Shown here: one piece after another, positions 1 through 64,000 of the stretch
Layout of the letters: every line of letters starts with the position of its first letter
Position numbering within the stretch: the stretch's first letter is position 1
Source: a virus
Length of the DNA: 64,000 nt
Virus record (IMG/VR): IMGVR_UViG_3300036892_000014
Location: 19,882-83,881 of that record
Direction: 5' to 3' (one strand)
Program-made: the position numbers and the translations under genes
Notes under the pieces: generated by a model
Database searches by the model: none
What the model was told of the DNA's origin: nothing
The model's input: only the letters and a program-made list of their open reading frames with translations

Positions 1-331
1 CGACGTTGGGGATGTATCCAAGATCAAAGATAAAGACGAAGCGGATAAAGTAATTCATCACCACCAAGATAATCCGGATGAACCCATCCCTGGCGGCGAA
101 TCTATTAATCATTTTGACCGCAGGATTGAACCGGAGTTGATGAAGGGCATCGGCACTTACTACAAAACGGGGTTGCCGTCGATCTTCTCCATTCATCACA
201 GTGTTCAGCACACAGCAGGAAAGATTTTTAATAATGACAAGGATTCCGCGTTGACTCATCCAGGTGGGGTAGTAGCAGTTTACAAAGATTCAAATGGCTT
301 TCGGGCCGTTCCGATTTTTAAACCGGAATAA
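1..331 (+). CDS. Histidine phosphatase (phosphoglycerate mutase-like) family protein, 5'-partial
   Basis: Frame is open from nt 2: DVGDVSKIKDKDEADKVIHHHQDNPDEPIPGGESINHFDRRI...SIHHSV. The PGGES motif and later HHS motif are typical of the family. The N-terminal RHG motif lies outside the window. Confidence 0.55.
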   Translation, partial: DVGDVSKIKDKDEADKVIHHHQDNPDEPIPGGESINHFDRRIEPELMKGIGTYYKTGLPSIFSIHHSVQHTAGKIFNNDKDSALTHPGGVVAVYKDSNGFRAVPIFKPE

Positions 332-346
332 TTTTAGGAGTCAGTC

Positions 347-652
347 ATGGCAAAGAAGCACCCGTTCAGTCATACTGTGGTTGAACACCACAAAGACGGA
401 AGTCACACCGTCCACCACATTCATGAGAAGCACGGTCATCAACACACCGCGCCTGTTCGTGAAGGCGATGTGAAGGGTGCGGCAGGCGGTCACGATGAGA
501 TGATGGATCACATGATGGATCACACCTCTGAGCCGAACCCGGGCGAGGCAGAAGCGGCAGCGGGTCCAGCAGGCGCAGCACCAGCGGCAGCAGCCCCGGC
601 AGCACCAGCGGCAGCACCGATGGGCGCGTCGTCAACCGGCGCAGGACAGTAA
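347..652 (+). CDS. His-rich hypothetical protein with Ala/Pro-rich tail
   Basis: AGGAG SD before ATG; HHKDGSHTVHHIHEKHGHQH. Confidence 0.7.
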   Translation: MAKKHPFSHTVVEHHKDGSHTVHHIHEKHGHQHTAPVREGDVKGAAGGHDEMMDHMMDHTSEPNPGEAEAAAGPAGAAPAAAAPAAPAAAPMGASSTGAGQ

Positions 653-691
653 CATCGGACATTCCTCGGCCCATTACCGAGGCGCAGACTC

Positions 692-736
692 GTGGGCGTG
701 CCTAACTCACGCCCGCAGTCGCATTCTAGTTAGGAG
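692..736 (+). promoter_or_regulatory. Hairpin whose loop is complementary to the downstream SD (putative translational-repression pseudoknot)
   Basis: Stem GTGGGCGTG(692-700)/CACGCCCGC(708-716); loop CCTAACT(701-707) is complementary to AGTTAGG(728-734), which overlaps SD AGGAG. Confidence 0.55.
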
Positions 737-742
737 AAAGAT

Positions 743-921
743 ATGCCTGTTAAGGGTCAGATTAATCCTGCGATTCGAGATCAGCGAACTATTTGGATGA
801 GTCTAAGGAAATGAGATTAGAACCAACAACCGAGGATTTTACGGTTGCTTCGAAATTATTGCAGGAGCACTTAAATGGCAAAGCACAATGCGTCCCTATA
901 CAGGGCGATGCATCAACTTAG
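743..921 (+). pseudogene. Probable internally deleted endonuclease VII-type homing endonuclease remnant
   Basis: Strong SD and ATG743, but the frame stops at 814. The shifted frame reads RSANYLDES..., resembling the AxxYL C-terminus of EndoVII proteins. Same upstream pseudoknot as the intact EndoVII gene at 8912. Confidence 0.4.
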
Positions 922-1063
922 AAAAGGAAATTTGCATAAGCATCTTGGTATTCCTGAAGGTAACTCTATTCCCGCTGAGAAATTAGAAGTCTCTCCGAAT
1001 GATAGTGAACACGTCAAGCATATGAAGAATTTTGCAAAAACCATGTCAGGATTTAAACACTAA
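875..1063 (+). CDS. Small hypothetical phage protein
   Basis: AGGAG SD; KGNLHKHLGIPEG..IP; stop overlaps next start (TAATG). Confidence 0.7.
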   Translation: MAKHNASLYRAMHQLRKGNLHKHLGIPEGNSIPAEKLEVSPNDSEHVKHMKNFAKTMSGFKH

Positions 1064-1290
1064 TGTGGAGTTTAATTAAGTCAACAGTCCTCGACAACGA
1101 TGGCACTGTAAATCCAGCGCACATCATCACTATAGCATTGACTGCGGCAATCATCGCCTGGGGTACTCACGTGGCAATTCACACGCACGCAATGCCTGAA
1201 CTAACCGGAGCAGCGGCTCTTCTAGGCGGGGGCGCAGCCGTGAACGTTGCGCACAAGGCTGAAGACATCGTCGCAAAGATCAAGGAGTAA
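1063..1290 (+). CDS. Small two-TM membrane protein, holin-like
   Basis: Two hydrophobic segments and a charged C-terminus, 75 aa. Confidence 0.45.
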   Translation: MWSLIKSTVLDNDGTVNPAHIITIALTAAIIAWGTHVAIHTHAMPELTGAAALLGGGAAVNVAHKAEDIVAKIKE

Positions 1291-1292
1291 CC

Positions 1293-1559
1293 ATGCCACA
1301 GCAAGACGATGGCGGTGTAGCAGCAAAGCTTGCAGAAGCCAAGGCTGCTTTGACGGGCGCATCGAATTCTAACGTATCACCAACGAAGTCACCTTACGCA
1401 CCGCCGCCGTCGTACGCAGCGCCGCACGCGATAAGGAAGGGTGGTGGCCCTAAGCCCCCAGCGCCTAAGCCAGGCGTATCGGGGGAAGTAGAGTCAGCCG
1501 CCGCAGGCCTAGCAGCAAAGCAAAAGAATGTTGACGACTACAAAGCCGCCAACCAATAA
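1293..1559 (+). CDS. Hypothetical Pro/Ala-rich protein
   Basis: AGGAG SD; operonic spacing. Confidence 0.65.
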   Translation: MPQQDDGGVAAKLAEAKAALTGASNSNVSPTKSPYAPPPSYAAPHAIRKGGGPKPPAPKPGVSGEVESAAAGLAAKQKNVDDYKAANQ

Positions 1560-1571
1560 GTTGGAGGCTCA

Positions 1572-3848
1572 ATGCCTATTACAGGAATCGAAAAGGACCG
1601 CTTAAATTTTGTTGACGAGCGCGTTCGTACGCAGAAGGCTATATGGCCTGGAATCGTCGAGAAGTGGGATGCTGAAGCGAATGGAAAGCGCTACAAGTCC
1701 GAAGTCCTTTCGATGAAGGCGTTGTGGAACCTGTATGTGGGTGGCAATCCGGAACAGTTGACCGAGGAAGAAGAGGCTCGCGGTAAGAAGCCATTAAAGA
1801 AAAAAACCGGGTACGAAGTCATCCCGATCAAAGCGTTTGAGTTGCCTGGGCGATTTAACGAGAAGGGTCGCAAGCGCGACGACACCTTGATTCACACGGG
1901 TGTCAATGGCTATCTCCACTTCAATCAGTGGTTGATGGCTCGCGATCAGGCGCGTAAGGATTTGTTCTGGTTCGGAAAAGAAGTCTTCCACATGGACTTC
2001 GAGCCTGAAGTGCATCAAGTAACCTGCAATCAGTTCGTGCAGAAAGATTTTGATGGCGTTTGGGTAGAAGATTATGGCCAGAAAGAATTTAAAGTAGCTA
2101 TGGCAAGTCAGACTCGTATTCCTAGAGTGTGGGTGCAGGCTGACGAGTACGAAAAGAATTCCTTGCGAGACATCGGGTACTATATGCCCGACCCAATAGA
2201 AGCGGAGAAAGGTCCTAACCTTGCCCGCACTATGATTTTGTTGGACCCTCGTGGGTTCTTCAAGTCATACACAGACGCGCTAGATTGCGTCCAGTGGATT
2301 ATCAACTGCCCAGACATTCGTATCCTCATCATGAGCGGTACGTATAAGTTGACATTGCAGTTCCTTGCCAACGCAAAGGGTAAGTTCTATCTTCCACGTG
2401 GACTACGTCCGACTTACTTTCATTTACTGTTCCCAGAATATGTTATTCGAGGGGTTGACGGTGATTCGAAAGAGCCTTTGATTCTCGACCCGACACTGCG
2501 CCGACTAGAGTCCCAAGACCCGACGTTGGGAATCATGTCTATCGGATCGTCATTGTCCGGGTTCCACTGCGACGTGTTAAAGTTCGACGATATCGTCACA
2601 GACGAGAATTGCAACACGGATGAGACCAGAGAAGGACTGAAGGACAAGGCCGACGGCGCGGTCAACTTGCGCATGCCGTGGGGCTGGACGGATATCATCG
2701 GGACGCGCTACTTCCCAGATGACTATTACGGACTACTCTTGGACAAGTTCAAAGAAAGTCCAGAAGATTTTAACCTGAAGTTTTTTACCCGCGCTGCATG
2801 GGTAGTTAAGCCTGAGTTCAAAGACGTAGAAGAAAGAAGTTTGTTTGAACTGAAAGAGGATATGGTTGATCTGACCTTTCCACAGCATAAGTCATGGAAG
2901 AGTCTTCGTCAGGACTTGAAGAACGAGAAAAGTTTTCGCTGCCAGCAACTTAACCAACCTGTCTGGGGAAACGAGAACAGCGTCAAGTTTGATCGCGGCG
3001 TGTTGGAAGCGCACAGAGGTGTTAAACTATTGGCCGAAGTGGTCATGGCACCCGGAAAAGTTTACGGTGCTATTGACCTAGCGCGTGAGAACAAACAGTT
3101 CTCAGACTTCACGGCACTTGCTGTCGGAAAAGTCTATCAAGAAGGTTCGATCCCGATTCTTACACCAGAGCAAGCCGCAGCGTCAGTGCGGCTAGAAGGA
3201 AAGTGGATTCTGGTCGTCCTCGATGTGCAATTTGGGAAGTGGTCTCAGACGGAGATCGCGGCTAGGATTGCAAAGATGCATGACGTATGGCGTCCTTCGC
3301 AGTGGTACGGCGAGGATACCGGCGGCATTCAGCTATTGAAGGAAAAGATTGTAGACGTATCCAAAACGACGTACGGCCATTGGCCGTATATTGATTGGAG
3401 AACGCCGGATAATTCCGAGAATGCAAAGCGAGGCCGCATCAAAGGCCTTGAGATGCTTCTTACCACCGATAGACTGTTCTTTTTGACGGGCGGGTGGAAT
3501 TCGGAAGTGTTCGAACAACTTGAGAAATATAAAGGACAGAAGAGTACGCGCTTCTTTAAGGATGACGTACCTGATGTTCTATCTCAGTTGGCTAATAAAT
3601 ATATTCCGAGCATCATTCAGAAGTCGAAAAAAGAATTGATCGAGGAAGCTAGTCAGAGGGAAGCCCAGTATAGGGAGTATCTTCGTCGCGAGGTCAAGAG
3701 ACAGATTTACGGCGAGGATAACGGGGGCTTCGGCATGGCAGCACCCAGTCAATCATATTGGTACAATGAGCCTCCCCCACAGCAGCCGTCATCGCCAGTG
3801 AGTGAGATTGCACGAAAGTTGTTTGGCGGCAATGGGATGAGGGGATAA
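1572..3848 (+). CDS. terL: Terminase large subunit
   Basis: Walker A-like LLDPRGFFKS, Walker B GFHCDVLKFDDIV, coupling motif IGTRY, RNase H-like nuclease AIDLA..SDFTA...DDVPDVLS; directly upstream of portal. Confidence 0.9.
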   Translation: MPITGIEKDRLNFVDERVRTQKAIWPGIVEKWDAEANGKRYKSEVLSMKALWNLYVGGNPEQLTEEEEARGKKPLKKKTGYEVIPIKAFELPGRFNEKGRKRDDTLIHTGVNGYLHFNQWLMARDQARKDLFWFGKEVFHMDFEPEVHQVTCNQFVQKDFDGVWVEDYGQKEFKVAMASQTRIPRVWVQADEYEKNSLRDIGYYMPDPIEAEKGPNLARTMILLDPRGFFKSYTDALDCVQWIINCPDIRILIMSGTYKLTLQFLANAKGKFYLPRGLRPTYFHLLFPEYVIRGVDGDSKEPLILDPTLRRLESQDPTLGIMSIGSSLSGFHCDVLKFDDIVTDENCNTDETREGLKDKADGAVNLRMPWGWTDIIGTRYFPDDYYGLLLDKFKESPEDFNLKFFTRAAWVVKPEFKDVEERSLFELKEDMVDLTFPQHKSWKSLRQDLKNEKSFRCQQLNQPVWGNENSVKFDRGVLEAHRGVKLLAEVVMAPGKVYGAIDLARENKQFSDFTALAVGKVYQEGSIPILTPEQAAASVRLEGKWILVVLDVQFGKWSQTEIAARIAKMHDVWRPSQWYGEDTGGIQLLKEKIVDVSKTTYGHWPYIDWRTPDNSENAKRGRIKGLEMLLTTDRLFFLTGGWNSEVFEQLEKYKGQKSTRFFKDDVPDVLSQLANKYIPSIIQKSKKELIEEASQREAQYREYLRREVKRQIYGEDNGGFGMAAPSQSYWYNEPPPQQPSSPVSEIARKLFGGNGMRG

Positions 3849-5963
3849 ATGTCGGAACCGCTAAATAATCAGGCAGCGTTGATACTTGGGAATCGCGAGG
3901 TTACCGCTGCGGATCAGATTACGTCAGAGAACATACACAAGGATAAGGATACTGGTACCTTCCTGTATGATGACCAAGCGGCTCTGAAGTTAGTTATTAA
4001 CGATGCGGCAATGGCGGACAACTACGCCAACGTCAATCAGTGGGCCAGCACTTGGACGCAGTCAGCGATTATTTTGCAGAGTCCAGCGAGCGCTTCGGCG
4101 TTCGACGGCGGCAACATAGCGCAGGCTAACGTTCCCAAGTTCACGTTATCGAACCACATAAGTGAGATAGTGCCGAAGATTATGGAAGGACTCTTTTATG
4201 AAGACCCTCCGTTTCTTCTTCGCCCGCGCCCGGGTACAAAACAGGAAATAGTCCGTTCAAAGACGGCACTGTTCTCTGCGCAATTGTGGGACATGCAGTT
4301 CAAGGTTGAGATGGAGCGTGGCCTTGAACAGATGGCGCTACTCGGCACCACAGTATTTAAGTGGGGCTACTTAGAGCGTCCCGTTAAATTGAAGCAGTTT
4401 CGCCGTAAGCAGGAACAGTTGCAACTTAATACATCTGTTCCAACTGACCCGATTAACACACCGGATTCTGACGCTTACGAAATGTTTATCCTCGACGAAG
4501 TGGAATCACGTCCGTGGATAAAGTACTGTGATATTCGTACTGTATTGGTTGAGCCAGGATGCCGTTACGGCGATATCCGTCGCGCAAAGTGGGTAGTATA
4601 TCGCGACTTTGCTACATATGATGATTTGAACACGCTGCGCAATGTTCCAGGCTACGATATCCCCGACGAGAAAACGTTGAGGGCGTTGTTCATGTCTGGT
4701 GCGACAACGGGTGCTGACAACATTACCATGACCATCCCAGAAGGGATGCGTGGTTATTTGCAGCAAGCGTTGCCACGTAGCTTCAGGAGTTCGACTGATG
4801 AGTTGCAGAACTCGTTGGAAATTCTTGAGCGCTGGGACAATGATAAGGTTATTGTCGCGCTTACCTTCAATGGTAAGCACATACTGATTCGTAACGAACT
4901 CAACCCGTACGGAAAGATTCCGTTCCTTTCGGCCAACTGGCGCAACCTGCCAGACAGTTTTTACGGACAAGGCCTAGGCCAGCTAATCGGAAGCGAGCAA
5001 ATCGTGGAGCAGGGAGTTACCAACCTTGCGCTCGATCTACTTGCTTATGGATTGCAGCCGACAGCCATTCGTAAGAAGGGCTTCAACGTTCCGACACAGA
5101 TGACCCGTTGGAAGCAAGGCGGAATCATCGACGTTGACGACGACGTTGACAAGGCTTTTAAGTTTATGACCATGCCTCCCGTACCGAGCGAGGCTTGGCA
5201 ATTCATTAACCAGGCAAAGCAGGATGCGGCTGGAACATCAGGTTCAAACGAAATCGTAGGCCAGGGCGGCACCGTCGGTGGTGGTCGCGGCACCGGAATG
5301 CGTTCGGGTACCGGAGCGGCAGCCGTTGTTCAGGCTAATGCTAGCCGACTTGACGGCCCGACCACACGCGTGATTGAGCAGGTTTTTGAACCGTGGCTTT
5401 ACCAGATGGATCAGTTGAATAATGAACTGCTTCCGACCAGTGTCCTCCGTCGTGTATTGGGCGAGGAAATGGGCAATGACTACTTGCAAGATCACATTGA
5501 ATTTCGCAATGCGAAGTTTCAGTATGAAGTTCTTGCAGGAGCGCATCTCGGGGCCAAGAAAGAAATGGCTCAGGCGTTGCCAGTCATCATTCAACTTTTG
5601 AATAACCCGACGTTCGTGAAGAACGTTAATGACGGGCACTATCAGTTCGACGCGGTTGCAATCTTCAAGGCGTTTACGGATGCGGCAGGTTGGAAGTTCT
5701 CTCAAGAATTCCTACGCCCGATGACACCAGAAGAAACACAACGCTATGAAGCGAATTCGCCAGCGGCACTTCAGCAGCAACAGTTGAAGGCGCAGCAGAA
5801 TCAGGCGCAGCAAAAGTTCCAACAGGAACAGCAATTAGAAGATCAAAAGCAACTCGGAAAGGCGGGAGCAGAAGTTCTTCGCGCAACAACTGAGCACAGC
5901 TTGTCTTCTGAAGATACGGGAGAACCGGGCAATCAAGGTTTCGGTTCGGAAGTTTCCGTTTAA
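3849..5963 (+). CDS. Portal protein
   Basis: 704 aa between terminase and scaffold; NPYGKIPF..SFYGQGLG motif; Gln-rich C-terminal coiled coil like the P22-type barrel. Confidence 0.85.
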   Translation: MSEPLNNQAALILGNREVTAADQITSENIHKDKDTGTFLYDDQAALKLVINDAAMADNYANVNQWASTWTQSAIILQSPASASAFDGGNIAQANVPKFTLSNHISEIVPKIMEGLFYEDPPFLLRPRPGTKQEIVRSKTALFSAQLWDMQFKVEMERGLEQMALLGTTVFKWGYLERPVKLKQFRRKQEQLQLNTSVPTDPINTPDSDAYEMFILDEVESRPWIKYCDIRTVLVEPGCRYGDIRRAKWVVYRDFATYDDLNTLRNVPGYDIPDEKTLRALFMSGATTGADNITMTIPEGMRGYLQQALPRSFRSSTDELQNSLEILERWDNDKVIVALTFNGKHILIRNELNPYGKIPFLSANWRNLPDSFYGQGLGQLIGSEQIVEQGVTNLALDLLAYGLQPTAIRKKGFNVPTQMTRWKQGGIIDVDDDVDKAFKFMTMPPVPSEAWQFINQAKQDAAGTSGSNEIVGQGGTVGGGRGTGMRSGTGAAAVVQANASRLDGPTTRVIEQVFEPWLYQMDQLNNELLPTSVLRRVLGEEMGNDYLQDHIEFRNAKFQYEVLAGAHLGAKKEMAQALPVIIQLLNNPTFVKNVNDGHYQFDAVAIFKAFTDAAGWKFSQEFLRPMTPEETQRYEANSPAALQQQQLKAQQNQAQQKFQQEQQLEDQKQLGKAGAEVLRATTEHSLSSEDTGEPGNQGFGSEVSV

Positions 5964-5978
5964 CCAATAAGGAATAGC

Positions 5979-6314
5979 ATGCCTACACCACTAATGTTTG
6001 ATGAACTAAATGCAACTGAGCGCGTTAATCTCGCGGGACTCCAACAGCATCCAGGATATGCAGTTCTGGAGAAGTTGATGATGTCCGCTTGCCGTCGCGC
6101 CACTGAATTAGTTATCGCATTGGACCCGACCGCGGAGGACTACGAGCGTAAGCTACGAGTCCTTCAAAGTCTTGCTCGCGAACGAAGTCAATTTTGTACG
6201 TTGGTCTTGAAGTCTGTAGCCTGGCAAGTTGATTATGAAGCCGAGTTACAGAAGAAAGAGAAGCCAACAGACAAGCCAGAACGTAATCCAATACTGAAGG
6301 GGATGCCACAATGA
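5979..6314 (+). CDS. Hypothetical protein in the head module after the portal
   Basis: Helical 111-aa ORF, HPGY motif, overlaps next gene (ATGA). Confidence 0.7.
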   Translation: MPTPLMFDELNATERVNLAGLQQHPGYAVLEKLMMSACRRATELVIALDPTAEDYERKLRVLQSLARERSQFCTLVLKSVAWQVDYEAELQKKEKPTDKPERNPILKGMPQ

Positions 6315-7531
6315 GTGATCTAGCACCTACGCCACAAAGCATTGATATGGCCATGATCCGCGGATGGGACGCGGCGACCATGAAGAGATATATGGCTGGC
6401 CCGTTACGTGCTACCATATTTGAAGTGATCTCGAACGCTGAGACTGCTAGGCAGGAACAAGCGGCTGCTGCACAGACGGAACTGGCGCAAGCCCCTCCTG
6501 TTGTCGGTGAGCCCGCAACTACGGATGTTGCCGAAGTAGAGCGTGTTCGCGCACAGCGTGTTGCCGAAGAAGCGCAGCGCGTTGAAGCACAGCGTCTCGA
6601 AGCAGAAGCTGTCGCTGCGCAAGTACCAAAAAAGATCGTTCTTGAATATCAAGTGACAGATGAGAGCGGGAACGCCATCGGGCGTCCGACTCATCTTGAA
6701 GCCACCAGCCATGAAGAAATGGTTGCGAAGGTTAAGGAAGCGCACATACAAGCAACGCGTGCGTTTAATCGCTTGAAGAGTCAGAAAGTACAATCCCTGA
6801 AAGAGGCAACCGCGTCAGGACAGATCGTGACGCCTCCCCAGGCTGCTCCGAGCATGTCCGATGAGGAAATGATCGCAGCCATTAAGGCACTAAAGTCAGA
6901 CGACCCGAAGGTCGCCTTGGAAGCTCACAGAAAGTTGCAAGCGGATGAACTAGCCAAGCAGAAGGCTGTATCCGATGCGGAACTCGCTAGAGTAAATGAA
7001 GATCGTCGCCAAGAAAAAGTCAGCCATGGTTTCTTGAACGATCACAAACACGATTTTAATCCGTGCGAAGCGAACATTAATCTGATTCGTGATTACTTCC
7101 AAGAAAATCAATTACCTTGGACACGCGATAATCTAGAAGTAGCTTTGCTCGCTAAGTCATCAGAGTTGGCTGGAGTTGTACAGCCAACAGCGCCTGTCGC
7201 CCCTAATCCGGTTCCGACAGCAACGCTACCCGCAGCAGCGGTAACAACTACAGTAGCGGTCCCGCCAGTGCAGGCGGCTCCGACTGCGACGGTCGCAGCA
7301 ATTCCTCCGGCAAATCCGGCAGTGATTGTTCCGAGACCGGGCGTTAACGCAGGAGTAGTTCCCGGTGAGACCTCAGGGTCGCGCCCGACAGGAACGACTT
7401 CGAGCGGCATAACGGTAGCAGAGATTACTTCATGGGATGCTAAGACGATGCGTGAGAAGATGCGTAATCCGCAGCTTCGAGCCCAAATACAGGCAGTCAT
7501 CGCAGCCAACCCCACGAATAAGTTTCGCTAA
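6311..7531 (+). CDS. Capsid scaffolding protein
   Basis: Ala/Glu/Gln-rich coiled coil, Pro/Ala/Thr linker and short C-terminal helical motif; immediately upstream of the capsid gene. Confidence 0.7.
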   Translation: MSDLAPTPQSIDMAMIRGWDAATMKRYMAGPLRATIFEVISNAETARQEQAAAAQTELAQAPPVVGEPATTDVAEVERVRAQRVAEEAQRVEAQRLEAEAVAAQVPKKIVLEYQVTDESGNAIGRPTHLEATSHEEMVAKVKEAHIQATRAFNRLKSQKVQSLKEATASGQIVTPPQAAPSMSDEEMIAAIKALKSDDPKVALEAHRKLQADELAKQKAVSDAELARVNEDRRQEKVSHGFLNDHKHDFNPCEANINLIRDYFQENQLPWTRDNLEVALLAKSSELAGVVQPTAPVAPNPVPTATLPAAAVTTTVAVPPVQAAPTATVAAIPPANPAVIVPRPGVNAGVVPGETSGSRPTGTTSSGITVAEITSWDAKTMREKMRNPQLRAQIQAVIAANPTNKFR

Positions 7532-7578
7532 AGAGTCCCAGCGAAGTCTGAAGACTAAGGGGCACACGGAGGCTTGCT

Positions 7579-8820
7579 ATGGCAGGCTCACCGAATCCGT
7601 CAGCAGCAAATGTAGGAAATATACTGACGGCGCAAAGCATTATGTTTGATAAGGAACTCATCCCGAACTTGAAGGGAGAAACGGATGCGTTCATCGTAGC
7701 AGCAGAAAAGCGTGTACAGCCGAACGGCGTTGGTATCAACCGCCAGTTCTTCCAGTACAACACTTTGACTGGTGATACGACACAGGTAGGAGACGGAGTT
7801 GTTGGCTCACCGGAATTCGTCGGTCAGATCAGCGCCCCGGCTCAGTTGGGCGAATGGAACAACTACACGAACTTCAGTTCGTTCGTAATTGCTTCAGCGC
7901 TTGACGACCTAGTGGGTAATTCCGCAGTCGAACTAGCCTACCAGGCTGGTCAGAGCATTTCCGAGTTGTACAGCGCCGTAGCAGACAGTGCTGGTCTAGC
8001 CTCAGTGGACACACAGGTTAACCAGAGCGCTTTGCTAGCATCGCCTTACACATTGGACTTGGCAACTGTACGTGAATTGAAGCAGCAGCTTGTTTCAAAG
8101 AACGTACTGCCGAACCGCAATGGTAAGTTCGCAGGCGTTGTATCTTCTAACGTGTTGGGCGACATCTTCAACGCAACGACAGTGAACAACTCAATCGTTG
8201 ACTTGTGGAAGTACGCAAACATCGAGAAGTTCGACAAGATCGCTGGTGCAGACCAGAAGATGGACATCGAACTCCCGGGAACGAACATCGTGCTTCGTCA
8301 GACGCCGTTCGTAACCACGACCGCTAACTACGCTGGCTCAGGTAAGATTTCTTACCGTACCTACGTAATGGGACAGTATGCCTTGATCGGCATCTGGCAG
8401 CAAGTTGGTGGAGACACCGACTTGGGTGACGGAGACTGGCGCACAATCGACTGCAAGGTCGTAGAGAGCGCACCGGCATCAGCATTTGATCCGACGGGAA
8501 CAATCGGTGGATAAAGAGTACTGTCCACTTTAAATTTTCTCTGATTGACTTGAACGCTGAAAAGCCAACAAGGGGCAAGCCGAAAGGCAGCCTGAACGAC
8601 TAAGTGAGAAAACACCCTCTGACAAAAGGGTGATGCGATAGTCTGACCATACGGGAATCAAAACCGTATGAACCGAACAGAAATGATTCGGTACACTCTG
8701 GTGAGTGTTAACAAGAGCGGGTGCTCATATAAATTTCACCAAACAGTTTCATTGCCGCCAGCACGTGGGGCTAACACCCAGCGTATGCGCTACATTGACT
8801 CTGTCCCAGCAATTCAGTAA
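7579..8820 (+). CDS. Major capsid protein, spliced: join(7579..8512,8720..8820), 344 aa
   Basis: HK97-fold-like capsid sequence after scaffold. The unspliced ORF ends abruptly at FDPTGTIGG. Removing 8513-8719 restores T|GG (Trp) and adds WCSYKFHQTVSLPPARGANTQRMRYIDSVPAIQ*, giving a DP.G..GW motif typical of capsid C-termini. Confidence 0.85.
8513..8719 (+). ncRNA. Group I self-splicing intron (207 nt, no internal ORF) in the major capsid gene
   Basis: P1 GGTGGAT(8506-12)/GTCCACT(8523-29) with U.G at the splice site; P10 GAGTACT(8516-22)/GGTGCTC(8720-26); P3 TTTTCTC(8535-41)/GAGAAAA(8606-12); P7 GACTA(8598-8602)/TAGTC(8639-43); P8 CACCCT/AGGGTG; three P9-region hairpins; terminal G8719. Confidence 0.92.
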
Positions 8821-8863
8821 TAAACCTCTTCCCACGGGCTTATAATCCGTGGTATACTAATCA

Positions 8864-8904
8864 GGGGCATGCCAGAAACATGCCCCAGATTCTCTTTTCT
8901 GGAG
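8864..8904 (+). promoter_or_regulatory. SD-sequestering hairpin/pseudoknot upstream of the endonuclease
   Basis: Stem GGGGCATG(8864-71)/CATGCCCC(8879-86); loop CCAGAAA is complementary to TTTCTGG(8896-8902), overlapping GGAG. A TGGTATACT extended -10-like box lies just upstream. Confidence 0.55.
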
Positions 8905-8911
8905 AGTACAC

Positions 8912-9403
8912 ATGTTCTATGGATTTAAGTCAAGAAGTGCTAGACAAAAGTATTATAAGAAGTGGAATAAAAGAAACAAACATCGCACTAAGAAATATGC
9001 CAAGAAGTGGTATTTAAACAATCGGGATAGGATTCTCAAGAGAGAAAAATCAAGGAAAGTCCGAACCCGAAAGTACAAGACTCGAAGACTGTGGAGAAGC
9101 CGTAATCGACTTCGAGAACTATCATATGGTTTGAAAGCCAAGTACGACATGAGTCTTTCTGGGTATAGAAAGATGTTCAAACATCAGAAAGGAAGATGTG
9201 CGATTTGCGGGAAGAAAGAGTCTATGCGGGATTCAAACACCGGAAAGATTCGTCTTCTCTGTGTAGACCACAATCATAAAACTAAAAAGATTCGTAAACT
9301 CCTATGTTGGCACTGTAACCTTGGCATAGGTATTTTCAAGGACGACTGGAGGCTATTGCAAATAGCATCTAGATATTTGAAAACGAATAAAGGAACTCGG
9401 TAA
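8912..9403 (+). CDS. Free-standing endonuclease VII-family (His-Me) homing endonuclease
   Basis: KY..S..Y..M..QKGRCAICG...LCVDHNH....IRKLLC..CN.GIG.FKDD...L..A..YL; very basic N-terminus; AT-richer than flanks. Confidence 0.9.
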   Translation: MFYGFKSRSARQKYYKKWNKRNKHRTKKYAKKWYLNNRDRILKREKSRKVRTRKYKTRRLWRSRNRLRELSYGLKAKYDMSLSGYRKMFKHQKGRCAICGKKESMRDSNTGKIRLLCVDHNHKTKKIRKLLCWHCNLGIGIFKDDWRLLQIASRYLKTNKGTR

Positions 9404-10056
9404 TGGCACAATCTCAAACGCCGCCGCTTCAGACGCTGACGAATCCCTGGGAAGGACGCAGTGACCTGAAAACCACAAGAGCCACAATAAAACAACTCTT
9501 AGCTGGTGGGACACCCTCGTGGGTCCGTTGGCCGAAGGACTATCGTAGCTTCGCCCAGGAATCGATTCTCGCCGACAAAGAAGTTAGTGATCGGATGACG
9601 TTGCGTTACAAAATGGAAGACCAGGAACTGCTTCTAAATGAAGAGGCACGGAAGGTTAATCCATGGCGTACTCGGAACTTCGTAGAGAAGATGAGGAACT
9701 CGGGCATCAGATGCTATACGATCTTCAATGGATTCCCTCCATCGACGGTCGCACTTTGGGCCTTCAGACCGGGAACAGACCATGTCGTACCCGTGTGTTA
9801 TTTGCAGACCCCGGCGATGTACGAATGGAGCGTGTTAAGGCTCGATAAACGTGGTCTACCAGCGGGAGAATCCTTTCGCGGATGGCGAACCGTTGTCGGG
9901 CAATTGATTGAGAAAGGGATTATTTCAGAGGCGCGAGCCAATGAAATTTTCGGACGACCGTGCGATGGCCCCGTTAGTCGCAGGTACAGAAGAAATATGT
10001 ACTGGCTCCGCAATCGGCGTGAACTAGTGGCAACTCCCGAAGAGATAGAACTGTAA
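9403..10056 (+). CDS. Hypothetical protein
   Basis: 217-aa ORF coupled to upstream stop; RGWRTV motif. Confidence 0.75.
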   Translation: MAQSQTPPLQTLTNPWEGRSDLKTTRATIKQLLAGGTPSWVRWPKDYRSFAQESILADKEVSDRMTLRYKMEDQELLLNEEARKVNPWRTRNFVEKMRNSGIRCYTIFNGFPPSTVALWAFRPGTDHVVPVCYLQTPAMYEWSVLRLDKRGLPAGESFRGWRTVVGQLIEKGIISEARANEIFGRPCDGPVSRRYRRNMYWLRNRRELVATPEEIEL

Positions 10057-10144
10057 AACAGTAGTATCGTCCAGTGGACGTTAAACCATCGCCTAGGACT
10101 ACTAGGACAAGCGCTGGGCTGTGCCCGATGCGCGAGGAAGTACA

Positions 10145-10672
10145 ATGACCGATCAAACACCGGGCGCAACCCCGCAGCCTGCATCATCCGATGCAGCTAC
10201 GTTGCAAATGCTTGTCCAGTTGCTACTGGCCGAACGCCAGGATGCGATGACGGACAGACAGGAAAAGATTCGCGCCATTCAAGAGCGCGAAAAGCAACGC
10301 CGTATCAATTCTGAACATACGCTGGCCGAGAAGAAGACCAGTCAGAAGTTCTGCACTCACAAGAAGAATCAGAAGGGCATTCGTGGTCCGCACGTGGACT
10401 ACGCTGTCTCGTTCCATACTTTTACCAGCGCTGAGAGCTACATACGTTGCTTGATTTGCGGTATGAAGTGGAAGAACAAGGACACCGATGAATACCTGGT
10501 TCGTCGCGGAGAGAAGGTGCCTAACCACACCGGAATGGGGTGGGCAGGCGCTTACAAGATGTTAAGTGAAAGCACCAACACGGCAACATCATCTGAAGTT
10601 CAGTTGACGACAAGTCCCGTTGTACATGCGGCACCGGACTTTGCGACCAACATACGCGCAGTCGAGATTTAA
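10145..10672 (+). CDS. Hypothetical protein with Cys/His cluster (possible Zn finger)
   Basis: GAGGA SD before ATG10145; CTHKK...H...CLICG. Confidence 0.7.
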   Translation: MTDQTPGATPQPASSDAATLQMLVQLLLAERQDAMTDRQEKIRAIQEREKQRRINSEHTLAEKKTSQKFCTHKKNQKGIRGPHVDYAVSFHTFTSAESYIRCLICGMKWKNKDTDEYLVRRGEKVPNHTGMGWAGAYKMLSESTNTATSSEVQLTTSPVVHAAPDFATNIRAVEI

Positions 10673-10823
10673 CCTAAAGTATCCGGCACGGCGGATTATA
10701 CTCTCGGACTCCGATGCAATTCCGAGATTCCCCAGGAGATAACTCTGTACATTCATTTCTAATCATCACTAGACTACGGGTAGCGAACGGGTCTGGTGAC
10801 CCGCCGCCTTAGTCCTCTTAAAC

Positions 10824-10968
10824 ATGACTCACTCTACGAAGCCTCAAAACCTGATAGGAAAACGATTTGGAAAGTTACTTGTTCTCAAACAAACTGCGAG
10901 CAAAAATCGCGTTAGACGTTGATAAGTTTAAGGAGCATATCAAGAAGATTGCTTCTTACGTAGATTAA
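10824..10968 (+). pseudogene. Internally deleted HNH-type homing endonuclease remnant
   Basis: N-terminus MTHSTKPQNLIGKRFGKLLVL matches the 'L.GKRFG.L.V' module of phage HNH/AP2 endonucleases. It is joined out of frame to LDVDKFKEHIKKIASYVD*, a typical C-terminus. Confidence 0.65.
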
Positions 10969-10972
10969 AAAT

Positions 10973-12316
10973 ATGGCTAACTTCCCTAATTCACAAGCGA
11001 CATATACGTTGCAGAACATGCTCGACAAGGTGCTCCCTCTTGGAGATGTGCGCCCAGTCTTGAGTGAAATTGCCGGTTACCAACTTGAACCATTCATTAC
11101 GATCTGCACCGACGTTTATCGCGAAATCGTAGGTGTGCCGTTTCCTCACAAGTGGAATGAAATCCAGTGCCCGCAATTTTATACGAACAGCCTTCAACAA
11201 GATTATGTGCTTTTGAATCCAGACGGTACCAGTTTTTATAATCTAGAATGGTTGGAGCGCGGCATGGCTGTCGAGATGACATCAAACGTGCTCCCGAAGC
11301 CATGGGGCTATGTTGAGTGCGGTCGTCAACTTCCTGCGGTAACGGGCACCATCGAACAGTTTGCCGGATGGGAAAATCCCACCTTCGTCTGCAACACCTT
11401 TCCAAATTACATGTTATACTACGGAACCTGGGGCGCGAACAAGGCATCGGCATCGCAAGGAAATAACCCAGAGCCTGGAAGACCCATCTTCAATCCGCTA
11501 GGCGCGTCAGTCCTGGCCGCCACATACACTGCTGGCACAATCATTTTCACACTTAACTATGTTCCACAGGGTCTCATCGTTGGCGGTAACATGACCGTTG
11601 GTGCTGCGTTCCCGCGTACGTATAACAACACGTACGTCATTACTGCTATCCTAGGAAACAATATTACTGTAACGTCTGTGATAAATCCGGGCGTATATGA
11701 AGCAGGTGGAATCATATCGGTTCTCGGAAACGACAACACGCCATACTTGTTCAGTCTGTCCCAACTTCAGAATCCAATTTGCCAAATCAAAGACACAAAT
11801 GGAAACCTTCAGGTTGTGACACAGTACGGAGTCTGTGGACTCAATCAACCAGCATGGCCTGCATCGAATGCTGCGCCAGGAACCCAAACGAATGACGGGA
11901 CAGTCATATGGACGGTTGCCGATCCGAACGGCATGGGGGTTCGTATTCTTCCTGTTCCGAATCAAAGTGGGGTTGTGTTTCAGATTAATCTAGTCGGACA
12001 GATGCCAGCAATCCAGTTCACGGATTTGTCAGACACGATTGCACCGCTCCCAAATAAGTACGAGAGTTACTTCCGTCAGGGTGTCATCGCGCAGTGTTAC
12101 CGCTACAGCCCCGATCCGAAGATACGCGCAAAGTTTGATATAGAATTTAAGTTGTGGAAGTTGACGTTGAATGATCTTCGTGCTGCGGAAGATCGTGAAC
12201 TCGAAGAGAACCGTTTCGTTCCTGAGCAGTCTATTTGGTCACGTGGCGGTTCACGTGGTGGTACTTGGCGCGGAGCAGGATATCCGTTCAACTATCCGGG
12301 TGGTACGGGATACTAA
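10973..12316 (+). CDS. Head-tail adaptor / tail tubular protein A-like, with inserted modules
   Basis: Position after capsid genes; P.KWN and C-terminal helical adaptor pattern shared with 28215..29162; contains one DTNGNLQ..P.W...TNDGTVIW repeat. Confidence 0.55.
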   Translation: MANFPNSQATYTLQNMLDKVLPLGDVRPVLSEIAGYQLEPFITICTDVYREIVGVPFPHKWNEIQCPQFYTNSLQQDYVLLNPDGTSFYNLEWLERGMAVEMTSNVLPKPWGYVECGRQLPAVTGTIEQFAGWENPTFVCNTFPNYMLYYGTWGANKASASQGNNPEPGRPIFNPLGASVLAATYTAGTIIFTLNYVPQGLIVGGNMTVGAAFPRTYNNTYVITAILGNNITVTSVINPGVYEAGGIISVLGNDNTPYLFSLSQLQNPICQIKDTNGNLQVVTQYGVCGLNQPAWPASNAAPGTQTNDGTVIWTVADPNGMGVRILPVPNQSGVVFQINLVGQMPAIQFTDLSDTIAPLPNKYESYFRQGVIAQCYRYSPDPKIRAKFDIEFKLWKLTLNDLRAAEDRELEENRFVPEQSIWSRGGSRGGTWRGAGYPFNYPGGTGY

Positions 12317-12486
12317 TGGACATTAAGAATGTAGGCGCGGCAACGCCGGTAAACACATTAGACACGATGCCAAAACCGTTGACTGCGCACGAGCTAGTAG
12401 AACCGCCGATAGCGAACACCACACCACCGGATTTATTTAAGGCAGCGAGTTATAAGACGGCTCGCAAGACTCGTCAGCAAGGATAA
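12316..12486 (+). CDS. Small hypothetical protein
   Basis: TAATG coupling to upstream gene; 56 aa. Confidence 0.5.
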   Translation: MDIKNVGAATPVNTLDTMPKPLTAHELVEPPIANTTPPDLFKAASYKTARKTRQQG

Positions 12487-12488
12487 AG

Positions 12489-13562
12489 ATGGCACCAGCA
12501 TTTGTACAAGCAGTCGGATCAACCCAACTTAATCCTGCTTCGCCGACCGTATCATTCGGTTCAAATGTGTCTGCGGGTAACGCGATCATTGTGTATGGTG
12601 GTTCTTATCTCTCTGGAACTACAATAAGTTCTGTAACCGATAACCTGGGTAATTTATACACTGAGATTCCAAATGGGTCAGGAATACATGCAAATATCAC
12701 GTGGAGCATCTGGGCGACGTTCAGTATCACAGGCGGCGCTTGTACGGTAACCGTAAACTACGGCAGTGGTAGCAGCAACGCAAGAATCGCAATTGCAGAA
12801 TATTCTGGTGTATCATCGTTCGATCAAACAAGTAACGAACAGGGACTTGCGTCAAGTGGGCCAACTGCGATCTCTTCGGGGAACGTCACCACAACATCAG
12901 CATCGGAGATGCTAGTCGGAATCGGTTTTATTAATAATGACGGGGCTGTTTTCACGCCAGGTACTGGGTTTTCTTTAGACCTGAATAACGTCGATACTAC
13001 CTTGAGTACGTTACTCTTTATCGAAGATATGGCGGTATCATCGATAGGAAGTTATGCAGCAACAGGGAGTTTCACCGGCTCATTTTTCGGTTGGAGCTTA
13101 GCACTTGTAACTCTTGTTGGAGCCGCCGTAATACCTCCAACAGGATCGTTTAATCTTCAAGGTAATGCGGGAGTCCCATTCGCCAGCGTATCGTTGACGG
13201 GGACTGCTACTGCAACAGTGACAGCGGATGCGAACGGCACGTACACGTTCGAGAACCAAACGACGGGCACGTATACGATCACGCCGACCTTGGCAACTTA
13301 CACATTCACACCTACCACGCATAGCGAGACAATCACAACCGCCGACATCTACGGCATTAACTTCACGGCGGTGAATGCGTCGGCAGCCACGTCCGTTATC
13401 GATTCACGTCCCGCTCCGAATTCAACCGTGGACATTGAAGATACGCAATTTTATATTCCTGCTAACCCACCGTCCCATCTACTACCCGTGGATTCGAGAG
13501 CAGCGGGCGCACCAGTTGATTCGAGGATAAGCATTCCAGAGAATTCAAGGACAGAGGCATAA
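12489..13562 (+). CDS. Virion surface protein with beta-sandwich and Ig-like (carboxypeptidase-regulatory-like) domains
   Basis: Ser/Thr/Gly beta-rich N-domain; ASVSLTG....TADANGTYTF....GTYTITPT; C-terminal DSR repeats. Confidence 0.6.
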   Translation: MAPAFVQAVGSTQLNPASPTVSFGSNVSAGNAIIVYGGSYLSGTTISSVTDNLGNLYTEIPNGSGIHANITWSIWATFSITGGACTVTVNYGSGSSNARIAIAEYSGVSSFDQTSNEQGLASSGPTAISSGNVTTTSASEMLVGIGFINNDGAVFTPGTGFSLDLNNVDTTLSTLLFIEDMAVSSIGSYAATGSFTGSFFGWSLALVTLVGAAVIPPTGSFNLQGNAGVPFASVSLTGTATATVTADANGTYTFENQTTGTYTITPTLATYTFTPTTHSETITTADIYGINFTAVNASAATSVIDSRPAPNSTVDIEDTQFYIPANPPSHLLPVDSRAAGAPVDSRISIPENSRTEA

Positions 13563-13563
13563 C

Positions 13564-14253
13564 ATGGCTACCGAAGCAGAACTTTCGCAACAGATAGTGG
13601 CGCTACACAAGCGCCTACTGAAGATGGAACAGGAACACACCTCGCGCAGGGGTCTGCCTGGTGAGAGGGGCGAGGCTGGTGCGCCTTCTTTTATTCCCGG
13701 GCCGCAGGGAGTACAGGGAATTCCCGGCCAATCTATTCGCGGTGAAAAAGGCGATTCAGTGCGCGGAGAAAAAGGTGAGCCAGGAATTTCTAATACACCG
13801 GGACCCCCTGGGGCGAACGGGGCAGACGGAAGAGATGGCATCGATGGAAAGAACGGTGTAGATGGAAAATCCGGCAGAGACGGAAAGAACGGAGCGGACG
13901 GGAAAAACGGCGTAGATGGAAAAGATGGTACCGATGGAAAGAACGGTGTAGACGGAAAGCCGGGCATAGACGGTAAGAACGGAGTAGACGGGAAAGATAG
14001 CATCGACGGAAAAGACGGTATCAATGGAAAGAATGGCATCGACGGAAACCCCGGCACAAATGGGAAGAACGGTCTTGACGGCAAAGATGGTGTCAACGGT
14101 AAAGATGGTGTCGATGGCAAAGACGGCATCGGAACACCAGGCCCCCGTGGACCAGCTGGAGACATTTCTGCTGCCCTGTCCAACTGCGAAAAGTATGTAC
14201 AGACAGAGTTAGCTGCTTTCAGAAAAGAAATTCTTAGTCTTTTAGCCAAGTGA
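13564..14253 (+). CDS. Collagen-like (Gly-X-Y) fibre protein
   Basis: Long GxDGKN/GKDGVD triplet repeat. Confidence 0.9.
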   Translation: MATEAELSQQIVALHKRLLKMEQEHTSRRGLPGERGEAGAPSFIPGPQGVQGIPGQSIRGEKGDSVRGEKGEPGISNTPGPPGANGADGRDGIDGKNGVDGKSGRDGKNGADGKNGVDGKDGTDGKNGVDGKPGIDGKNGVDGKDSIDGKDGINGKNGIDGNPGTNGKNGLDGKDGVNGKDGVDGKDGIGTPGPRGPAGDISAALSNCEKYVQTELAAFRKEILSLLAK

Positions 14254-14370
14254 AAACAACTTCGATTCCTATCTTTTTCATGTTCTCAGCGAAGAGATAC
14301 TGCTCCCGTCGTATCCCGTCATTCAAACTTTTGACTTCTTCTAGTAGAAGCTCTAGGGAAACAAATTCTC

Positions 14371-14398
14371 TTGACAATCGCTAGAATCTGAGTACAAT
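14371..14398 (+). promoter_or_regulatory. Sigma70-type promoter of the XRE gene
   Basis: TTGACA-N16-TACAAT. Confidence 0.65.
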
Positions 14399-14425
14399 GT
14401 GTACAGCTGTTGGAGGTAGCTCACC

Positions 14426-14764
14426 ATGGCAACTGCTATGTCGACTCGTACCGATGAACTTCGAGCATTCAAGAAAGAGGTCGGCACCATTGACGTGAAG
14501 GTTGATGCGGAATTTCAGAGAGCACTGCGGACGGCTCAGGAGCTGCTGGAGATGTCGGATCAGGAGATTGGCGACGCGCTTTCGGTGAGCCACCCCACCG
14601 TGAATCGTTGGATAAACGGCACGAACCTTCCTTACAACGCGATGAGGAAAGTGGTGTTGAGTTGGATTTATGAAAAACTGGCCGCGAAGGTGCGGACAAT
14701 TGAGGGATTCAGGCCCCATTCAATGACCGCACAACTCTCGAATATAGCCCCTAGAATCTTTTAG
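14426..14764 (+). CDS. XRE-family helix-turn-helix transcriptional regulator
   Basis: SDQEIGDALSVSHPTVNRWINGTNLP; own promoter and GGAGGT SD. Confidence 0.8.
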   Translation: MATAMSTRTDELRAFKKEVGTIDVKVDAEFQRALRTAQELLEMSDQEIGDALSVSHPTVNRWINGTNLPYNAMRKVVLSWIYEKLAAKVRTIEGFRPHSMTAQLSNIAPRIF

Positions 14765-14889
14765 CCTTCTTCGAGTCGGTTCGAAGCCAAATACACGCAA
14801 AGCCCTGTGAATGTGTCCAGCGCTTTTTCCTAGTTGTTTTGCAATGCACATGCAGTTTACATAGTTCATTTTGTAGTCCTCCACTCTGT

Positions 14890-14918
14890 ATAGTATCACA
14901 GTTGGAGGTGATTGTCAA
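14890..14918 (-). promoter_or_regulatory. Sigma70-type promoter, antisense to the structural operon
   Basis: TTGACA-N17-TACTAT with TG extension. Confidence 0.65.
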
Positions 14919-14930
14919 GGACTAATTTTC

Positions 14931-17930
14931 ATGGCAACAGCACCCCCGAATTCAAGCAAGCCGACGACAGCAATTCCCGTTGCGGGAGACTACAACGTAA
15001 CTGCACCCGTTCTTATTGACGGGCAGGCTACTGCGCTGCAAGTCGATGTAAACGGTAACCTGAAGACGACGAGCACTGGCGGCGGCGGTGGAAATGTAAA
15101 TCTTACGGGTATCAACGGCACCGCTCCGTCACTGACGAATCCCCTCGCTGTAGAACTGAGCGACGGCACGAATCCGCTAGGCGTGTCGGGCAATCCTCTT
15201 TATGTTACAGGCACTATTAGTGCGTCGAACCCAAGCGTTGGTGCGACAGGTGTGGCTGCTCCGACATCTGCGACTGAGATAGGTATTATTGTTGCCGGTG
15301 ATCTCGAAGGTGTGAGTTCTTCCAACCCTCTTCCGGTAAGCGGTACGGTAGCAGTTTCAAACTTCCCAGCGACGCAACCAGTCAGCGGAACGGTAACCGC
15401 CGTACAACCTACTGGAGCAAATCTTCACGTTGACGTGGATAACTCTGTTGCTGTTACCGGAACTTTCTTCCAGGCAACACAGCCTGTAAGTGGAACCGTA
15501 GCAGTTTCAAACTTCCCGGGAACACAACCTGTTTCAGGTACAGTCGTTGCAGAGATAGAAGGTCATGCAGGCGCGACACTGGACAGTGCTGCGGGCACTC
15601 CGAACGCTCAAGCGGTTACCGTTCAAGGTAACGCTAGCGGCGTCCCTGTTCCGGTAAGTGGAAGCGTAACGGTAACGCAAGCAACGGGCGCAAATCTTCA
15701 CGTTGATGTGGACAATTTCCCGGCAACGCAACCAGTCAGTGGAACGGTAGCCGTTTCGAACTTCCCAGCAACACAGCCTGTTAGCGGAACTGTCGTTGCA
15801 GAAATTGAAGGTCACGCTGGAGCAACATTGGACAGTGCTGCGGGTACCCCGAACGCTCAAGCAGTTACGATTCAAGGTAATGCGAGCGGTGTACCTGTTC
15901 CGATATCAGGAACTGTTACGGCCACGGTCGCAAGCACGACGATCACAGGCAACGTTACGGTTGTTCAACCTACGGGAACCAATCTTCATACAGTTGTTGA
16001 TTCGGGAACCATCACGGCTGTCACAGCGATCACGAACGCTCTACCTGCGGGTACGAACACCATCGGGAAGGTGGACATCCTCGGCAACGCGGGCGCGATT
16101 CTAGACGGGACAGCGGGAACACCATCGGTTGGCGTCTTGACCGTTCAAGGTGTTTCAGGCGGAACAGCGCAGCCAGTTTCAGGAACGGTAGTCGCAGAAA
16201 TCGAAGGTCACGCAGGAGCGACACTCGATAGCGCTGCGGGTACTCCGAACACACAGGCCGTAACGATTCAGGGTAATGCAAGCGGAGTCCCGGTTCCTAT
16301 TTCTGGTAGCGTGACAGCTACGGTAGCCAGCACCACGATCACAGGCAATGTAACAGTCGTACAGCCGACGGGTTCGAACCTTCACGTAGACATTGACAAC
16401 ACGGTTCCCGTAACCTTGGCATCAACGACGATCACCGGTACGGTCGCGGTAGACGGCGCACTCACGAATAATAACGCAGCACCAACCGCGACGCTTCAAG
16501 GAATTCTTGGAGCAATCGCGGAAACTGCGTACAGCACGGTTACTTATACGACAGGCGATATGGTTTTGCCTGTTACAGATTTGCACGGCGCACTCAACTT
16601 TGATCTACAAGCCTACGCGGGAACCGCGCTAGGTGCAGGTTCCAACTACGGAACATCACCGGGCGCTGTAAACGTCATGGGTGTAAACGCCTTCATTACG
16701 AACACACCAGCGTTTACGCTTGCTAGCACCACGATCACAGGTACGGTAGCCGTTGACGGGGCACTGACGAATAACAATGCTGCGCCTACCGCAACGCTTC
16801 AGGGCGTCCTAGCCGCGATTGCGGAAACTGCGTACAGCACAGTCACCTACACGACGGGAGATATGGTTCTTCCGGTCACCGACTTGCATGGCGCTCTAAA
16901 TCAAGACCTCCAAGCTGTTGCAGGTGTAGCACTCGGCGCAACGGCTGTAACCACTTATGGCGGCACCCCTGCTGCCGTGAACGTTCCTGCGGTGAACGCG
17001 GCGATTACGAACACGCCTGCGGTTACTCTGACGAGTACGACGATTACGGGAACGTCTACGATTGCGGGAAACAAGACGAACAACAACGCAGTCCCTGGCG
17101 CTACGAATCTCGGCGTGTTGCCAGCTATCGCTGCGACGGTGTATACGACCAACACTTATACCAACGCCGACCAAGTTGCGCTCGTAACGGATTTGAACGG
17201 CGCTATCAATACTGATTTACAGGCTGTTGCTGGAAATGCCGTTGTTACGGCCACGACCGGCGTTCAGTTGGTGGGTATCGAAGGTCACGGCGGCGCAGCA
17301 CTCGACGCGGTTACGACCGCAGCCACAGCCCCAGTGAACGGTCTCGCCGTACTTGACGTGTACACAGCAACCGTGCCCGTCTTGACCACGGGTCAGTCTC
17401 TCGCATTGCAAGCCGACACAACTGGCGGACAGTACGTAAACCAAGAAGGTCGCAAGGCAACGTTTGCGTGCCAAATAATTTCTGGTACCGCAGTTTCAGG
17501 CGGTAACTTTGTTTTAGTTGGATCGGCCACTAAGGTCATTCGTATCACGCGTGTAGTATTTTCTGGTTATGCAACGGCTGCTGGGTCTACTTCTGTTGGC
17601 TGCCAAATCTCCACGCCGTATACGGGTGGAACGTCATCTACAACCGGTACCCAAATTGGACCATTCGATAGTGCTAGTGCTGCGGCCACCGCCACGAGAT
17701 TAGTATACACCGTAGCTCCCACTGGCGGGGGATCACCGCAGTCATATCCGATTACTTTTAATTACACTTTCGCGGCAGTTGCAACGGGGAACATCTATAC
17801 TTGGGATTTTGGTAACCGCGCCGCGGGTTGTCCGGTCTTGCGCGGTACGTCGCAGATTTTTGCATTGTTTATTTCTGTTGCGCCAGCAACTTGCACGTAT
17901 ACTTGCGAATTCGAATGGACAGAGGAATAA
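14931..17930 (+). CDS. Repeat-rich beta-strand fibre/spike protein (999 aa)
   Basis: Multiple QPVSGTVAVSNFPAT and IEGHAGATLDSAAGTPN repeats; C-terminal domain ending FEWTEE. Confidence 0.75.
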   Translation: MATAPPNSSKPTTAIPVAGDYNVTAPVLIDGQATALQVDVNGNLKTTSTGGGGGNVNLTGINGTAPSLTNPLAVELSDGTNPLGVSGNPLYVTGTISASNPSVGATGVAAPTSATEIGIIVAGDLEGVSSSNPLPVSGTVAVSNFPATQPVSGTVTAVQPTGANLHVDVDNSVAVTGTFFQATQPVSGTVAVSNFPGTQPVSGTVVAEIEGHAGATLDSAAGTPNAQAVTVQGNASGVPVPVSGSVTVTQATGANLHVDVDNFPATQPVSGTVAVSNFPATQPVSGTVVAEIEGHAGATLDSAAGTPNAQAVTIQGNASGVPVPISGTVTATVASTTITGNVTVVQPTGTNLHTVVDSGTITAVTAITNALPAGTNTIGKVDILGNAGAILDGTAGTPSVGVLTVQGVSGGTAQPVSGTVVAEIEGHAGATLDSAAGTPNTQAVTIQGNASGVPVPISGSVTATVASTTITGNVTVVQPTGSNLHVDIDNTVPVTLASTTITGTVAVDGALTNNNAAPTATLQGILGAIAETAYSTVTYTTGDMVLPVTDLHGALNFDLQAYAGTALGAGSNYGTSPGAVNVMGVNAFITNTPAFTLASTTITGTVAVDGALTNNNAAPTATLQGVLAAIAETAYSTVTYTTGDMVLPVTDLHGALNQDLQAVAGVALGATAVTTYGGTPAAVNVPAVNAAITNTPAVTLTSTTITGTSTIAGNKTNNNAVPGATNLGVLPAIAATVYTTNTYTNADQVALVTDLNGAINTDLQAVAGNAVVTATTGVQLVGIEGHGGAALDAVTTAATAPVNGLAVLDVYTATVPVLTTGQSLALQADTTGGQYVNQEGRKATFACQIISGTAVSGGNFVLVGSATKVIRITRVVFSGYATAAGSTSVGCQISTPYTGGTSSTTGTQIGPFDSASAAATATRLVYTVAPTGGGSPQSYPITFNYTFAAVATGNIYTWDFGNRAAGCPVLRGTSQIFALFISVAPATCTYTCEFEWTEE

Positions 17931-17931
17931 A

Positions 17932-18885
17932 ATGGCAATTATATCGGAAAATATTCAATCCTACATTCTTAAAGGTGACGGCGTAAGTACGGTAGGTACC
18001 ATCAATCTTGGATACGGTCCCCCGTTCGCCACCTTCGTGCAGGCGATTCAGCAGAACGGCAGTGTAGATGTTTCCTCTAACGTGTCGTCCATCGTTCTAA
18101 CTGGCAGCACCATAACTGTCAATTTCGTTGCAACATTTTCTTACACTGTTGTGATATTTATAAATACCGTACCTGAGACACTTGTTGTTTCTGGCAGCGT
18201 AGCCGCTACAGGGTCTTCGGGCGGGGTTATGGATACCGTTATAACACCTGCCACTGCTCCGACGAATGCTTTGGCGACTCTAGGGGTTTACTATTCTACC
18301 CCTCCCGTTCTAACTACGGGTCAATCTGTGGTGGATCAGACAGACACCACGGGCTCGCACTATGTGAACGTTGAAGGCAGAAAGGCTACGTATCGTGCGG
18401 CTACATTCAGTTACCAACCGACAGGCAGCGGAACCCAACCTATGTTATCGATTAGGGGTTCCGCGACAAAAACAATTCGTGTCACGCGACTTCAGTTTTC
18501 AATCGGATATACTACGGGACTTATCGGTGGAACGTTACTCATACTCCAGAGATTTAGTGTACTATCTGGCGGAACGCCTACCGCCCTTACCGCGGGTTCG
18601 AATGATATCAATAATCCTGCGGCTACTGCACTGGTGCAGACTTGGTCACCGCTGGCTACGACGGCCACGACGGTTGGCGGGCAACTTCAGATTCAGAAAT
18701 ATAACCTCGCTACCGAAGCCGTAGGCGCAGGCGACAACACGATGCCGCCGTATGAGTGGCAGTTCGGAGATCACTCTGCACAGAGCATTGTTCTGCGTGG
18801 CACGAGCGATTACTTCGGACTGATGATGCTCAGTGTTCCTACAGCGCCCCTAGTTAATTTTACGATTGAGTGGACAGAAGAATGA
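17932..18885 (+). CDS. Structural protein paralogous to the C-terminal domain of the preceding fibre
   Basis: Shares TAP.N.LA..VY...PVLTTGQS...Q.DTTG..YVN.EGRKAT, GSATK.IR.TR and EWTEE. The ATG at 17932 follows the upstream stop. Confidence 0.75.
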   Translation: MAIISENIQSYILKGDGVSTVGTINLGYGPPFATFVQAIQQNGSVDVSSNVSSIVLTGSTITVNFVATFSYTVVIFINTVPETLVVSGSVAATGSSGGVMDTVITPATAPTNALATLGVYYSTPPVLTTGQSVVDQTDTTGSHYVNVEGRKATYRAATFSYQPTGSGTQPMLSIRGSATKTIRVTRLQFSIGYTTGLIGGTLLILQRFSVLSGGTPTALTAGSNDINNPAATALVQTWSPLATTATTVGGQLQIQKYNLATEAVGAGDNTMPPYEWQFGDHSAQSIVLRGTSDYFGLMMLSVPTAPLVNFTIEWTEE

Positions 18886-19304
18886 TGAAACTAACTACAG
18901 TCAGCGAATCAGATCGGGAATTGATCCAGTCATTTATAGATGCAGACACTCTGTCGCGTCCGTCAACCCCCGACTTCTGGTTCACGAGGGACGACGCTCT
19001 TCTTTCTTTTGCAGTAGAGGACAACCTGGGCGTTGTTTTGTTTGCACGATTCGACCAACCCGTGGACGGCCAGGTTCGTTTCCACACCTTGTTTATGCCG
19101 GAAGACGGAACCAGTCGCAAGCGTGTTGCAATCGTTTTGATTAAGGGTTTTCAATCTGTTATCGATAAGATTAAAGAGTCATGCAGTAGCGTGATCTTTG
19201 AAAGTATTAGTGCCGACCTGACTCACTTCATGGTTGGGCACTTCAGTTTTGTCCCGGTAGACGGGACTAAGGATTACGTTTTGTACTTCGGAGCACAGCA
19301 ATGA
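18882..19304 (+). CDS. GNAT-like protein before the ejection proteins
   Basis: Size, alpha/beta pattern and position like acetyltransferase-fold internal virion genes of podoviruses. Confidence 0.4.
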   Translation: MMKLTTVSESDRELIQSFIDADTLSRPSTPDFWFTRDDALLSFAVEDNLGVVLFARFDQPVDGQVRFHTLFMPEDGTSRKRVAIVLIKGFQSVIDKIKESCSSVIFESISADLTHFMVGHFSFVPVDGTKDYVLYFGAQQ

Positions 19305-21421
19305 CGATTCAATTGACACCAGGCCAACAGGCTCTTGTCCCGGGATTTGGTACTCCCCCGGCAACGACAGGCGCTCCCGCCGAACAGACGGATGATAACA
19401 CGGCAGGAGCAGCGGCGCTCCAACCTGCGCCCGTGAATGGCGGCGCAACTATCGGACAGCGCATGGTCGCGAAGGGAAGTCCCAAATTGGACGCCTTCAC
19501 TGCTGGCTTAAATGCTATAGCTCAAACCAATCCGGCTCCAGCCGCCCCAGGCGCGTGGGCAAAGAATCTAGTCGCTGCTGTTCCACATTTGCTTGGTAAT
19601 GCAAGCTCGGCATTCGGTGATGCAGCCGCTGCGGGTGAGGGCCTTCGCCCTGGACAGGGCTGGCTGGCAGGAGCCGAGAAGACGGCGTCAGCGCACAGCG
19701 AACGTGTGGGTAAAGAGAAACAGCAACAGTTCGCGAACAGCCAAGAAGCCCAGAAGACTGCGGCACAGGTAGCATACAACCAAGCTGAGACGATGCAAAT
19801 TTCACGTAATATCCAGAGGCAAGATGCGGAGGCTCGCACGTCATCCGCTAACATAGGAAAGGCTGCCATTGATGCAGGAAGGGCGACTCACGATACAAAA
19901 GACAACATTCCAGATTCTGCGTTTCAGGACATGGTAAAGAAGAATCCAGATTACATGCAAACGCACTATGCGCAGATCACTGCGTACGAGCCCATGATCG
20001 GTCCAGATGGTAAGCAGATGATTGACCCGAAGACCAAACAACCAATCGAGAATCCTACTTGGTCAGTTCAGGAGCGTGCCCCGAAAGCGAATACGACGGC
20101 TCCAGTGACGATGACCAAGGCAGTTCACGATGACTGGGTAGCTGCTGGGATGAAAAACGTCCCCGACGTTGGCGTAGAGGTTCCGTACGACTCATTTCAT
20201 GATCTAGCTGGCACGGCGCATACTGTAGCAAATACGGTTCACCTAGCTAATCAAGACCGTAATGAGCAGCTAACGGATGAACAGATTCAGCAGAATCATG
20301 ACCTCTTTGCAAAGCCAGCCGTGGCAAACGCGATAGCTGCGGACCCGGCGCATGGTGCTATCGGCGGAATTCAGAAGTCATTGGACATTGCCAAACAGCA
20401 CGATCAGGCTTTGACTGCTCAGCTTGCGCTTGCACAAAAGAAGGGCGACACAGCAGCGGTCCAGAAGTTGCAAAGCACGCTTGCGGACGTGAAGCAACAA
20501 GAGGCCGATATAAACAAGGCTTATAGTACTTTTACGGCGAAAGACAAGCAAGACTATGCGAAAGACCTTGAGAAAGAGCGTGTAGACAACGCTGATATTC
20601 GTCAGAAGAATGCTGCGGCAGACAAAGACCAGGCGGATGCGCTAAAGACAAAGAATGATGCAGCGATGGAAGGCACGCTGAATCCCGCCGGGGCTAATGA
20701 CCTAACGGGTGAAACGTACTTGAATGCGCTGCCAGTTGGTCCGCGGAATGTGATAAAAGCAATCGCAGAGGGTCGTGAGACTCGCTCGTCTCGTCAGTTA
20801 CAAGACAAGAATGGCAACCCGTCGCCCCTAGCGATATCGTTACATCGTGCATATCCAGACCTCGACATTACAAATCTGACCGCCTATTCAAAACTTCGCG
20901 AGAAGTTTGAGACAGGTAAGGAATCAATTGCCCTGAACGGTGGTGGTACTGCATTGAAGCACTTGAGTGAACTACAGCAGTTAAACACGAATAAATCTCG
21001 TATCCCGGGCACTGATGATTACAACGCTTACAACAACAAACTAGACACACTTGCGGGTGAGTTGCTCACTTTCTACGGCACACCTCTAACCAATGAAAAC
21101 ATAGCGGGAATAAAGAAGACCCTCGGGGCCACTTTCAACAGGGACTCAGCTATCAAAACCCAGATAGGTTCTATGGGCGACAAACTTGTGAGCTATGAAC
21201 AGACTTGGAAGAATGGTCAACCCCGCCCTTCGTACACTCCACCGATGCCGAGCATTGACCCAGAAGCCAAGGCTGCGCTGATTCGTTTGGACCCACAGTT
21301 TGCGAAGGCGCATCCGTCTCTTTCAACCGTCAACATGAAGGCACCGGACGGCACAATCCAACCTGTTTCAGCCGATCAAGTCGATCACTTTAAGTCTCTA
21401 GGAGCCACGGTAGATAAGTAA
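19301..21421 (+). CDS. Putative DNA ejection / internal virion protein
   Basis: 706 aa, Ala/Gln/Lys-rich and helical, lies before the giant protein. Confidence 0.55.
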   Translation: MTIQLTPGQQALVPGFGTPPATTGAPAEQTDDNTAGAAALQPAPVNGGATIGQRMVAKGSPKLDAFTAGLNAIAQTNPAPAAPGAWAKNLVAAVPHLLGNASSAFGDAAAAGEGLRPGQGWLAGAEKTASAHSERVGKEKQQQFANSQEAQKTAAQVAYNQAETMQISRNIQRQDAEARTSSANIGKAAIDAGRATHDTKDNIPDSAFQDMVKKNPDYMQTHYAQITAYEPMIGPDGKQMIDPKTKQPIENPTWSVQERAPKANTTAPVTMTKAVHDDWVAAGMKNVPDVGVEVPYDSFHDLAGTAHTVANTVHLANQDRNEQLTDEQIQQNHDLFAKPAVANAIAADPAHGAIGGIQKSLDIAKQHDQALTAQLALAQKKGDTAAVQKLQSTLADVKQQEADINKAYSTFTAKDKQDYAKDLEKERVDNADIRQKNAAADKDQADALKTKNDAAMEGTLNPAGANDLTGETYLNALPVGPRNVIKAIAEGRETRSSRQLQDKNGNPSPLAISLHRAYPDLDITNLTAYSKLREKFETGKESIALNGGGTALKHLSELQQLNTNKSRIPGTDDYNAYNNKLDTLAGELLTFYGTPLTNENIAGIKKTLGATFNRDSAIKTQIGSMGDKLVSYEQTWKNGQPRPSYTPPMPSIDPEAKAALIRLDPQFAKAHPSLSTVNMKAPDGTIQPVSADQVDHFKSLGATVDK

Positions 21422-24400
21422 TGGCACAAGACTGGTTCGCACAGAACGCTCCGACCGCAACGGCAACCGCACCTGCGCCGCAGGCACAACCAGCGGCTCC
21501 AGCGCCTGCGCAAGCTGCGTCGGCACCAGCGGGCGGTGATTGGTTTACGAAGAATGCTCCGAAGCCGCAAGCAGCCCAGGCTAATGTAGAAGGTGCTCCG
21601 ACGCACATTCTTGAAGGCGGTGTCATTAAGCGTTTCGGGGAACGTCTCGGGCAGAGTCTCGGAATGCCGACGAACCAGGCAGAACTTCAGGCTGCGGCAC
21701 CGACAACGGGCGATTACGCTGAACTAGCAACAGGCACCAAGCCGCTGATTGACGCTGGCAAGATGCTGTACAATTATGGCAAGACGGCTCTTCAAGGCGC
21801 ACACGAGGCGGGTCAGGAAATCGGAGAAGCCGGAACGAACATCGCCGAAGGCGGCCCAGTCGGCGCAAACATCGGCAAGGCTGCGGGCGGCGTTCTACAT
21901 GGCGCATTGTCCGCTGTGCCATTCGTTGGCGCTCCGTTAGAGCAGGCCGGGGTAGACGTTCACGCCGGAAATTATGCCGGAACTATCGGCGGAATGCTTG
22001 GTGTGTTGGCACAGATCGAGGGACCGCATGCCGTTGACGAAGTTCTTCAATCACGAGCAGTGAAGTTGGCAGAGACAAATCACGCGTCTGCGGAAGCACA
22101 ACACAATATTCGTGTCAAGGAACTCGATACTCATCTAAACCAGGCGCAGGCGGCCTCCGCGGCAGCCGATCAAGCTGTGGCAGCCGAACAAGCCGGAACA
22201 GGAACCAGACAGCAAACCATTGACGCCAAGAATTACGCCAGCGAGGCGGCAGCCCAGGCTAAGAAGTCTCAGCAGGCCCTGGCCGAAGCTACCGTAGCAA
22301 AGAATACAGCGGCGTATGAGCGCGATAAGGTTGTGCGCAAAACAGTGGATGATGTGCAGAAGTCTAAGCCCGTCGTAGATCAGAAGCAGACGAAGGCACA
22401 AGCAGGGGCACTCGAAGACTCAATGAAGAGCGCACCTCCGGCAGCAAATGGTCCCGCTGCATATACAGTAGATGACGCTAAGATCGCCCGCGGTTACGAA
22501 GAACAAGAACACGCGAAGAAGCCAGTTACAACAATTCAGGGACGTGCCGAAGCACTTCAGAATATCTCGGACAGAATTGATGACCGAGTCGGTGAGTACG
22601 TTCAGGACTACGCGAACGAACCTATCTCCACAAATGTTAATATGGATGTACGCGGCGAACTCGCCAAGAGCCCGAAGGCAGACTTCGTTGAAAAGGGCAT
22701 GGCGGAATTGGAGAACTGGAATCTGACTGACCCGAGTATGGCAGAGGCTCAGAAGCTGGTTACGGATTTGAACGCGGAGAATCGTGCCACTCTTAAGAAG
22801 AACTTCTGGGATGTTGCGACTGCGCTCAAGGTCGATCCAGCCTTTGCAGCACGTCAGGCTGCACTGGATTCGCTGCGCAAGGGCATAGACGGAACGCTCG
22901 TGGATCACGGTGTCGATGGCGTGCGTCAACTTCGCAATGACCAAGCATCTATCATTCGCGTGAAGAGTGCCGTCGAGAAGCAAGCACTGAACGGCGATCA
23001 AGTTGTACGTGGTAGCGGCCAAGCTGGTAGATTGCGTAATTTCGCAGCTAGGAGCGCTGACAAGGTAGGGGCAGTCGGGGGCGGTATCAGTGGTGGAGTC
23101 GCTGGTGCTGCTTATGGCCCTGCTGCTAGCGTATATGGTATAATATCCGGCGCACGCATGGGCGAAGAACTTGGAAGGTGGGTCGGGAAGAAAATTCAGC
23201 CTGGTGATGTGACCAGAGATGCGCTCATAGAACGTAGTAACAAGACGACGGGCGCGGGCCGTGCGATTACAGATATCAAGGACAATAATGCAAGGCCGAG
23301 TAATCCCCCAGGCTTTCCAACGCCGCCTGCACCGACGGACGCATTATCGCAGCGCGACATACTTCAAATTCAACGTGAGCAGTCACCACTTCACGGCGAG
23401 CTAGCGACACACTTAAACAAGTCAGTTAACGATCCGAAGGCGTCATATGCTGCGTTAGAGAAGCAGTTCATGGACGATTATGAAGATAAGGTACGCAACG
23501 GTGTCAAGATTGAACCCGCCGACAAGCAACTATTCGGTAAGATAAACCAGCAAGACCTTTCCGACAATCAGGCTGTACAGAAGATGCAGCAAGAGCAAGC
23601 GGAGAAGGTAGCCGCCGGGCAGAAGCTTCTACCGACAGCAACCTTACCCGAGAATGCCGAGCCTGCGATGCAGATGCGCGGCAGAATGCAGAAGGGCATG
23701 AACACGCAGAACGCCCTCGTTCACGATATGGCGCACGCCGTGGTAGCTGATGAGATCATGGGCGACAAGCTTCCGAGCCTAGGTATTAACTCTCACCTAC
23801 ACCCAGAGAATGCAGGCACGAGCGCCGTCGCAACCGCGGCATTCGACTGGAGCAAGTTTGTAGACGAAGACGGCAATATGGACCCGAAGAAATTCGCACC
23901 AGCGATTGACGATCTTGCGACGGTCTTCGTATCGGGTGGCATTGCAAACGATTTGTTCCACGATATCCCGTTCACTGAGAACCATCACCTAGGAGCGGAC
24001 CTACATATTCTTCGCCGTTTGATGAATGCAATCGATATAGACAAGCCTACGCAGCAAGCTATTGTCACGCGTGCGGGCCAGAGAGCAGCAGAAATCCTAA
24101 GCCGTCCTGGTGTGGAAGACGTACTCCACGAACATGCGGCAGTCCGTGAGCCGGGGCTTGATTCACATATGCACGTTAGCCCAGAGAGAATGCAGCAAAT
24201 AATTCAAGACGTAAAGGGTGGAGACAATGAAGTCGGAAATGAGCCTGCAAGCGGCAATGGAAAGCCTAATCGGAACCCTGAACAAGGAGCCGAAGAACGA
24301 AGAGGAAAAGGAGCAGCAGAAGGCGCTAAAGCTGCAACTAAAGACGATGTGGGTAAAGTCGTCGGCAAAGAACGCGAAGGAAGCGCAGAAGGAACTGGAA

Positions 24401-27363
24401 AAGAAACAGGAAGCAAGCAAGCCGAAGGAATCAAGCCAGTCAACCCCTCGCTCGAAGAAAAGCCCGAGCTAACGCACCGCAAGACTCCGCAAGGTGGGGA
24501 AGTTAGCCTAGACAGCGAACAGAATGGGTTGATAAAGAACCGTGGCTGGTTGACGTATGCCAACGAGGGCGACACCGCGCACGTACGAGTATCCGACATG
24601 GACCAAGCGTTCCGTGGTCAGGGACACGGACAGAAGATGTATGAGCGTGCTGCGGACGAGGCTCGTGCAAATGGCTCGAAGGTTCTAGCCAGCGACGTGC
24701 CCGACCAGATGTCTACGGATGCTGTCCGCGTCTGGGACAAGCTATCTGAGAAGCACCCAGGCGAGATCGAGAAGACGCCGACGGGATACCGTTGGAACCT
24801 AGAAGCGAAGCCTGAGATCAAGCCAGAGAATCCTGCGCTAAGCGATTATCAAGTTCCAACTAGAAAACATTTAAGTACACCAGATGAGGCGTCGAACCCT
24901 GGTGCAACAGTAAAAACCATGCAGCACGAGTTGGGTCACTACATGGTCGGGCACAATGAGGGCTTAGAAGCGAAGGGGATATTGAGGCACACTCATCCAG
25001 ATGTGCCGAGCGGCACAAATGCGGCGGTATCGTGGGACACATCTATTCTCGACCAAAACACGGGTCGAGTTAAGCCGGAAAAGGTTCCAAGCGTGGTTCG
25101 AATGGCGATGGGCGGGATTGCTCAAGATGAAATCTTAGGCATTCCGAGAGCCGAGAATCGTAACTTCAATACCAAATTCTCAATTGGTGACGGGCGTCTT
25201 GCTAGGAAAATTCTCCACGACGCGGGCTACACACCCGAACAGATTGAACCGATGTTGCATCAGGCTATAGATGATGCAAAAGCGCACTTGACAAAGCCTG
25301 CGGTTTCTGATATTCTCAGGGAGAATGCAGGTACGAGAGAGAATGGTCTTTCGAACCAGTATCATTACAGCCCAGAACGCCTAAAGGCGATGGGAGACGA
25401 GGCAGCAAGGAGGATAGCAAATGAGCCTAACAACGGAGCAGCTATTACAGAAGGTGGCAGAGGACGTGCAGAAAATGTCGCCGGAAGAGAAGGCGAGGCT
25501 CAGGGAGCAGTTGGACAAGGAGTTCCTAAAGAAGGGATAAAGCCAGAGAATCCTGCGCTATCCAATGAAGATTTACAACGTGGCTTGAAAGAGACTACCA
25601 CAGGCAACCCCGACCACGATCAGATGATTCGAAACGCTGGCGGAATTCCTGCGGGCAACATGGGCGGCAAGCTGCCACTGTATCACGACCCGACATCTGG
25701 TTCAACGCTCGCCACAGAAGCGCACAACATGAGTGAGGCAGAGGTTCGCAGAAATTTACACGAATCTAGAGCAGCGTTTGCGCCGCAGAATGCCGTCGCA
25801 GAACAAGCGAAGTCTGGCGGCTTCAGTTTCAACCCGAAGGACGGTAGCGTCCCGAAGGACGGATACATGGTTGAGACCCATCTCGACCGCGGCAAGGACC
25901 TAGGTCACCCTCCGACAACGGACGACATCAAACAGTTTATCGCAGACAATAAGGACGTTCTGGACAAGAATCCGAACCTCCACGTCGGCGGTTGGGGTAA
26001 CACGCTAGGAATCTCAGAACGTATCGCTGACCAAGATGCTGCAATCAAGGCAGGCACAGACAGGAATCAGAAGGCTATCTTCGACGTGAAGAGCGGCAAG
26101 GACATCCAGACAGGCGGTACGGGCGCAGTGCCGATCAAACCCGCGAACCCAGCGCTTTCGAAGGCTCAGTACCCAGAAAATCCAGAGGGATTTGAGAATA
26201 TCCACCCCGACTTGTTGAAGAGCATGGAGCCGGACGAGAAGGAATTCGTAAAGGGTGACAAGCGTAAGCAGACTGCAATCGAAAAGTCTTACAATGACAT
26301 CAAGCCTACCATCGATGAAACCAAGGCAGCCATGCAAGCGGGTGGTGCTCTGGGCGGTTGGTGGCAGAGATTCATGGACACGTTCAAGGCACTCGGCGAG
26401 CCCACAGAGGCCGCGAAGATCGAGCAACTCGGCCCAGAGCATGCGGAGGCTTTGAAGGCTTGGCACTCAGCGGTATCGGGTAACAAATCAGTCTCGGACG
26501 CTAATAGAACTGCATGGGGCACCTACGCCGACTGGCTAGACCAGGGTCGCCCGAAGGATCGCGAATCAATTAACAAGATCGTTGCGGCGAATGGGAAGCC
26601 AAAAGGCAATGCTGCAATATCAGATACCATCAAGAACGGTAAGGTCATCAACAAGGGATTGGATACGACGAAGCTGCACAGCTTAATCAACTCTCCGCAG
26701 ATGCGCGACGTGAATCCTGAGCCGTTTCACGGCGGTATATTCAATCCGAACAACCCGAGTCCAATAGCGGGTGTGTCGAACGGTGCTAGGAAGATTCCGT
26801 CAATGGGCGCTACCGTAGCTGGCGAGGGAAACCTGAATCGCTTGGTGCTCGACGCTCACATGCTCGACTTTTACGGCGAGAACGGTTGGACGGATAATAA
26901 GTACATTGCGCATTCTATTCACCTTCGTCAGGCTGCCGAGGAACTAGGCTTGAAGGCTGGAGAAGGGCAAGAGCAGATATGGGGCACTGTTCTAGGTATT
27001 AAGAAGTTGTTACGTGAGGGTGTGCCTACTAGCGACATACCGCACGAGCTAACAAATGATGTTGTAAATTCTATCGGAAAGGACTATGCTGATATCATCA
27101 GGGAAGACCCAGAGCTGAATACGATATTTGAACAGCTCAAGAAGCATGGGATCGACCCGGGAGGCACACGTGCTCAATCAAGACTCGCAGAAATTACCAA
27201 CAAGCCAGCAGTTAAAGAAACGGGAGCTAATCAAGACCTTCTTACAAATGTTGCTGAAAGAATCAAAGGAAGGCTCAAGAACCTCCCAGAAGCCGACGAC
27301 TCCAGCTTCAACTTTGGAGCAAACGTAAAGTCGAAGGCAGGACTCGCTGCGCTCAGGCATTAA
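21421..27363 (+). CDS. Giant polyvalent internal virion protein (1980 aa): two M41/zincin-like modules, a GNAT domain and C-terminal domains
   Basis: VHDMAHAVV (~23719) and QHELGHYMV (~24922), each followed by GGIA...D...HxSPER; GNAT FRGQGHGQKMYE...SD..MS.DA..VW (~24600-24740); LDAHM...AAEELGL...QEQIW C-terminal domain. Confidence 0.75.
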   Translation: MAQDWFAQNAPTATATAPAPQAQPAAPAPAQAASAPAGGDWFTKNAPKPQAAQANVEGAPTHILEGGVIKRFGERLGQSLGMPTNQAELQAAAPTTGDYAELATGTKPLIDAGKMLYNYGKTALQGAHEAGQEIGEAGTNIAEGGPVGANIGKAAGGVLHGALSAVPFVGAPLEQAGVDVHAGNYAGTIGGMLGVLAQIEGPHAVDEVLQSRAVKLAETNHASAEAQHNIRVKELDTHLNQAQAASAAADQAVAAEQAGTGTRQQTIDAKNYASEAAAQAKKSQQALAEATVAKNTAAYERDKVVRKTVDDVQKSKPVVDQKQTKAQAGALEDSMKSAPPAANGPAAYTVDDAKIARGYEEQEHAKKPVTTIQGRAEALQNISDRIDDRVGEYVQDYANEPISTNVNMDVRGELAKSPKADFVEKGMAELENWNLTDPSMAEAQKLVTDLNAENRATLKKNFWDVATALKVDPAFAARQAALDSLRKGIDGTLVDHGVDGVRQLRNDQASIIRVKSAVEKQALNGDQVVRGSGQAGRLRNFAARSADKVGAVGGGISGGVAGAAYGPAASVYGIISGARMGEELGRWVGKKIQPGDVTRDALIERSNKTTGAGRAITDIKDNNARPSNPPGFPTPPAPTDALSQRDILQIQREQSPLHGELATHLNKSVNDPKASYAALEKQFMDDYEDKVRNGVKIEPADKQLFGKINQQDLSDNQAVQKMQQEQAEKVAAGQKLLPTATLPENAEPAMQMRGRMQKGMNTQNALVHDMAHAVVADEIMGDKLPSLGINSHLHPENAGTSAVATAAFDWSKFVDEDGNMDPKKFAPAIDDLATVFVSGGIANDLFHDIPFTENHHLGADLHILRRLMNAIDIDKPTQQAIVTRAGQRAAEILSRPGVEDVLHEHAAVREPGLDSHMHVSPERMQQIIQDVKGGDNEVGNEPASGNGKPNRNPEQGAEERRGKGAAEGAKAATKDDVGKVVGKEREGSAEGTGKETGSKQAEGIKPVNPSLEEKPELTHRKTPQGGEVSLDSEQNGLIKNRGWLTYANEGDTAHVRVSDMDQAFRGQGHGQKMYERAADEARANGSKVLASDVPDQMSTDAVRVWDKLSEKHPGEIEKTPTGYRWNLEAKPEIKPENPALSDYQVPTRKHLSTPDEASNPGATVKTMQHELGHYMVGHNEGLEAKGILRHTHPDVPSGTNAAVSWDTSILDQNTGRVKPEKVPSVVRMAMGGIAQDEILGIPRAENRNFNTKFSIGDGRLARKILHDAGYTPEQIEPMLHQAIDDAKAHLTKPAVSDILRENAGTRENGLSNQYHYSPERLKAMGDEAARRIANEPNNGAAITEGGRGRAENVAGREGEAQGAVGQGVPKEGIKPENPALSNEDLQRGLKETTTGNPDHDQMIRNAGGIPAGNMGGKLPLYHDPTSGSTLATEAHNMSEAEVRRNLHESRAAFAPQNAVAEQAKSGGFSFNPKDGSVPKDGYMVETHLDRGKDLGHPPTTDDIKQFIADNKDVLDKNPNLHVGGWGNTLGISERIADQDAAIKAGTDRNQKAIFDVKSGKDIQTGGTGAVPIKPANPALSKAQYPENPEGFENIHPDLLKSMEPDEKEFVKGDKRKQTAIEKSYNDIKPTIDETKAAMQAGGALGGWWQRFMDTFKALGEPTEAAKIEQLGPEHAEALKAWHSAVSGNKSVSDANRTAWGTYADWLDQGRPKDRESINKIVAANGKPKGNAAISDTIKNGKVINKGLDTTKLHSLINSPQMRDVNPEPFHGGIFNPNNPSPIAGVSNGARKIPSMGATVAGEGNLNRLVLDAHMLDFYGENGWTDNKYIAHSIHLRQAAEELGLKAGEGQEQIWGTVLGIKKLLREGVPTSDIPHELTNDVVNSIGKDYADIIREDPELNTIFEQLKKHGIDPGGTRAQSRLAEITNKPAVKETGANQDLLTNVAERIKGRLKNLPEADDSSFNFGANVKSKAGLAALRH
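24227..24472 (+). CDS. Nested +1-frame small helical ORF inside the giant protein (81 aa)
   Basis: GGTGGAG SD then ATG24227; MKSEMSLQAAMESLIGTLNKEPKNEEEKEQQKALKLQLKTMW...; host frame is low-complexity G/E/K/A here. Confidence 0.45.
   Translation: MKSEMSLQAAMESLIGTLNKEPKNEEEKEQQKALKLQLKTMWVKSSAKNAKEAQKELEKKQEASKPKESSQSTPRSKKSPS
25421..25540 (+). CDS. Nested +1-frame small helical ORF inside the giant protein (39 aa)
   Basis: AGGAGG (25408-13) 7 nt before ATG25421; MSLTTEQLLQKVAEDVQKMSPEEKARLREQLDKEFLKKG*; stop falls at the IKPENPALS linker. Confidence 0.55.
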   Translation: MSLTTEQLLQKVAEDVQKMSPEEKARLREQLDKEFLKKG

Positions 27364-27422
27364 AACTTAAATCTTCTTCAGGGCGTCCGTAGTTCGGGCG
27401 CTCGTTGTATTTTCGGAGCACT

Positions 27423-28202
27423 ATGTACAGCACAAAGATAATTCTGGAAATTCAGGACAAAATCGGAGAGTACGTCGTCATCGAGAAGGATTCTCATGAC
27501 TATGACGGTCCAGTCGATCTGTGCTGCGGACCATCTGGCTCGGAAGAAAACATAGCGAATCAGCAAGCAGGACTCGGCAGCGCCCTGACTGGTTATCTGA
27601 ATTCGAGCTTCGCCAACCAGCAAGATGTCTTGTCTAATTTGAATTCACAGCTTAACCCAATCCTGGCGCAGGGGCCATCACAGGCTGGATTCTCCCCGAC
27701 CGAAACTGCACAACTAAATACACAGAATATTAACTCTAATGCAGCGGCAGCATCTAATGCAGAACGCAGCGTTGATTCTAAGTTGGCAGGACAGGGCGGG
27801 GGGCAGAACGGAGTTTCTAGTGGCATCAAGAATCAGATCGACGCCAGTCTAGCGTCTACGGCTGCGGGCAATACGGCAGCAGGCCAGACACAGATCGGGC
27901 TCGCTAGTGAAGCGCAAGGGAACGCGAACTGGAAGACTGCGGCTGCGGGCTTGAACGCTCTTGGGCAGCAGTATGGAAGTTCGGCACAGACCTTCGGTGG
28001 ACAAGCTGATACAGCAGAAGCTAATGCATTCGGTTCAGCTAACCAGATTCAAACACAGAAGAATCAAGAGCAGGCGGACATTGCTGGCGCAGTTACAAGT
28101 TTGCCAGGTATGATTGCCCCAGGGGCGGGCATGCTGTCAGCAGGTATATCAGCGTTGAGCCCGAATGCCGATACCGGATTCTTAGACGCTATTGCCGGTT
28201 AG
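27423..28202 (+). CDS. Putative DNA pilot/ejection protein
   Basis: GGAG SD; YDGPVDLC leader, then Ala/Gly/Gln/Asn-rich helical body. Confidence 0.55.
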   Translation: MYSTKIILEIQDKIGEYVVIEKDSHDYDGPVDLCCGPSGSEENIANQQAGLGSALTGYLNSSFANQQDVLSNLNSQLNPILAQGPSQAGFSPTETAQLNTQNINSNAAAASNAERSVDSKLAGQGGGQNGVSSGIKNQIDASLASTAAGNTAAGQTQIGLASEAQGNANWKTAAAGLNALGQQYGSSAQTFGGQADTAEANAFGSANQIQTQKNQEQADIAGAVTSLPGMIAPGAGMLSAGISALSPNADTGFLDAIAG

Positions 28203-28214
28203 CAAGGAAGCTAA

Positions 28215-29162
28215 ATGAGTTTACTAAATAATTTATCAACGAGTGTAGCATTTTCCAAGCCATTTCTTGCGGGCGTATCTCTCTTCGCATGGAACAACTC
28301 GGAACCTGCGTGCAGCGTCCAGCAGTTGGTACGCAATATAATTCTAGGTGCCCCGTATATATGGCCATGGAATCGCTCAAATTTTCCACTGACTATCACA
28401 ACCGCCAACCAAGATTATCCAGTCTCTATTCCAAATTTCGGATTCTTAGAGAAGGGTTCGCTTCAAGACAGCACAGGAAAATTCTATCAAATTCCGACCG
28501 TGTATAATACAACTGGGTTGGCTGTAAGTACGACCAAGGCCCGTCCTATGACGATATCGATAGAAACAAATGATGGGAATGGGAATCTCTTACTGCGTTT
28601 CAGTGCCGTACCCGACCAAAGTTATACCGTAAATCTTGTCTATCTGAGGGCATCTGCGCCCGAGGGCATCGGTGTTCAGCCAAATGGAATCGCCAGTGCA
28701 GCAGCCGCATCACAGGGGAATACGGCCTATACAGGTTCATTTAACCCCGCGGCGCTTCCTGCGTTGTCATACACAGTCATATCTGGATTTGTCAACGCGG
28801 GGAACAACGGAACATTTGTGATCGTCTCCTGCTCAGCTACAACACTAGTCGTAGCCAATGAGAATGGTGTTGTGGAAACGCCGCTTACCACGGCAAGTGC
28901 ATTTCCAAATGCATGGGCTCCGATTCCAGATCAATTCTCGGATATCTTCAACCCACTGTTTTTGGCAGAAATGGCTGCACCCTATGACCCGCAATTATCC
29001 GCGGAGTACCGTAAGCGTGGTATGGCGGCATTGATCGCACGTCAGGATGGGTTGCTAGCAACGGCGAAAAATGTATTCGCTGAAACGTCGCAAGACAAGG
29101 AAGCTGAGAAGCAGCGTGAAGCGCTTGAAGTAACTCAGGCCGTTCAGGCTCGCGGAGTTTAA
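28215..29162 (+). CDS. Second adaptor / tail tubular protein A-like
   Basis: WPWN, F..LE.G, P...RF..VPDQ.Y pattern similar to 10973..12316; precedes the nozzle gene. Confidence 0.55.
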   Translation: MSLLNNLSTSVAFSKPFLAGVSLFAWNNSEPACSVQQLVRNIILGAPYIWPWNRSNFPLTITTANQDYPVSIPNFGFLEKGSLQDSTGKFYQIPTVYNTTGLAVSTTKARPMTISIETNDGNGNLLLRFSAVPDQSYTVNLVYLRASAPEGIGVQPNGIASAAAASQGNTAYTGSFNPAALPALSYTVISGFVNAGNNGTFVIVSCSATTLVVANENGVVETPLTTASAFPNAWAPIPDQFSDIFNPLFLAEMAAPYDPQLSAEYRKRGMAALIARQDGLLATAKNVFAETSQDKEAEKQREALEVTQAVQARGV

Positions 29163-32100
29163 ATGGGACAGCAACTATTTGGAAAGGAAGGGGCGCAAAC
29201 AGGGAAGGGGCCGAAGTGGACTCCTCTGCTTGCGGACAGACTCTTCACAGGTTTGTTCACGAATCGTGCGCCGCTCGGGGACACTGCGGATTCGTTTGCT
29301 GCGAAGCTTTACTATGGCGGACGCAAAGATACATTGTGGGATGACGGAACCGGAGACTATTCTAAGAACGTAGAACTCACAAATAAGTTGACGCTGCAAC
29401 GACGTTTCGGACTTTCTGAATTTTCTAGTTTCTTGTATCCGACACCTCCTAATCGAGCATATAGGTTCGAACTATCTACCGGAGATATTCAGGTAATCAT
29501 TGATACTCCGTCTGGTGTGTATTGGGATCAGCAAGACGGTAATGTCGTATTATTGTATTCAAAGGTTGGCGCACCGATCACAGCGGATGCCCTTTTCGCG
29601 GGGTTGCCGGGGAATCCTGCGGTAGCAGTCGTTTCCGCTGCGAATGATTTTGAGAACGGGCAGAGGGTTTACCTCAGCGGCACTATAAACGGAAGCGGTG
29701 AACTAAACGGGTGGCAGACGGTACTTATCGCAAACCCAGTAACCGGGCAGTTTCAGTTCGATTTTCCTGTTACAGGCGATATAGAATATTTTAATGGGAC
29801 GCCCGATGTGGGTTTTGTTAGCACGTCAGGGCCTGCTTATTTTCAGTCTGTGGGCGATATTCTTTATATCGGAGATGGGCCCAACCTTTACGCCTATACC
29901 CCGTTGAACACGAACGTTTCCGGCATAGGAAATAATCAAATTTGGCTATGGGGTATCCAACCTCCAACGAACCAACCACTTTTGACAGTTACGCCATCTG
30001 GTAGCGCTGCTGTTGCATGGCAGGCGGATACCGCATTTACGACCATGGGTCTAGTTATCGACGCGGGCGCGGGTGGTACAGGTGATATCTTTCAATTAGT
30101 CAATGTGAACGCTGCATTGACAAATTCTACACAGTTCGCGACGACGGGAAACGGTCAGCCAGCATGGAACCAAATTCCGGGCGGGACAACTACAGATAAC
30201 ACCATCACATGGACGAACAAGGGACCTATCGTCGCCTGGACTCCGGACACTGCGTACAACAATGCGACTCTCGGTGGAACTTTGGCGCAACCTTGTATTA
30301 TTTACGATCCAGGTTGTTCCGCATGCTATATTTCAACCAGTTCATCGGTGGGAACCAGCAGCCAAAATAAACCAAAATTCACTGGGGCATTTGGCCAAAA
30401 GATTTTAGATGGAACGGACTTTAGCGGTGTCTTCTGGTTCTGCCTGGGCTCGCCGAAGATTATGGGAATCTGGCAGCCAAGTACGGCATATCCTGCGCTC
30501 GGTTCTGTTCATGATAACGACTCAGTCTCGGGTATTTCCGAACCCGTTGGCCCTGTTGCTGCGGGCATCGGCGGCGCAACGCCTCAGCAAATTTTCTGGC
30601 AGACATCAGCGGGCGGAACATCGGGCACGGGTGGCACGGGTCCGTTTCAAATGGGGACGGCGGTGGGCACGCTTACGACTGACAACAATAACATTCAGTG
30701 GCTGGCGTTAGGAAGCCCGACATGGACAGCCGGTCGCACCATCTTGGGCTACACGACCTTCGGCGCAGTCTTCACTGCGATCAAGGACTCTAACGGAAAC
30801 TTCCAGGTCGCGCTGACTTCAGGAACGGCGGGAACGGTGCAGCCGGTATGGCTGACGGAATACGGTCAGGTCACGACCGAGACAGGCGGAACGCTTGTCC
30901 AGTGGGTTAACGTTGGTCCTAGCATGAACTGGGTAGCGTCTACAATCTTCTACCTACCAGTCGGGGGCTTTGCTCCTCCAACGGGTGCAGGCGCAGGAAC
31001 GGATAACCCGTACCCCGGTTCAATCGTAGTTGATACGAACGGGAACCTACAAGCGGTAATAGCTTCTGGCGTCAGTGCAGGCTCTCACCCAGTTTGGGCA
31101 ACCATCTTAAACAATTCAACAACGGATGGTACAATCACATGGCGAATGGTCGGAACACAGTCTGTGGAAAGTCTTTCTTGGCTTACATCGCATACCTGGG
31201 CAGTAAGTTACAAGGCACGTTCGACTGACGATTATTACTCAACCAAATTGACCACGACGAGCGCAACAGGTGTTAGCACGACTGCGCTACCGATTCCACC
31301 AGGACGTAAGCAACCGCTACCAGCAATCACAGGTTCAGGGACGGGAGATATTTCATCTGCATCTCCAGTTACAACACTGACAGGAGCAAATGCAGGAGCA
31401 GTCGTACAACTTCAAATTCTAGGCAGCACGAACCCAGCCGTTGACACGATTGTAATCTGGCGCGATGCGGATGGCGGCGGTCTCGATAATATGTTTGAGT
31501 TAACCGAAATTCCGAACGTACCGCCAATTAACGGTGTAGCACAATTCGCTTATTTCAATGACTACTTGCCAGATATTCCGACGACAGTCAGTGGAGTATT
31601 GTTGCCCGGATTGGACAATCTAAGTCCAGCTCCGATTGACGATGTGAACGATCCGCCTCCTGCGGGCTATCTCCCGATGGCGTTCTACTATGAGCGCATC
31701 TGGGGGTCGGTAGGAAATACCGCTTACATTTCTGGCGGCCCAGACACCTTGGTGGGTAATCCGAATTCTTGCTTTAATCCGTCGGACAATTTCTCATTCT
31801 CAAGTCAAATTACGAGAATTCAACCGAATCCGTCTGTGATGCTTTGCTTCACTACGTCCGATATAGACGGTGTTTATGGCGGCCCGCAGACTGCGTCATT
31901 TTACCCGGGCAATGTATCACCTGGTATCGGGTTACGCTCATTCAATGCATTGGACACGTACGGTGGGGAAGTTTACTTCTTCAGTTCTGGAAGGCAGTTC
32001 ATGACACTGTCTCCGAATCTAAGCGTTGCTGAACTAGGATTTCCGGTTCAAAATGTTCTAGCAAATATTGACCCGACTAATGCATATGTTGCGGTTCTGC

Positions 32101-33458
32101 AAGCAGAGGGAGATAACTCAATCTACGTGGGTACTGGCTTGAGTCCTTCTGCCGTTGGAATCGGAACGATTACGCCGGGAACAGATGCGCTAAAGGCTGC
32201 CCTAGGAATTGCGGCAACTTACGCGTTACTAGCAGCCGCAGGCATCACGAATTCGGGTGCCACATTAATCACAGGCGGAAATATCGGCTCATTCCCGACC
32301 ACGAGCATCACGGGATTCGTCGGAAGCAACTTCACTCCACCTGCGACAACGGACAATACAGATGCTGCGGCAGCCCAGACGGCAGCATTAAGTGTATACA
32401 ATTTGTATTCTGGGTTGACGTTCGTATCGTTGAGCGCGTCATCCGCTGATTTGTCTGTTCTAGGTAACGGAGCTACGGCTTCGACTTATAATGCAGGAAA
32501 TTACTCAGCGGGAACGAGTATGGATATTCCTACAAGCATCACGCTAGACGCTCAAGGCAACCCAAACGCAGTCTTTGTATTCAAGGCTGGTAGCACGTTG
32601 GTTCTAGAGAGCGGGGCATCAATCATCTTAGCCAATGGCGCTCAAGCTGAAAACGTTGTGTGGCTCGTGGGCAGTTCAGCCACGACTGTAGGCACCGTAG
32701 GCGTATTCAATGGAAACATTCTAGCTAACACGAGCATCAGTCTCGGCGGTGGAACCTTGAACGGTCGTGCTCTAGCAGGCATCGTAACCAGTTCGGGGGC
32801 AATCACTATCGCGACAGCTACAAATATCACGGTTCCGAGTATCGCTACGGTATTGACTCCTGGTGGAGGAACCGGAACAGGTTGGTACAGATTAAATCCT
32901 CGCCAGATGCCCGAGCAGACTGCGGTATGGTCTCCGTTTGCTGCGCCGGTCACGGGTTGCAAGATGCTTCAGACGATTGAAATATCCACTGGCGTGCATA
33001 AACTTCTAGTCGGCAGTACATTAGTCAATGAGCCAATTGGGGAGCGCAACACATCAATATTCACCGATCTAGGCGCATCTTATCCTTCATACTTCACAAT
33101 CGGTTCTCTAGTGTTGTGTCCGCCGTCGCAGATTGCCGTTCTCGGTTTCATTGAGGGTGATTATGCTGCGCTAGGCGATCATCCACAGGTCAGTGTTCTT
33201 TTGAATGAAGTCTCGGGGGATTTCACGAACGTGCCATTTACAGGAATCTATGATTCTCCATCGGTCTACGGAGACAGTGGAACCATAATTCCTACAAGCT
33301 ATTATCCGCTGCGCTATGAATTTAGCGGCATCTTAGATGATAACACCGAACCTAGGGTAGCTCGTCACTTGATGATGCAGTTTGATTTTGGCGTCCAGCC
33401 CGTAGGTTCAGAACTTTGGGATTTCACTTTGTATGGGCATGTCATGCAGGAAAAGTAA
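29163..33458 (+). CDS. Tail tubular protein B / nozzle-like protein with W-rich repeats and an inserted DUF3494 (ice-binding-like) domain
   Basis: Beta-rich 1431 aa; YYERIWG propeller-like motif; repeats W.A.T....DSNGN.Q....GTS...P.W......TTDGT.TW; DUF3494 motifs at about 32200-32835. Confidence 0.7.
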   Translation: MGQQLFGKEGAQTGKGPKWTPLLADRLFTGLFTNRAPLGDTADSFAAKLYYGGRKDTLWDDGTGDYSKNVELTNKLTLQRRFGLSEFSSFLYPTPPNRAYRFELSTGDIQVIIDTPSGVYWDQQDGNVVLLYSKVGAPITADALFAGLPGNPAVAVVSAANDFENGQRVYLSGTINGSGELNGWQTVLIANPVTGQFQFDFPVTGDIEYFNGTPDVGFVSTSGPAYFQSVGDILYIGDGPNLYAYTPLNTNVSGIGNNQIWLWGIQPPTNQPLLTVTPSGSAAVAWQADTAFTTMGLVIDAGAGGTGDIFQLVNVNAALTNSTQFATTGNGQPAWNQIPGGTTTDNTITWTNKGPIVAWTPDTAYNNATLGGTLAQPCIIYDPGCSACYISTSSSVGTSSQNKPKFTGAFGQKILDGTDFSGVFWFCLGSPKIMGIWQPSTAYPALGSVHDNDSVSGISEPVGPVAAGIGGATPQQIFWQTSAGGTSGTGGTGPFQMGTAVGTLTTDNNNIQWLALGSPTWTAGRTILGYTTFGAVFTAIKDSNGNFQVALTSGTAGTVQPVWLTEYGQVTTETGGTLVQWVNVGPSMNWVASTIFYLPVGGFAPPTGAGAGTDNPYPGSIVVDTNGNLQAVIASGVSAGSHPVWATILNNSTTDGTITWRMVGTQSVESLSWLTSHTWAVSYKARSTDDYYSTKLTTTSATGVSTTALPIPPGRKQPLPAITGSGTGDISSASPVTTLTGANAGAVVQLQILGSTNPAVDTIVIWRDADGGGLDNMFELTEIPNVPPINGVAQFAYFNDYLPDIPTTVSGVLLPGLDNLSPAPIDDVNDPPPAGYLPMAFYYERIWGSVGNTAYISGGPDTLVGNPNSCFNPSDNFSFSSQITRIQPNPSVMLCFTTSDIDGVYGGPQTASFYPGNVSPGIGLRSFNALDTYGGEVYFFSSGRQFMTLSPNLSVAELGFPVQNVLANIDPTNAYVAVLQAEGDNSIYVGTGLSPSAVGIGTITPGTDALKAALGIAATYALLAAAGITNSGATLITGGNIGSFPTTSITGFVGSNFTPPATTDNTDAAAAQTAALSVYNLYSGLTFVSLSASSADLSVLGNGATASTYNAGNYSAGTSMDIPTSITLDAQGNPNAVFVFKAGSTLVLESGASIILANGAQAENVVWLVGSSATTVGTVGVFNGNILANTSISLGGGTLNGRALAGIVTSSGAITIATATNITVPSIATVLTPGGGTGTGWYRLNPRQMPEQTAVWSPFAAPVTGCKMLQTIEISTGVHKLLVGSTLVNEPIGERNTSIFTDLGASYPSYFTIGSLVLCPPSQIAVLGFIEGDYAALGDHPQVSVLLNEVSGDFTNVPFTGIYDSPSVYGDSGTIIPTSYYPLRYEFSGILDDNTEPRVARHLMMQFDFGVQPVGSELWDFTLYGHVMQEK

Positions 33459-34757
33459 ATGACAAAGAATTCAAAACAACCACCCGATAACTATGGATTG
33501 GACCCGAAGAGATGGGAACCCGTAGAGACGAAGGTCATTCAGCCGTTTGCTTCACAGACGACTGCGCAAATTCCCCCTCCTGCGAATGACGTTCGTCCAG
33601 ACAATCTAAGAAGCAGCTTGCCATTGGCGCTAGGACTACAGTCTGATTTGGTTGCCACTCAGGCTGCTGGAGGGCCGGTAACCCGCTTGATGCCGCCCAG
33701 ACCGTCCGGTGTTTCGCCGGTGAACGCTGCGACAGCTAGCACCAGCAAGCCGTTAACGCAGGCCGCGGTTGCGGGTGTCGTGGATACAATTCTACCGGGC
33801 TCTGTTTCTAAGGTCGGTGACCCAAATTTTTATTTCGTTCGTACGAGTCTAGGAAACGGAACGAGCAAGGGCGTTGCGGACAGCCAAGCTAACAACCGTT
33901 ATGCAAGGACGGCAACGCATTCTAGTAACTTACCCTTGACCAATCCGCTCACCAGCACAGACGCTGGAACGAGTGCTACGGTTACGATTGCGCCCTACCT
34001 CTTACAGACGCCGGACACTTCTCTGAATTTTGACGGAGGCCAGGTTAGTTACTTAGGCGGAACGATTGTAGGACTTTCTTATGGTACGCTTTATTATATC
34101 TGGCAGACGCAATTACCTGAACTACCTGTGTTCTCTGGCGGCGCAACGAACTACTTCTCGTCTCTAGCCAAGGCGGCGACACTAGCCCCGGGCACGACCG
34201 AGAATTCGTCTACCAATCTTTTTGTTGGCTCGATCACAACTGCGACAATGGGCGGCGGCCCTACTGTCGGGAATGGGGATGGCGGTTCAGCGTCCAACCA
34301 GACAGGGTTGACTGCAAACTTCGGGCCGACAACTCAGATTAATCCGTATTACACCCCTAATTATAACGCCTATGTTGGTGTAACAAATTCGGGCGGACAG
34401 ACAACTATATCGAGTGCTAGCCTTCACCCGCAATCAGCCTGTGTTTGGAATGGCTTTGTTAACCCAGTGGTCGCAGTCCCATCGTCCATAACATTGAATG
34501 TAACCAGTGTGTTTACGCTTACGGGAGCCACAGGCAATGCGCAATTAGAATATTCAACTAACGCGGGAACCAGCTTCAACGTCATATACAGTGCTACAGC
34601 CAACAGAGCGACGACGACAGATCGAGTGTCTATTCCCCCAAGTACTCCGTTTGGAAATATTTACATATTGGCCCAGGCCGCGGCAACCGGGGCACTTGGG
34701 CCGGGGGATTCAGTGTTTCAACAATTAACTGCTATAAGTCTGACGGTTGTATATTAA
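33459..34757 (+). CDS. Tail/structural protein
   Basis: Thr/Ser/Gly beta-rich C-terminal half, in tail operon. Confidence 0.6.
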   Translation: MTKNSKQPPDNYGLDPKRWEPVETKVIQPFASQTTAQIPPPANDVRPDNLRSSLPLALGLQSDLVATQAAGGPVTRLMPPRPSGVSPVNAATASTSKPLTQAAVAGVVDTILPGSVSKVGDPNFYFVRTSLGNGTSKGVADSQANNRYARTATHSSNLPLTNPLTSTDAGTSATVTIAPYLLQTPDTSLNFDGGQVSYLGGTIVGLSYGTLYYIWQTQLPELPVFSGGATNYFSSLAKAATLAPGTTENSSTNLFVGSITTATMGGGPTVGNGDGGSASNQTGLTANFGPTTQINPYYTPNYNAYVGVTNSGGQTTISSASLHPQSACVWNGFVNPVVAVPSSITLNVTSVFTLTGATGNAQLEYSTNAGTSFNVIYSATANRATTTDRVSIPPSTPFGNIYILAQAAATGALGPGDSVFQQLTAISLTVVY

Positions 34758-34765
34758 GAGGAAGC

Positions 34766-35044
34766 ATGCGTTCGAAAACAATCACAGTAAATAATAACGC
34801 GATCTCGGTAGCGCATGAGGTTACTACCAGAGACGATCATCAGACAGTGATAAAATTGTCTGCTCGCCATGCTGCGAGCAAGACTACAGTCGAGCATAGG
34901 TTCACAATTGGTAGCGTTGAGGGATTGCCAGCGGGATATGGGGCGGAACAATTGCAGAAGGATTTCGATGCTGCCAGACAGAAACTCGCAGAGCTTTGTG
35001 AGTCGAGGGCACGTGGAAAGAAACTAGCCAAGGAGTTAGTCTAA
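34766..35044 (+). CDS. Hypothetical protein
   Basis: GAGGA SD; 92 aa. Confidence 0.65.
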   Translation: MRSKTITVNNNAISVAHEVTTRDDHQTVIKLSARHAASKTTVEHRFTIGSVEGLPAGYGAEQLQKDFDAARQKLAELCESRARGKKLAKELV

Positions 35045-35595
35045 TGCCTCAAGATATCGACGGGGTACCACATGTAATCATGCCTGTTCTTCACCCATCA
35101 GGTGACGTTGACAGAATCGCCGTGCCTGCGGACACGCCGCTAGCCGACGTGCATAGCGCTTTAAGCGACTACTATCACCAAGCACAACCAGACGCTCAAG
35201 GGAGTGTTGAGAATAATCCCGTCTTTAAGAATGCCGCGGCTCAAGCCGTGGCTGCGATGCACGCCAGTGAAATGCGAGGACGTGGTGGTCACGAAGCAGG
35301 CTTCTCGATGAGCCGCACAGGTCAGGCGAGCAAGGTTGATATACAGCCCGACGAGGAAGCATCCGGCAAGGGTCATATGACGCAGACCTTTCCCGCGAAT
35401 ACGATAGGAAGCTTACATACGCATGATTCTGGTCACAAGGATATTCCGAGCCAAGGCGATGTGAACGCAGCGAAGCAGGCCAAGACAACCATTTATGTGG
35501 CGTCAAGAACCGGACTCCACGCAGTTGACCCAGGCGGAAATGTTACACAAGTTTTTAAGAGTCCGACCTGGGCGACAGACAAAATTTCGAAGTGA
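35044..35595 (+). CDS. JAB/MPN-like metalloprotease domain protein
   Basis: HEAGF...LHTHDSGHKDIPSQGD matches the E...HxH...SxxD JAMM motif. Confidence 0.65.
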   Translation: MPQDIDGVPHVIMPVLHPSGDVDRIAVPADTPLADVHSALSDYYHQAQPDAQGSVENNPVFKNAAAQAVAAMHASEMRGRGGHEAGFSMSRTGQASKVDIQPDEEASGKGHMTQTFPANTIGSLHTHDSGHKDIPSQGDVNAAKQAKTTIYVASRTGLHAVDPGGNVTQVFKSPTWATDKISK

Positions 35596-35604
35596 GGAAA
35601 TAAT

Positions 35605-37992
35605 ATGCCAGCAGTGCCAGCATTCGTATTGACAGGTACATTCAGTTCGTTGACTTCGACGGATACAGGTTATGTGACAATTGAACTTCAGAACTTTCGT
35701 CCGTTCATTCCGCGCTCAGGCGGTTACGTAATCGAGCCCACGAATGTATCTACCGCGCCTCCTGCGGCGACTTTCTCGGTAACGGTATACGGCAATGATG
35801 TTATAACTCCTGGGAATACATTTTACTTGATAACTGTGTTCGACGCGAACGGGCGACCAGTATCTTCGGGTAAGTATTTCTTGGCAGGAACGAGCGGCGA
35901 TCTTTCAACTTTGCTTCCTGCTGGGGTAACTCCTGCGCCGACTCCGAGTCCTGCGCTCGTCGGTGCGGGCGAAGTTCTTATTGGGCCTGTTACGGGCACT
36001 GGTGCGCCCACTTTCCGAAATTTACAGATCACTGATCTTCCTACGACTGGGAATTACGATTTCAACGGAACCTTCACGGGAAATACTGGCTTCTCAGGTT
36101 CTCTGACATTCCCAGGAGATGCAACCATTATAATGGGCGGAGCCAGCGATCCTTACGCTGGATTAATTTCCGCGGCTATCACGGCTCTGCCTTCGAGTGG
36201 GGGTGTTATCGACGCCCGCTCTAGCAACGTGGCCAGCATCCCGCAAGGCTCTGTCGATCCTGGCTCAAAGTCGGTCACGATCTTGCTCGGCCCATGGACA
36301 TACACCTTCACGCAAGTCAAGGTTCGCTCTGGTCTTAGAATTTATGGTTCAGACGAACAAAGAACGCTCGTGCAGGCTTCTTTGACGGCCAGCGGTTCCT
36401 TGTTTACAGGCCCTGCGCCAACGGAAGTCGCAGCCTTCTCCGTAGCCTTTCAAGACTTTTCTGTTATCGGTCCTGGCGGGAATACACAGACGCCTGCTAC
36501 GCCTAACTATCTAGACGCATTTCATTTTGATGCATCCAACGTTCTCTCTGCAAACTATCCGAATGCTAATCTACTCAACTGCGTCTGGAACCGAATATCC
36601 GTCAACGGATTCGGTGGAAGTGCTTGGAAGTTTCTTGGCGCTCAAACCGCAGGGAACGCTGGGGCACACCAGTTTCTTTCATTCTACGACTGCGCAGGTA
36701 TTGCAAACATTGGTCCTGGTTCTGGCGCCATATCTGGATTCACTTTGACTTCAGTGGCTGTGACAGGAGTGACGACAACCTACAACGGCACCATCACGGG
36801 CGGGGCTGCGAATGCTTATGCAGGATTCCAGTTCACTGTGGCAGGATTTGTGAATGCTGGAAACAACGTAACCTTTACCGTCACGTCATCGACAGCTACG
36901 ACGTTGGTTACCACGACTACGACCCAGGTCAATGAGACTCATGCGGCTACCTCAACCGGCATCGGTATGAGCCCAGTTTTGATGATCGTAGGCTCTAACT
37001 TCCAGCACTTCTGGTGGAATTCTCAAATTAACGGATACCTTGAGAACGCGGCGACGGACAGCACTAATGGTTCTATCCCGTTGGTCTATATCGGAAACTC
37101 TGGCTCGATTGGCAGTGAGGGAAACCCATTCATCATCGGATTCAAAGGACTGACCGTCCAGGGCAGACAGAATGCCGTTCAACTGGACGGTTGCACGGAC
37201 GTAACCTTCAATAAAATTCACATGGAGCGTAACTTCGTCTGCTTCGATGTTTCTTATGCTGCTGGCGTGCCAGGGATCGTGCCATCTGGTGGAACGAACT
37301 CTTTTAACTCCGGACTCACCGTAGACGCGTCATCCTTCGATACGGATACTGCGGTTAACTCAGGCAGCGGCGCAATCATCGCAGTAAATACCACGAAGCT
37401 GTACGGGATGACGCTACAAAACTCTGTTTACAACTCTCCGCTATTTGGGCAGACGGGGGCAGGAAGTCCAGACCACTGGCTACTGCTGAACTCTACACCA
37501 GCGGTTCCGGTGAGCTTACTGAACAACATCGATGTAAACGCAGCATCCGATGCCTCTTTCTCATCAGCCGTGATGCTGTACCCGAATGCGCCAACGACTG
37601 CGATACGTGGGGGCACGGCGAACGGTACGAACTACACGACCACATCAACCAGTCTCACTCCAGTGGACGCAACGAATCTTAAGTATGTGATCGGAATCCC
37701 GCTGGGTTGGAAACTATTAGTACAGGTTTCAGGCTCATCCCAGTCCGATACCGCCGCAACCACGGATCAGATTGCTATCGTTGACGGCGTGACCACGGTC
37801 GCAAGCACAATCGTAAACTACACCGCTGGTGCTGGGGGAGCATTCTCTCTAAGCGCGTTGATAACGGGGAACGAGGCTCCTCATACGATTGAACTACAGT
37901 TTGCAACCGGCAACGCTGGAGATAAGCTTGAAATTGTGAACCAGCCAACGGGTTGGGTAAACATGACCTTCTTGCTCACCCCGTCTAACTAA
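35605..37992 (+). CDS. Tailspike / receptor-binding protein with probable beta-helix (pectin-lyase-like) domain
   Basis: N-terminal head domain (GNDVITPGNTFY), GAPTFR.L...DLP linker, ISAAITALP..GG.ID..T.LLG...Y start of beta-helix. Confidence 0.7.
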   Translation: MPAVPAFVLTGTFSSLTSTDTGYVTIELQNFRPFIPRSGGYVIEPTNVSTAPPAATFSVTVYGNDVITPGNTFYLITVFDANGRPVSSGKYFLAGTSGDLSTLLPAGVTPAPTPSPALVGAGEVLIGPVTGTGAPTFRNLQITDLPTTGNYDFNGTFTGNTGFSGSLTFPGDATIIMGGASDPYAGLISAAITALPSSGGVIDARSSNVASIPQGSVDPGSKSVTILLGPWTYTFTQVKVRSGLRIYGSDEQRTLVQASLTASGSLFTGPAPTEVAAFSVAFQDFSVIGPGGNTQTPATPNYLDAFHFDASNVLSANYPNANLLNCVWNRISVNGFGGSAWKFLGAQTAGNAGAHQFLSFYDCAGIANIGPGSGAISGFTLTSVAVTGVTTTYNGTITGGAANAYAGFQFTVAGFVNAGNNVTFTVTSSTATTLVTTTTTQVNETHAATSTGIGMSPVLMIVGSNFQHFWWNSQINGYLENAATDSTNGSIPLVYIGNSGSIGSEGNPFIIGFKGLTVQGRQNAVQLDGCTDVTFNKIHMERNFVCFDVSYAAGVPGIVPSGGTNSFNSGLTVDASSFDTDTAVNSGSGAIIAVNTTKLYGMTLQNSVYNSPLFGQTGAGSPDHWLLLNSTPAVPVSLLNNIDVNAASDASFSSAVMLYPNAPTTAIRGGTANGTNYTTTSTSLTPVDATNLKYVIGIPLGWKLLVQVSGSSQSDTAATTDQIAIVDGVTTVASTIVNYTAGAGGAFSLSALITGNEAPHTIELQFATGNAGDKLEIVNQPTGWVNMTFLLTPSN

Positions 37993-38189
37993 AATTCACC
38001 AATCGCCCCGGTCGGGCGTTGGGCGGTCGAACGACTCGCGGGCAGAATCCTGCAAGCGGAACCCTTATTTGCGCGGTTCGCTACCTCTATCTCGGCGACC
38101 CGCTTAGAGGGAACTTGCTTCCAAAGGTACCACGTGCCATGATCCAGGTATTCGATGGCGTAGGGTTCTGTGAATTTTGTGATCGTCAT
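37989..38189 (-). CDS. Hypothetical protein, last gene of the early arm
   Basis: AGGAG SD, ATGA overlap. Confidence 0.55.
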   Translation of the reverse strand: MTITKFTEPYAIEYLDHGTWYLWKQVPSKRVAEIEVANRANKGSACRILPASRSTAQRPTGAIGEF

Positions 38190-38404
38190 GGCGTATCTCC
38201 TGAGTGTACAACCCCAGCCAGACGGTCGGTGTAGTAGTCTTCGTCCTCGACCGCCGTGACTTCGATGATATCGGAGCACGGGTACTTAGGGTGAATAGTA
38301 TCCTGCTTAACCAAGGTGCGTGCGGTCTGTTCGCCGTTCTTAGCACGATCCAACTTGGATAGTAGCGTCAAAAGATTGCGTCTTGTTAGATAAACTTTTT
38401 GCAT
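38186..38404 (-). CDS. Hypothetical phage protein
   Basis: AGGAGG SD; LTRRNLLTLLSKLD. Confidence 0.75.
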   Translation of the reverse strand: MQKVYLTRRNLLTLLSKLDRAKNGEQTARTLVKQDTIHPKYPCSDIIEVTAVEDEDYYTDRLAGVVHSGDTP

Positions 38405-38449
38405 TGGTTCCTCCTGTTATCGAGGGTCATCTGACACAGCCGCTTCTGG

Positions 38450-39445
38450 TCAGGAGAAGCCGACAGCATTCCCGCTCTCGTTCGTCTTCTGCTTCGGATG
38501 AACCTTCATCGTCTTGAGTCGCTGAATGACTTCCTCGTAAGGCTGATCCAGGCACGTCACGGCGATCACGAGTTCCTTCACGTGAGAAATGCTCAGCTTC
38601 TCTGTGTCCTTGATGGCCTTCTCGAAAGGGAATGTGGTATCCCCGTGAAGGATATGAGTCAAATACTGGCGGCGCATCCCCTCCGCGGGCATGTCGATCT
38701 TGATGACTTCATCGAATCGGCTCGGGCGGTTGACGATTCTAGCGCCAAGTTCCTCGGGGTAGTTGGTCGTCGCCAGTGAGACGATGTTCTCTGTCTGGTT
38801 CTCGCCGTCGAGCAGCGCGAGTAGTTCATGCTCGCCAGAGTTACGGATGATTTCGTCGATGTCTTCAAAGATGATGATAATGGGGCGGTCGGGCTCGATA
38901 CTTCGAAACTGGCGCAAGGCCGCCTTGATGAAACCAGGCTGCTTCACAATGAACACGATCCCGCCCATCTTGACGAGCTGGTTCATTAACAGAATCAGAG
39001 TGACCGTCTTGCCGCTACCTGGAGGCCCCCAGAGCAGAATCCCGCGCTTGTAAATGACTTCACGCTTTACGTACTCTTCTCTACGAGTCCAGAACTTCTT
39101 GATGCCTTCGATGACTCGTTTAGAGTTCGAATCATGAAGATCGACTAGGTTATCCGTGACGATGTTCTTCAAGACGAAGACGATACTTCCCTCCTGATCC
39201 TGGGAGATTTCGTACACCGCGGGCGGTAGAATCGGGACCGTCATGCTCGCCGCGGAGAATGTTTCATCCGGTCGAACGATCCACTGTGCAACATCCGTGG
39301 AAAGCTTCTCTATTTTTTCAAGCTTCTCTATTTTTTCAAGCTTCTTTTTTCCTGTAACGGCCTCAAACAAATCTCCCACGCTGAATTTTCGCTTGAACTT
39401 CGGTGGTCGCCCAGGCTTATTCAACTGTTTCTGTAGGTCATCCAT
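38450..39445 (-). CDS. AAA+ ATPase
   Basis: KRGILLWGPPGSGKT, IIIFEDID, TTNYPE, RPSRFD. Confidence 0.92.
   Translation of the reverse strand: MDDLQKQLNKPGRPPKFKRKFSVGDLFEAVTGKKKLEKIEKLEKIEKLSTDVAQWIVRPDETFSAASMTVPILPPAVYEISQDQEGSIVFVLKNIVTDNLVDLHDSNSKRVIEGIKKFWTRREEYVKREVIYKRGILLWGPPGSGKTVTLILLMNQLVKMGGIVFIVKQPGFIKAALRQFRSIEPDRPIIIIFEDIDEIIRNSGEHELLALLDGENQTENIVSLATTNYPEELGARIVNRPSRFDEVIKIDMPAEGMRRQYLTHILHGDTTFPFEKAIKDTEKLSISHVKELVIAVTCLDQPYEEVIQRLKTMKVHPKQKTNESGNAVGFS
39302..39345. repeat. 18-bp tandem repeat (about 2.4 copies) within the AAA gene
   Basis: AAGCTTCTCTATTTTTTC x2 plus partial; encodes KLEKIE. Confidence 0.9.
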
Positions 39446-39549
39446 GATTGCCTCCCTGTTTTGCTCTCTTTAGAATCCACAAGCACGCGTCGCAACGTCC
39501 CATCCAATACATCCTAGCCAATGCTGTCTTACTCGACTTCAAGAAGTAC

Positions 39550-39822
39550 CTAGCTAGTCGAAGTTGTAATCTGACAGTCTGTGCAGTTTGCATTTAGGTC
39601 CAGTAGAAAAGATAAAATTTTTGCCATCGAGACCGGGCGCAGGAAAGCTATGCTGTCTATGCTGTCTATGCTGTCTAGTTGACGAAACTGATATTCCTTG
39701 CTATATTCGTCGTACCCGATCTCGCCGATCTTGCAGTACTCTTGCTTGTGGAGCACCGTCCCCATAGTATAAGACGTGGTGTTACTTACGTTGTAGCCTT
39801 TTTCTGTTTTGACAAAGTTCAT
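39550..39822 (-). CDS. Hypothetical protein
   Basis: AGGAG SD before MNFVKTEK; contains a 9-bp repeat. Confidence 0.55.
   Translation of the reverse strand: MNFVKTEKGYNVSNTTSYTMGTVLHKQEYCKIGEIGYDEYSKEYQFRQLDSIDSIDSIAFLRPVSMAKILSFLLDLNANCTDCQITTSTS
39648..39677. repeat. 9-bp tandem repeat x3
   Basis: CTATGCTGT x3; encodes DSIDSIDSI. Confidence 0.9.
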
Positions 39823-39830
39823 GTTTTCTC

Positions 39831-40508
39831 CTATTCCAAAACGCACGGCACGCAGAATCCGCCGTTCGCGTGATTGTACAACTCGCCACAAATGCCGCAC
39901 GGTCTCATATCCGTTAAATTGTCCCAACGCTTGCCAGGCAGTGGTTCTAGGTCGCCTTGCATCTGCTCGCTGAGACTCGGGCCGGATGGCTCGCTCGCGG
40001 TGCGTGCCAGCTCGGCCCTCGCGGCTATAGCCAGCTCACAGTCGTGTTGTGCGTGCACGCCAATCTTTCCGCAGTGCTCGCAAACATACTCAGGATCATC
40101 AACGCGCAGCGGGCCGGTGCGTGCTAGTTCGGCTTTCAGCTCATCAGAACACCCTTTCAGCAAATCCCCTATTGTGTAGTTGGGCAAAACATCATATTCC
40201 TTTGCCTCTTTATGCCACTTCGCCGCCAGCCCCTCCAGCCTCTTGTGCAGGTCAGTCATCGAACTTCCACTCCGCTTTCTCGTGCGTACGTGCGAGTAAT
40301 ATTCACCGGTCGTAGGACTAATCTGCATCTTATCGGCTTCTACCTCTAACCCATCCTCAAGTAGTTTTTTTACTTGTCGGAAAAGTTTTTCCTTGAAAAG
40401 GGTGCGGTCTCGATGAAAAACAAGATATTCGTTAGTCCATCGTCCGCCCCCTCGATCTTGCTCGTGCTGGCTCATCCGGTCCCGCAACCGTTCGTTCGGT
40501 ACGCTCAT
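39831..40508 (-). CDS. Hypothetical protein with CxxC motifs (may be fused small ORFs)
   Basis: CEHCG and CGICG..CVPC; ATGA overlap with upstream gene. Confidence 0.5.
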   Translation of the reverse strand: MSVPNERLRDRMSQHEQDRGGGRWTNEYLVFHRDRTLFKEKLFRQVKKLLEDGLEVEADKMQISPTTGEYYSHVRTRKRSGSSMTDLHKRLEGLAAKWHKEAKEYDVLPNYTIGDLLKGCSDELKAELARTGPLRVDDPEYVCEHCGKIGVHAQHDCELAIAARAELARTASEPSGPSLSEQMQGDLEPLPGKRWDNLTDMRPCGICGELYNHANGGFCVPCVLE

Positions 40509-40699
40509 CGGCCCCTCCGCGTGTAGTCAACTCGCTTGTGACATTTTTGATTTTCGTGTAACCAAAGTGCCCCAGCATCGACGTACGGCTTACCGCAATA
40601 TCTGCACCATTGTTGGCATTGAGTGATTTTTTCGTTATGAGTGAGTAGGTGCCACGGCTTGCGCCCTTGGTTCGGTACGTGGCTGGCGGCGATGTTCAT
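40505..40699 (-). CDS. Small C2H2-like zinc finger protein
   Basis: CRYCGKPY......LWLHENQKCH; behind a promoter. Confidence 0.55.
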   Translation of the reverse strand: MNIAASHVPNQGRKPWHLLTHNEKITQCQQWCRYCGKPYVDAGALWLHENQKCHKRVDYTRRGR

Positions 40700-40723
40700 G
40701 ATGTTATATCCCTCAGTGAGAAC

Positions 40724-40752
40724 ATTGTCTCAATTTTCCGATTCCTTGTCAA
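40724..40752 (-). promoter_or_regulatory. Sigma70-type early promoter
   Basis: TTGACA-N17-GACAAT. Confidence 0.6.
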
Positions 40753-40765
40753 GAAAAATCGACAC

Positions 40766-41119
40766 CTATTTTCCAGTTGGGCTGCCTTCCTTCTCAATGG
40801 CGAGATCATAAATTTTCAGGATGCGTGAGTGCCCACGCCAGCCTATATTGAGACCAATGATATCTCGCGTATGGTACAATTCTTTGGCCGCATCCTCCAG
40901 GGCGATGAGAGCTGACCTACAATAAGGCGATGAGTACAAGGCCCCAAATGAGTACAAGGCCCCAAATGCACACCAACAAGTAGCCTCTGGATCATTGCAC
41001 TGCTCCATTCTCATTCCATGCAACGACCACCACGATCTCTTCGCCCATGCCATCCGACACCAATGGCGTCGTTTGGTGATCTTCGCTCGTGCTGCCTTCA
41101 AAATTTCTAGCTTTGTCAT
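40766..41119 (-). CDS. Hypothetical phage protein
   Basis: EILKAAR..I.....W....CWC..GAL pattern common in phage early genes; internal 18-bp duplication. Confidence 0.65.
   Translation of the reverse strand: MTKLEILKAARAKITKRRHWCRMAWAKRSWWSLHGMRMEQCNDPEATCWCAFGALYSFGALYSSPYCRSALIALEDAAKELYHTRDIIGLNIGWRGHSRILKIYDLAIEKEGSPTGK
40930..40968. repeat. 18-bp tandem duplication
   Basis: ATGAGTACAAGGCCCCAA x2; encodes FGALYS twice. Confidence 0.9.
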
Positions 41120-41352
41120 CCCTTGACTCCTTGAACGATTCTGCGTTTTACTTCTTTAAATGCACGGCAATGACGGCAAATGCGATTGGTAGGGAGTAGG
41201 GCGCGCTGCCAGCAGGGATAAGAACTATCCTTGAACTCTGAACTGGTGCAAGATTCCTTAGCAAGAATCTCACCTAATTCAGCATTGCTCAATTCTTCTA
41301 CTTGCCTTTGTTGCAGGTGAAAGAAAGTCGATTCATGTATGTACGTGGTCAT
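41116..41352 (-). CDS. Hypothetical protein
   Basis: GGAGGT SD; downstream of promoter. Confidence 0.6.
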   Translation of the reverse strand: MTTYIHESTFFHLQQRQVEELSNAELGEILAKESCTSSEFKDSSYPCWQRALLPTNRICRHCRAFKEVKRRIVQGVKG

Positions 41353-41381
41353 GGGTGTTACCTCCATACTTCACATTATAC

Positions 41382-41410
41382 ATTATCGGATAATTACCGG
41401 AAAATGTCAA
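41382..41410 (-). promoter_or_regulatory. Sigma70-type early promoter
   Basis: TTGACA-N17-GATAAT. Confidence 0.6.
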
Positions 41411-41498
41411 GAACAATTTAGTACAGGCCCATTTCCCCTTGCCAAAGAGCACGCCTTGTGCCATACTTCCTTTCGCGGAACAAGCTCGTGCTTCCCGC

Positions 41499-41846
41499 TC
41501 ACCTCCGGCCCGGGGGATGCCATGAACGTCCTCCGGCGCCGGATACCCCTCCCATCGCAGCGTAGCAGGCTCGCAGATACTGCAGTTCCGCCCCGCTAGC
41601 TCTCTCCATACGCTTGCGCTGATAATCCAGGACCGCGTAGCATTGCGGACGCGAAGCGGGACGATACCGCAGATCGAAATTGGTAAACCGGAAACCGAAA
41701 CTGCGGGCCGGTGGTTCATTCGCAGCAGGCGGCTCCTGCGATTCCAGCGCGTCTCTCCAACCGTGGAGATAGTAAATCAATTGGCCTGCATCGAATATTA
41801 GGCGCTTCTCTGCTGCTTGCTTTGCTCGCTTAATTTCGTCGGTCAT
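41499..41846 (-). CDS. Hypothetical protein
   Basis: GGAGGG SD before MTDEIKR. Confidence 0.5.
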   Translation of the reverse strand: MTDEIKRAKQAAEKRLIFDAGQLIYYLHGWRDALESQEPPAANEPPARSFGFRFTNFDLRYRPASRPQCYAVLDYQRKRMERASGAELQYLRACYAAMGGVSGAGGRSWHPPGRR

Positions 41847-42036
41847 CTTTCCCTCCGTAGTCGTTCCAGTGCGGACAGCCGTCCTTCGACTTCGCGCACA
41901 TTTCATAGCACTTGTAATCGTGTCCGCACTGACCGTGGCAGTCCGACTTGTGTCGAGCGTCGCGGAGGTAGATTATCCCCAAAACCCCAATAAGTCCGAG
42001 TATAAAGATCAAGATCATCTTCTCCATATTCTCCAT
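41830..42036 (-). CDS. Small membrane-anchored Cys-rich protein
   Basis: N-terminal TM helix, C-rich tail; AGGAGG SD. Confidence 0.6.
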   Translation of the reverse strand: MENMEKMILIFILGLIGVLGIIYLRDARHKSDCHGQCGHDYKCYEMCAKSKDGCPHWNDYGGKDDRRN

Positions 42037-42054
42037 AAATCCCTCCTAGAAGCT

Positions 42055-42288
42055 TTAGAACTTCCACCAAGGCTTCTTGAGTCTCGATGGAGTAATCATC
42101 AAAGTGATTAACTGATACAGCCCGAGCAGGGAGTCTATCGTCATGTTGACGCGGAGAACGCCGTCCTTGATGAAGGCGAAGTCTTCAACCTTTGTCTCGG
42201 GTGCGGGCGTGATGCCGAATTCCACGATCAATGACCCATCCTTGACGACCACGTCTACCGTGGCACCGCAGCTAAGTTGTGCCTTCAT
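42055..42288 (-). CDS. Hypothetical protein
   Basis: Ends KKPWWKF; ATGA coupling. Confidence 0.6.
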   Translation of the reverse strand: MKAQLSCGATVDVVVKDGSLIVEFGITPAPETKVEDFAFIKDGVLRVNMTIDSLLGLYQLITLMITPSRLKKPWWKF

Positions 42289-42623
42289 GATCGTTCCTTC
42301 AACCCCAAGACACGGAGCAAATCTTTGCGCATATCCTTTATCTTACGCTCTAACCACGCGGACTCAGCCATGTCGGCAGCATGCGCGATATCCTGCGCTA
42401 AATCCTTATCCATATTTAATTCTTCCGCGGCCTCAATAAAACCAGAGTTAGTGTGTTCGAATCCCTGAACAGCGCAGATCGGACAGAAGTCATACCCGAT
42501 CCCATACTCGATCCTAGTACCACGTTCGAAAAAGTCCGTGCACCGAATGTTGCCGCCCGGGAAAATTTCCCACCGCTTGTCCTTCAACTTGCCGAGCGCT
42601 TCTAGAAATTGTTCGTAGGTCAT
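42285..42623 (-). CDS. Hypothetical protein
   Basis: GGAGG SD; coupled to integrase stop. Confidence 0.65.
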   Translation of the reverse strand: MTYEQFLEALGKLKDKRWEIFPGGNIRCTDFFERGTRIEYGIGYDFCPICAVQGFEHTNSGFIEAAEELNMDKDLAQDIAHAADMAESAWLERKIKDMRKDLLRVLGLKERS

Positions 42624-43510
42624 GACGCCTCCAGTTGGAACCCGAGTCCCGCCTGCTCCGCGAAAGCCTTGCGCTTCTGAATCTCTTCGCCAACCATGGT
42701 GTAGCGATCAGAGATTGTACTATCCGCGTGTCCAGCCCAGTAGTGAACCACTGGCTCTGGTATCCCAAGCATTCGCAGGTGGGTGACACGGAACCTGCGC
42801 AGGCTATGGAATCCACCGATTATACCATACTTCACTAACGCTTGTCTATAGAAACTTTCAGACTTCGAAAAGATCACCCCGCCGCCGAAGAGGTGCTTCT
42901 GTACGAAGGCACACAACGTAGAGTGCATATCCACTTCCCGAACACCCGCCGGGGTCTTCGGGCTGTCCTCTCCCCGCTGGCGAGATACTAAGACTTTACA
43001 CCCATCGAAGTGATTTGCCACGTCCGACCGGCTGTTCGAGATATCCAGTGCCTCATTCACACGGAGGCCGGTCCCAGCCAATAAGGCGATCAAACAGGCG
43101 GTTTCAGTGTCCGAAGCCTCTAGAGCCAGTTTGATGGCTCCTGCGACCGCTGTAGCGTTTGCTATGGGTCTTCGCTGATTCTCTACGACCGGCAAGTCAA
43201 TAAAGTCTGAATTCCACGTCCTAGGGTACATCTGGTTCCCGTTTTCGTCTACCGCCGATGCGATAATCTGTTTTAAGATATTGATAACAAGGGAGATAGT
43301 TGCCGCCGAAAGCCTCTTTTCAGACAGTGAAGCGATCAGAGACTTAACTGCCCCATTATCAATGACTTCAACTTTCTTCTTCCCGAGCACTGGAACTAAG
43401 TGCTTATTTATCATCATCTTATACGTGTACGCCGTGCTTGAGCGGATCGGGTTCCGCTTGCGGTTCGTGCTCTGTTTGAGAAACGTGTCGGCCTGTTCCT
43501 TGAATGTCAT
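42620..43510 (-). CDS. int: Tyrosine recombinase / integrase
   Basis: TGLRVNE, K(TPAG), HSLRR, GH, catalytic Y in SDRY; SAM-like core-binding N-domain. Confidence 0.92.
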   Translation of the reverse strand: MTFKEQADTFLKQSTNRKRNPIRSSTAYTYKMMINKHLVPVLGKKKVEVIDNGAVKSLIASLSEKRLSAATISLVINILKQIIASAVDENGNQMYPRTWNSDFIDLPVVENQRRPIANATAVAGAIKLALEASDTETACLIALLAGTGLRVNEALDISNSRSDVANHFDGCKVLVSRQRGEDSPKTPAGVREVDMHSTLCAFVQKHLFGGGVIFSKSESFYRQALVKYGIIGGFHSLRRFRVTHLRMLGIPEPVVHYWAGHADSTISDRYTMVGEEIQKRKAFAEQAGLGFQLEAS

Positions 43511-43530
43511 GTTTTCAACCTCTGGACTTA

Positions 43531-43559
43531 ATACTAACTTAAGCGCAGGGATTTGTCAA
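43531..43559 (-). promoter_or_regulatory. Promoter of the integrase
   Basis: TTGACA-N17-TAGTAT. Confidence 0.6.
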
Positions 43560-43696
43560 GTCTTTTCTTTTCTTCATCGCCAGAATCAGGTCGTCCGCGC
43601 ACTTTCTGCACCCGCCGAGCCCGTTCAAGAAGATGATAATGCGCCGACCGTGGGCACGGCAGTACACGGGCGGCTTCTTGCTAACCCACTCGGCCT

Positions 43697-44029
43697 TCAC
43701 TTCACCGCCCAAGCGAGCAGCGCCGCCTTGTTGAGGCCGCTGAACCGCATGCAGCCCACTAAGAAGTCGCCCTCGTAGAAGTAAGCGTTCCAGCCGAACT
43801 TTCCCCAGCCCGTTACAGGGAGTCCGAAAAGTCTTTCTTCGATGACGTTGGAATAAGCGAAACGAACGTACTGCCCTAAGAGTTCTCTCGGCTGTCCACT
43901 TAGGATCACCCGCTTCAATTCCCTCCGACGAACGCGGCGGTACACCCTACCGTCATCAGTCAATTGGGAGAGATAGAGCCACCCGAGTTTAAACGTCTTG
44001 CCGCCTTCGGCTGTGATATATTCGCTCAT
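43697..44029 (-). CDS. Hypothetical protein
   Basis: AAGGA SD; 110 aa. Confidence 0.55.
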   Translation of the reverse strand: MSEYITAEGGKTFKLGWLYLSQLTDDGRVYRRVRRRELKRVILSGQPRELLGQYVRFAYSNVIEERLFGLPVTGWGKFGWNAYFYEGDFLVGCMRFSGLNKAALLAWAVK

Positions 44030-44184
44030 GTTGTTTTCCTTTCGAGCGGGTCAACCCAAACCCCAGGCTTCCTCGCTTCGATGATTCGTTTCGTGTACTC
44101 ACGCACCGACTCGCGTTCCTCGGCGGTCAGTGCGTTCTGCTCGGCCCGCTTGATGTTTGCGTTAATCCAGAAGTAATTCTCCAT

Positions 44185-44436
44185 TCAATCCTCTGAGACA
44201 ATTAAGAAGCCGTCTTTGACCATCGTGTTTCTTGTACGTACGAACGCGTAAAAATGTTGTCCCCAAGGAGACCCCTGCGGGTACGGAACGTACTTCTCTC
44301 GTAGTTCGCTATAGAATTTACCCAGTGCCTCACTCGCTGTTAGTTCTGCCTTAAGGGTCGCTGACTTCACGGCTTCTAGTCCCGCTAGCTCTGTGAGTTC
44401 TTCGCACGTTAACTTCGCAACCTTGATGATGTTCAT
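44185..44436 (-). CDS. Hypothetical protein
   Basis: ATGA-coupled MNIIKVAK. Confidence 0.55.
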   Translation of the reverse strand: MNIIKVAKLTCEELTELAGLEAVKSATLKAELTASEALGKFYSELREKYVPYPQGSPWGQHFYAFVRTRNTMVKDGFLIVSED

Positions 44437-44618
44437 TCGCCCACCTTTTGGATATGCCGAATTTCTTCGAAAGGAACGAACACCGCTTTGTCTCTGTATT
44501 CCGTCGTGTACCCGCCCATCTTGCGAAGTCTCTCTAACGCGATGGCTAGCGTTGTCGCACCTGTATGATACTCTTCCCTGTTGTAATCGCCTGACCTCGA
44601 TTGAATGTAAATTTTCAT
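44433..44618 (-). CDS. Hypothetical protein
   Basis: ATGA-coupled; FVPFEEI. Confidence 0.55.
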   Translation of the reverse strand: MKIYIQSRSGDYNREEYHTGATTLAIALERLRKMGGYTTEYRDKAVFVPFEEIRHIQKVGE

Positions 44619-45025
44619 TTTGCACCCCACATCGGAAGATAATCACATATGAATATGGTCTGTTCCTTGGTCGCGTAGAATGCAACCGCTGTCGCATACT
44701 CTCCCGACCCATACTCGGGATTATTATCGTAAAAGGTTACGGGGTTGAGTTTCTTCTTGAACGCTAAGCACTTCACGTGAAACAGTTCGGCTGTGTCACG
44801 CGCCTGAAGAATGATCGTGGTCACCGGAACGAAGTCCGCCCTGTACATGAGAATCTTGGACGCATTCTCCGAGTTGAAGACTTCGTCCGCGTGACGCAGC
44901 TTCGACGCCACGTGGCACGCCTGAGCAATCTGCCGCCCGGGCGGTTGCAGGACGACTCGGGACTGACCCTGAATCGTTCCTGCAACAATCACATAGATGC
45001 GTCGTTCTTTGGTTTCTTCGATCAT
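44615..45025 (-). CDS. Peptidyl-tRNA hydrolase type 2 (PTH2)-like protein
   Basis: YVIV....GRQIAQACH....TIILQ....EL....FYD...Y...ATAVA. Confidence 0.7.
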   Translation of the reverse strand: MIEETKERRIYVIVAGTIQGQSRVVLQPPGRQIAQACHVASKLRHADEVFNSENASKILMYRADFVPVTTIILQARDTAELFHVKCLAFKKKLNPVTFYDNNPEYGSGEYATAVAFYATKEQTIFICDYLPMWGAK

Positions 45026-46248
45026 TCGATAACCTTTGTCACACGGTACTCATAACCAACGCCTAGGAATTTCATCTGACGCAACGCCTCGTCGTTAGCC
45101 TTACGTACGTCGGTATAGAGAACGGTATAGAGATTCTTCCCATCGACGTTTTGGTTCCTAGAACGCCTCCACTTGGGATGACCTTGGGATTTGTATTCGA
45201 TGATGTACTTCTCTAATTTTGCTTCCGTTGTCAACGGCCCAGCGTATAGCTTATGTTGTCCTTCGCCGATGTATTCCCAAACGGTGATCTTGCGGGCGCG
45301 TGAAGTGCTGCGGCTGGATTGGACGGACTTCCCAGTATCACGCCACGACTTGCTGCGGAAGACGCCGCCTGCGGCGTTCCCGAGGTCTTCAGGCTTATAC
45401 CCTTGGGCCGTCAACTTTTCCTGAACATGTCCGATGTGAACAAACTTCAACTCTTTGCCAGCTTCGATGGCGGCGGCCTTAGCGATGCCGAACACCTTCG
45501 AGTGAGCCTTGACTGCACGGGCGATCCCCTTTTCCTTCAGCGCCACACCGACAGGCTTCTGTTCGGCGAACGGGATAACATTGCTGACGATGGACGCGGC
45601 GAGAGGCTTCAAGTCTTTCGTTCCGAATCCGCCGACTCGACCATCGTCTTTCTTGATTAAATACCCAGAGTATTTAGATGTTGGGCCGTATACTTCAGTC
45701 ACAGTGCCAGGTCCATTCCAACCGTATCCGTAAGTGATCTCAACGCGGTCGCCGACCTTGTATTCAGGTTTGGGCTGTTGAGGATCAATCGTGACGGTAG
45801 GCGTGGCTGGAACGAGTTCGAGGACGAACGAAGGATAGCCATAACTCATGTAGCAGACCGTAACCTGAATGTCCTTTTCCAGACTACGTTTCGTGGACGT
45901 GACAACACCCGTCTTGCCGACACTCTTGTCCATTTGTGGCACCCAAGCGTTCTTCCAACCGTCTTCATGGGTCTTGGCTTTGCGAAGAATCTTGACTCGG
46001 TCGCCGACCTTGTATTGTGGGATAGGTGGTGAGATTAGAGGTTCGAGAACAAATGTGGGATAACCATAATTGCCCGCGCCGTCAACTGAAAGCTGAACGT
46101 TCTTTTCATTCGCGTCGTACCGCGTGACCGTGCCGATCTTTCCCACGGCATCATCCATATCGGATTCCCATGAGTTCTTCCAACCGTTTTCATGGGTTAC
46201 AGCCTTGCGAAGAATTTTAACTTTGTCGCCTTTTTCGAATGTCGTCAT
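45022..46248 (-). CDS. Multi-domain protein with three KOW/SH3-like modules
   Basis: Two near-identical K.GD.VKILRKA.THE.GWKN.W...MD..VGK.G.V...YGYP.FVLE repeats plus a third YKVGDRV module. Confidence 0.75.
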   Translation of the reverse strand: MTTFEKGDKVKILRKAVTHENGWKNSWESDMDDAVGKIGTVTRYDANEKNVQLSVDGAGNYGYPTFVLEPLISPPIPQYKVGDRVKILRKAKTHEDGWKNAWVPQMDKSVGKTGVVTSTKRSLEKDIQVTVCYMSYGYPSFVLELVPATPTVTIDPQQPKPEYKVGDRVEITYGYGWNGPGTVTEVYGPTSKYSGYLIKKDDGRVGGFGTKDLKPLAASIVSNVIPFAEQKPVGVALKEKGIARAVKAHSKVFGIAKAAAIEAGKELKFVHIGHVQEKLTAQGYKPEDLGNAAGGVFRSKSWRDTGKSVQSSRSTSRARKITVWEYIGEGQHKLYAGPLTTEAKLEKYIIEYKSQGHPKWRRSRNQNVDGKNLYTVLYTDVRKANDEALRQMKFLGVGYEYRVTKVIE

Positions 46249-46649
46249 AGTAGCCTCCTAGATTTTCTTTCTTCGTTTAACTTGTATCCTTCTTGAATCC
46301 TCAACCGAAGCTGATATGTTGCAAACCAATCCACTTCTGCGCCCTTGGTAACCACCACCGCTTTTAGCCCCTCACTCGCCTTGTGATCGATTTGACCCGC
46401 CATCCGTCCTTGCGAAAAGCAGATCACGAGTTCTTCAGATCGTGTACGGTACTCGTTTTGAATCTCTTTGTCGATCATCTTTTCTTCCGTCGTCTTCTCA
46501 TTGTCTGGTTTGGCGAAGATGCCAGGGGTCACATAGCAGTCCCGGTATTTCTTGCAAGAGGGACACTGCGCGTACTCGTGAGCATGAAAAGGAAACTCCG
46601 TGGGAAGATTTAATTTTCGCTTGACGCGGCACTCTTCACAAAAGATCAT
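46245..46649 (-). CDS. Hypothetical protein with Zn-ribbon
   Basis: CEEC...CPSC. Confidence 0.6.
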   Translation of the reverse strand: MIFCEECRVKRKLNLPTEFPFHAHEYAQCPSCKKYRDCYVTPGIFAKPDNEKTTEEKMIDKEIQNEYRTRSEELVICFSQGRMAGQIDHKASEGLKAVVVTKGAEVDWFATYQLRLRIQEGYKLNEERKSRRLL

Positions 46650-47104
46650 TACCAGAGCCCCTTGAAACCACCTTTATCGGCGATTCGAATCATGCAATCT
46701 TGAAATTTCTGACCGTGTTTATCCTCACCTTCATCGATACCATTGATACTGTCGTATTGATGGCAATCCTCATGGATTAAACTCATCTCCGCTTGTTCTT
46801 CGGTTGTGTTATAGTGCGGGTCGATTTGAATATGCCACAAACCGTCGCTGTCGTGATGAATGAATGCACTGTCCTGGTCTTTGCTCAGGTCGGCGAGTTC
46901 TATCCTGGTCAAGTACGTCGGTAGACCGCCGTAAAAGAAGGCGTCATTAAACGTTCGGTTCGCATCACTCAACTTTCCGACTGTCGGTTTTAAGTCCGCC
47001 GCATCGGCTGCTGACGAAACAACAGACGGCGCACCGCAGCCCATAAAGTAGGCTGCGATGCCCGCCAGGGTGACCGTGACGATGATCTTCTGCCAAGTTT
47101 TCAT
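46649..47104 (-). CDS. SprT-like zinc metalloprotease, probable lipoprotein
   Basis: Signal peptide ending FMGC (lipobox-like); FN..FF...LP, LIHEDCHQ, HG..F. Confidence 0.7.
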   Translation of the reverse strand: MKTWQKIIVTVTLAGIAAYFMGCGAPSVVSSAADAADLKPTVGKLSDANRTFNDAFFYGGLPTYLTRIELADLSKDQDSAFIHHDSDGLWHIQIDPHYNTTEEQAEMSLIHEDCHQYDSINGIDEGEDKHGQKFQDCMIRIADKGGFKGLW

Positions 47105-47121
47105 AATTGCCTCACTTCGGA

Positions 47122-47150
47122 AGTGTACCCCAGTTTTGGTCGTTTGTCAA
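47122..47150 (-). promoter_or_regulatory. Sigma70-type promoter
   Basis: TTGACA-N17-TACACT. Confidence 0.65.
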
Positions 47151-47174
47151 GTGTTATTTTGGGGAATTATATAC

Positions 47175-47333
47175 TTAACTTCCCGCAACTTTCTTTGCTT
47201 CCAGCAAAACATCCATTAGTTTTTCACGGGCCTCTTCAAGTTCTAGAATAGATGCTTCGTCGCCCTCGTCATTGTTACGTTGAATCGCGCCCTCATATCG
47301 GCACAAAATTTTCATCAATTCTTCTCTGGTCAT
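47175..47333 (-). CDS. Passenger ORF 2 (52 aa, helical)
   Basis: MTREELMKILCRYEGAIQR...; ATGA-coupled; stop lies inside the inverted repeat. Confidence 0.6.
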   Translation of the reverse strand: MTREELMKILCRYEGAIQRNNDEGDEASILELEEAREKLMDVLLEAKKVAGS

Positions 47334-47575
47334 TTGATCCTCTTAACAGGCAATAGACAACCCATATCTTTAATCCATGCAACGATTTCCGTGTCTTCTA
47401 GTGCTTGTCTGATTATTTGGCGATCTAACTCTCTGCCGTCCGGTCCGGTTAATTCATCTGCGTGGACAACTATACTGCCGAGTTTGACCGCGAGATTTAA
47501 AGTAAGAATTTTCGTGTTTGCAAGTGCATGTCCTACAGTTTCATCTGGTTTTGGCTTGCGTGCGCCTTTTCTCAT
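47330..47575 (-). CDS. Passenger ORF 1 (81 aa)
   Basis: AAGGAG SD; LAVKLGSIVVHADE. Confidence 0.7.
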   Translation of the reverse strand: MRKGARKPKPDETVGHALANTKILTLNLAVKLGSIVVHADELTGPDGRELDRQIIRQALEDTEIVAWIKDMGCLLPVKRIK

Positions 47576-47630
47576 CGTAATCTCCTTGCTTTCAGCAGAA
47601 GGAAGTTAAGTATATAATTCCCTTATTTTG

Positions 47631-47711
47631 CGAGGACCCATTCATCGCCGCAAAACGCAGCGAAGACATTGATCCCGAGTGATCCCGGGAGATTCCTAAG
47701 TATTGTTTCAT
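47631..47711 (-). pseudogene. Truncated vWA-domain gene (N-terminus only)
   Basis: MKQYLGISRDHSGSMSSL contains the MIDAS DxSxS motif and then breaks off. Confidence 0.6.
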
Positions 47712-47947
47712 GATCCCCTCTTCTTTCTGGTTTCTTTGCGAACCCTCTGAAGGAACGTGATAACCTTGTCGAGCGAACTTACGCGAACCGGAACGCTCCA
47801 ACTTATATTATTCATGTGTCCGCGAAAAACTTCCCCGTCTACAACCACTACCCCGTCGGATATGTTCCAATCAATATTGACAACATCCTGGTCTTTGACC
47901 GTACCTACAGTGCTGATCGATGTTTGACAAATTTTTCCTGATTTCAT
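47708..47947 (-). CDS. Hypothetical protein
   Basis: GAGGG SD; ATGA coupling. Confidence 0.55.
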   Translation of the reverse strand: MKSGKICQTSISTVGTVKDQDVVNIDWNISDGVVVVDGEVFRGHMNNISWSVPVRVSSLDKVITFLQRVRKETRKKRGS

Positions 47948-47953
47948 GTTCCC

Positions 47954-48166
47954 TCACTTTGTGTTAACAGATTTAAATAGCGAGCCCGCAACATAACTTA
48001 AGCAGAACGTCTTCCAAAACGTCATCGTTGTGACGCCGAAAAGAAACTGAAGAATGCCCGGCGCGATCAAATAGTTGATCGCCCACATAAGCGGATACGC
48101 AAAGATCAATGTAAAGAACGCTATCGACGCGAACATGCCGATACCAGCCAAAATTGCTTTAATCAT
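47954..48166 (-). CDS. Small membrane protein
   Basis: Hydrophobic MIKAILAG...LFK. Confidence 0.6.
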   Translation of the reverse strand: MIKAILAGIGMFASIAFFTLIFAYPLMWAINYLIAPGILQFLFGVTTMTFWKTFCLSYVAGSLFKSVNTK

Positions 48167-48543
48167 TTCTTCCTCTCTTCTGCACAGCCTACACAGTAGG
48201 TGTACATGCCGATCTTGACCCTTGGGTCTTCGGCCTTCAAGACTACTCTGCATTTCCCGAAGTTTGCGCAAACACTCGTTTGGCTCATGGCTTCGCCCCG
48301 GTCTGCTTCTCTCGCTCCAGTCTGGCTTCCTCTTGGGTCTCGAATGGTCCGACGCGTTCGATGCAGCCTGTCTTGTTCACGAACACAGTGAACCAGCCCG
48401 TGCCTGTGCCGCGTCCCGTGACGTATTGAAACTCGCCTGTCGTAGTCATTTTTTCCTCCGTAGTCGAATTGCGAAAAGAGTCAGAAGCGCCGCAAGATCA
48501 GACAGTAGCAGCGCGAAGCATGCCTTGTAGAAGTCGAGTATCG

Positions 48544-49440
48544 TCACATATCCCTCTCATCTCGGAACCCCAGAAAACCGGGGAATCTCGGTGCGACCTT
48601 ACTGCCCGTCGGAAAATATTTATACTTGACTATCTTCCCTACAAGTTTCTCTCGATCTCGCCAGAGTCGTGCACGATCTGACGCAGTGAAGCCGCCACCG
48701 ATTTGAAACTCAACGCCGTCGTAGATTCCACCGAGCCCGTGCACGTCGAAGCCGCCCAGAGTGCCCTTGCCAACGAGTCCAGCCTTCGCGCTAGAGCGCT
48801 CAGTTCGACCGAGAGCGTTTGTCTTTTTCTCGTTCGTATTCTCTTGCTCTTCATAGAAGCCATCGATCACCGCCTCTCCGTTTAGGAAACGTTTCAGTTT
48901 AAGAAGAAAGCCCTCATTCACCGTCGAGCGGCCAGTTTTATACGGGCCGTTTATCATGCGAACCATGACACCTTCATGCCCCTGTCCTAGTGCGTCGGCC
49001 TCAAACTTGAGAAGTTCTTCTTCATTGTTTATCAAAGTATGTCCTAGCACATACCACCCGTCAGGTTTTCCTTGAAGGCTCAGGGTTGCTTCTGCTAGAC
49101 GGTCAGAGAATGTTCGAAATGGATTTTTGTGGTATTTATCGAACACATAGAACCTAATACCGGTGGCGTCTTTGTCGTCTGACATCACGATGCTGGTCGT
49201 ATTCCTGTAGCAATCCTTATGCGCTGGGTCGCCGTAGATCAATTCTCCGTCAAGACTTTCGGGCAGTCCCTTGAACATTTCTTGCACTTGACGGTTCGGA
49301 ATCTCTTTGAGCGAACGGCTGAGCAGTCGCCCGCCCTGTACAGTTGCTCTAATCCCGTCGAGCTTGATCGAGACGAGTACGGGAAACTTCAGCGTCGAGG
49401 TGTCCTCGATGGATGACGCGAGCATCGGACGAAATGTCAT
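48544..49440 (-). CDS. lig: ATP-dependent DNA ligase
   Basis: PMLA, KLDGIR, LDGEL, FYVFD, EGVM, LLKLK, PRFP..LGFR. Confidence 0.93.
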   Translation of the reverse strand: MTFRPMLASSIEDTSTLKFPVLVSIKLDGIRATVQGGRLLSRSLKEIPNRQVQEMFKGLPESLDGELIYGDPAHKDCYRNTTSIVMSDDKDATGIRFYVFDKYHKNPFRTFSDRLAEATLSLQGKPDGWYVLGHTLINNEEELLKFEADALGQGHEGVMVRMINGPYKTGRSTVNEGFLLKLKRFLNGEAVIDGFYEEQENTNEKKTNALGRTERSSAKAGLVGKGTLGGFDVHGLGGIYDGVEFQIGGGFTASDRARLWRDREKLVGKIVKYKYFPTGSKVAPRFPGFLGFRDERDM

Positions 49441-49728
49441 GGTTTGCCTGCTTTCTTTGCTTCGGTCTTGCGAAGCTGTTCGTACGTTACATCTAAGACG
49501 CGGCGTAAGGTTGAATTCGTCCTGGGCGTCGCACGGCGGTCGGGGTTCGGGTTCTTTGGACCCATTACTTGATCCCATCTATTAGAAAATAAGTTACAAA
49601 ACCTAATGTCAGTACCGCGAAGGGAAACAGCACCCAAGTTGTGATAGCGCTTGCGATGTATAAAATTCCGACGATGCCGATGATAGTCGCCACCATGAAG
49701 ATGATCGCGAGAATTACACGGAGGCCGT

Positions 49729-50052
49729 TCATCGGGCGTACGGCCAAAGTGGGATGAGTTCTTCCCCAAGCTTTGCTTCATAAAGATGCAGGTTGTCGCC
49801 CGAAACGGCGCGAGCCTGCTTCATGTCAGAAACCCAAACGGCTCGTTGATTGTCGCCGCGACCGAGTGATCCACCATAAAAGCGGGGCTCACGGTGACGG
49901 GAGATGATGACGTTTTCGATCTCATACCCGTCGGCCAATCGAACGATGTCCTGGTTATCTGGGACCATAATATCGTTGTCGCGTTCGACTTCATTACGGA
50001 CTTTTAAGAAATTTGCTAAGTACGCTCGGGCTGCGTTATCATGTTCACTCAT
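49729..50052 (-). CDS. Hypothetical protein
   Basis: AGGAGG SD behind a promoter. Confidence 0.65.
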   Translation of the reverse strand: MSEHDNAARAYLANFLKVRNEVERDNDIMVPDNQDIVRLADGYEIENVIISRHREPRFYGGSLGRGDNQRAVWVSDMKQARAVSGDNLHLYEAKLGEELIPLWPYAR

Positions 50053-50082
50053 TGCGTTCCTCCTGATATTGCTTACGGTTTT

Positions 50083-50111
50083 AGAATACCACCCTAGAAT
50101 CTCGTTGTCAA
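50083..50111 (-). promoter_or_regulatory. Sigma70-type promoter
   Basis: TTGACA-N17-TATTCT (TG extended). Confidence 0.6.
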
Positions 50112-50183
50112 GCCATCTTTCTTGCAGATAAAGGTATGGCGTCTACCTGGGTGTTGATTATTCATCTTTCAGCCTCAGACCAG

Positions 50184-50212
50184 AGGATACCAAATTCCTC
50201 TGGCCTTGTCAA
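50184..50212 (-). promoter_or_regulatory. Sigma70-type promoter (tandem, upstream)
   Basis: TTGACA-N17-TATCCT; inverted repeat CCAGAGGA/TCCTCTGG across the -10. Confidence 0.6.
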
Positions 50213-50219
50213 GTGTTAT

Positions 50220-51533
50220 TTAATTGCTCTGAAGCGCCTGTTCGGTCGGGAACAGGACGTAGAACGACACCGTGCCATTCTGGTCATCCGAGTAGCGATG
50301 ATCTAAAAGGGTTCGGCTAACGTTGCGTTCGTTCAGATATTCGGCGATATAGCCCGAGTCCGACGAACCGACGATTCGCAAGCGAGTGCCAGGAATCTGC
50401 TGGATGCGTAGAATTGCGCCGTCCACGATTCGCTTGCACACGTTCTTGCGGTCGATCTGGCAAGTACCAATCAGCACGGGTTCGGGCTGACTAGTTGCCG
50501 TGATGACTTCTTTCGGTTCCGGCTGTTCGATCTTGACCGTTATCTGTACCGGCGTAGGGGTAGCAACTGGGGGCATAATAACTGGGACAGGCGCAACAAC
50601 CGCGACCCTGTCCTCACCCAAGCAATCCTCTAACGTGACTCCAGCTTTACTCACATAACTATTTTTTATGAAAATCTTGCAGTACGTCAATCGGTTCGGT
50701 GCCTTGCGTGCGGCTTCCAGGTCGGCGCAATTCTTGTCGATCTTGGAACCTGAGATAGAGAGCCCGAATGCTGCGCCCTGTCCGCCTGCGCCGTACGTCA
50801 GTGCGCAGTTCACGGTCGGTTGTGCCGCGTAAGCCATGGCGGTCTCCACGGGAATTTTCGTGGCTGCCACGTTCGTGTTCGACTCGTAGATTGAATTATT
50901 TGCTCCGACACCGTTGCCGCTAGCACTCGACTGAGTCGATTGGGTCTGGTTGCCGCCCTTTGCGCTCGAATTCCCGCCTGCTCCACCCGAACCACCTTGG
51001 GCAGAAGCCGAGGTCGGTCCAGATGATACGTTGTTCGTATTCGTGTTCTGCGAGTTTCCCGAGTTCGTCAGCTTGTTGGCTAACGTATTGGTGACCGTCG
51101 AGTTGCCCGACCCCGAGACGTTCCCGCCAGTTGCGTTGCCGCCTTGCGAAGTCGAGGACGACTTGCTGCTCCCGCCCGTCGCCGTAGATGAACTGTTGGA
51201 AGTTGCCGCCGACGCGGACGACGCGTTGCTCGCGGAGTTTTGCGACTGTGTCTGCTGTTGATTTTGCTGCTGGGTCTGGGTAGTAGGCGGCGTAGTTGGG
51301 GGTGGCGTTGGAGGCGTAGGCGGTTTTGGAACCTCGCACTCGTACAAAGTACCCGGAGTCCCCTGTCCTGCTACTCCCAGAAACAGTTGACCGTCCCCAT
51401 CCCCGTAGGTGCCCGTCGTTCCTGCTGGCACTGCTACGCGAGACGCCAACGGGTCGGAACAATTCCAAGCCTTCGCTGATCCAGCCAGCGAAAGTAAAGC
51501 TGCTGCTAAGAGTAATGCCTTTAGTATTTTCAT
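50220..51533 (-). CDS. Secreted protein with long S/T/G/N/Q linker and degenerate OmpA-C-like tail
   Basis: Signal peptide ending AKA; low-complexity middle; C...GQ..FG.S.....D.NC module; KRIVD....RIQQ.P...L.IVG. Confidence 0.65.
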   Translation of the reverse strand: MKILKALLLAAALLSLAGSAKAWNCSDPLASRVAVPAGTTGTYGDGDGQLFLGVAGQGTPGTLYECEVPKPPTPPTPPPTTPPTTQTQQQNQQQTQSQNSASNASSASAATSNSSSTATGGSSKSSSTSQGGNATGGNVSGSGNSTVTNTLANKLTNSGNSQNTNTNNVSSGPTSASAQGGSGGAGGNSSAKGGNQTQSTQSSASGNGVGANNSIYESNTNVAATKIPVETAMAYAAQPTVNCALTYGAGGQGAAFGLSISGSKIDKNCADLEAARKAPNRLTYCKIFIKNSYVSKAGVTLEDCLGEDRVAVVAPVPVIMPPVATPTPVQITVKIEQPEPKEVITATSQPEPVLIGTCQIDRKNVCKRIVDGAILRIQQIPGTRLRIVGSSDSGYIAEYLNERNVSRTLLDHRYSDDQNGTVSFYVLFPTEQALQSN

Positions 51534-51570
51534 TCATAACTTCCTTTCGGTGGCGGGGTTGCCGCCCAAT

Positions 51571-51756
51571 CTAACTAAACTTTCCTTCGATGCTGCGTCC
51601 GCCGACCCAAGATTCCCACTTGAAGGGGCCTTGCTGTATCCTCACGACATCACCAATAACTCGAATAACTTTCGCCTTAAAGTAGCTAGGCAGAATAAAC
51701 GACACTCGCCAAACCAAAACAATGTCTCCCGGTTGTAAGGTGCTAGCGTTGAACAT
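51571..51756 (-). CDS. Small SH3/KOW-like protein
   Basis: LQPGDIVLV; AGGAGG SD. Confidence 0.55.
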   Translation of the reverse strand: MFNASTLQPGDIVLVWRVSFILPSYFKAKVIRVIGDVVRIQQGPFKWESWVGGRSIEGKFS

Positions 51757-51764
51757 GTTTCCTC

Positions 51765-51956
51765 CTATCGAAGATAGGACAACGGTTTACCCCTCATCAC
51801 GGTGCCGTCAAAGATCGTACTGAGAACGATAGCCCATGTGGCGTCCGATGGCGACATAGTCTTGCTTCGCGCCATGCGGCGTAGACGGTTGGACAACTGC
51901 GTGTTCGACAAAGCGCCTGGGTTAATCGAGGTAGGCTGCTTCGCCACTGGTTTCAC
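51765..51956 (-). CDS. Hypothetical protein
   Basis: GTG start overlapping the stop of an MKRKK mini-ORF. Confidence 0.5.
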   Translation of the reverse strand: MKPVAKQPTSINPGALSNTQLSNRLRRMARSKTMSPSDATWAIVLSTIFDGTVMRGKPLSYLR

Positions 51957-52038
51957 TTCTTTCGTTTCATCCGTGTTCCCTCCTAAATTATCTCCGAAGC
52001 CCCGAGACGCAGCATCGGTTGCCCTTTAGCTGCGTAGT

Positions 52039-52239
52039 CTAGGGCAGCCTCGGAGAATCTTGTAAACGCCCGTCAAAGATGCACGGGCGAAATTTTCCAT
52101 CAGGACATTTCCACATCCACTTGTCCTCTTGATCGAAGTACACTGCTTTATGCTTGCACGCGTAACACTTTCCACAGCGCGAACAAATGTAAATCAGTTC
52201 GCCCTGCTTGCCGACTAAGCGACAGAGATGCGTGTCCAT
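52039..52239 (-). CDS. Small Cys-rich protein
   Basis: CSRCGKCYAC. Confidence 0.55.
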   Translation of the reverse strand: MDTHLCRLVGKQGELIYICSRCGKCYACKHKAVYFDQEDKWMWKCPDGKFRPCIFDGRLQDSPRLP

Positions 52240-52556
52240 CCTTGCCCCTCAACCCACATCTGTTTGCCGCGAGCCGTGTTGCGCTCGTGCTTCACCTTGC
52301 GCCATGCCTCTGCCGCCGTTTCGTTCTTGCGGTCGCGGTGTCGCTTCGATGTGCCGGTCCCATACAAGTTCTGATTAGCCATGGTTCCCTCCCGTGTTCA
52401 TGCAGTCAGGATTCTCCTGCATCTGACGAATCAGGTTCTCCTGTTGATCGATCACGTGCGCGTTGTACACTGCCAGCTCCATGAAGCCCAGCACTCCGAG
52501 TGCTAGAACGATCACGGCCTCGAATAAGAAACGCGTGAAATCTTTCGGCGACATGG

Positions 52557-52973
52557 TTATTCTCCTAGGAATCCGAGTAAGGTGAGTGCCCGGACCGCCA
52601 ACCCATAATGACGTGTGAAGTGGTTTGGGTTCCTGGCGCTGCCTAAAAATTTTAAATGTATAGAAGTATCGTACGAATCGGTAGAAGGAAACGGCTTCTT
52701 ATCCGAAACTATTGCCGCGCCCGCGTTGCCCGCTTTCATGCCGATGGCGGCGCGAACCTTCGCCGTAGTCTCGTCTTTAAGACGAGTGTCGTCACCATCG
52801 GGACCACGGAGCGCGGTCAGGATATCCCACAGTGCGCGACCACCGGACGTGTTTTCGGAACCTGCATCTTCACCAATATGATTATCTTCATTCAAGACTT
52901 CGACAATCTGCTCGATCAGTTTCTTCGCCCGTACTCGACTTCTCTTTAATTTCAGTGCGTCACTCTTTGTCAT
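52557..52973 (-). CDS. Hypothetical protein
   Basis: AGGAGG SD; LWDILTALRGPD. Confidence 0.7.
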   Translation of the reverse strand: MTKSDALKLKRSRVRAKKLIEQIVEVLNEDNHIGEDAGSENTSGGRALWDILTALRGPDGDDTRLKDETTAKVRAAIGMKAGNAGAAIVSDKKPFPSTDSYDTSIHLKFLGSARNPNHFTRHYGLAVRALTLLGFLGE

Positions 52974-53003
52974 AGTTCCTCCTAAAATCATCTAAATTTG
53001 TAA

Positions 53004-53102
53004 GGGCGGTGTACCCGTCGGTACTTCTCATGCTATCCCGCTCTGGCAGATGGCTACATGTCTTCGGCCAGCCGTTCGTGCCGTCGTTGCTAAGGACCGC
53101 CC
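53004..53102 (-). ncRNA. Candidate structured RNA or 5' leader (about 100 nt)
   Basis: Starts at the predicted TSS; closing stem GGGCGGU/ACCGCCC; internal GGCA..GGCU/AGCC..UGCC and GUACC-GACG-GGUAC hairpins. Confidence 0.5.
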
Positions 53103-53109
53103 ATCACGG

Positions 53110-53138
53110 ATAGTATCAAATTTCCTTCGGCTTGTCAA
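53110..53138 (-). promoter_or_regulatory. Sigma70-type promoter driving the structured RNA
   Basis: TTGACA-N17-TACTAT with TG extension. Confidence 0.7.
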
Positions 53139-54684
53139 GCATTTTCTCAGAATTGTTTTGCTTGGCTACGAAACTTCTGATCTGGCGTTCCCCTAGGGAG
53201 TCCGCCAATACGAGGTGCTTATAGACCGCTCGACTCTTCTGACCGATACGGTGAATCCTGTCTTCGGCTTGGATGATGCCGCCTCTTTGCCAACTGCGCT
53301 CAACGAAGATCATAAGCGATGCGGCGGTCATTGTCAAGCCCTCGCTTGCGGAGTCTTGAGTGCAGACCAGAACCTTGAAGATCGGTTCTTTCTGGAACCT
53401 GTCCACGATAGGCACGCGTTTCTCTGGCGCGATGTCGCCCGTAACGAGCAGGGCACGATCCTTGAAGTGCTCAAAGATTTTCCCAGCCACGTCCTTGTGG
53501 TACGCCATGACGACTATCTTATCGCGCTCTTCCATGTCGTCTTCGATGATCTCGATGGCAGGCTTGACCAGTGCCAGCCCTGTCTCGTGGAGCATCTGGG
53601 AGAATCCCTCGAACGCGGGCATCTTGTCGTATGCGTCTGGATTATTTTTTGCGTACGCCTCGAACGTCTCTAACTCTTTCTGGATTTTCTTTTTCATCCT
53701 CCCCGGCTCGATGACCACGACGCGGCGATCTTTCTCAGGCAAATCCTTCAGCACGTCGCACTTCAACCTGCGCACGAGAAAACGGCTACGCATGATCTGC
53801 TGGAGTTCACCTAAGTTGTCAGCACCATCCCATATCCAACCCACGCGTTCGTTCTTGTGCGTCTCAAAGCTGTACTGCATGATCTCTTGAAGCTGGCAGT
53901 AGCGCTTCGCGTAGTTGTACCAGTCCAAGCCTAGACCGCTTGGGTCTAAAGCCTGCAAAAGCGGCCATAACTCCTTCGGTTTGCCGTTAAGGCTTGGAGT
54001 TCCAGTCAAAAATAGCTTGCGGTCTGCGGGTATGGCAGAGCAGCGGTCGATGATCTCTTTCTTAGCGTTCCGCTGAATACCACCTAGGACTTCTCGGGTG
54101 CGGTTCGTCTTCTTGTTCTTCAGGCGGTGGGCCTCGTCAACGATCATCAAGTCCCAATTGATTCGGCGAAGCGGCCAGCGGTATGTTTTCAGAATCTCAT
54201 AATTAATTATCACAACATCTGTCATAGGGAAAACGTCCTTCGTTCCGTTGACAATGCCGATAGAGAGTTCTTTAGTGTCCCAGCCCCTCCACTCCCTCGA
54301 CCAATTCAATTTGAGCGCAGCGGGCGAGACAATCAAAATGCGACGAATTTCAGGAAGGTAGTTTGATAGGCCGATGGCTTGGATGGTCTTGCCCGTTCCA
54401 GGCTCGTCGCCGATCAGGGTAAGCAAGTGCGCAGCAGCGTAAGCGATGCCAGCACGTTGGTATGGTAGGAAGTTTCGATCAGGTGGGTGTGGAACGACGA
54501 TGTTTGAATCAGTGGCGTGCGAATCGAGGACGGTCTTGGCTCGTTGGTACTCTAGAAGTGCGAGGGGTGATATATCTGAACCACGGTATGCTTCTAAGGC
54601 TAGAGGATTCGGAGTCCTCTGGATCACACCACTAGCGTCTGAGATTTCAAAGCACGCTAGCTGCATTGACCAAGTTATTCGCAT
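53116..54684 (-). CDS. SNF2-family helicase/ATPase
   Basis: LPYQ, GDEPGTGKT, DEAH, LTGTP, QAEDRIHRIGQ. Confidence 0.92.
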   Translation of the reverse strand: MRITWSMQLACFEISDASGVIQRTPNPLALEAYRGSDISPLALLEYQRAKTVLDSHATDSNIVVPHPPDRNFLPYQRAGIAYAAAHLLTLIGDEPGTGKTIQAIGLSNYLPEIRRILIVSPAALKLNWSREWRGWDTKELSIGIVNGTKDVFPMTDVVIINYEILKTYRWPLRRINWDLMIVDEAHRLKNKKTNRTREVLGGIQRNAKKEIIDRCSAIPADRKLFLTGTPSLNGKPKELWPLLQALDPSGLGLDWYNYAKRYCQLQEIMQYSFETHKNERVGWIWDGADNLGELQQIMRSRFLVRRLKCDVLKDLPEKDRRVVVIEPGRMKKKIQKELETFEAYAKNNPDAYDKMPAFEGFSQMLHETGLALVKPAIEIIEDDMEERDKIVVMAYHKDVAGKIFEHFKDRALLVTGDIAPEKRVPIVDRFQKEPIFKVLVCTQDSASEGLTMTAASLMIFVERSWQRGGIIQAEDRIHRIGQKSRAVYKHLVLADSLGERQIRSFVAKQNNSEKMLDKPKEI

Positions 54685-54863
54685 TCGCTCCCGAGTCTTT
54701 CTCCCTCTACGAGTTCATCATACAACTTTATCATGCGGCTCCAAGCTTCTTTGTGCGCGACAGAGGGCTGCGTTGGGTCTTCCTTCACTAAGATGTAACC
54801 GTCGGGTGTTGTAATGGTCCGAGTTCCGTTAGTACGATTAATCTCACAGATAAGGTGCTTCAT
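54675..54863 (-). CDS. Hypothetical protein
   Basis: Operonic coupling. Confidence 0.55.
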   Translation of the reverse strand: MKHLICEINRTNGTRTITTPDGYILVKEDPTQPSVAHKEAWSRMIKLYDELVEGERLGSECE

Positions 54864-55159
54864 ATTTGAGGTTCCTGTTTGTGAAATTCTCGCTGATTGT
54901 CGATCAACGTTTGATCCAGCAGTTCGCGCTGCTGACTCATAAATTCCAAATAGGTTGCGGTTTGCACGGTCAGAGCATTATAGCGGGCGTTCGTTGCAAG
55001 TAAGTCTTGTTCAGCAGCGGCTAGTTTCTTTCGATAGTACGCGATGCCACTGACCAGTATGTCCAGGTGTTCGCGCACCTGCGGATGGGCTTTTTGCAGC
55101 CAGGTTTTTAAAAATCCCTCGCTGTATCCGTAATCGAGTTCTTCTTCATTTAAACTCAT
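54860..55159 (-). CDS. Hypothetical coiled-coil protein
   Basis: AGGAGG SD. Confidence 0.6.
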   Translation of the reverse strand: MSLNEEELDYGYSEGFLKTWLQKAHPQVREHLDILVSGIAYYRKKLAAAEQDLLATNARYNALTVQTATYLEFMSQQRELLDQTLIDNQREFHKQEPQI

Positions 55160-55553
55160 CTTTCCTCCTGATTACTGAGTCGAGAATCTTTCCCCATTCG
55201 ATTTGGTTTCTATCCACTTCAGCATTGGGCGCTGCCTTGGCACTCTTGTCGTAATCTGTTTCATCTACGGCGATACCACGAGTCCAAAGAAATGTCACAT
55301 CGGCCCAAGTTAAGCGGAGTTTGTTATAATCTCTGATCGGTTGCGAGAGCAGCTTCGATTGGAAAACGGCTAATGTTTCCTTATCATCTTGGTAGTGCTC
55401 GTCGAGGTGGGGCTCCTTCAGCCTTGCAAGTCCGGTCTCCGTCCAAGACACAATTTCGGTCTTGCAACCCGTGCGCGGGCACTTCCATCTAAATCTAGGT
55501 CCGAAGTCTCCCTCACCTCTAGGCGGCTCTCCTAGAAAACCATGGCTGCTCAT
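55146..55553 (-). CDS. Hypothetical protein
   Basis: ATGA coupling; CPRTGC. Confidence 0.6.
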   Translation of the reverse strand: MSSHGFLGEPPRGEGDFGPRFRWKCPRTGCKTEIVSWTETGLARLKEPHLDEHYQDDKETLAVFQSKLLSQPIRDYNKLRLTWADVTFLWTRGIAVDETDYDKSAKAAPNAEVDRNQIEWGKILDSVIRRKDEFK

Positions 55554-56095
55554 TGATAGGTATCACCTACAAGCGACGACGGGAAAGGGAAGTCCACTCG
55601 CGCATTCCAGCCGTCTAGAAACCTAGCATCTGATGGATTCAGTGATACCACCTTAGCGTAAAAATCTTTCCATTCGGCGCGATACTGAGCCGTCACGGCG
55701 ATTGGGTCTTTCGAGTTTAATTCGGCAATGGTGACCAGTCCCAGCACGCCGTCAGCTTCGACGCCGAGCACCGTCTGGATGCCCTTGACGGCGGTGGGGA
55801 TGTTTCGGTTGACCGACCAGCTTAAAATCAAAGCAGCAATCTGATCGTCTGCGATGCGGTCGCCGTTGATGTGGTGCCAGTACTGATTGTCGTATAAGTC
55901 CTTCGCATAATTGATCGCCAGACTAAATGGCATGTCGGTCCAGAAGTCCGCAGGCATGACCGTCGAGAAGTTCTTACTGGTAATGCCGAACCTAGTCAAA
56001 CCAGCGCCGTCACCTAGGTTCACAATCTTGCCCGGCGTGCGATGATCGTCTTCTTGGTATAGAAGCCATTCTACTATGCTTTCGAACGAGGCCAT
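55550..56095 (-). CDS. Glycoside hydrolase family 108 lysozyme-like endolysin
   Basis: GDGAGLTRFGIT, Y...YW, LGV.ADG.LG..T peptidoglycan-binding motif, FL.GW..R. Confidence 0.85.
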   Translation of the reverse strand: MASFESIVEWLLYQEDDHRTPGKIVNLGDGAGLTRFGITSKNFSTVMPADFWTDMPFSLAINYAKDLYDNQYWHHINGDRIADDQIAALILSWSVNRNIPTAVKGIQTVLGVEADGVLGLVTIAELNSKDPIAVTAQYRAEWKDFYAKVVSLNPSDARFLDGWNARVDFPFPSSLVGDTYQ

Positions 56096-56410
56096 GATTT
56101 TCCTCCGTTTAATTTCCTTGAAATGTGATAGTAGTGCTCTCGCGCTTTAATTTCTTTAGAAGAGAATGGTCTCCCAGAATTGTGCTTCCGAATTACAGAC
56201 TGAAACGCTACTAAGTTCTTGGCTTGCCTGCTTTTAATCTTCAGAAACGGTAAAATAAGTTTTAAAACCTTAACCGCTCGATTCGTCTCTGCAACCCAAA
56301 GCCAAGCCATTTTGCGGTTTGACTGTCGAGGCTTCTTAGGCTCTCACAACGGAAATACACCCTTCGCCATCCACCAAACCTGCAAGATACGCGGTATCAC
56401 TTATTTTCAT
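56074..56410 (-). pseudogene. Internally deleted, frameshifted LAGLIDADG homing endonuclease
   Basis: MKISDTAYLAGLVDGEGCISV then stop; the other frame continues K.AWLW....A..VL..ILPFL.IK..QA; the middle strands are missing. Confidence 0.85.
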
Positions 56411-57012
56411 CCGTCCCACCCCTCTGGTAACAACTTTTTCTTTGGCCCTCTTGCTTGATATTTGTCTGGTTTTGCTAGAAAGTGATCGAATTCGATTGGC
56501 ATGTAATCGGTATACTCGACGGCGAATAACCTCTGCCATGGGTTTGCTAAGTGGCCTTCGCGAGTAGCTTGTTTAAATTGATCTGCTTCGGCCTCAGGAT
56601 CGTCGCTACCAAATCCGTGCCAGACATTATGAAGATGGCCATGTATGTTTACGTTCGTGCCTTCGGGCAGTGCGCCCTTCCACGGGTGATGCGTCAACCA
56701 TGCGCCACGATATATCATGGCATCGCAGGCGAAGCTAAAACCGTGCTCCATATACCACTGGCAAGACTTCTGATCGTGATTGCCGCGTATCAGCACATGG
56801 ATTATGCCCGCGTCGCGCCACTTCTTAGCGGTCGCCACGTACAATTCAGGCTTGCCTATACCAAAATCACCTAGGTCCAATAGCAAGTCGCCCGCCTTCA
56901 GGATACGCATGACGTTGTCGTCTATGCGCTCGGTGAAGTCGTCGGGGCGATCACACCAAGTTTTTATCTTGGCATGATTCATGTGGCAATCCGAGATCAA
57001 ATAGGTTCGCAT
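56407..57012 (-). CDS. Calcineurin-like metallophosphoesterase
   Basis: SDCH, LGDF, GNHD, THHP, HGHLH. Confidence 0.9.
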   Translation of the reverse strand: MRTYLISDCHMNHAKIKTWCDRPDDFTERIDDNVMRILKAGDLLLDLGDFGIGKPELYVATAKKWRDAGIIHVLIRGNHDQKSCQWYMEHGFSFACDAMIYRGAWLTHHPWKGALPEGTNVNIHGHLHNVWHGFGSDDPEAEADQFKQATREGHLANPWQRLFAVEYTDYMPIEFDHFLAKPDKYQARGPKKKLLPEGWDG

Positions 57013-57021
57013 ATTAACACT

Positions 57022-57453
57022 CTATTTCTTTTTCTTTCTGTCAAGTTTTTCTTTCTTTCGTTGCGCGGCGCGAACTTTTTCGAATACACGAGTGAAGGGC
57101 GACAACGCATGGTTCAAGAAGTCGCCCACGCGTTCGTGCGCTTCCCCGAGTTCATTATGCGACATGAAGAACATGTAGTCTGAAGACTCCTCAGAGAATG
57201 AAGGCTTCTTCTTGTACCGCACGTTCAAGTCAACCAGTGACGCCTCATAAAGTTCATGGAGCAGAGTCGCCAAGGCTTCGGTCCACCCGTCTTCGACGCC
57301 GACGAAGATTTTCGTCTGGCCCTGATCGTCTGGCAACAGTTCCACCGATCCACTGGCCGTATTAGGCGCTACGAATAATTGCACCCAGCGCAGGCCCAGT
57401 CGAAACCTCCCAACCGGGACAGGCTTACTCATATCCATATTGACGTTTTTCAT
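57022..57453 (-). CDS. Hypothetical protein (HE-motif, zincin-like fold possible)
   Basis: TLLHELYE. Confidence 0.55.
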   Translation of the reverse strand: MKNVNMDMSKPVPVGRFRLGLRWVQLFVAPNTASGSVELLPDDQGQTKIFVGVEDGWTEALATLLHELYEASLVDLNVRYKKKPSFSEESSDYMFFMSHNELGEAHERVGDFLNHALSPFTRVFEKVRAAQRKKEKLDRKKKK

Positions 57454-57658
57454 TAGCCCTCGCTTTTCATGTCTAGTACCCTATCTGCCCATGCTCTGCG
57501 GGCTGCGTCTGTTTCTCGAAATGGCGGAAAAGTATTCCAGAAAGCTACGTGGGTAAAGTGCTGTTTAAGGTCTTTCTCGTAACGCAGGCCATCCCCGCCT
57601 ATGATTATAGCCGTCATCGTCTTTATTTGACCCATTAATGGCACCCATCCGAAGCCTG

Positions 57659-57687
57659 ATAGTCTCATATTTCTGTAAATTTGTCAA
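57659..57687 (-). promoter_or_regulatory. Sigma70-type promoter
   Basis: TTGACA-N17-GACTAT (TG extended). Confidence 0.55.
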
Positions 57688-57708
57688 GTTTAAAACGGTA
57701 GATCATCC

Positions 57709-58086
57709 TCAATGCCTCAACGCTTTGGCACGTTTATTGAAGTGCGGCTTGATGCGCTTGCCCTTGAACGCGGCGGCACCGACAACACCCTTTGCCGTGT
57801 TCTGCGATGCAATTCTCTCGGGAACTGTGCGCTCATTTGGCCCACGATCAACGACAGTTGTGAACGTAACCGTACAGTTGACGGTTGTACGGTGACGAGC
57901 CTTGCAAACTTGGCACTTTATCATCTTGCCAAGTTCTGGGTGACGGCCAGAAAACGAGCGCTGTTTGATGGCTGCCAGCGCATTCTCTGCCGCTACGATG
58001 CCCTCGATACTCGGCTTCACCGATTCATAGGTGATAGGCTCTTGTATATCGGACACGCTTTCGACTATGTCTTGCGGATCGATCAC
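57709..58086 (-). CDS. Hypothetical protein with CxxC..H..C
   Basis: GAGG SD, GTG start. Confidence 0.6.
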   Translation of the reverse strand: MIDPQDIVESVSDIQEPITYESVKPSIEGIVAAENALAAIKQRSFSGRHPELGKMIKCQVCKARHRTTVNCTVTFTTVVDRGPNERTVPERIASQNTAKGVVGAAAFKGKRIKPHFNKRAKALRH

Positions 58087-58219
58087 TCGGGCACCTCTTC
58101 AACGTTTTCAACAATCCAGTCAGCACACGCTTGATCTATAGCTATATTCGTAGCCTCTTCCGCAGATTCCGCCTCGACTTGAATTTGGTCGTATGCTCTG
58201 AGTTCGACGTTATAAGTTT

Positions 58220-58459
58220 TCATCGAAGAAAAACCTTCATGCGCTGAACTGCGGCGGAAAGTGTATTTCTCGCTTCGATATGATCGAGGTCTCTGCCGTA
58301 TCTATCTCGAAATAGGTCCTTGAACATACTTGCTGGTGCCTCACTGCAAATCTTTTCCAGCACAGGTATGGCCTTCTTCAATGCGCGTCTTGCTTTCCAA
58401 CGGATGTAAAATTCTTTTATCATATTGATCTCCTCGTATTCGTTATGTGGCCCACTCAT
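58220..58459 (-). CDS. Hypothetical protein
   Basis: TAATG coupling; internal AGGAG SD suggests a later start. Confidence 0.5.
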   Translation of the reverse strand: MSGPHNEYEEINMIKEFYIRWKARRALKKAIPVLEKICSEAPASMFKDLFRDRYGRDLDHIEARNTLSAAVQRMKVFLR

Positions 58460-59082
58460 TAAACAGAGCGTCCAAAATCGTAGCGTCGGCCTGTGTGCGT
58501 CTTCGCGTCGTCCACGGGTTCTAACCTAAGCTTCATCGGAAATTCGCACGCCGGGTCCAATACCCATAGCGCCCAGGCGATCTCGAATGCCTCAAGATTA
58601 TAATTTACAACCAACAACCTTAAACGTTCCTTCAGCGTAAGCATCTCGTATTCGTCGATACGGTTCGAGGCGGCTTGAGTACTGTTTCCAATAGCGCCCA
58701 CGAGGCGTTCGATGTGCCCTTGTTCGATAGTCGGCGATCTCGGTGTCTTCTTTGCTGTGGCGTTCGCTAGGCGCTTACCCTTTGATCCAATGGTGATGAT
58801 GATGTCATCCCCGTAAATTTCCATCTTCTTGTTGACGGTGACCTTGCCCGTGCGTTTGCACATCACACAACTACGTACCCGCTTCTCCTGGCCTGCGCAG
58901 AGCGGGCAATCCTCTTCAATGCTTGCGGTCTTGTATCCTTTAACGACAAACTGTGCCGAGCCCTGCGTTATCAGCTTGGCGGCTTCCACGGTCGTGATGT
59001 ACTTCCTGCATCTGCACCCCACTGGCGACAGTGGGTTATCCCTCTGGAAACACGTGTGCTCCAGAATTTTCTTAGTGTCCAT
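58459..59082 (-). CDS. Hypothetical protein with DnaJ-like CxxCxG zinc finger
   Basis: CPLCAG...CVMCKRTG. Confidence 0.65.
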   Translation of the reverse strand: MDTKKILEHTCFQRDNPLSPVGCRCRKYITTVEAAKLITQGSAQFVVKGYKTASIEEDCPLCAGQEKRVRSCVMCKRTGKVTVNKKMEIYGDDIIITIGSKGKRLANATAKKTPRSPTIEQGHIERLVGAIGNSTQAASNRIDEYEMLTLKERLRLLVVNYNLEAFEIAWALWVLDPACEFPMKLRLEPVDDAKTHTGRRYDFGRSV

Positions 59083-59097
59083 ATCTCCCTTCGAGAC

Positions 59098-59529
59098 TTA
59101 CAGTGCCTCACTAGATGCCCCAATACCGTCGCCCTTTCTAGGGCGTCCTCTGGGCCTGTGAGAGGGTTTGAAAGAATTCTTCATAGCCTTGTTCACCCGG
59201 TATGTTAGGCACTCTACCGCATTAGTAGTCATTTTCAACTCTTCCGCAACAGAAGCTATTGTCGCCCCAACTCGGTAATATAGATGTATAAACCTAACCA
59301 TTCGAGAAGCGAGTTTACGTTGTTCTGGATCGGACATTGCTTTCGGAAAACGAATACGGATAAATTGCGCAACCTTTTCATCATCGAGCGCCCACACGGG
59401 TACTCTCCTCATTCTAGCGGTGTGCTGCGTTGCTCCAGCGGTCTTGATAATGCCGTGACCACCTCGAACAAAGCTGTCGTTCCCGTCTAATTGAGTTCGT
59501 AGACTCGAAAATGAACCGCCTTTCTCCAA
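59098..59529 (-). CDS. Sigma region-4-like HTH protein with C-terminal AT-hook
   Basis: LYY..G.TI..VAEEL.MT..AV; RPRGRPRK. Confidence 0.55.
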   Translation of the reverse strand: MEKGGSFSSLRTQLDGNDSFVRGGHGIIKTAGATQHTARMRRVPVWALDDEKVAQFIRIRFPKAMSDPEQRKLASRMVRFIHLYYRVGATIASVAEELKMTTNAVECLTYRVNKAMKNSFKPSHRPRGRPRKGDGIGASSEAL

Positions 59530-59532
59530 ATT

Positions 59533-59799
59533 TTAGTCTCCTAGAAATTCTTTCTTAAGTCGTTTTTGCTCCTCGATTGGAAGTTCTTTCAACTTCGCAA
59601 TCGTCAACCTACGGTTTCCTAGAAAGGTGAGGAACCTAGTAGCCGATAGTTTTGCCGGACTCATTCTATGTTCGTCAATCGCAGTAATCATTTCATCTTC
59701 TGCATCTTGAAGACCGATAGCACGGTTCCCCCCAGCTTCTCGTCCGTGGAATTCATTTACATCCTCGATATCATTCACTGCGAATATGCTAAGTTTCAT
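59533..59799 (-). CDS. Hypothetical protein
   Basis: GGAG SD, operonic. Confidence 0.6.
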   Translation of the reverse strand: MKLSIFAVNDIEDVNEFHGREAGGNRAIGLQDAEDEMITAIDEHRMSPAKLSATRFLTFLGNRRLTIAKLKELPIEEQKRLKKEFLGD

Positions 59800-59989
59800 C
59801 GGGAGTCTCCAATTCTTTCATTAGATTTTTAAGTCTCGCTTCTCGTTGTTGACTTTCTGAAAATCTTCGCTCGCCGCCGGGTTCCGGGGAATCAACCTCT
59901 TTAAGTCTACCATCACGTAAACCGAAATAGGACGACCAATTAAGCGACATATTATCATAATCATCTAAGCTAGGTTTTCTACCACTCAT
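59789..59989 (-). CDS. Hypothetical protein
   Basis: ATGA coupling. Confidence 0.55.
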   Translation of the reverse strand: MSGRKPSLDDYDNMSLNWSSYFGLRDGRLKEVDSPEPGGERRFSESQQREARLKNLMKELETPDET

Positions 59990-61209
59990 ACTTCCTCTTC
60001 TCGAAACAAGTCATCGAATGACTGTTCGTCTGATTTGATAAAGTTCTGGTTCCTGTAAGCCTCTTCCTTCAGCACGAATGCCCTAAAGTAAGAGTCGTTG
60101 CGGTCGTCGTGCGGGTAACGAATTCCGAACGTATTCGGCCACTGATTATTCTTAGATGCGTTCACGATAGATACGATCTGTCGTGCCGCTATTTGGCCCG
60201 CTTCGGCTGCCGACTGTTCGCTGACAAGGCCCGCATTGAATTGCAAACGCTGCTTGGTCAGGCTCGTCAACGGTGTGAAGGTGCCGTTCTGCTTGAGCCA
60301 GTTCAGGGCGCGTTCCTTCGCTACATCCGTCTGATCCAACTTGTCTCCTTTCTTACCTTGCGCTCGATCCATTTCTTCGAGCATGAAGTCGTTGTAGACT
60401 ACCCATGCGTGGTCGCCGTCCACCTTGGCGATGACGGCCTCTTGCCCCGCCTTAAAGTTTTCTGTAGCTTCCAGCAGCGTCACAGAATAGCCCTTTTTAT
60501 AACCTAATCCCTTCTTAACAAACCAGAGGAAGGCAACTGTTCTGATTCCTGAGAGCCATGAATACCGACGGAGTTGCGTGTCATATGCCGCCATTCCCAT
60601 CTGTTCTGGGAAATCGAGTGCGCTAGTCTTGATGTCAACGATAAGCGGCAAGAAGGGTTCTGACTTCGATTCCCACTCAGTTCGTGGCAGAAGCGGGTGA
60701 TTAGGCGTTTCAATATAGCAGACAATGTCCAACCTGCCCGCGTCTTCAATTTCCCCATAGTTTGGGTCGCCTTCAAACACGACTTTGGAATATTCTCTTT
60801 GAAAAACACTGTTTCCCCCTAGCGGGATGGGAAGACTGGGCTGCCTCACGCGATAAAGACGAACCATATCTTTTCCCACTATCTCGCAGTTTGCCCAATC
60901 CTTCTCAACGTCAGTGTATGTCATATCGCCGTTCTCTTTGTGGGCCGCCCAACGGCGCACGAAGTCCTCGACGATATCGATCTGACTGTTGCGTTCATGG
61001 TATGCCTGAATGCTCTCCTCGATTGCTTTTCCGAAGCAGAATCTAGCTTTGTTATCCCGTTCGCGCCATCCTAAAACCTTTTGAAGGTAATAGGCATAAG
61101 GACTTTTATCGAAGAGCATCCCGGCACTATAACTGTGCTTCCGATGCGGAAAACCACGGCTATTCACATAAAGGAATGGTGCTGTCATTTCAAACCCCCT
61201 GAAAATCAT
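59986..61209 (-). CDS. PD-(D/E)XK (RecB-like) nuclease
   Basis: HSYS, FG.A, E......GRLD....IVDIKT...QL..Y; true start may be 61188. Confidence 0.8.
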   Translation of the reverse strand: MIFRGFEMTAPFLYVNSRGFPHRKHSYSAGMLFDKSPYAYYLQKVLGWRERDNKARFCFGKAIEESIQAYHERNSQIDIVEDFVRRWAAHKENGDMTYTDVEKDWANCEIVGKDMVRLYRVRQPSLPIPLGGNSVFQREYSKVVFEGDPNYGEIEDAGRLDIVCYIETPNHPLLPRTEWESKSEPFLPLIVDIKTSALDFPEQMGMAAYDTQLRRYSWLSGIRTVAFLWFVKKGLGYKKGYSVTLLEATENFKAGQEAVIAKVDGDHAWVVYNDFMLEEMDRAQGKKGDKLDQTDVAKERALNWLKQNGTFTPLTSLTKQRLQFNAGLVSEQSAAEAGQIAARQIVSIVNASKNNQWPNTFGIRYPHDDRNDSYFRAFVLKEEAYRNQNFIKSDEQSFDDLFREEEV

Positions 61210-62776
61210 ATTGGTACTCCACGATCTGCGAAAAATACTTCTCTGGTATGAACATGCTTCGAGAACCTGACCAAGATAGCTGAAGCGTCTCAGCAGCCCG
61301 CGAACACGCCACGAAAAAGATTCGACGCTCCTCTGTTAGCTCCCCGTTTTTATGGGGCATCATGCCCTGTTCGCATCCGATCACATAAACATGTTTAGCT
61401 TCTCTTCCTTTGTATTGATGTACTGTCGCCAGCATCAAGTCCTTTTCCTTTCGAGACTTTCTGCCATACGTCAACTTTCGGATGTAGTTGAGAAATTCGG
61501 CCACGTTCCCGCCCCGTGTGGCAGCAATCTTCACCACGTTGTTCAGGTTCTCGATTGGGTCAGAGTTCATCACATCGCCCGAGTTTCGGTAGCGGTTGAA
61601 CAGGTTATGATCCACAATGATATTCCGTAGCGAGGTTTGCGCATTATTGAACTGGCTCACGTCCTTCGCTAGGGTCAAGAGTGCCTTGACTTCGTTCTGC
61701 TCGAAGAAATCTTTCTTCCCTAGGTTACGATACTTGATGCCCTTCGATGCAGCGATGCGCTGCACGTTGAAGAGCAGGCGGTTCGTCCTGGCTATGATGA
61801 CCGAGTTCTCGGGGTCTTTCGACGCTTGTTCGAGGACTTTACGCACCTCGGTGTCGTCATCTGGATACTTGATGAATATCGGATCGACGCCTTCTGGGTT
61901 CACCGTCATCATGTGACTGGCGAGCCCATTATCTACCGGGAGAATTTCTCTATAGAACTGAACAAGTCTTCCAGTGCTGCGGTAATTCTGTCCGAGATAT
62001 AGCGTTCTCGCTCCTGGGAAGATTCTAGAGAAGTTTGAAAGATTGCCCGGCTGTGCACTACGCCATTCATATATAAGCTGATTTTCGTCACCAACAACGA
62101 GGATGTTGTCTTTGTAGAGAAGCTGAAGGAGTCGAAACTGGGTAATGTCGGTATCTTGGCATTCATCCACCGAAATATAGCTGCGTTGATTTCTTGCTTG
62201 TACGTCATCATAAGTCTCCAGTACTTTCACTGCTTCTTGCATCAGGGAATCGAAGTCTAGCCAGCCCTGCTCACGGCAGCGCTGCTCATAATCCGCGTAT
62301 GCCAATGCTAGGTAATATTCCATCCCGACGGATTCCTGAAGGGCTTGGCCGGGCGTAATGTTAGTGCGCTTCCATTCAGAAATTTTTCCTTGCAACGTTC
62401 TGAAGCTTGGAATTTGCGGGTACAACTTGACCAGGTCAAAAAGCAACTGGTAATCCTCGCCGCGAACGGGAATGATCGTGTCGGTCATCTGGAACGGCAC
62501 AAACTTGCGCTCTCGCTTCAATAACTCCAAGGCAAACGAGTGAAACGTGCGGAAGACGGACTCCGCATTGATAATGCCGATCCTGCGCACCATCTCTTCG
62601 GCGGCGGCACTGGTGAAGGTCAGATTCAGAATGTCGCGCTGCGGGATTCCGCGGATCAACATCTGAATGTGGCGCTCTAGTAGCACCGTGGTCTTGCCTG
62701 AACCCGGGCCTGCAACCACGACCCAAGTACCGTCTATGGTCTGGATGACTTCCTTCTGAGATGGGTTAAAGTCCAT
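61190..62776 (-). CDS. UvrD/REP-family SF1 helicase
   Basis: AGPGSGKT, TFHS, VDECQD, VGD.NQ.IY.WR, NYRS, TVH..KG.E, EERRIFFVA.SRA. Confidence 0.95.
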   Translation of the reverse strand: MDFNPSQKEVIQTIDGTWVVVAGPGSGKTTVLLERHIQMLIRGIPQRDILNLTFTSAAAEEMVRRIGIINAESVFRTFHSFALELLKRERKFVPFQMTDTIIPVRGEDYQLLFDLVKLYPQIPSFRTLQGKISEWKRTNITPGQALQESVGMEYYLALAYADYEQRCREQGWLDFDSLMQEAVKVLETYDDVQARNQRSYISVDECQDTDITQFRLLQLLYKDNILVVGDENQLIYEWRSAQPGNLSNFSRIFPGARTLYLGQNYRSTGRLVQFYREILPVDNGLASHMMTVNPEGVDPIFIKYPDDDTEVRKVLEQASKDPENSVIIARTNRLLFNVQRIAASKGIKYRNLGKKDFFEQNEVKALLTLAKDVSQFNNAQTSLRNIIVDHNLFNRYRNSGDVMNSDPIENLNNVVKIAATRGGNVAEFLNYIRKLTYGRKSRKEKDLMLATVHQYKGREAKHVYVIGCEQGMMPHKNGELTEERRIFFVACSRAAETLQLSWSGSRSMFIPEKYFSQIVEYQYDFQGV

Positions 62777-62825
62777 AAGGTGTCTTATGTGAGTCGTTAA
62801 GTAGGTTACGGTACCAGATACGGTA

Positions 62826-64000
62826 CTAAATCCCGACAGTATCCTCTATGTATTTGATGGCTACCTTCGCGCCTTCGTTCGTGATCTTGGTTTCGAGCGT
62901 CGTGAGATATTTCTCCCACTGCTCGACGGTCAACTCCGAGAGATTCGCAACGTCTGGGAACATGATGTTTGCTAGATCACGCATCTTGTCTGCGTTTCCC
63001 TTGCCTTCCTTCGGCGCGAATCCGTTCGGCTCTAGATGATCGTTGACAATCTTGAAGAGACGCTGACGGAATGGCTTGACTAATTCAGATGATAGGCGCG
63101 GTTTTGCTGGCGCGGTAGCCTTAGCCACCAAGAATTGGTCAACTTGTGCGCTGACGACAGCAGGCGGGACGGTTTGGGTGACGCTTGCGATTGTACCTTT
63201 TGGAACCTCATGCCACCCCGTAGTATGATCTGGAATGCTTTCAAAAGCGGCTTGTTTTTGCGCCTCGGTCGGCGACGATGACTGTGCGGTCGAAGGCGGT
63301 TCGGACGGACCCATGTTCACTTTCGCCTTGTTCGGGCCACGGGGCTTGCGGACTGCTTTCTTAGTTTCACTGGTTTGGGGCGTTTCAACGACTGCTGAAA
63401 CAGGCTTATTCAGTGAAGCGATAGCATCGGCGCGAAGCTTGGCCATGCGTGCTTCGAATTCAGCTTGCTGAGTCGGTGGCGTAGAGCCGATCTCGTTCGT
63501 GATCTTATCATACAACTTTTGAAACTCTTCTTTCATCTTTTGCTGGTCATCAAGACCTGAGATATCGGGTGTGATATCTTTGCCCGGCGCACTCGACGCG
63601 GCTACAGTCGGCTGCGGTGCAGCCATGGAGATAAACTCGGACACAGTCGGGTGGGCAATGATCTTCACCGTCCTACCTTGATGAACTTCGGATTCGTCCA
63701 GCACTCCAGCGCCGACGAATTGCAGTGTGACGCGACGAAGGGCACGCGTGTTCGCTGTCATAATGGCGTCATCTAGTTGCGTACCAGACATCCCTTCGAT
63801 CCACTTTGAGCCTGTGGAAATTTCCTGGCGACCTGTCTTCTTGGACACGGCGGTCGCGGTAAACACGATGCTTCCACCGATCATCTGACTCGTCAGCGAG
63901 GTCACATCGATCTGAAGATTGTTGCGCACGTTCTCGGTCGCTCCACGTTTGGCGTAGGCAACCAGACGGGCTGGACCCTCGCCGTCATCGATGCGGGTCA
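62826..64000 (-). CDS. 5'-partial protein, possible single-strand annealing recombinase
   Basis: Frame is open to the window end; AIM.A.TRALRR.T motif followed by a long linker; lies before helicase and nuclease. Confidence 0.4.
   Translation of the reverse strand, partial: TRIDDGEGPARLVAYAKRGATENVRNNLQIDVTSLTSQMIGGSIVFTATAVSKKTGRQEISTGSKWIEGMSGTQLDDAIMTANTRALRRVTLQFVGAGVLDESEVHQGRTVKIIAHPTVSEFISMAAPQPTVAASSAPGKDITPDISGLDDQQKMKEEFQKLYDKITNEIGSTPPTQQAEFEARMAKLRADAIASLNKPVSAVVETPQTSETKKAVRKPRGPNKAKVNMGPSEPPSTAQSSSPTEAQKQAAFESIPDHTTGWHEVPKGTIASVTQTVPPAVVSAQVDQFLVAKATAPAKPRLSSELVKPFRQRLFKIVNDHLEPNGFAPKEGKGNADKMRDLANIMFPDVANLSELTVEQWEKYLTTLETKITNEGAKVAIKYIEDTVGI

What the first reader, a model, noticed from the sequence alone, without database searches (positions are those of the whole stretch)
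8506..8820. Hidden minimal group I intron splits the major capsid gene
Seen: the capsid ORF stops at 8514, but 8513-8719 folds as a complete group I core: P1 with U.G, a 7-bp P10 with the 3' exon, P3, P7, P8, P9 hairpins and a terminal G. Excision recreates a Trp codon and adds 33 aa. At 207 nt it has no ORF and no obvious P2, close to the size of the compact Azoarcus intron. Inference: the most abundant virion protein depends on self-splicing, and gene callers will truncate it. Capsid-gene introns are less common than introns in DNA-metabolism genes.
Basis: partly seen in the sequence, partly recalled or inferred. Interest (0 to 1): 0.85.

Follow-up and report, generated by a model that had tools for sequence, protein, structure and literature searches.

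The report
Spliced group I intron in capsid gene
A 207-base self-splicing-type (group I) intron really does interrupt the only major capsid gene of this 84-kb peat/permafrost soil phage, and environmental RNA shows it removed exactly where predicted; the kind of element is known, but this intron family escapes the standard database model and has colonised many sites of the same capsid gene in related phages.

Summary

- **Gene structure:** the ORF 7579-8514 stops at a UAA made of exon base T8512 plus intron bases AA. Removing 8513-8719 recreates a Trp codon and adds 33 residues, giving 344 aa.
- **Homologues:** intron-less relatives (up to 97% identical, mostly 341-345 aa) read straight through the predicted junction, ...TIGG-W-CSYKF...
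- **RNA:** contigs from three peat/permafrost metatranscriptomes join 8512 to 8720, skipping exactly 207 bases. One of them has no mismatch over 507 bases.
- **Intron structure:** 44 related introns give strong covariation for P3-P9.1, including the P3/P7 pseudoknot and a G-binding-site-like P7. 96.7% of cells are paired, against 35-40% in slid controls.
- **Rfam:** RF00028 misses the window copy. Relatives reach only 22-28 bits, against a cut-off of 50.
- **Protein:** it is an HK97-fold major capsid protein. The intron sits inside a predicted beta-strand.

Capsid-gene group I introns are already known (Tuc2009, LittleE). An ORF-less intron beside a free-standing EndoVII-type nuclease is known from S-PM2 psbA/F-CphI. 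This is therefore a new member of a known kind.

One extra result: the same ORF-less family sits at 12 or more sites of this capsid gene in related phages. This scan has noted the family before on other DNA. Autocatalysis and the mode of mobility remain inferred.

The parts
7579..8512 (+). Capsid exon 1 (codons 1-311 plus the first base of Trp312)
   Evidence: ORF. tblastn of intron-less P0001 covers residues 1-311 at 97%. RNA contigs end this block at 8512.
8513..8719 (+). ORF-less group I intron, 207 nt (P1 3' strand/IGS, P3-P9.2, terminal G8719; no P2)
   Evidence: Skipped exactly in RNA contigs of runs X1, X3 and X4. Absent from intron-less homologues. Family covariation. nhmmer E = 2e-44.
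8506..8529 (+). P1 hairpin: 5' exon GGUGGAU paired with internal guide GUCCACU, with the U8512.G8523 wobble. The loop holds the P10 guide GAGUACU (8516-8522).
   Evidence: Sequence. P1 length 7 and P10 length 7 found by script. The same guide occurs in the sister intron L041.
8596..8644 (+). P7 (A8596, bulged C8597, G8598-A8602 with U8639-U8644), enclosing P3' (8606-8612), P8 (8613-8632) and J8/7 AUGCGA. Candidate guanosine-binding site at G8598-C8643.
   Evidence: the G-C, A-U and C-G pairs are invariant or nearly so, and the outer pair switches A-U to G-C (27 against 17) across the bulge.
8720..8820 (+). Capsid exon 2 (last two bases of Trp312, 32 codons, stop 8818-8820)
   Evidence: tblastn residues 313-344 at 97%. 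16 invariant residues in this tail among 32 full-length homologues. RNA contigs resume at 8720.
8864..8904 (+). Two-hairpin leader in front of the nuclease gene. The second hairpin covers the GGAGAG ribosome-binding site.
   Evidence: z = -3.1. Also described in earlier scan note e1-6065682.
8912..9403 (+). Free-standing EndoVII-type (HNH-like) nuclease gene, 163 aa; candidate homing endonuclease
   Evidence: Pfam PF02945 at 6e-17. PHROG endonuclease VII families down to 6e-25. CxxC...DHNH...R...CxxCN motif in the C-terminal half, read.

Best explanation
Window 8513-8719 is a genuine, compact, ORF-less group I intron inside codon 312 of the phage's single HK97-fold major capsid gene.

The unspliced message ends at a UAA formed by U8512 plus A8513 and A8514. 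It would give a 311-aa protein lacking part of one beta-strand and all of another.

Proposed reaction:
1. The intron folds into P1 (U8512.G8523) and a P3-P9.2 core with the P3/P7 pseudoknot.
2. A guanosine bound at the G8598-C8643 pair of P7 attacks after U8512.
3. P10 (8516-8522 with 8720-8726) aligns exon 2.
4. Terminal G8719 replaces the cofactor and the exons are ligated to ...GGUGGAU|GGUGCUC...
5. The ligated mRNA encodes the full 344-aa capsid protein.

Shown: the exact ligated junction in environmental RNA, the full-length protein in intron-less relatives, and the conserved, covarying secondary structure.

Inferred: autocatalysis, GTP dependence, and how the intron spreads.
For: - **Junction in RNA:** contigs of three metatranscriptome runs skip exactly 8513-8719. 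X1 has 0 mismatches over 437+70 nt, and no RNA contig covers 8572-8705. The closest known intron-less relative is only 89% identical in DNA over these exons, so the X1 contig comes from this phage population.
- **Homology:** P0001 and 86 other clusters are full length and read through the junction. The isolated Tunturiibacter phage Tunturi_3 has one uninterrupted 343-aa major head CDS aligned to residue 343.
- **Structure:** on 44 family members, 96.7% of cells are paired against 35-40% for slid controls. 40 of 45 pairs show compensatory changes, 0 of 500 shuffles reach this, and every helix including P3 and P7 is supported.
- **Rfam:** RF00028 aligns its full model to a family member at 23 bits (L052), and to two other capsid-gene introns at 22-28 bits.
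- **Protein:** AlphaFold pLDDT 86.7. Foldseek finds phage GP4, Pan3 and N4 capsids at E = 1e-13 and TM about 0.7. Residues 309-322 form one strand that spans the splice site.
Against: - Rfam gives no group I hit on the window even at E <= 10. Relatives stay under the 50-bit gathering score.
- All RNA evidence is assembled contigs from environmental libraries. These cannot give a spliced-to-unspliced ratio.
- An intron-less strain identical over 507 nt cannot be strictly excluded. The tool did not report whether the joined form exists in DNA runs (table 5b).
- Self-splicing has not been tested.
Confidence: 0.94

Rival explanations
1. Mobility reading A (an addition to the main explanation, not a replacement): the intron and the downstream EndoVII-type nuclease (8912-9403) form a collaborative-homing pair. 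The nuclease would cut intron-less capsid alleles near codon 312. The intron would protect its own genome and be copied in during repair.
For: - The arrangement is that of S-PM2 psbA with F-CphI, an EndoVII-motif nuclease (PMC6083498; review PMC3984707).
- The nuclease has the C-terminal CxxC/DHxH/R/CxxCN motif.
- All 25 related loci with a C-terminal intron have an insert of more than 300 nt between the capsid gene and the next gene, against 25 of 36 loci without one (Fisher p = 0.0017, not corrected for shared ancestry).
- Introns at codons 312 and 315 go with an EndoVII-type gene in 6 of 6 classifiable loci. Introns at codon 319 go with a GIY-YIG gene in 11 of 12.
Against: - EndoVII-type genes occur equally often beside capsid genes without a C-terminal intron (8/25 against 11/36, p = 1).
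- L001 (no intron) and L041 (same intron as the window) carry nearly the same nuclease subtype.
- No clear nucleotide signature separates the groups around the insertion site.
- Free-standing nucleases usually target their own empty insertion site.
- Cleavage specificity is untested.
Confidence: 0.35
2. Mobility reading B: the intron family moves between sites through RNA, by reverse splicing guided by a few bases of P1 pairing, followed by reverse transcription and recombination.
For: - One ORF-less family occupies 12 or more sites of the same gene.
- Clades mix sites that share the bases before the splice site: codons 290 and 319 (...CCAT|/...TCAT|, support 99/98), codons 31 and 315 (...CCT|, 92/90), and codons 277, 317 and 330 (...GTT|, 92/92).
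- Core distance correlates with 5'-exon similarity (Spearman -0.23, permutation p = 0.009).
- The pathway has been proposed but lacks direct evidence (PMC3984707, PMC1299323).
Against: - The correlation is weak.
- Many closest pairs are simply neighbouring sites (309, 312, 317, 319), which DNA-level events could also explain.
- Guides could have adapted after insertion.
- No reverse transcriptase was looked for.
- Boundaries of some relatives were inferred under the assumption of U before and G at the end.
Confidence: 0.3
3. The joined RNA contigs come from an intron-less sister strain (or its DNA). The window's own copy is an unspliced, disabling insertion.
For: - Intron-less alleles of this gene exist in nature.
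- Contigs X3 and X4 differ from the window at 5 and 8 positions.
- Whether the joined form exists in DNA runs was not reported.
Against: - The X1 contig is identical to the window over 507 nt, whereas the nearest intron-less relative differs at 57 of 516 positions.
- This is the phage's only copy of this capsid gene. A tblastn of the intron-less protein found only a weak 27% partial match elsewhere in the window; the 19.9 kb of the genome outside the window were not searched with the protein.
- The core is conserved under strong structural selection.
Confidence: 0.03
4. The capsid protein really ends at TIGG, and 8720-8820 is unrelated or reached by another recoding route (frameshift, bypass, protein splicing).
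For: Some database proteins end at TIGG (P0058, P0080, P0084).
Against: - P0058 is exon 1 of L041, an intron-bearing gene. P0080 and P0084 were not traced to their own loci.
- The 33-residue tail has 16 invariant positions and forms two strands of the HK97 fold.
- The RNA lacks the 207 nt.
Confidence: 0.01

Closest known systems
psbA group I intron of cyanophage S-PM2 with the adjacent free-standing nuclease F-CphI ('collaborative homing'; PMC6083498, PMC3984707)
   Same: - A small ORF-less group I intron in a highly expressed phage gene.
- A free-standing nuclease gene with the EndoVII catalytic motif in its C-terminal half lies immediately downstream.
   Different: - The host gene is the major capsid gene of a soil phage.
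- blastn finds no sequence similarity to any cyanophage record.
- Whether the nuclease targets the intron insertion site is untested, and the comparative evidence is mixed.
Group I introns in phage capsid genes: mycobacteriophage LittleE (Cluster J) and lactococcal phage Tuc2009 (PMC3706429)
   Same: - A group I-type intron (U before, G at the end) splits a major capsid gene and is removed from late mRNA.
- The genomes are rich in free-standing HNH nucleases.
   Different: - The LittleE intron is about 820 bp and carries a LAGLIDADG-like ORF. This one is 207 nt and ORF-less.
- Here a single family occupies 12 or more sites of one capsid gene family, with up to three core copies per capsid gene by the profile scan.
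Compact bacterial group I introns such as the Azoarcus pre-tRNA-Ile intron (subgroup IC3). The comparison is recalled from the literature; the structure papers are cited in PMC3984707.
   Same: - Size about 200 nt.
- Minimal P4-P6 without P5abc.
- No P7.1/P7.2 (P3' abuts P8 directly).
- GNRA-type loops on P6 and, in many members, on P8.
   Different: - This copy has no P2.
- It has three 3' hairpins (P9, P9.1 with a conserved CAGAAAUGA loop, P9.2).
- It sits in a protein-coding gene.
- Subgroup membership was not established here.
Phage IA2 introns (T4 td/nrdB/nrdD, Twort orf142). The comparison is from general knowledge.
   Same: - Phage mRNA introns.
- Several introns can cluster in one gene (Twort orf142).
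   Different: - IA2 introns have P7.1/P7.2 between P3' and P8. Here there is no room for them (8612/8613 are adjacent).
- Rfam RF00028 does not reach threshold.

Membership tests
Group I intron | 5' splice site after a U that forms a U.G wobble at the end of P1 with an internal guide sequence | tested here: met
   U8512.G8523 closes a 7-bp P1. The RNA joint lies exactly after 8512.
Group I intron | Intron ends in G (omega G), and P10 pairs the guide with the 3' exon | tested here: met
   G8719. 7-bp P10, 8516-8522 with 8720-8726. The RNA resumes at 8720.
Group I intron | Conserved core in the order P3-P4-P5-P6-P7-P3'-P8-P7', with the P3/P7 pseudoknot | tested here: met
   all eight helices are supported. 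40 of 45 pairs have compensatory change, and 96.7% of cells are paired against 35-40% in slid controls.
Group I intron | Guanosine-binding site: a conserved G-C pair in P7 next to a bulged nucleotide | tested here: met
   G-C invariant in 44 of 44. The adjacent bulge is C or A. The outer pair covaries A-U to G-C. Guanosine binding itself was not tested.
Group I intron | Match to the curated model Rfam RF00028 at its gathering score | tested here: not met
   No hit on the window at gathering or at E <= 10. One family member (L052) reaches 23.2 bits and two other capsid-gene introns 22-28 bits, against a cut-off of 50. This reflects the model's reach rather than a missing defining structural feature.
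Group I intron | Precise excision and exon ligation at RNA level | tested here: met
   Contigs of three metatranscriptome runs skip exactly 207 nt.
Group I intron | Autocatalytic, guanosine-dependent splicing in vitro | not testable with these tools
   Needs in vitro transcription and a splicing assay.
Collaborative homing pair (S-PM2 psbA intron / F-CphI type) | ORF-less intron with an adjacent free-standing nuclease of the EndoVII-motif (DHHRN) family | tested here: met
   No intron ORF. PF02945 at 6e-17, with the motif in the C-terminal half.
Collaborative homing pair (S-PM2 psbA intron / F-CphI type) | The nuclease cleaves the intron-less allele at the intron insertion site, and the intron blocks cleavage | not testable with these tools
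   Needs a cleavage assay on joined-exon and intron-containing targets.
Collaborative homing pair (S-PM2 psbA intron / F-CphI type) | Intron and nuclease co-occur across relatives | tested here: inconclusive
   Sites 312 and 315 go with EndoVII in 6 of 6 loci, and site 319 with GIY-YIG in 11 of 12. However, EndoVII presence is unrelated to intron presence overall (p = 1), and L001 has the nuclease without the intron.
HK97-fold major capsid protein | HK97 fold, and similarity to annotated or solved major capsid proteins | tested here: met
   AlphaFold pLDDT 86.7. Foldseek finds GP4, Pan3 and N4 capsids at E = 1e-13, TM 0.6-0.7. PHROG 1357 at 1e-6. Tunturi_3 major head protein at 34.5% identity, E = 3e-43.

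The most novel reading that the evidence does not exclude
The window's intron is one copy of a single ORF-less ribozyme lineage that has repeatedly retargeted itself within one essential gene. It occupies 12 or more sites of this capsid gene family and also a P22-type coat gene. New sites would be chosen by the few bases that pair with its guide (a reverse-splicing-like route). Copies would be kept in place by site-specific partnerships with different free-standing nucleases downstream of the gene: EndoVII type for codons 312 and 315, GIY-YIG type for codon 319. If so, this family would be an unusually rich natural data set for RNA-guided group I intron transposition, a pathway for which reviews say direct evidence is lacking.
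Probability: 0.3. Interest if true: 0.75.

Novelty: new member of a known kind. Interest (0 to 1): 0.5.

Why it matters
- **Annotation.** Without recognising the intron, the phage's only major capsid gene is called 33 residues short. 33 of the 120 closest database clusters are truncated in the same general way, and the 50%-identity protein library holds many exon-sized fragments. The standard Rfam model does not flag the intron.
- **Biology.** Production of the most abundant virion protein depends on an RNA splicing step, and peat and permafrost RNA shows that step happening in nature.
- **Intron mobility.** The wider family offers material to test how ORF-less group I introns move and persist. 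It has many sites in one gene, guides matched to each site, and two kinds of neighbouring nuclease.

Tried and rejected
The contigs behind the truncated proteins were reached through the search for related loci instead.
- **Rfam** at gathering and at E <= 10 on the window gave no group I hit, only chance matches to rliE and HOTTIP_3.
- **blastn against phage records** found only one relative of the intron, MW202674.1.
- **First AlphaFold job**, on 32 close homologues, failed with pLDDT 32. It was redone with a diverse 65-sequence alignment.
- **Profile search of PDB sequences** gave only kinesin noise.
- **Automatic P1 search** in relatives sometimes latched onto the conserved J3/4-P4 GACUUG instead of the true guide. 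Its summary statistic (mean 5.1 against 3.6 bp) is only a rough indication.
- **L040 boundary.** The splice-boundary script assumes U before and G at the end. Its solution for L040 (152 nt) was wrong; the core starts earlier.
- **Nuclease against intron, simple test.** 'EndoVII gene present against C-terminal intron present' showed no association (p = 1).
- **Codons 303-324 across nuclease and intron classes** showed no clear resistance signature.
- **Depth of the nuclease gene in RNA contigs** is not interpreted, because contigs cannot rank expression.
- **Subgroup** (IA, IB, IC...) could not be assigned with the tools at hand.

Full report
**1. What is in the sequence**

The ORF 7579..8514 encodes 311 aa ending ...DPTGTIGG. 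It stops at TAA 8512-8514. A second frame, open from inside the gap to 8820, reads ...GCSYKFHQTVSLPPARGANTQRMRYIDSVPAIQ. Joining T8512 to G8720 makes TGG (Trp) and a 344-aa product.

Between the two coding blocks lie 207 nt. I read the helices directly. P1 is GGUGGAU with GUCCACU, with U8512.G8523 at the splice site. P10 is GAGUACU with GGUGCUC, 7 bp. The core then runs P3, J3/4, P4, P5, P6, P7, P3', P8, J8/7, P7', P9, P9.1 and P9.2, followed by the tail UAACAAGAGCG that ends in G8719.

P1 is joined to P3 by UUAAA, so there is no P2. P3' abuts P8, so there is no P7.1/P7.2. The stretch folds far better than shuffles (z = -4.4, 0 of 200).

**2. Homology test**

A search with exon 1 found 309 relatives. 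Most of the best 120 are 341-345 aa long, with 344 and 341 the commonest. P0001 (97% identical, 344 aa) reads ...TIGGWCSYKFHQTVTLPPARGANTQRMRYIDSVPAIQ, which is exactly the predicted junction and tail.

In 32 full-length homologues the tail holds 16 invariant residues. Even at 20-30% identity the motif DPxGxIG...SYxF...P...RxR..D persists. The nearest cultured relative, Tunturiibacter phage Tunturi_3 (Arctic tundra soil podovirus, PMC11924767), has one uninterrupted 343-aa 'major head protein' CDS aligned through residue 343.

The database proteins that do stop at TIGG are artefacts of the same intron. P0058 is 100% identical to exon 1 of locus L041, which carries a sister intron at the same site. 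Of the 120 best clusters, 33 are cut short, most at positions that coincide with intron sites.

**3. RNA evidence**

Twelve runs recorded as RNA and one guessed to be RNA hold part of the stretch; most are peat or permafrost metatranscriptomes. Contigs from the four best runs were laid on 7500-9500.

Three runs (X1, X3, X4), each listed under its own study code, contain a contig that joins 8512 to 8720. The skipped stretch is exactly 207 nt, with ends AA..CG. The X1 contig matches the window without a single difference over 437+70 nt. X3 and X4 differ at 5 and 8 positions, so they are close strains. No RNA contig covers the intron interior.

The nearest intron-less relative I could find (L001) differs at 57 of 516 positions over the same exons. 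The X1 contig therefore derives from this phage population.

There are caveats. These are assembled contigs from environmental libraries. They give no spliced-to-unspliced ratio. The tool did not report whether the joined form occurs in DNA runs.

**4. Is it a group I intron?**

A scan of viral contigs gave 79 loci with related capsid genes. Laying the intron-less protein on them showed insertions at many places. All short insertions (about 170-250 nt) align as one family with a strongly conserved core.

On 44 cores (alignment A1) I counted the structure I had derived from the window copy, with P7 written as a pseudoknot:
- 96.7% of cells pair, against 35-40% when partners are slid by 1-3 columns.
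- 40 of 45 pairs show changes on both sides.
- None of 500 shuffles reaches the observed values.
- Every helix, including P3 and P7, is supported.

In P7 the G-C pair is invariant. It sits next to a bulged C or A, and the pair beyond the bulge switches A-U to G-C. This is the architecture of the group I guanosine-binding site; I identify it from general knowledge of the family.

Rfam's RF00028 gives nothing on the window even at E <= 10. It does align its whole model to a family member (L052, 23.2 bits) and to two other capsid introns (27.7 and 22.4 bits), all below the 50-bit cut-off.

So every structural hallmark I could test is met, and the curated model's threshold is not. I read that as a limit of the model. 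I could not assign a subgroup. Absence of P7.1/P7.2 argues against IA1/IA2, and absence of P5abc against IC1/IC2 (criteria from general knowledge).

**5. The host gene**

A first AlphaFold run on close homologues failed. A diverse 65-sequence alignment, built from a full HMMER scan, gave pLDDT 86.7 and pTM 0.81.

Foldseek finds the capsids of Ralstonia phage GP4, cyanopodophage Pan3 and coliphage N4 at E about 1e-13 and TM 0.6-0.7. PHROG 1357 'major head protein' also matches.

The model places one long strand at 309-322 and another at 334-339. The intron therefore lies inside a strand, and a 311-aa product would lack both.

The profile of the intron core finds only this one copy in the 83,881-bp genome.

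**6. How it probably works, and how it got there**

The splicing pathway is given under Best explanation. The ligated product is shown; the chemistry is inferred.

For mobility there are two leads, neither proven.

(a) **Collaborative homing.** Ninety bases after exon 2 lies a 163-aa gene of the EndoVII family (PF02945, 6e-17). It has CxxC, DHNH, R and CxxCN in its C-terminal half. That is the arrangement of F-CphI beside the ORF-less psbA intron of S-PM2 (PMC6083498).

Evidence from relatives that fits this lead:
- The gap between the capsid gene and the next gene is a landing pad for free-standing nucleases, either EndoVII type or GIY-YIG/NUMOD3 type.
- Every one of 25 loci with a C-terminal intron has such an insert, against 25 of 36 without (p = 0.0017, uncorrected for ancestry).
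- Introns at codons 312 and 315 go with the EndoVII type (6 of 6), and introns at codon 319 with GIY-YIG (11 of 12).

Evidence against it:
- EndoVII genes are as common beside intron-less genes (p = 1).
- L001 (no intron) and L041 (same intron) carry almost the same nuclease.
- I saw no resistance signature in the exon DNA.

(b) **Reverse-splicing-like retargeting.** A tree of cores puts the window with L041 (support 100/98). It contains clades that mix sites sharing the bases before the splice site. Core distance correlates weakly with 5'-exon similarity (Spearman -0.23, p = 0.009). Many of the closest pairs are simply neighbouring sites, so this is suggestive only.

**7. Comparison with what is known, and novelty**

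Group I introns in phage capsid genes are published. The LittleE intron was spliced as shown by RT-PCR, and Tuc2009 is cited for the same (PMC3706429). ORF-less introns partnered with free-standing nucleases are published too (PMC6083498, PMC3984707).

The window's element is therefore a new member of a known kind.

What is less ordinary is the family. It is invisible to Rfam at threshold. It occupies 12 or more sites of one capsid gene, with up to three core copies per capsid gene by the profile scan, sometimes two within the last 35 codons. It is also present in an unrelated P22-type coat gene.

Earlier notes of this scan describe the same family on other DNA and the same stretch read as a candidate collaborative-homing pair. 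I tested those readings here rather than relying on them.

**8. Verdict**

- Observation: confirmed.
- Interpretation: supported.
- Confidence that this is a group I intron removed precisely from capsid mRNA: 0.94.
- Interest: 0.5. This is solid and useful for annotation and for studying intron mobility, but it is not a new kind of element.

Noticed in passing
L001-L079 (capsid genes of related viral contigs): The same capsid gene carries insertions at about 16 positions: near codons 22, 30, 31, 90-96, 120, 206, 274, 277, 290, 309, 312, 315, 317, 319, 322 and 330. ORF-less members of one intron family sit at 12 or more of them. Some genes hold three core copies by the profile scan (e.g. L050, L052, L054, L070, L072).
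   Followed up: partly
L070 3675-4102; L035 3990-4459; L008 3910-4344; L020 2839-3295; L025 2234-2681; L048 3878-4350; L061 3859-4664: Two or three intron cores lie within, or just after, the last 35 codons of the capsid gene, separated by very short exons. Exact boundaries of the second copies were not worked out. Earlier scan notes describe core-less mini-introns next to full introns in such genes; I saw none in this window.
   Followed up: no
L080 (MW202674.1) about 2495-2711: A member of the same intron family (73% identical over the core) splits a 'P22 coat protein' gene of an unrelated 36.6-kb podovirus into two annotated CDS, with a spurious 'hypothetical protein' CDS called inside the intron.
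   Followed up: partly
Gap between the capsid gene and the next gene in L005, L007, L012, L014, L017, L028, L060 and others: Free-standing GIY-YIG/NUMOD3 nuclease genes occupy the position where the window has its EndoVII-type gene. The nuclease type tracks the intron site: EndoVII with codons 312 and 315, GIY-YIG with codon 319.
   Followed up: partly
L060 2159-2914; L065 2066-2992: Long insertions near codon 94 of the capsid gene carry LAGLIDADG-type ORFs. Other long insertions carry ORFs without a Pfam match, some with CxC-rich N-termini.
   Followed up: partly
L043 3093-3261 (169 nt); L054 1605-1781 (177 nt): Family members that lack the P9.1/P9.2 hairpins are only 169-177 nt long. If active, they would be very small for group I introns.
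   Followed up: no
window 8864-8904: Two hairpins precede the nuclease gene. The loop of the first (CCAGAAA) is complementary to part of the second (UUUCUGG), and the second covers the GGAGAG ribosome-binding site. This is a possible translational control of the nuclease, already flagged by another note of this scan.
   Followed up: partly
Protein library hits P0122-P0270: Many 50%-identity representatives of this capsid family are fragments bounded at residues 22/23, 31/32, 94/95, 119/120, 206, 290 and 318. These are exons called as separate genes.
   Followed up: no

Follow-up and report, generated by a model that had tools for sequence, protein, structure and literature searches.

The probable major capsid gene of an uncultured peat phage is interrupted near its 3' end by an ORF-less group I intron that is excised in environmental RNA, and it is followed by a gene for an intact nuclease of the EndoVII-motif type, in a slot where related phages carry various nucleases or none. 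From comparison with these relatives, we lean towards an explanation in which a free-standing homing nuclease and an intron are linked at this locus and were combined by turnover. The window, which is the whole stretch of 64,000 nucleotides analysed, is part of an 83.9-kb IMG/VR virus record with an estimated completeness of 79%, and the public runs holding this stretch originate from peat and permafrost. The features of the locus are listed below with their basis in brackets.

3849-5963: portal gene (Pfam SU10_portal)
Between the portal gene and the scaffold-like gene: small ORF
6311-7531: scaffold-like gene, rich in Ala, Pro and Glu
7579-8514: ORF as called without splicing (phrog_1357 'major head protein')
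7579..8512, plus strand: probable major capsid exon 1 (ORF, homologues, phrog_1357, RNA joint at 8512)
8513..8719, plus strand: ORF-less group I intron of 207 nt (helices, covariation, excision in RNA)
8720..8820, plus strand: capsid exon 2 (match to the homologue C-terminus, RNA joint)
8821..8911, plus strand: nuclease leader (two hairpins)
8912..9403, plus strand: free-standing EndoVII-motif (DHHRN) nuclease, 163 aa (Pfam PF02945, PHROG, Hpy99I alignment)
9403..10056, plus strand: conserved next gene, 217 aa, without a family match, which borders the nuclease slot on the right

The split gene at 7579 is probably the major capsid gene, because it matches phrog_1357 (E ~1e-6), because it stands in the order portal, scaffold-like gene, 7579 gene, and because the ESM-Atlas look-alikes of a full-length homologue carry phage capsid names. 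None of the solved capsid structures matched the protein by sequence, and a profile search of PDB sequences with it returned chance kinesin matches only. The AlphaFold model computed from 39 homologues had a mean pLDDT of 39 and was unusable; confirmation through the fold therefore failed. A DNA search of a phage collection gave a single weak match of 119 nt.

Exon 1 comprises 311 codons and the first base of a Trp codon. It ends in ...GGTGGAT, and an in-frame TAA at 8512-8514 stops the ORF. Most of the ~300 capsid homologues are 340-345 aa long and continue as ...TIGG-WCSYKFHQTV...IDSVPAIQ. When 8512 is joined to 8720, the reading continues through the last 33 codons in exon 2 to the stop at 8820 and encodes ...TGTIGG-W-CSYKFHQTVSLPPARGANTQRMRYIDSVPAIQ followed by a stop, as in the uninterrupted 344-aa homologues P0001 and P0002; P0001 (97% identical) matches the joined capsid through to its own end. 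The sequence between the exons, 8513-8719, is an ORF-less group I intron interrupting the probable capsid gene. The elements read in it are the following; the helices were read by eye and then placed by script.

P1: 8507-8512/8523-8528, GUGGAU/GUCCAC, with U8512.G8523 at the splice site
P10: the guide GAGUACU (8516-8522) pairs with GGUGCUC (8720-8726), the first seven bases of exon 2
P3: 8535-8541/8606-8612
P4: 8549-8552/8569-8572
P5: 8556-57/8564-65
P6: 8574-8592
P7: 8598-8602/8639-8643, GACUA/UAGUC
P8: 8613-8632
P9: 8648-8670
P9.1: 8672-8692
P9.2: 8693-8708
Omega-G: 8719, the last base of the intron

The P3/P7 pseudoknot core from P3 to P9 is thus present in the window intron. A homologous intron occupies the same site in three other loci (L041, L047 and L039) and exhibits compensatory changes in P3, P4, P5, P6, P8, P9 and P9.1; in L047 and L039, the P10 guide covaries with the 3' exon. 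A covariance model built from these three introns and that of the window retrieved 73 family members, a single one of which lies in the window, and all of them are on the coding strand inside capsid genes, in 79 related loci. In the 73-member alignment, which was fitted to the model and so favours the structure, 97.7% of the cells are paired, as compared with 38-44% with slid partners, and 46 of the 48 nested pairs have changed on both sides. The same compensatory changes are obtained independently from a four-sequence MAFFT alignment. P1 is paired in 95.6% of the cells across introns at different sites, and P7 is formed in all 60 distinct rows, three of its positions showing compensatory changes. 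Rfam yields no match to the intron, either at the gathering score or with E relaxed to 10, and a search of the whole record with RF00028 was likewise negative. This miss reflects the coverage of the model, since RF00028 also misses the other 72 members of the family with their covarying core, and it was rejected as evidence against an intron. As standard gene callers and Rfam miss these introns, the capsid genes of phages of this type appear truncated in annotations (311 instead of 344 aa). The 'LAA' endings of many truncated capsid calls, considered as tmRNA-like tails, are in reality read-through into a conserved intron hairpin, CTAGCAGCGTAATCTGCTAG.

In environmental RNA, the intron is removed exactly between 8512 and 8720. 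Two metatranscriptome runs from different studies (X4 and X5) contain one contig each that joins these positions. Both joints skip 207 nt with the ends AA..CG, the shorter side of the joint measures 70 and 89 nt, and the X4 contig, of 528 nt, has zero mismatches to the window. The joint was not found in two DNA runs, and a DNA contig covering 8379-8802 keeps the intron in place, again with zero mismatches. RNA libraries may contain DNA. Nevertheless, the joint is unlikely to stem from a DNA allele without the intron, which would have to be identical over 507 nt, as the closest intron-less relative is only 83-93% identical. The intron and its exact borders, as proposed in the sequence-only reading, are supported. 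Exon 2, the nuclease gene and the beginning of the gene behind it are also present in a permafrost DNA run of a different study, with a single difference, which indicates that the arrangement recurs elsewhere. Over the intron and over the nuclease gene, the RNA contigs are of low depth, and the interval 8808-8850 is not spanned by any of them, but neither depth nor contig gaps can rank expression.

Judged by its residues, the protein encoded at 8912-9403 belongs to the sequence-specific EndoVII-motif (DHHRN) nucleases and is intact. It matches Pfam PF02945 (Endonuclease_7) at 6e-17, and the PHROG endonuclease VII families match it from residue 12 onward. The DHHRN family is defined by CX2-4C ... 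DH(D)H ... R ... CX2C-N (PMC6083498), and every defining residue is found: C96-x2-C99, D119 H120 N121 H122, R128, C132-x2-C135 and N136. The N-terminal 75 residues are basic. Between the capsid stop and the start of the nuclease gene there are 91 nt, and the 5' splice site lies 399 nt upstream of this start, a distance that had been put at about 400 nt. The nuclease stop and the ATG of the following gene overlap at 9403. Across the 83.9-kb record, it is the single match to PF02945, no GIY-YIG domain was found, and the sole HNH match is located beyond the window, so the earlier statement that this is the only intact homing-type nuclease in the window holds. The deposited gene call starts at Met74 and gives a protein of 90 aa (P0121). 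The 163-aa form is to be preferred on comparative grounds: the alignment with homologues already begins in the basic N-terminal region, and a conserved leader spaces the Shine-Dalgarno GGAGAG by 5 nt from the ATG at 8912. Searched against viral contigs, the nuclease has no close relative (at most 54% identity, with partial coverage).

The Endo VII catalytic motif is shared with phage Holliday-junction resolvases, and the protein could in principle be an analogue of T4 gp49. This seems very improbable. The motif spans residues 96-136 of 163, i.e., it lies in the C-terminal half, as it does in the endonuclease clade and unlike in the resolvase clade (PMC6083498). Among solved relatives, Hpy99I (3fc3) is by alignment a far better match than T4 Endo VII (E of 2e-5 versus 0.6). 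Moreover, many relatives lack the gene or have a GIY-YIG or HNH gene in its place, which argues that it does not serve a core function. We infer that its product is a free-standing homing endonuclease.

An RNA leader masking the ribosome-binding site probably keeps the expression of this nuclease low. The two hairpins of the leader are the following.

8864-8886: hairpin 1, terminator-like, with the loop CCAGAAA
8889-8907: hairpin 2, which pairs the Shine-Dalgarno GGAGAG (8901-8906)

The 7-nt loop CCAGAAA is exactly complementary to TTTCTGG (8896-8902), which spans the loop of hairpin 2 and the first GG of the Shine-Dalgarno. This leader architecture recurs ahead of all the nuclease families: ~36 of the 44 related loci have it, and its loop occurs in 15 covarying variants. 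Hairpins masking the ribosome-binding site are known for T4 homing nucleases (PMC2988022).

The gene following the nuclease, 9403..10056, directly follows the slot in nearly all related loci. With the slot defined as the gap between the capsid stop and this next conserved gene, both borders were readable in 61 loci, which represent 51 distinct configurations. The slot is empty, at 20-130 nt, in 11 loci (7 configurations). When filled, it measures 455-1003 nt and contains an EndoVII gene, a GIY-YIG gene with NUMOD3, an HNH-like gene (phrog_3322/374), an unknown ORF, or remnants; families other than EndoVII occupy it in more than 25 loci. As judged from these gene maps, the nuclease slot is hypervariable and the cassette 8912-9403 within it is optional.

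The capsid gene beside this slot is a frequent host of introns. Intron sites were placed by spliced DNA alignment on a coding sequence of 1035 nt. At the 3' end, they lie at nt 821/828, 869, 926, 934, 943, 950, 954, 963, 987, 1001, 1010 and 1019, i.e., there are at least 12 sites within the last 215 nt of the gene, and a single capsid gene holds up to three of these 3'-end introns. Further sites near nt 65, 87, 92, ~280, ~360 and 617 bring the intron family to ~18 insertion sites in one gene. Near nt 65, 92, ~280, ~360 and 617, large introns carry LAGLIDADG or HNH-like ORFs, and the HNH-like family is found both encoded in introns at other capsid sites and free-standing in the slot.

With regard to the relation between the nucleases and the introns, a general coupling at the family level, specific to nuclease lineages, is supported by the comparison of the loci. 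Introns are present in 33 of the 44 filled-slot configurations and in none of the 7 empty-slot configurations (Fisher p=2.7e-4, shared ancestry ignored), and the difference persists when only 3' introns are counted (26/44 versus 0/7, p=0.004, shared ancestry ignored). EndoVII nucleases go with sites 934/943 and GIY-YIG nucleases with sites 950/954 (6:2 versus 0:9, p=0.002, shared ancestry ignored). Within the EndoVII tree, one well-supported clade (clade A, support 99/97) has an intron at 934 or 943 in 8 of its 10 members, which are distributed as follows.

Clade A with site 934: L041, L115, L239, L261
Clade A with site 943: L009, L018, L048, L076
Clade A with neither site: L001, L055

Sites 934 and 943 are interleaved within this clade, which points to repeated site switches. 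Clade A is found in 8 of the 12 loci with a 934/943 intron and in 3 of the 36 other filled loci (p=1.6e-4, ancestry ignored). As all these association tests ignore shared ancestry, they are indicative only. Such a coupling is what the idea of collaborative homing, or of the intron as a shield, predicts.

These observations argue against the nuclease and the intron being independent neighbours, in which case the nuclease would home into the slot by cutting elsewhere, e.g., at the empty-slot junction or at the 5' end of the next gene, and the intron would be an old, immobile passenger. No intron occurs beside an empty slot (0/7), the nuclease family correlates with the intron site, and the intron sites are concentrated beside the slot (12 in 215 nt). 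On the other hand, free-standing phage nucleases often cut hundreds of bp away from their own gene (PMC2988022), and the locus L030 differs from L028, L029 and L031 by a swapped nuclease with the introns kept. Furthermore, in no pair of the loci compared was the block comprising nuclease and intron more alike than the backbone, so that no recent joint transfer is visible. Overall, we consider independence to be quite unlikely.

A second possibility is the strict form of collaborative homing put forward in the sequence-only reading. In this case, the window enzyme would recognise GGTGGAT/GGTGC in intron-less capsid alleles, the intron would split this site and protect its own genome, and both would be copied together. 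The layout is that of psbA and F-CphI in cyanophage S-PM2 (PMC6083498), and EndoVII enzymes as a class go with sites 934/943. Among the loci with an intron at site 934 and a readable slot, all seven have a nuclease, which is EndoVII-type in five. Besides, where an intron already splits the site of an incoming nuclease, this nuclease would cost its carrier nothing, which would favour the pairing. The evidence concerning the window enzyme itself is less favourable. The enzyme falls outside clade A, the clade that goes with 934/943 introns in 8 of 12 loci, and groups instead with P0122 and P0123 (59-64% identity, support 98/97). The sole member of its clade with a readable capsid slot is in L032, whose capsid gene has an intron-less 3' end, and its next relatives are in another slot, upstream of the scaffold gene (L048, L061, L064, L068 and L069). 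P0123 and the uninterrupted capsid P0003 each have a longest contig of 12,011 nt, which is only a hint of adjacency.

The intron lineage, for its part, is found with three nuclease families, since site-934 introns also accompany a GIY-YIG enzyme in L228 and an HNH-like one in L070. The intron of L041 is 86% identical to that of the window, with flanking exons at ~70-74%, whereas the EndoVII beside it is only ~32% identical to the window enzyme and the two are not alignable; this does not support a joint spread of the intron and the window enzyme. The closest backbone relative, L001, has a capsid 96% identical and carries an EndoVII gene without an intron. At the nucleotide level, it is 83-93% identical over the capsid gene and 87% over the leader, and the two nuclease ORFs diverge exactly from the start codon. 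L001 is the closest relative everywhere, and no donor lineage was identified for the exon flanks. Including L001, six EndoVII-carrying configurations have no 3' intron, and an intron is therefore not required alongside such an enzyme. Nucleases beside an intron-less site, as would speak against strict protection, are thus seen in form in L001 and the five others, but these nucleases are not orthologues of the window enzyme. Around nt 934, the exon sequences of intron-less alleles with and without nucleases gave no pattern that would reveal a target. On balance, cleavage at GGTGGAT/GGTGC by this enzyme, together with its spread with the intron, is not supported as it was stated, and we regard strict collaborative homing as unlikely, albeit less so than independence.

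Taken together, the nuclease-intron pair of the window is most likely a secondary combination, as suggested by the nuclease tree and the intron comparison. Nuclease turnover is at least as likely as cutting by the window enzyme at GGTGGAT/GGTGC, and the usual partner lineage of the intron appears to have been replaced here by a nuclease of another lineage. The linked pair combined by turnover, which we favour, could have arisen as follows. In a mixed infection, the nuclease would cut relatives that lack it, somewhere in the neighbourhood of the capsid 3' end and the slot. Repair from this genome would then copy the nuclease gene and, by linkage over 400 nt, the intron. At the family level, the terminal 215 nt of the capsid gene would accumulate introns because these break nuclease targets there; this role is suggested by the association of particular nuclease lineages with particular intron sites. 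The site-934 intron lineage would normally travel with another EndoVII clade, and the slot would later have been taken over by a nuclease of a different clade.

A broader reading can be proposed tentatively, and we hold it to be possible rather than probable: the slot and the final 215 nt of the capsid gene may together form a many-sided arms-race locus, with mobile nucleases, a cognate intron site for each nuclease lineage, and a shared, portable and covarying leader. The cognate pairs would be EndoVII clade A with nt 934/943 and GIY-YIG with nt 950/954. If so, nucleases would also move between intronic and free-standing positions, and the ~12 close-set intron sites would constitute a natural map of nuclease targets.

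Collaborative homing has been proposed as a route to mobile introns, in which a free-standing nuclease adopts an intron that splits its target, but it rests on very few tested cases. The phages of this group provide dozens of natural variants of one locus (empty, with a nuclease only, with an intron and a nuclease remnant, or with different nuclease families and different intron sites) and are thus a good natural test bed. As the window intron is confirmed to be spliced in nature, the collaborative-homing model becomes testable here.

The individual elements of this locus have precedents. The layout of an intron with an adjacent nuclease is already known from S-PM2, T4 mobE and ICP1, and capsid introns are known from the mycobacteriophage LittleE and the lactococcal phage Tuc2009 (PMC3706429). 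As in these last two phages, a group I intron spliced in vivo is found here in the major capsid gene, to which the gene at 7579 probably corresponds. In contrast to the LittleE intron, which carries its own HNH gene, the window intron is minimal and ORF-less.

In cyanophage S-PM2, the free-standing EndoVII-motif enzyme F-CphI cuts intron-less psbA and the intron protects its own allele, a precedent that was correctly quoted in the sequence-only reading (PMC6083498). Both systems exhibit an ORF-less group I intron in a conserved gene and an adjacent free-standing nuclease with the Endo VII/DHHRN motif in its C-terminal half. Nevertheless, the host gene is psbA in S-PM2 and the capsid gene here, and the likeness of the window enzyme to the F-CphI family is limited to the catalytic motif. 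The slot is moreover used by at least three nuclease families among the relatives, and the usual EndoVII partner of the intron comes from a clade other than that of the window enzyme.

In T4, the mobilisation of the nrdB intron by mobE is termed 'trans homing' and that of the seg and mob genes 'intronless homing' (PMC2790892, PMC2988022). These systems resemble the present locus in that an optional free-standing nuclease lies between conserved genes and RNA hairpins sequester its ribosome-binding site. As with mobE, the nuclease could mobilise by linkage a neighbouring intron that lacks a working nuclease. They differ in the nuclease family, in the host gene and in the leader, which here adds a covarying pairing between loop and Shine-Dalgarno that is common to unrelated nuclease families.

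In the vibriophage ICP1, a terminase intron is accompanied by an adjacent T5orf172 nuclease, and under the hypothesis of 'HEG turnover' one free-standing nuclease takes the place of another and the splice junctions are retained (PMC10448857). There, as here, the nuclease is located beside, and not inside, the intron of an essential late gene. The nuclease families differ, and in the present phage group turnover is visible as several families and clades occupying one and the same slot across ~60 loci.

In this phage group (related loci L001-L079), a single intron family occupies approximately 18 distinct insertion sites in the capsid gene, 12 of which lie within its last 215 nt. Introns may also be arranged in tandem, with up to three of them separated by micro-exons of ~25-150 nt, and single capsid genes with at least four introns occur. 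Examples of these capsid genes are:

L061, 4823-5663: intron-bearing capsid gene
L070, 2979-5105: intron-bearing capsid gene
L072, 1858-4983: intron-bearing capsid gene

The core pattern of these introns, TGAACGACTAAGNGAGA...GATGCNATAGTCTG, is present in more than 119 viral contigs, among them loci L083-L162, and genes other than that of the capsid also host introns with the identical GGTGGAT/GTCCAC guide pairing. The loci of this set without a capsid gene are L214, L217-L220 and most of L221-L262. These introns constitute a large phage intron family, which was not detected by Rfam RF00028.

The introns also affect the annotation of the capsid proteins. Many database capsid proteins ending in "...LAA" (P0028, P0044, P0047, P0054, P0074, P0087, P0104 and others) are truncated gene calls. 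A tmRNA-like tag was considered as the origin of this tail and rejected, as the tail is encoded by read-through into the conserved intron hairpin CTAGCAGCGTAATCTGCTAG (GCA GCG TAA). Public records place the capsid proteins of this group, in the cluster of the uninterrupted homologue P0003, under "Candidatus Paceibacterota bacterium" (MAG) and "uncultured archaeon". The contigs filed under these names span 95-100 kb; they are likely to be phage sequences that ended up in cellular genome bins, not evidence of the host.

With regard to the nucleases, one HNH-like family is found in two settings: some members are encoded within large capsid introns, and others are free-standing genes of the slot that follows the capsid gene. 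Capsid introns near nt 280-360 of the coding sequence contain LAGLIDADG ORFs. Relatives exhibit another nuclease slot upstream of the scaffold-like gene, and the EndoVII-motif genes in it encode the next relatives of the window's nuclease. The corresponding interval of the window holds only a 111-aa ORF (5979-6314). The nuclease genes concerned are:

L038, 3268-3885; L046, 3235-3807; L072, 2069-2671: HNH-like, intronic
L013, 5251-5835; L043, 5305-5880; L056, 5340-5921: HNH-like, free-standing
L048, 569-1018; L061/L064, 1703-2137; L068/L069, 1842-2117; L038, 1091-1492; L021, 1859-2320: EndoVII-motif, upstream slot

Whatever their family, the nucleases of the post-capsid slot are preceded by one common RNA leader:

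Window, 8864-8911: leader of the nuclease gene
L007, L009, L011, L012, L013, L018, L022, L026, L028, L035, L041, L048, L054, L076 and others, 62 nt preceding the nuclease start codon: equivalent leader

The 7-nt loop of its first hairpin, CCNNNAA, is the exact complement of TTNNNGG, a segment that covers the loop of the second hairpin plus the initial GG of the Shine-Dalgarno sequence. This pairing is represented by 15 covarying variants and is found in ~36 of 44 loci. The loop pairing resembles a pseudoknot or kissing contact by which the ribosome-binding site would be masked.

Follow-up and report, generated by a model that had tools for sequence, protein, structure and literature searches.

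A polyvalent virion protein with two M41-like modules

The window analysed here, a stretch of 64,000 nucleotides of a viral record (IMGVR_UViG_3300036892_000014), contains a gene for a 1980-aa virion-module protein, with the portal and major head genes lying upstream on the same strand (Table 1). The protein falls within the definition of polyvalent proteins, which combine at least two enzymatic or effector domains, typically including a zincin peptidase.

Table 1 Features of the host gene and its nested ORFs (coordinates within the window)
Feature	Position	Strand	Remarks
Host gene	21421-27363	+	1980-aa polyvalent virion-module protein; two M41-like modules and one GNAT module; IKPxNPxL motifs between modules
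M41-like module 1	23692-24189	+	Active-site motif HDMAH, not HExxH; C-terminal HVSPER
HVSPER	24172-24189	+	Host aa 918-923
SD-like purine-rich site for ORF1	24214-24223	+	AAGGGTGGAG; formed by host K-G-G codons
Nested ORF1	24227-24472	+	81 aa, +1 frame; stop 24470-24472; apparent divergent member of the module-1-type peptide family
Linker motif IKPVNPSL	24430-24453	+	Host frame
GNAT acetyltransferase module	24538-24741	+	Pfam PF14542 (E 4e-6), PF00583
M41-like module 2	24841-25380	+	HELGH at 24925-24939; GGIAQDE motif; C-terminal HYSPER
HYSPER	25363-25380	+	Host aa 1315-1320
SD for ORF2	25408-25413	+	AGGAGG; formed by host Arg-Arg codons; 7 nt upstream of ATG
Nested ORF2	25421-25540	+	39 aa, +1 frame; stop 25538-25540; two-helix hairpin, pattern LTTEQL...MSPEEKAxLR
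Linker motif IKPENPAL	25537-25560	+	Host frame; ATA-AAG codons give ORF2 its TAA stop

An initial reading of the sequence alone (hereafter the sequence-only reading) had taken both modules to be zincin/M41-like domains ending in HxSPER, and this assignment was borne out by fold for module 2 and by profile comparison for module 1. The AF2 model of module 2 (pLDDT 88) resembles the FtsH protease domain 3kds_F (Z 14.7, rmsd 2.8, 150 residues), a clear M41 match that comes from VIA re-alignment only, as the Foldseek E-values were weak (8e-3 or above). The best 22 VIA entries for module 2 were all of the FtsH family, and PDB sequences searched with the module 2 profile yielded nothing meaningful. 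Module 1 aligned with the module-2 profile over 165 columns (hhalign probability 99.3%, E 6.9e-21). The M41 domain is marked by a HExxH zinc motif and an acidic third ligand downstream of it. In the module 2 type, HELGH, which is of the HExxH form, and GG(I)A(A/Q)DE (GGxAxDE) are invariant. Module 1 of the window instead carries HDMAH and GGIANDL, its relatives showing H(D/E)(L/M)AH. Unlike FtsH, the domain has no AAA+ ATPase or membrane anchor and sits inside a phage polyvalent protein; Pfam found no AAA domain in P0001, and the module is a stand-alone homolog of the protease domain, not FtsH proper.

Small ORFs nested behind each M41-like module

Each M41-like module is followed by a small ORF that is contained entirely in the host gene and read from the same strand in its +1 frame, an arrangement shared by every homolog on viral contigs. 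An SD and an ATG had been proposed within about 50 nt of each HxSPER; the ATGs at 24227 and 25421 lie 37 nt past HVSPER and 40 nt past HYSPER, respectively. SDs precede 26 of the 33 genes in the window. As the sequence-only reading had also stated, the host frame over both ORFs is of low complexity (G/E/A/R/K), and the ORFs end at or just past an IKPxNPxL linker, ORF1 19 nt beyond IKPVNPSL and ORF2 with its stop within the Ile-Lys codons of IKPENPAL. The GNAT module has no nested ORF behind it and shows a normal pattern of codon-position variation. Peat metatranscriptomes yielded a few short RNA contigs, which covered parts of the host gene only.

An open +1 frame is cheap in this gene. The host gene contains 17 stop-free +1 runs of at least 40 codons, and resampling of synonymous codons with the host amino acids held fixed left the frame open with a probability of 0.10 for ORF1, 0.47 for ORF2 and 0.14 for the ORF1 counterpart in L009, and of 0.1-0.86 per locus across the loci. 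Openness was therefore rejected as stand-alone evidence. From this genome alone the two ORFs are not beyond chance, and it is the comparison with relatives that decides. The reading to be weighed in that comparison is that the ORFs are by-products of purine-rich linkers kept for host-frame reasons or for nucleotide-level ones, such as RNA structure or recombination sites for module shuffling. The low cost of openness favours it, as does the fact that alternative-frame ORFs of such size are common.

Starts, SD sites and open frames are conserved in relatives

Searches of GenBank phages with blastn and tblastn, and a single-protein search of viral contigs, returned no matches. About 25 homologous module ends were found (11 of the module-1 type, 13 nested ones of the module-2 type and the distant locus L006), with host identities of 29-58%. 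These keep the +1 ORF, its start at the same place and an SD, and the +1 ORF was open and alignable at every homologous module end examined. Such conservation in homologs had been set beforehand as the refutation test for the nested genes, and the ORFs withstood it. The loci are not near-identical copies: their third codon positions are about 0.66 divergent, which argues against chance.

ORF1-type starts occur at a like offset in 11 of 11 loci (ATG in nine, GTG in two; +28 to +40 nt, once +64), and most of these homologs have AAGG(G)AG-type sites 7-10 nt upstream. The ORF2-type start is ATG in all 13 nested homologs and GTG with an SD in L006. The host residue over the start varies among N, D, H and Y (codons NAT), indicating that what is kept is the ATG and not the host amino acid. 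In most loci a +1 stop lies 1-5 codons upstream of the start. The host Arg-Arg pair before ORF2 is encoded by AGG-AGA in ten of 12 loci, and by AGG-AGG and CGG-AGA in one each, AGG making up 1-14% of the Arg codons in those same genes. To judge from this codon usage, the ORF2 SD is preserved via the rare AGG-AGA codons.

Tandem rare Arg codons and an upstream SD-like element are known stimulators of +1 frameshifting, and both are present here. A programmed +1 shift after AGG-AGA would yield truncated polyprotein isoforms with a helical tail, not free small proteins, and in L049, a stand-alone gene described below, the small domain indeed forms the C terminus of a longer protein. We regard such a shift (ribosomal frameshifting is reviewed in PMC5009743) as very improbable. 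In the window a +1 stop falls between AGG-AGG and the ATG, and with the stops directly before the starts of most other loci this leaves no usable shift window; the gap contains no shift-prone codon, and an ATG or GTG, needless for a shift, is kept in all instances. An in-frame continuation from a SPER helix into the L049 peptide was considered and rejected, the resemblance not being significant. A -1 shift from the nested frame back to the host frame was likewise rejected for want of a conserved slippery heptamer, since in-frame X XXY YYZ heptamers occur near the nested stop in two of 13 module-2-type and none of ten module-1-type loci.

Selection acts on the nested frame

When the whole gene was scanned, only two segments, aa 933-1018 over ORF1 and aa 1331-1365 over ORF2, varied less at host third codon positions than at first positions. 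In both, variation recurs every three bases in step with the +1 frame and is lowest at the host wobble position. The pN/pS of the +1 frame was 0.58 and, for ORF2, 0.51. The same bases read in the host frame gave 1.12 and 1.40, and the upstream domains 0.35 and 0.45, all being uncorrected values with synonymous sites near saturation. Purifying selection thus sits in the +1 frame, where the sequence-only reading had proposed to look for it, the signal being ambiguous for ORF1 when the window is compared with L009 alone. An 84-aa chance ORF at 22472-22726 has no inverted codon-position signal.

These data bear directly on the chance reading. Constraint on the nucleotides as such gives no reason for +1 second positions to be favoured, the +1-register periodicity is confined to the two nested segments, the host frame there has pN/pS above 1, and homologs of the peptide exist that are not overlapped. 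We consider the chance-ORF reading largely refuted and barely credible as an account of the whole pattern.

The two ORFs differ in how far this extends to the window itself. In the comparison with L009, the only close DNA relative, pN/pS of ORF1 was 0.76 in the +1 frame versus 0.72 in the host frame, so that the frames are not separated. ORF2 could therefore be real while ORF1 of the window (24227-24472) is decaying or non-functional, and open since a purine-rich linker rarely makes +1 stops. Consistent with this, a search of this phage's genome with the A3 family profile missed ORF1 at E <= 1, the window and L009 together matched the family with 12% probability (hhalign, E 0.0024), and ORF1 has an insertion in place of the SPEEK/EPEQK turn motif. 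Against it, the window and L009 alike retain the start codon, the SD-like site, the offset and the open frame, the N-terminal blocks SLQxAMExLIGxL and LKTxWxK are conserved at 41% identity, and the probability of an open frame is only 0.10 and 0.14 in the two. Decay of ORF1 is unlikely on balance, if a serious alternative. Judged by these comparisons, ORF2 is secure and window ORF1 appears to be a divergent member, with much weaker support.

The nested products form a family of two-helix hairpins

The nested products had been predicted to be helical, and the AF2 model of the ORF2 product (pLDDT 87) consists of helices 5-18 and 21-36. The ORF2 pattern is a (L/M)TxEQ helix followed by a MSPEEKAE(L/V)R helix, of which ORF1 is a longer, diverged version. 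Both peptide types are two-helix hairpins and homologous to each other (A3 versus A6 profiles, hhalign E 2.6e-9). As the nested peptides are paralogs, module and nested gene were duplicated as a unit.

The small domain was present in 48 small and 14 longer called proteins. L049 (P0092) is a stand-alone 127-aa gene from an Acidobacteriota MAG, without a long overlapping frame. At L015 the host protein ends at the module and the small gene persists, 3'-overlapped. Elsewhere the domain is fused to unrelated partners, among them a REC-domain protein and a transmembrane tail. A first contig search with the 85-aa family gave no matches, and in IMG/VR neither the 85-aa family nor the 'LLAMPVSxxVN' family was found free-standing, every viral match being a nested copy.

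Searches of Pfam and PHROGs for an antitoxin or immunity family gave sub-threshold matches only: BESS, Toxofilin-like, PF09720 (one of nine members, E 0.079) and phrog_15974 (unknown function, E 3e-4). At that level only, the LTTEQ and MSPEE helix starts resemble the LTxxQ / Spy-CpxP / DUF3106 motif; DUF3106 matched P0078 alone (E 0.004, below cut-off) and none of the nine nested peptides. No usable lead came out of the ESM Atlas (score 0.75).

Proposed role and origin

Taken together, the conserved starts and SDs and the selection on the +1 frame suggest that the nested genes are very probably genuine, internally initiated from SD and ATG, with two-helix products that fill the post-peptidase spacers and are putative partners of the peptidase. 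Initiation would take place on the late mRNA of the polyvalent protein. Each nested ORF would exactly fill the spacer from the last helix of an M41-like module (HxSPER) to the next PENPxL-type motif; within the spacer the host frame would serve as a free disordered tether, with selection acting on the nested frame. The small protein, made alongside the giant one, may then bind its own peptidase module as a trans-acting partner. It could be a latch or inhibitor, or a docking subunit, so that the peptidase stays silent or is correctly assembled until delivery, an assignment that we put forward tentatively and at somewhat less than even confidence.

That the small domain occurs both on its own and joined to unrelated proteins is as compatible with docking or an adaptor function as with inhibition. 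Its presence in proteins without a peptidase counts against a peptidase partner, and the nested position could accordingly reflect just a permissive linker. The nested products would then be real with a function unrelated to the peptidase, the disordered linker being the only place that tolerates a second frame. This we consider rather unlikely: the nested genes follow M41-like modules only, not the GNAT module or later linkers, they were retained through module duplication, and where the host gene ends (L015) the module still has its small gene.

The proposed unit of an effector domain with an overprinted partner gene stands in one part and probably not in the other. Joint inheritance, seen in the paralogy of the two nested genes and at L015, supports the unit; the direction of overprinting is probably reversed, the small gene being the older frame and the host linker the overprinted one. 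The host linker would have arisen by out-of-frame read-through of the small gene when neighbouring effector genes fused.

Comparison with known systems

We found no published description of this arrangement. A close precedent is that of embedded two-component spanin genes, such as lambda Rz1 inside Rz in the +1 frame (PMC5295617, PMC6139136). In both cases a longer phage gene encloses a small one completely; the small gene has its own start in the +1 frame, and its product is presumed to act together with that of the longer gene. Among phages, spanin genes are embedded, overlapped or separated, and here the layout is mostly nested, 3'-overlapped at L015 and free-standing at L049. The proteins are unrelated, however: the nested products lack a signal peptide, a lipobox and a membrane segment, and the host is a multi-effector virion protein of 1980 aa with two paralogous nested genes, each confined to a disordered spacer.

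Polyvalent proteins with zincin metallopeptidase domains have been described in phages and conjugative elements, with the proposal that the peptidase either autoprocesses the polyvalent protein or serves as an effector (Iyer et al. 2017, PMC5512222). The present host resembles them as a giant virion-module protein that joins peptidase and other enzyme domains (two M41-like, one GNAT). Genes nested in spacers are not part of the architecture described in that paper, whose text nowhere uses 'overlap', 'frameshift', 'linker' or 'low-complexity' and has 'reading frame' once, for separate neighbouring ORFs. Effector-immunity and toxin-antitoxin pairs likewise place a small partner gene right behind an enzyme domain, the two being passed on jointly, but the putative partner here is nested out of frame in a continuing polyprotein, and no antitoxin family was matched significantly.

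Overprinted viral gene pairs (reviewed in PMC8227390, PMC3494269) likewise share their bases between one frame that is ordered and under purifying selection and another that is compositionally biased and disordered. Unlike in those pairs, the constrained frame here is the short nested one, and it has free-standing relatives; in these segments it is the long host frame that seems to have come later. The origin would then be a fusion of genes across a small gene already in place, and not the de novo birth of a small ORF. A broader and more speculative extension, which we doubt more than we believe, is that the giant polyvalent virion proteins of these soil phages were built by fusing neighbouring effector genes across small partner genes, with disordered linkers that are out-of-frame read-through; the surviving small genes would latch or dock the M41-like peptidase and control PENPxL processing and activation after ejection.

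Implications

Gene callers miss the nested genes entirely where the host ORF is intact, and a conserved small-protein family of soil phages is consequently absent from annotations; the phages that carry it probably infect Acidobacteriota. In polyvalent or ejected proteins, what looks like a 'disordered linker' can be coding in a second frame, which changes how such linkers are read and engineered, since recoding the host gene with synonymous codons would abolish the nested one. The locus is a clear case from nature where overprinting seems to have produced the long frame instead of the short one, and it gives a concrete handle on how the peptidase domains of virion polyproteins are kept in check or timed.

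Host gene and its M41-like modules

The uncultured source virus record spans 83.9 kb, and on the + strand of the window the host gene belongs to a series of large late genes, which is accompanied by a portal and a major head gene. A Pfam search recognised GNAT as the sole domain in the host protein, which contains four IKPxNPxL and two HxSPER motifs. No SD-like site was found at the putative host-gene start, that of the longest ATG ORF, and the database entry for the gene (P0004, 1899 aa) is 81 residues shorter than this ORF; SD sites are in general use by the phage, being present at 26 of the 33 genes in the window. Short peat-metatranscriptome contigs from two studies, all of them RNA contigs, were identical (100%) to three segments of the host gene, and a 207-nt peat RNA contig with 15 differing positions came from a related strain.

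In an alignment of 12 homologs of module 2, HELGH was invariant and was accompanied by a GG(I)A(A/Q)DE motif. The predicted fold of this module (pLDDT 88) matched the FtsH protease domain (Z 14.7, rmsd 2.8, 150 residues), and the best 22 entries were all of the FtsH family; Foldseek E-values for the model were weak when taken alone, and the module-2 sequence profile found no match in the PDB. The two modules are paralogs (hhalign 99.3%, E 6.9e-21). The fold match of module 2 and the paralogy of module 1 bear out the label M41-like for both; an AAA+ domain is absent from each. Relatives of module 1 vary as H(D/E)(L/M)AH and, judging from its motifs, this phage's module 1 may have changed or lost its catalytic activity.

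Features of the host gene and nested ORFs (window coordinates)
Feature	Position	Strand	Remark
Host gene	21421-27363	+	1980-aa product, one of the large late genes
Module 1 motifs	23700-23720 (host aa ~767-772)		HDMAH; the module also has GGIANDL
ORF1 (after HVSPER)	24227-24472	+	81 aa, +1 frame
Module 2 motifs	24925-24939		HELGH; the module also has GGIAQDE
ORF2 (after HYSPER)	25421-25540	+	39 aa, +1 frame
IKPxNPxL-type linker	24430-24453	+	motif scan
IKPxNPxL-type linker	24817-24840	+	motif scan
IKPxNPxL-type linker	25537-25560	+	motif scan
IKPxNPxL-type linker	host aa 1572-1579	+	motif scan
Alternative-frame ORF	22472-22726		84 aa
Peat RNA contigs	22716-22992, 24487-24669, 25099-25269		100% identity
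Peat RNA contig, related strain	25053-25259		207 nt

Conservation of the nested frame

Both +1-frame ORFs proposed by the sequence-only reading are present exactly as claimed. Judged from this genome alone, they are not beyond chance. The host gene contains 17 stop-free +1 runs of at least 40 codons, similar-sized alternative-frame ORFs occur elsewhere in the window (for example, that of 84 aa), and, under synonymous resampling at a fixed host amino-acid sequence, the probability of an uninterrupted +1 frame was 0.10 for ORF1 and 0.47 for ORF2. The question therefore had to be decided by comparing relatives. No relatives were found among GenBank phages; a large protein database yielded 18 host-protein homologs (1119-2567 aa), all with G/A/E/K/T-rich stretches downstream of HxSPER. 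The DNA of relatives was obtained by pattern scans seeded with the host protein alignment, the nested peptide alignments and called small homologs. An open +1 frame with an alignable translation followed each of the homologous module ends. The module-1-type pattern 'QGSLQxLxxQA...LEPEQK..LRKGIQQSFDQRGRDLLKEKA' was found at nine loci, or 11 with the divergent pair formed by the window and locus L009, and the module-2-type pattern 'LTTEQL..K.A.DV..MSPEEKAE.RK.L' at 13 distinct loci. A distant homolog with 29% host identity (locus L006) retained the nested ORF, with TAAGGAGA then GTG. Each copy recovered from viral contigs lies wholly within a giant ORF (1480-2163 codons), in its +1 frame.

The start signals are likewise conserved. 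Nested starts lie 28-40 nt past HxSPER (64 nt once), with ATG at all 13 module-2-type loci and at 9 of 11 module-1-type loci, the other two having GTG at the same position. Since the host residue over module-1-type starts varies among N, D, H and Y (codons NAT then G), it is the ATG that is conserved and not the host amino acid. The host Arg-Arg ahead of module-2-type starts is encoded by AGG-AGA at 10 of 12 loci and by AGG-AGG and CGG-AGA at one each, in genes whose Arg codons are 1-14% AGG and 55-93% CGN; these codon choices preserve (A)GGAG as the proposed SD, placed 4-7 nt before the start and outside the nested coding region. A +1 frameshift would also give access to the nested frame. Upstream of ORF2 in the window, AGG-AGG and the ATG are separated by a TAG in the +1 frame, and at most loci the nested start is preceded by a +1 stop at a distance of 1-5 codons. 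No usable path is left for such a shift, which moreover needs no ATG; the nested 3' end showed no conserved slippery heptamer that could return ribosomes to the host frame. Internal initiation is thus the economical reading. The nested stop is built from host G-(I/V) codons (ATA/GTA then A/G; host 'EGI/V' or 'KGI') in the window, L025-L030 and other loci, or alternatively from the K-L-G codons of PENPKLG, so that the nested gene ends exactly at the next linker motif of the host.

Selection on the two frames

Mean pairwise variability at host codon positions 1/2/3 was.34/.20/.66 in the peptidase domain of module 1 and.39/.34/.57 in that of module 2. In the overlaps it was.52/.45/.41 (ORF1) and.43/.44/.23 (ORF2), the host wobble position being the least variable in both. 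In the +1 register, these columns gave a normal coding pattern for ORF1 (.45/.34/.53) and, for ORF2, a second position that was by far the most conserved (.45/.23/.44). When the whole host gene was scanned across 11 loci in sliding windows of 30 codons, the third position was less variable than the first in just five windows, which together covered aa 933-1018 and 1331-1365; for the nested ORFs, the extents are aa 936-1018 and 1334-1374. The remaining windows (~90), including the chance 84-aa ORF, were normal. For the ORF1-type overlap, uncorrected Nei-Gojobori pN/pS was 0.58 in the +1 frame and 1.12 for the host reading of those bases, compared with 0.35 in the domain upstream; the ORF2-type values were 0.51, 1.40 and 0.45, respectively. 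The confinement of the inverted signal to the nested segments, together with the lower +1 pN/pS, reveals purifying selection on the +1 frame and indicates that selection in the spacers acts on the nested frame, the host frame behaving like an unconstrained tether.

ORF1 of the window and its L009 counterpart share 41% identity, a common start, the offset and several blocks; this pair matches the family profile weakly, and its pairwise pN/pS did not separate the frames. ORF1 may be a diverged gene that still functions, or one in decay.

Free-standing relatives of the nested product

The AF2 model of ORF2, built from a 52-sequence alignment, has two helices (residues 5-18 and 21-36) with an MSP turn between them (pLDDT 87). 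No known family matched the nested peptides in Pfam, PHROGs and other family or structure searches. Peptides of the two types are homologous (hhalign 96%, E 2.6e-9), and the module-1 peptide profile recovers ORF2 of the window at E 9.8e-6, indicating that peptidase module and nested gene were duplicated together.

The domain is not restricted to overlaps, being carried by 48 small and 14 longer called database proteins; the module-1 peptide profile had 13 database matches, one of which is a fusion with a two-helix membrane tail. At locus L015, whose host protein stops after module 1, the host gene terminates 60 codons past HFSPER and the small gene is retained, overlapping only the host 3' tail and extending 52 nt past it; the next gene downstream (L015:1695-2345) encodes a collagen-like GXY-repeat protein. 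The sole match among 185,579 species genomes (P0092, locus L049; hhalign E 3.9e-15) is a 127-aa gene of an Acidobacteriota MAG contig (CAVRDM010000013.1), where it belongs to a string of small genes sharing one strand; neither a long overlapping frame nor a polyprotein homolog was found near it. The match suggests Acidobacteriota as likely hosts; alternatively, a phage contig may have been binned into this MAG.

Two free-standing proteins, P0087 and P0090, carry the nested-type domain and a second domain ('..G(I/V)E/P.T.E.YL..AF.G.PP..') in opposite orders, which suggests shuffling of small modules. Many free-standing relatives (P0045-P0052, P0085, P0086, P0093, P0027, P0054, P0092) end in ...GKPVN, ...GEWIN, ...GETIN or ...REWIQ, resembling the host linker IKPxNPxL as far as its Asn. 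This resemblance raises the possibility that the linker is cut behind its Asn and that a C-terminal ...KPxN serves as a signal in its own right.

Discussion

We consider it very probable that the nested ORFs are real genes. They sit only behind M41-like modules, with none behind the GNAT module or later linkers, were kept through duplication and persist where the host protein ends. From this distribution, the nested product could be a partner of the peptidase module, acting as a latch or inhibitor or as a docking subunit. We hold this role only tentatively, at somewhat less than an even chance, because the domain also occurs on unrelated proteins, and an adaptor role fits equally well.

Small +1 genes embedded in longer phage genes are known, as for Rz1 in Rz (PMC5295617, PMC6139136), and viral overprinting has been thoroughly reviewed (PMC8227390). 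Overlapping frames and linkers go unmentioned in the polyvalent-protein paper, and in our searches of the literature we found no account of nested genes in spacers of this kind.

The proposal of real +1 genes tied to peptidase modules is upheld, while the direction of overprinting is likely the reverse of that first supposed. Given the free-standing relatives and the compositionally odd, unconstrained host frame, the host linker is more likely the overprinted frame and the nested gene the older one. On this view, module fusion would have proceeded by reading through a small gene already in place.
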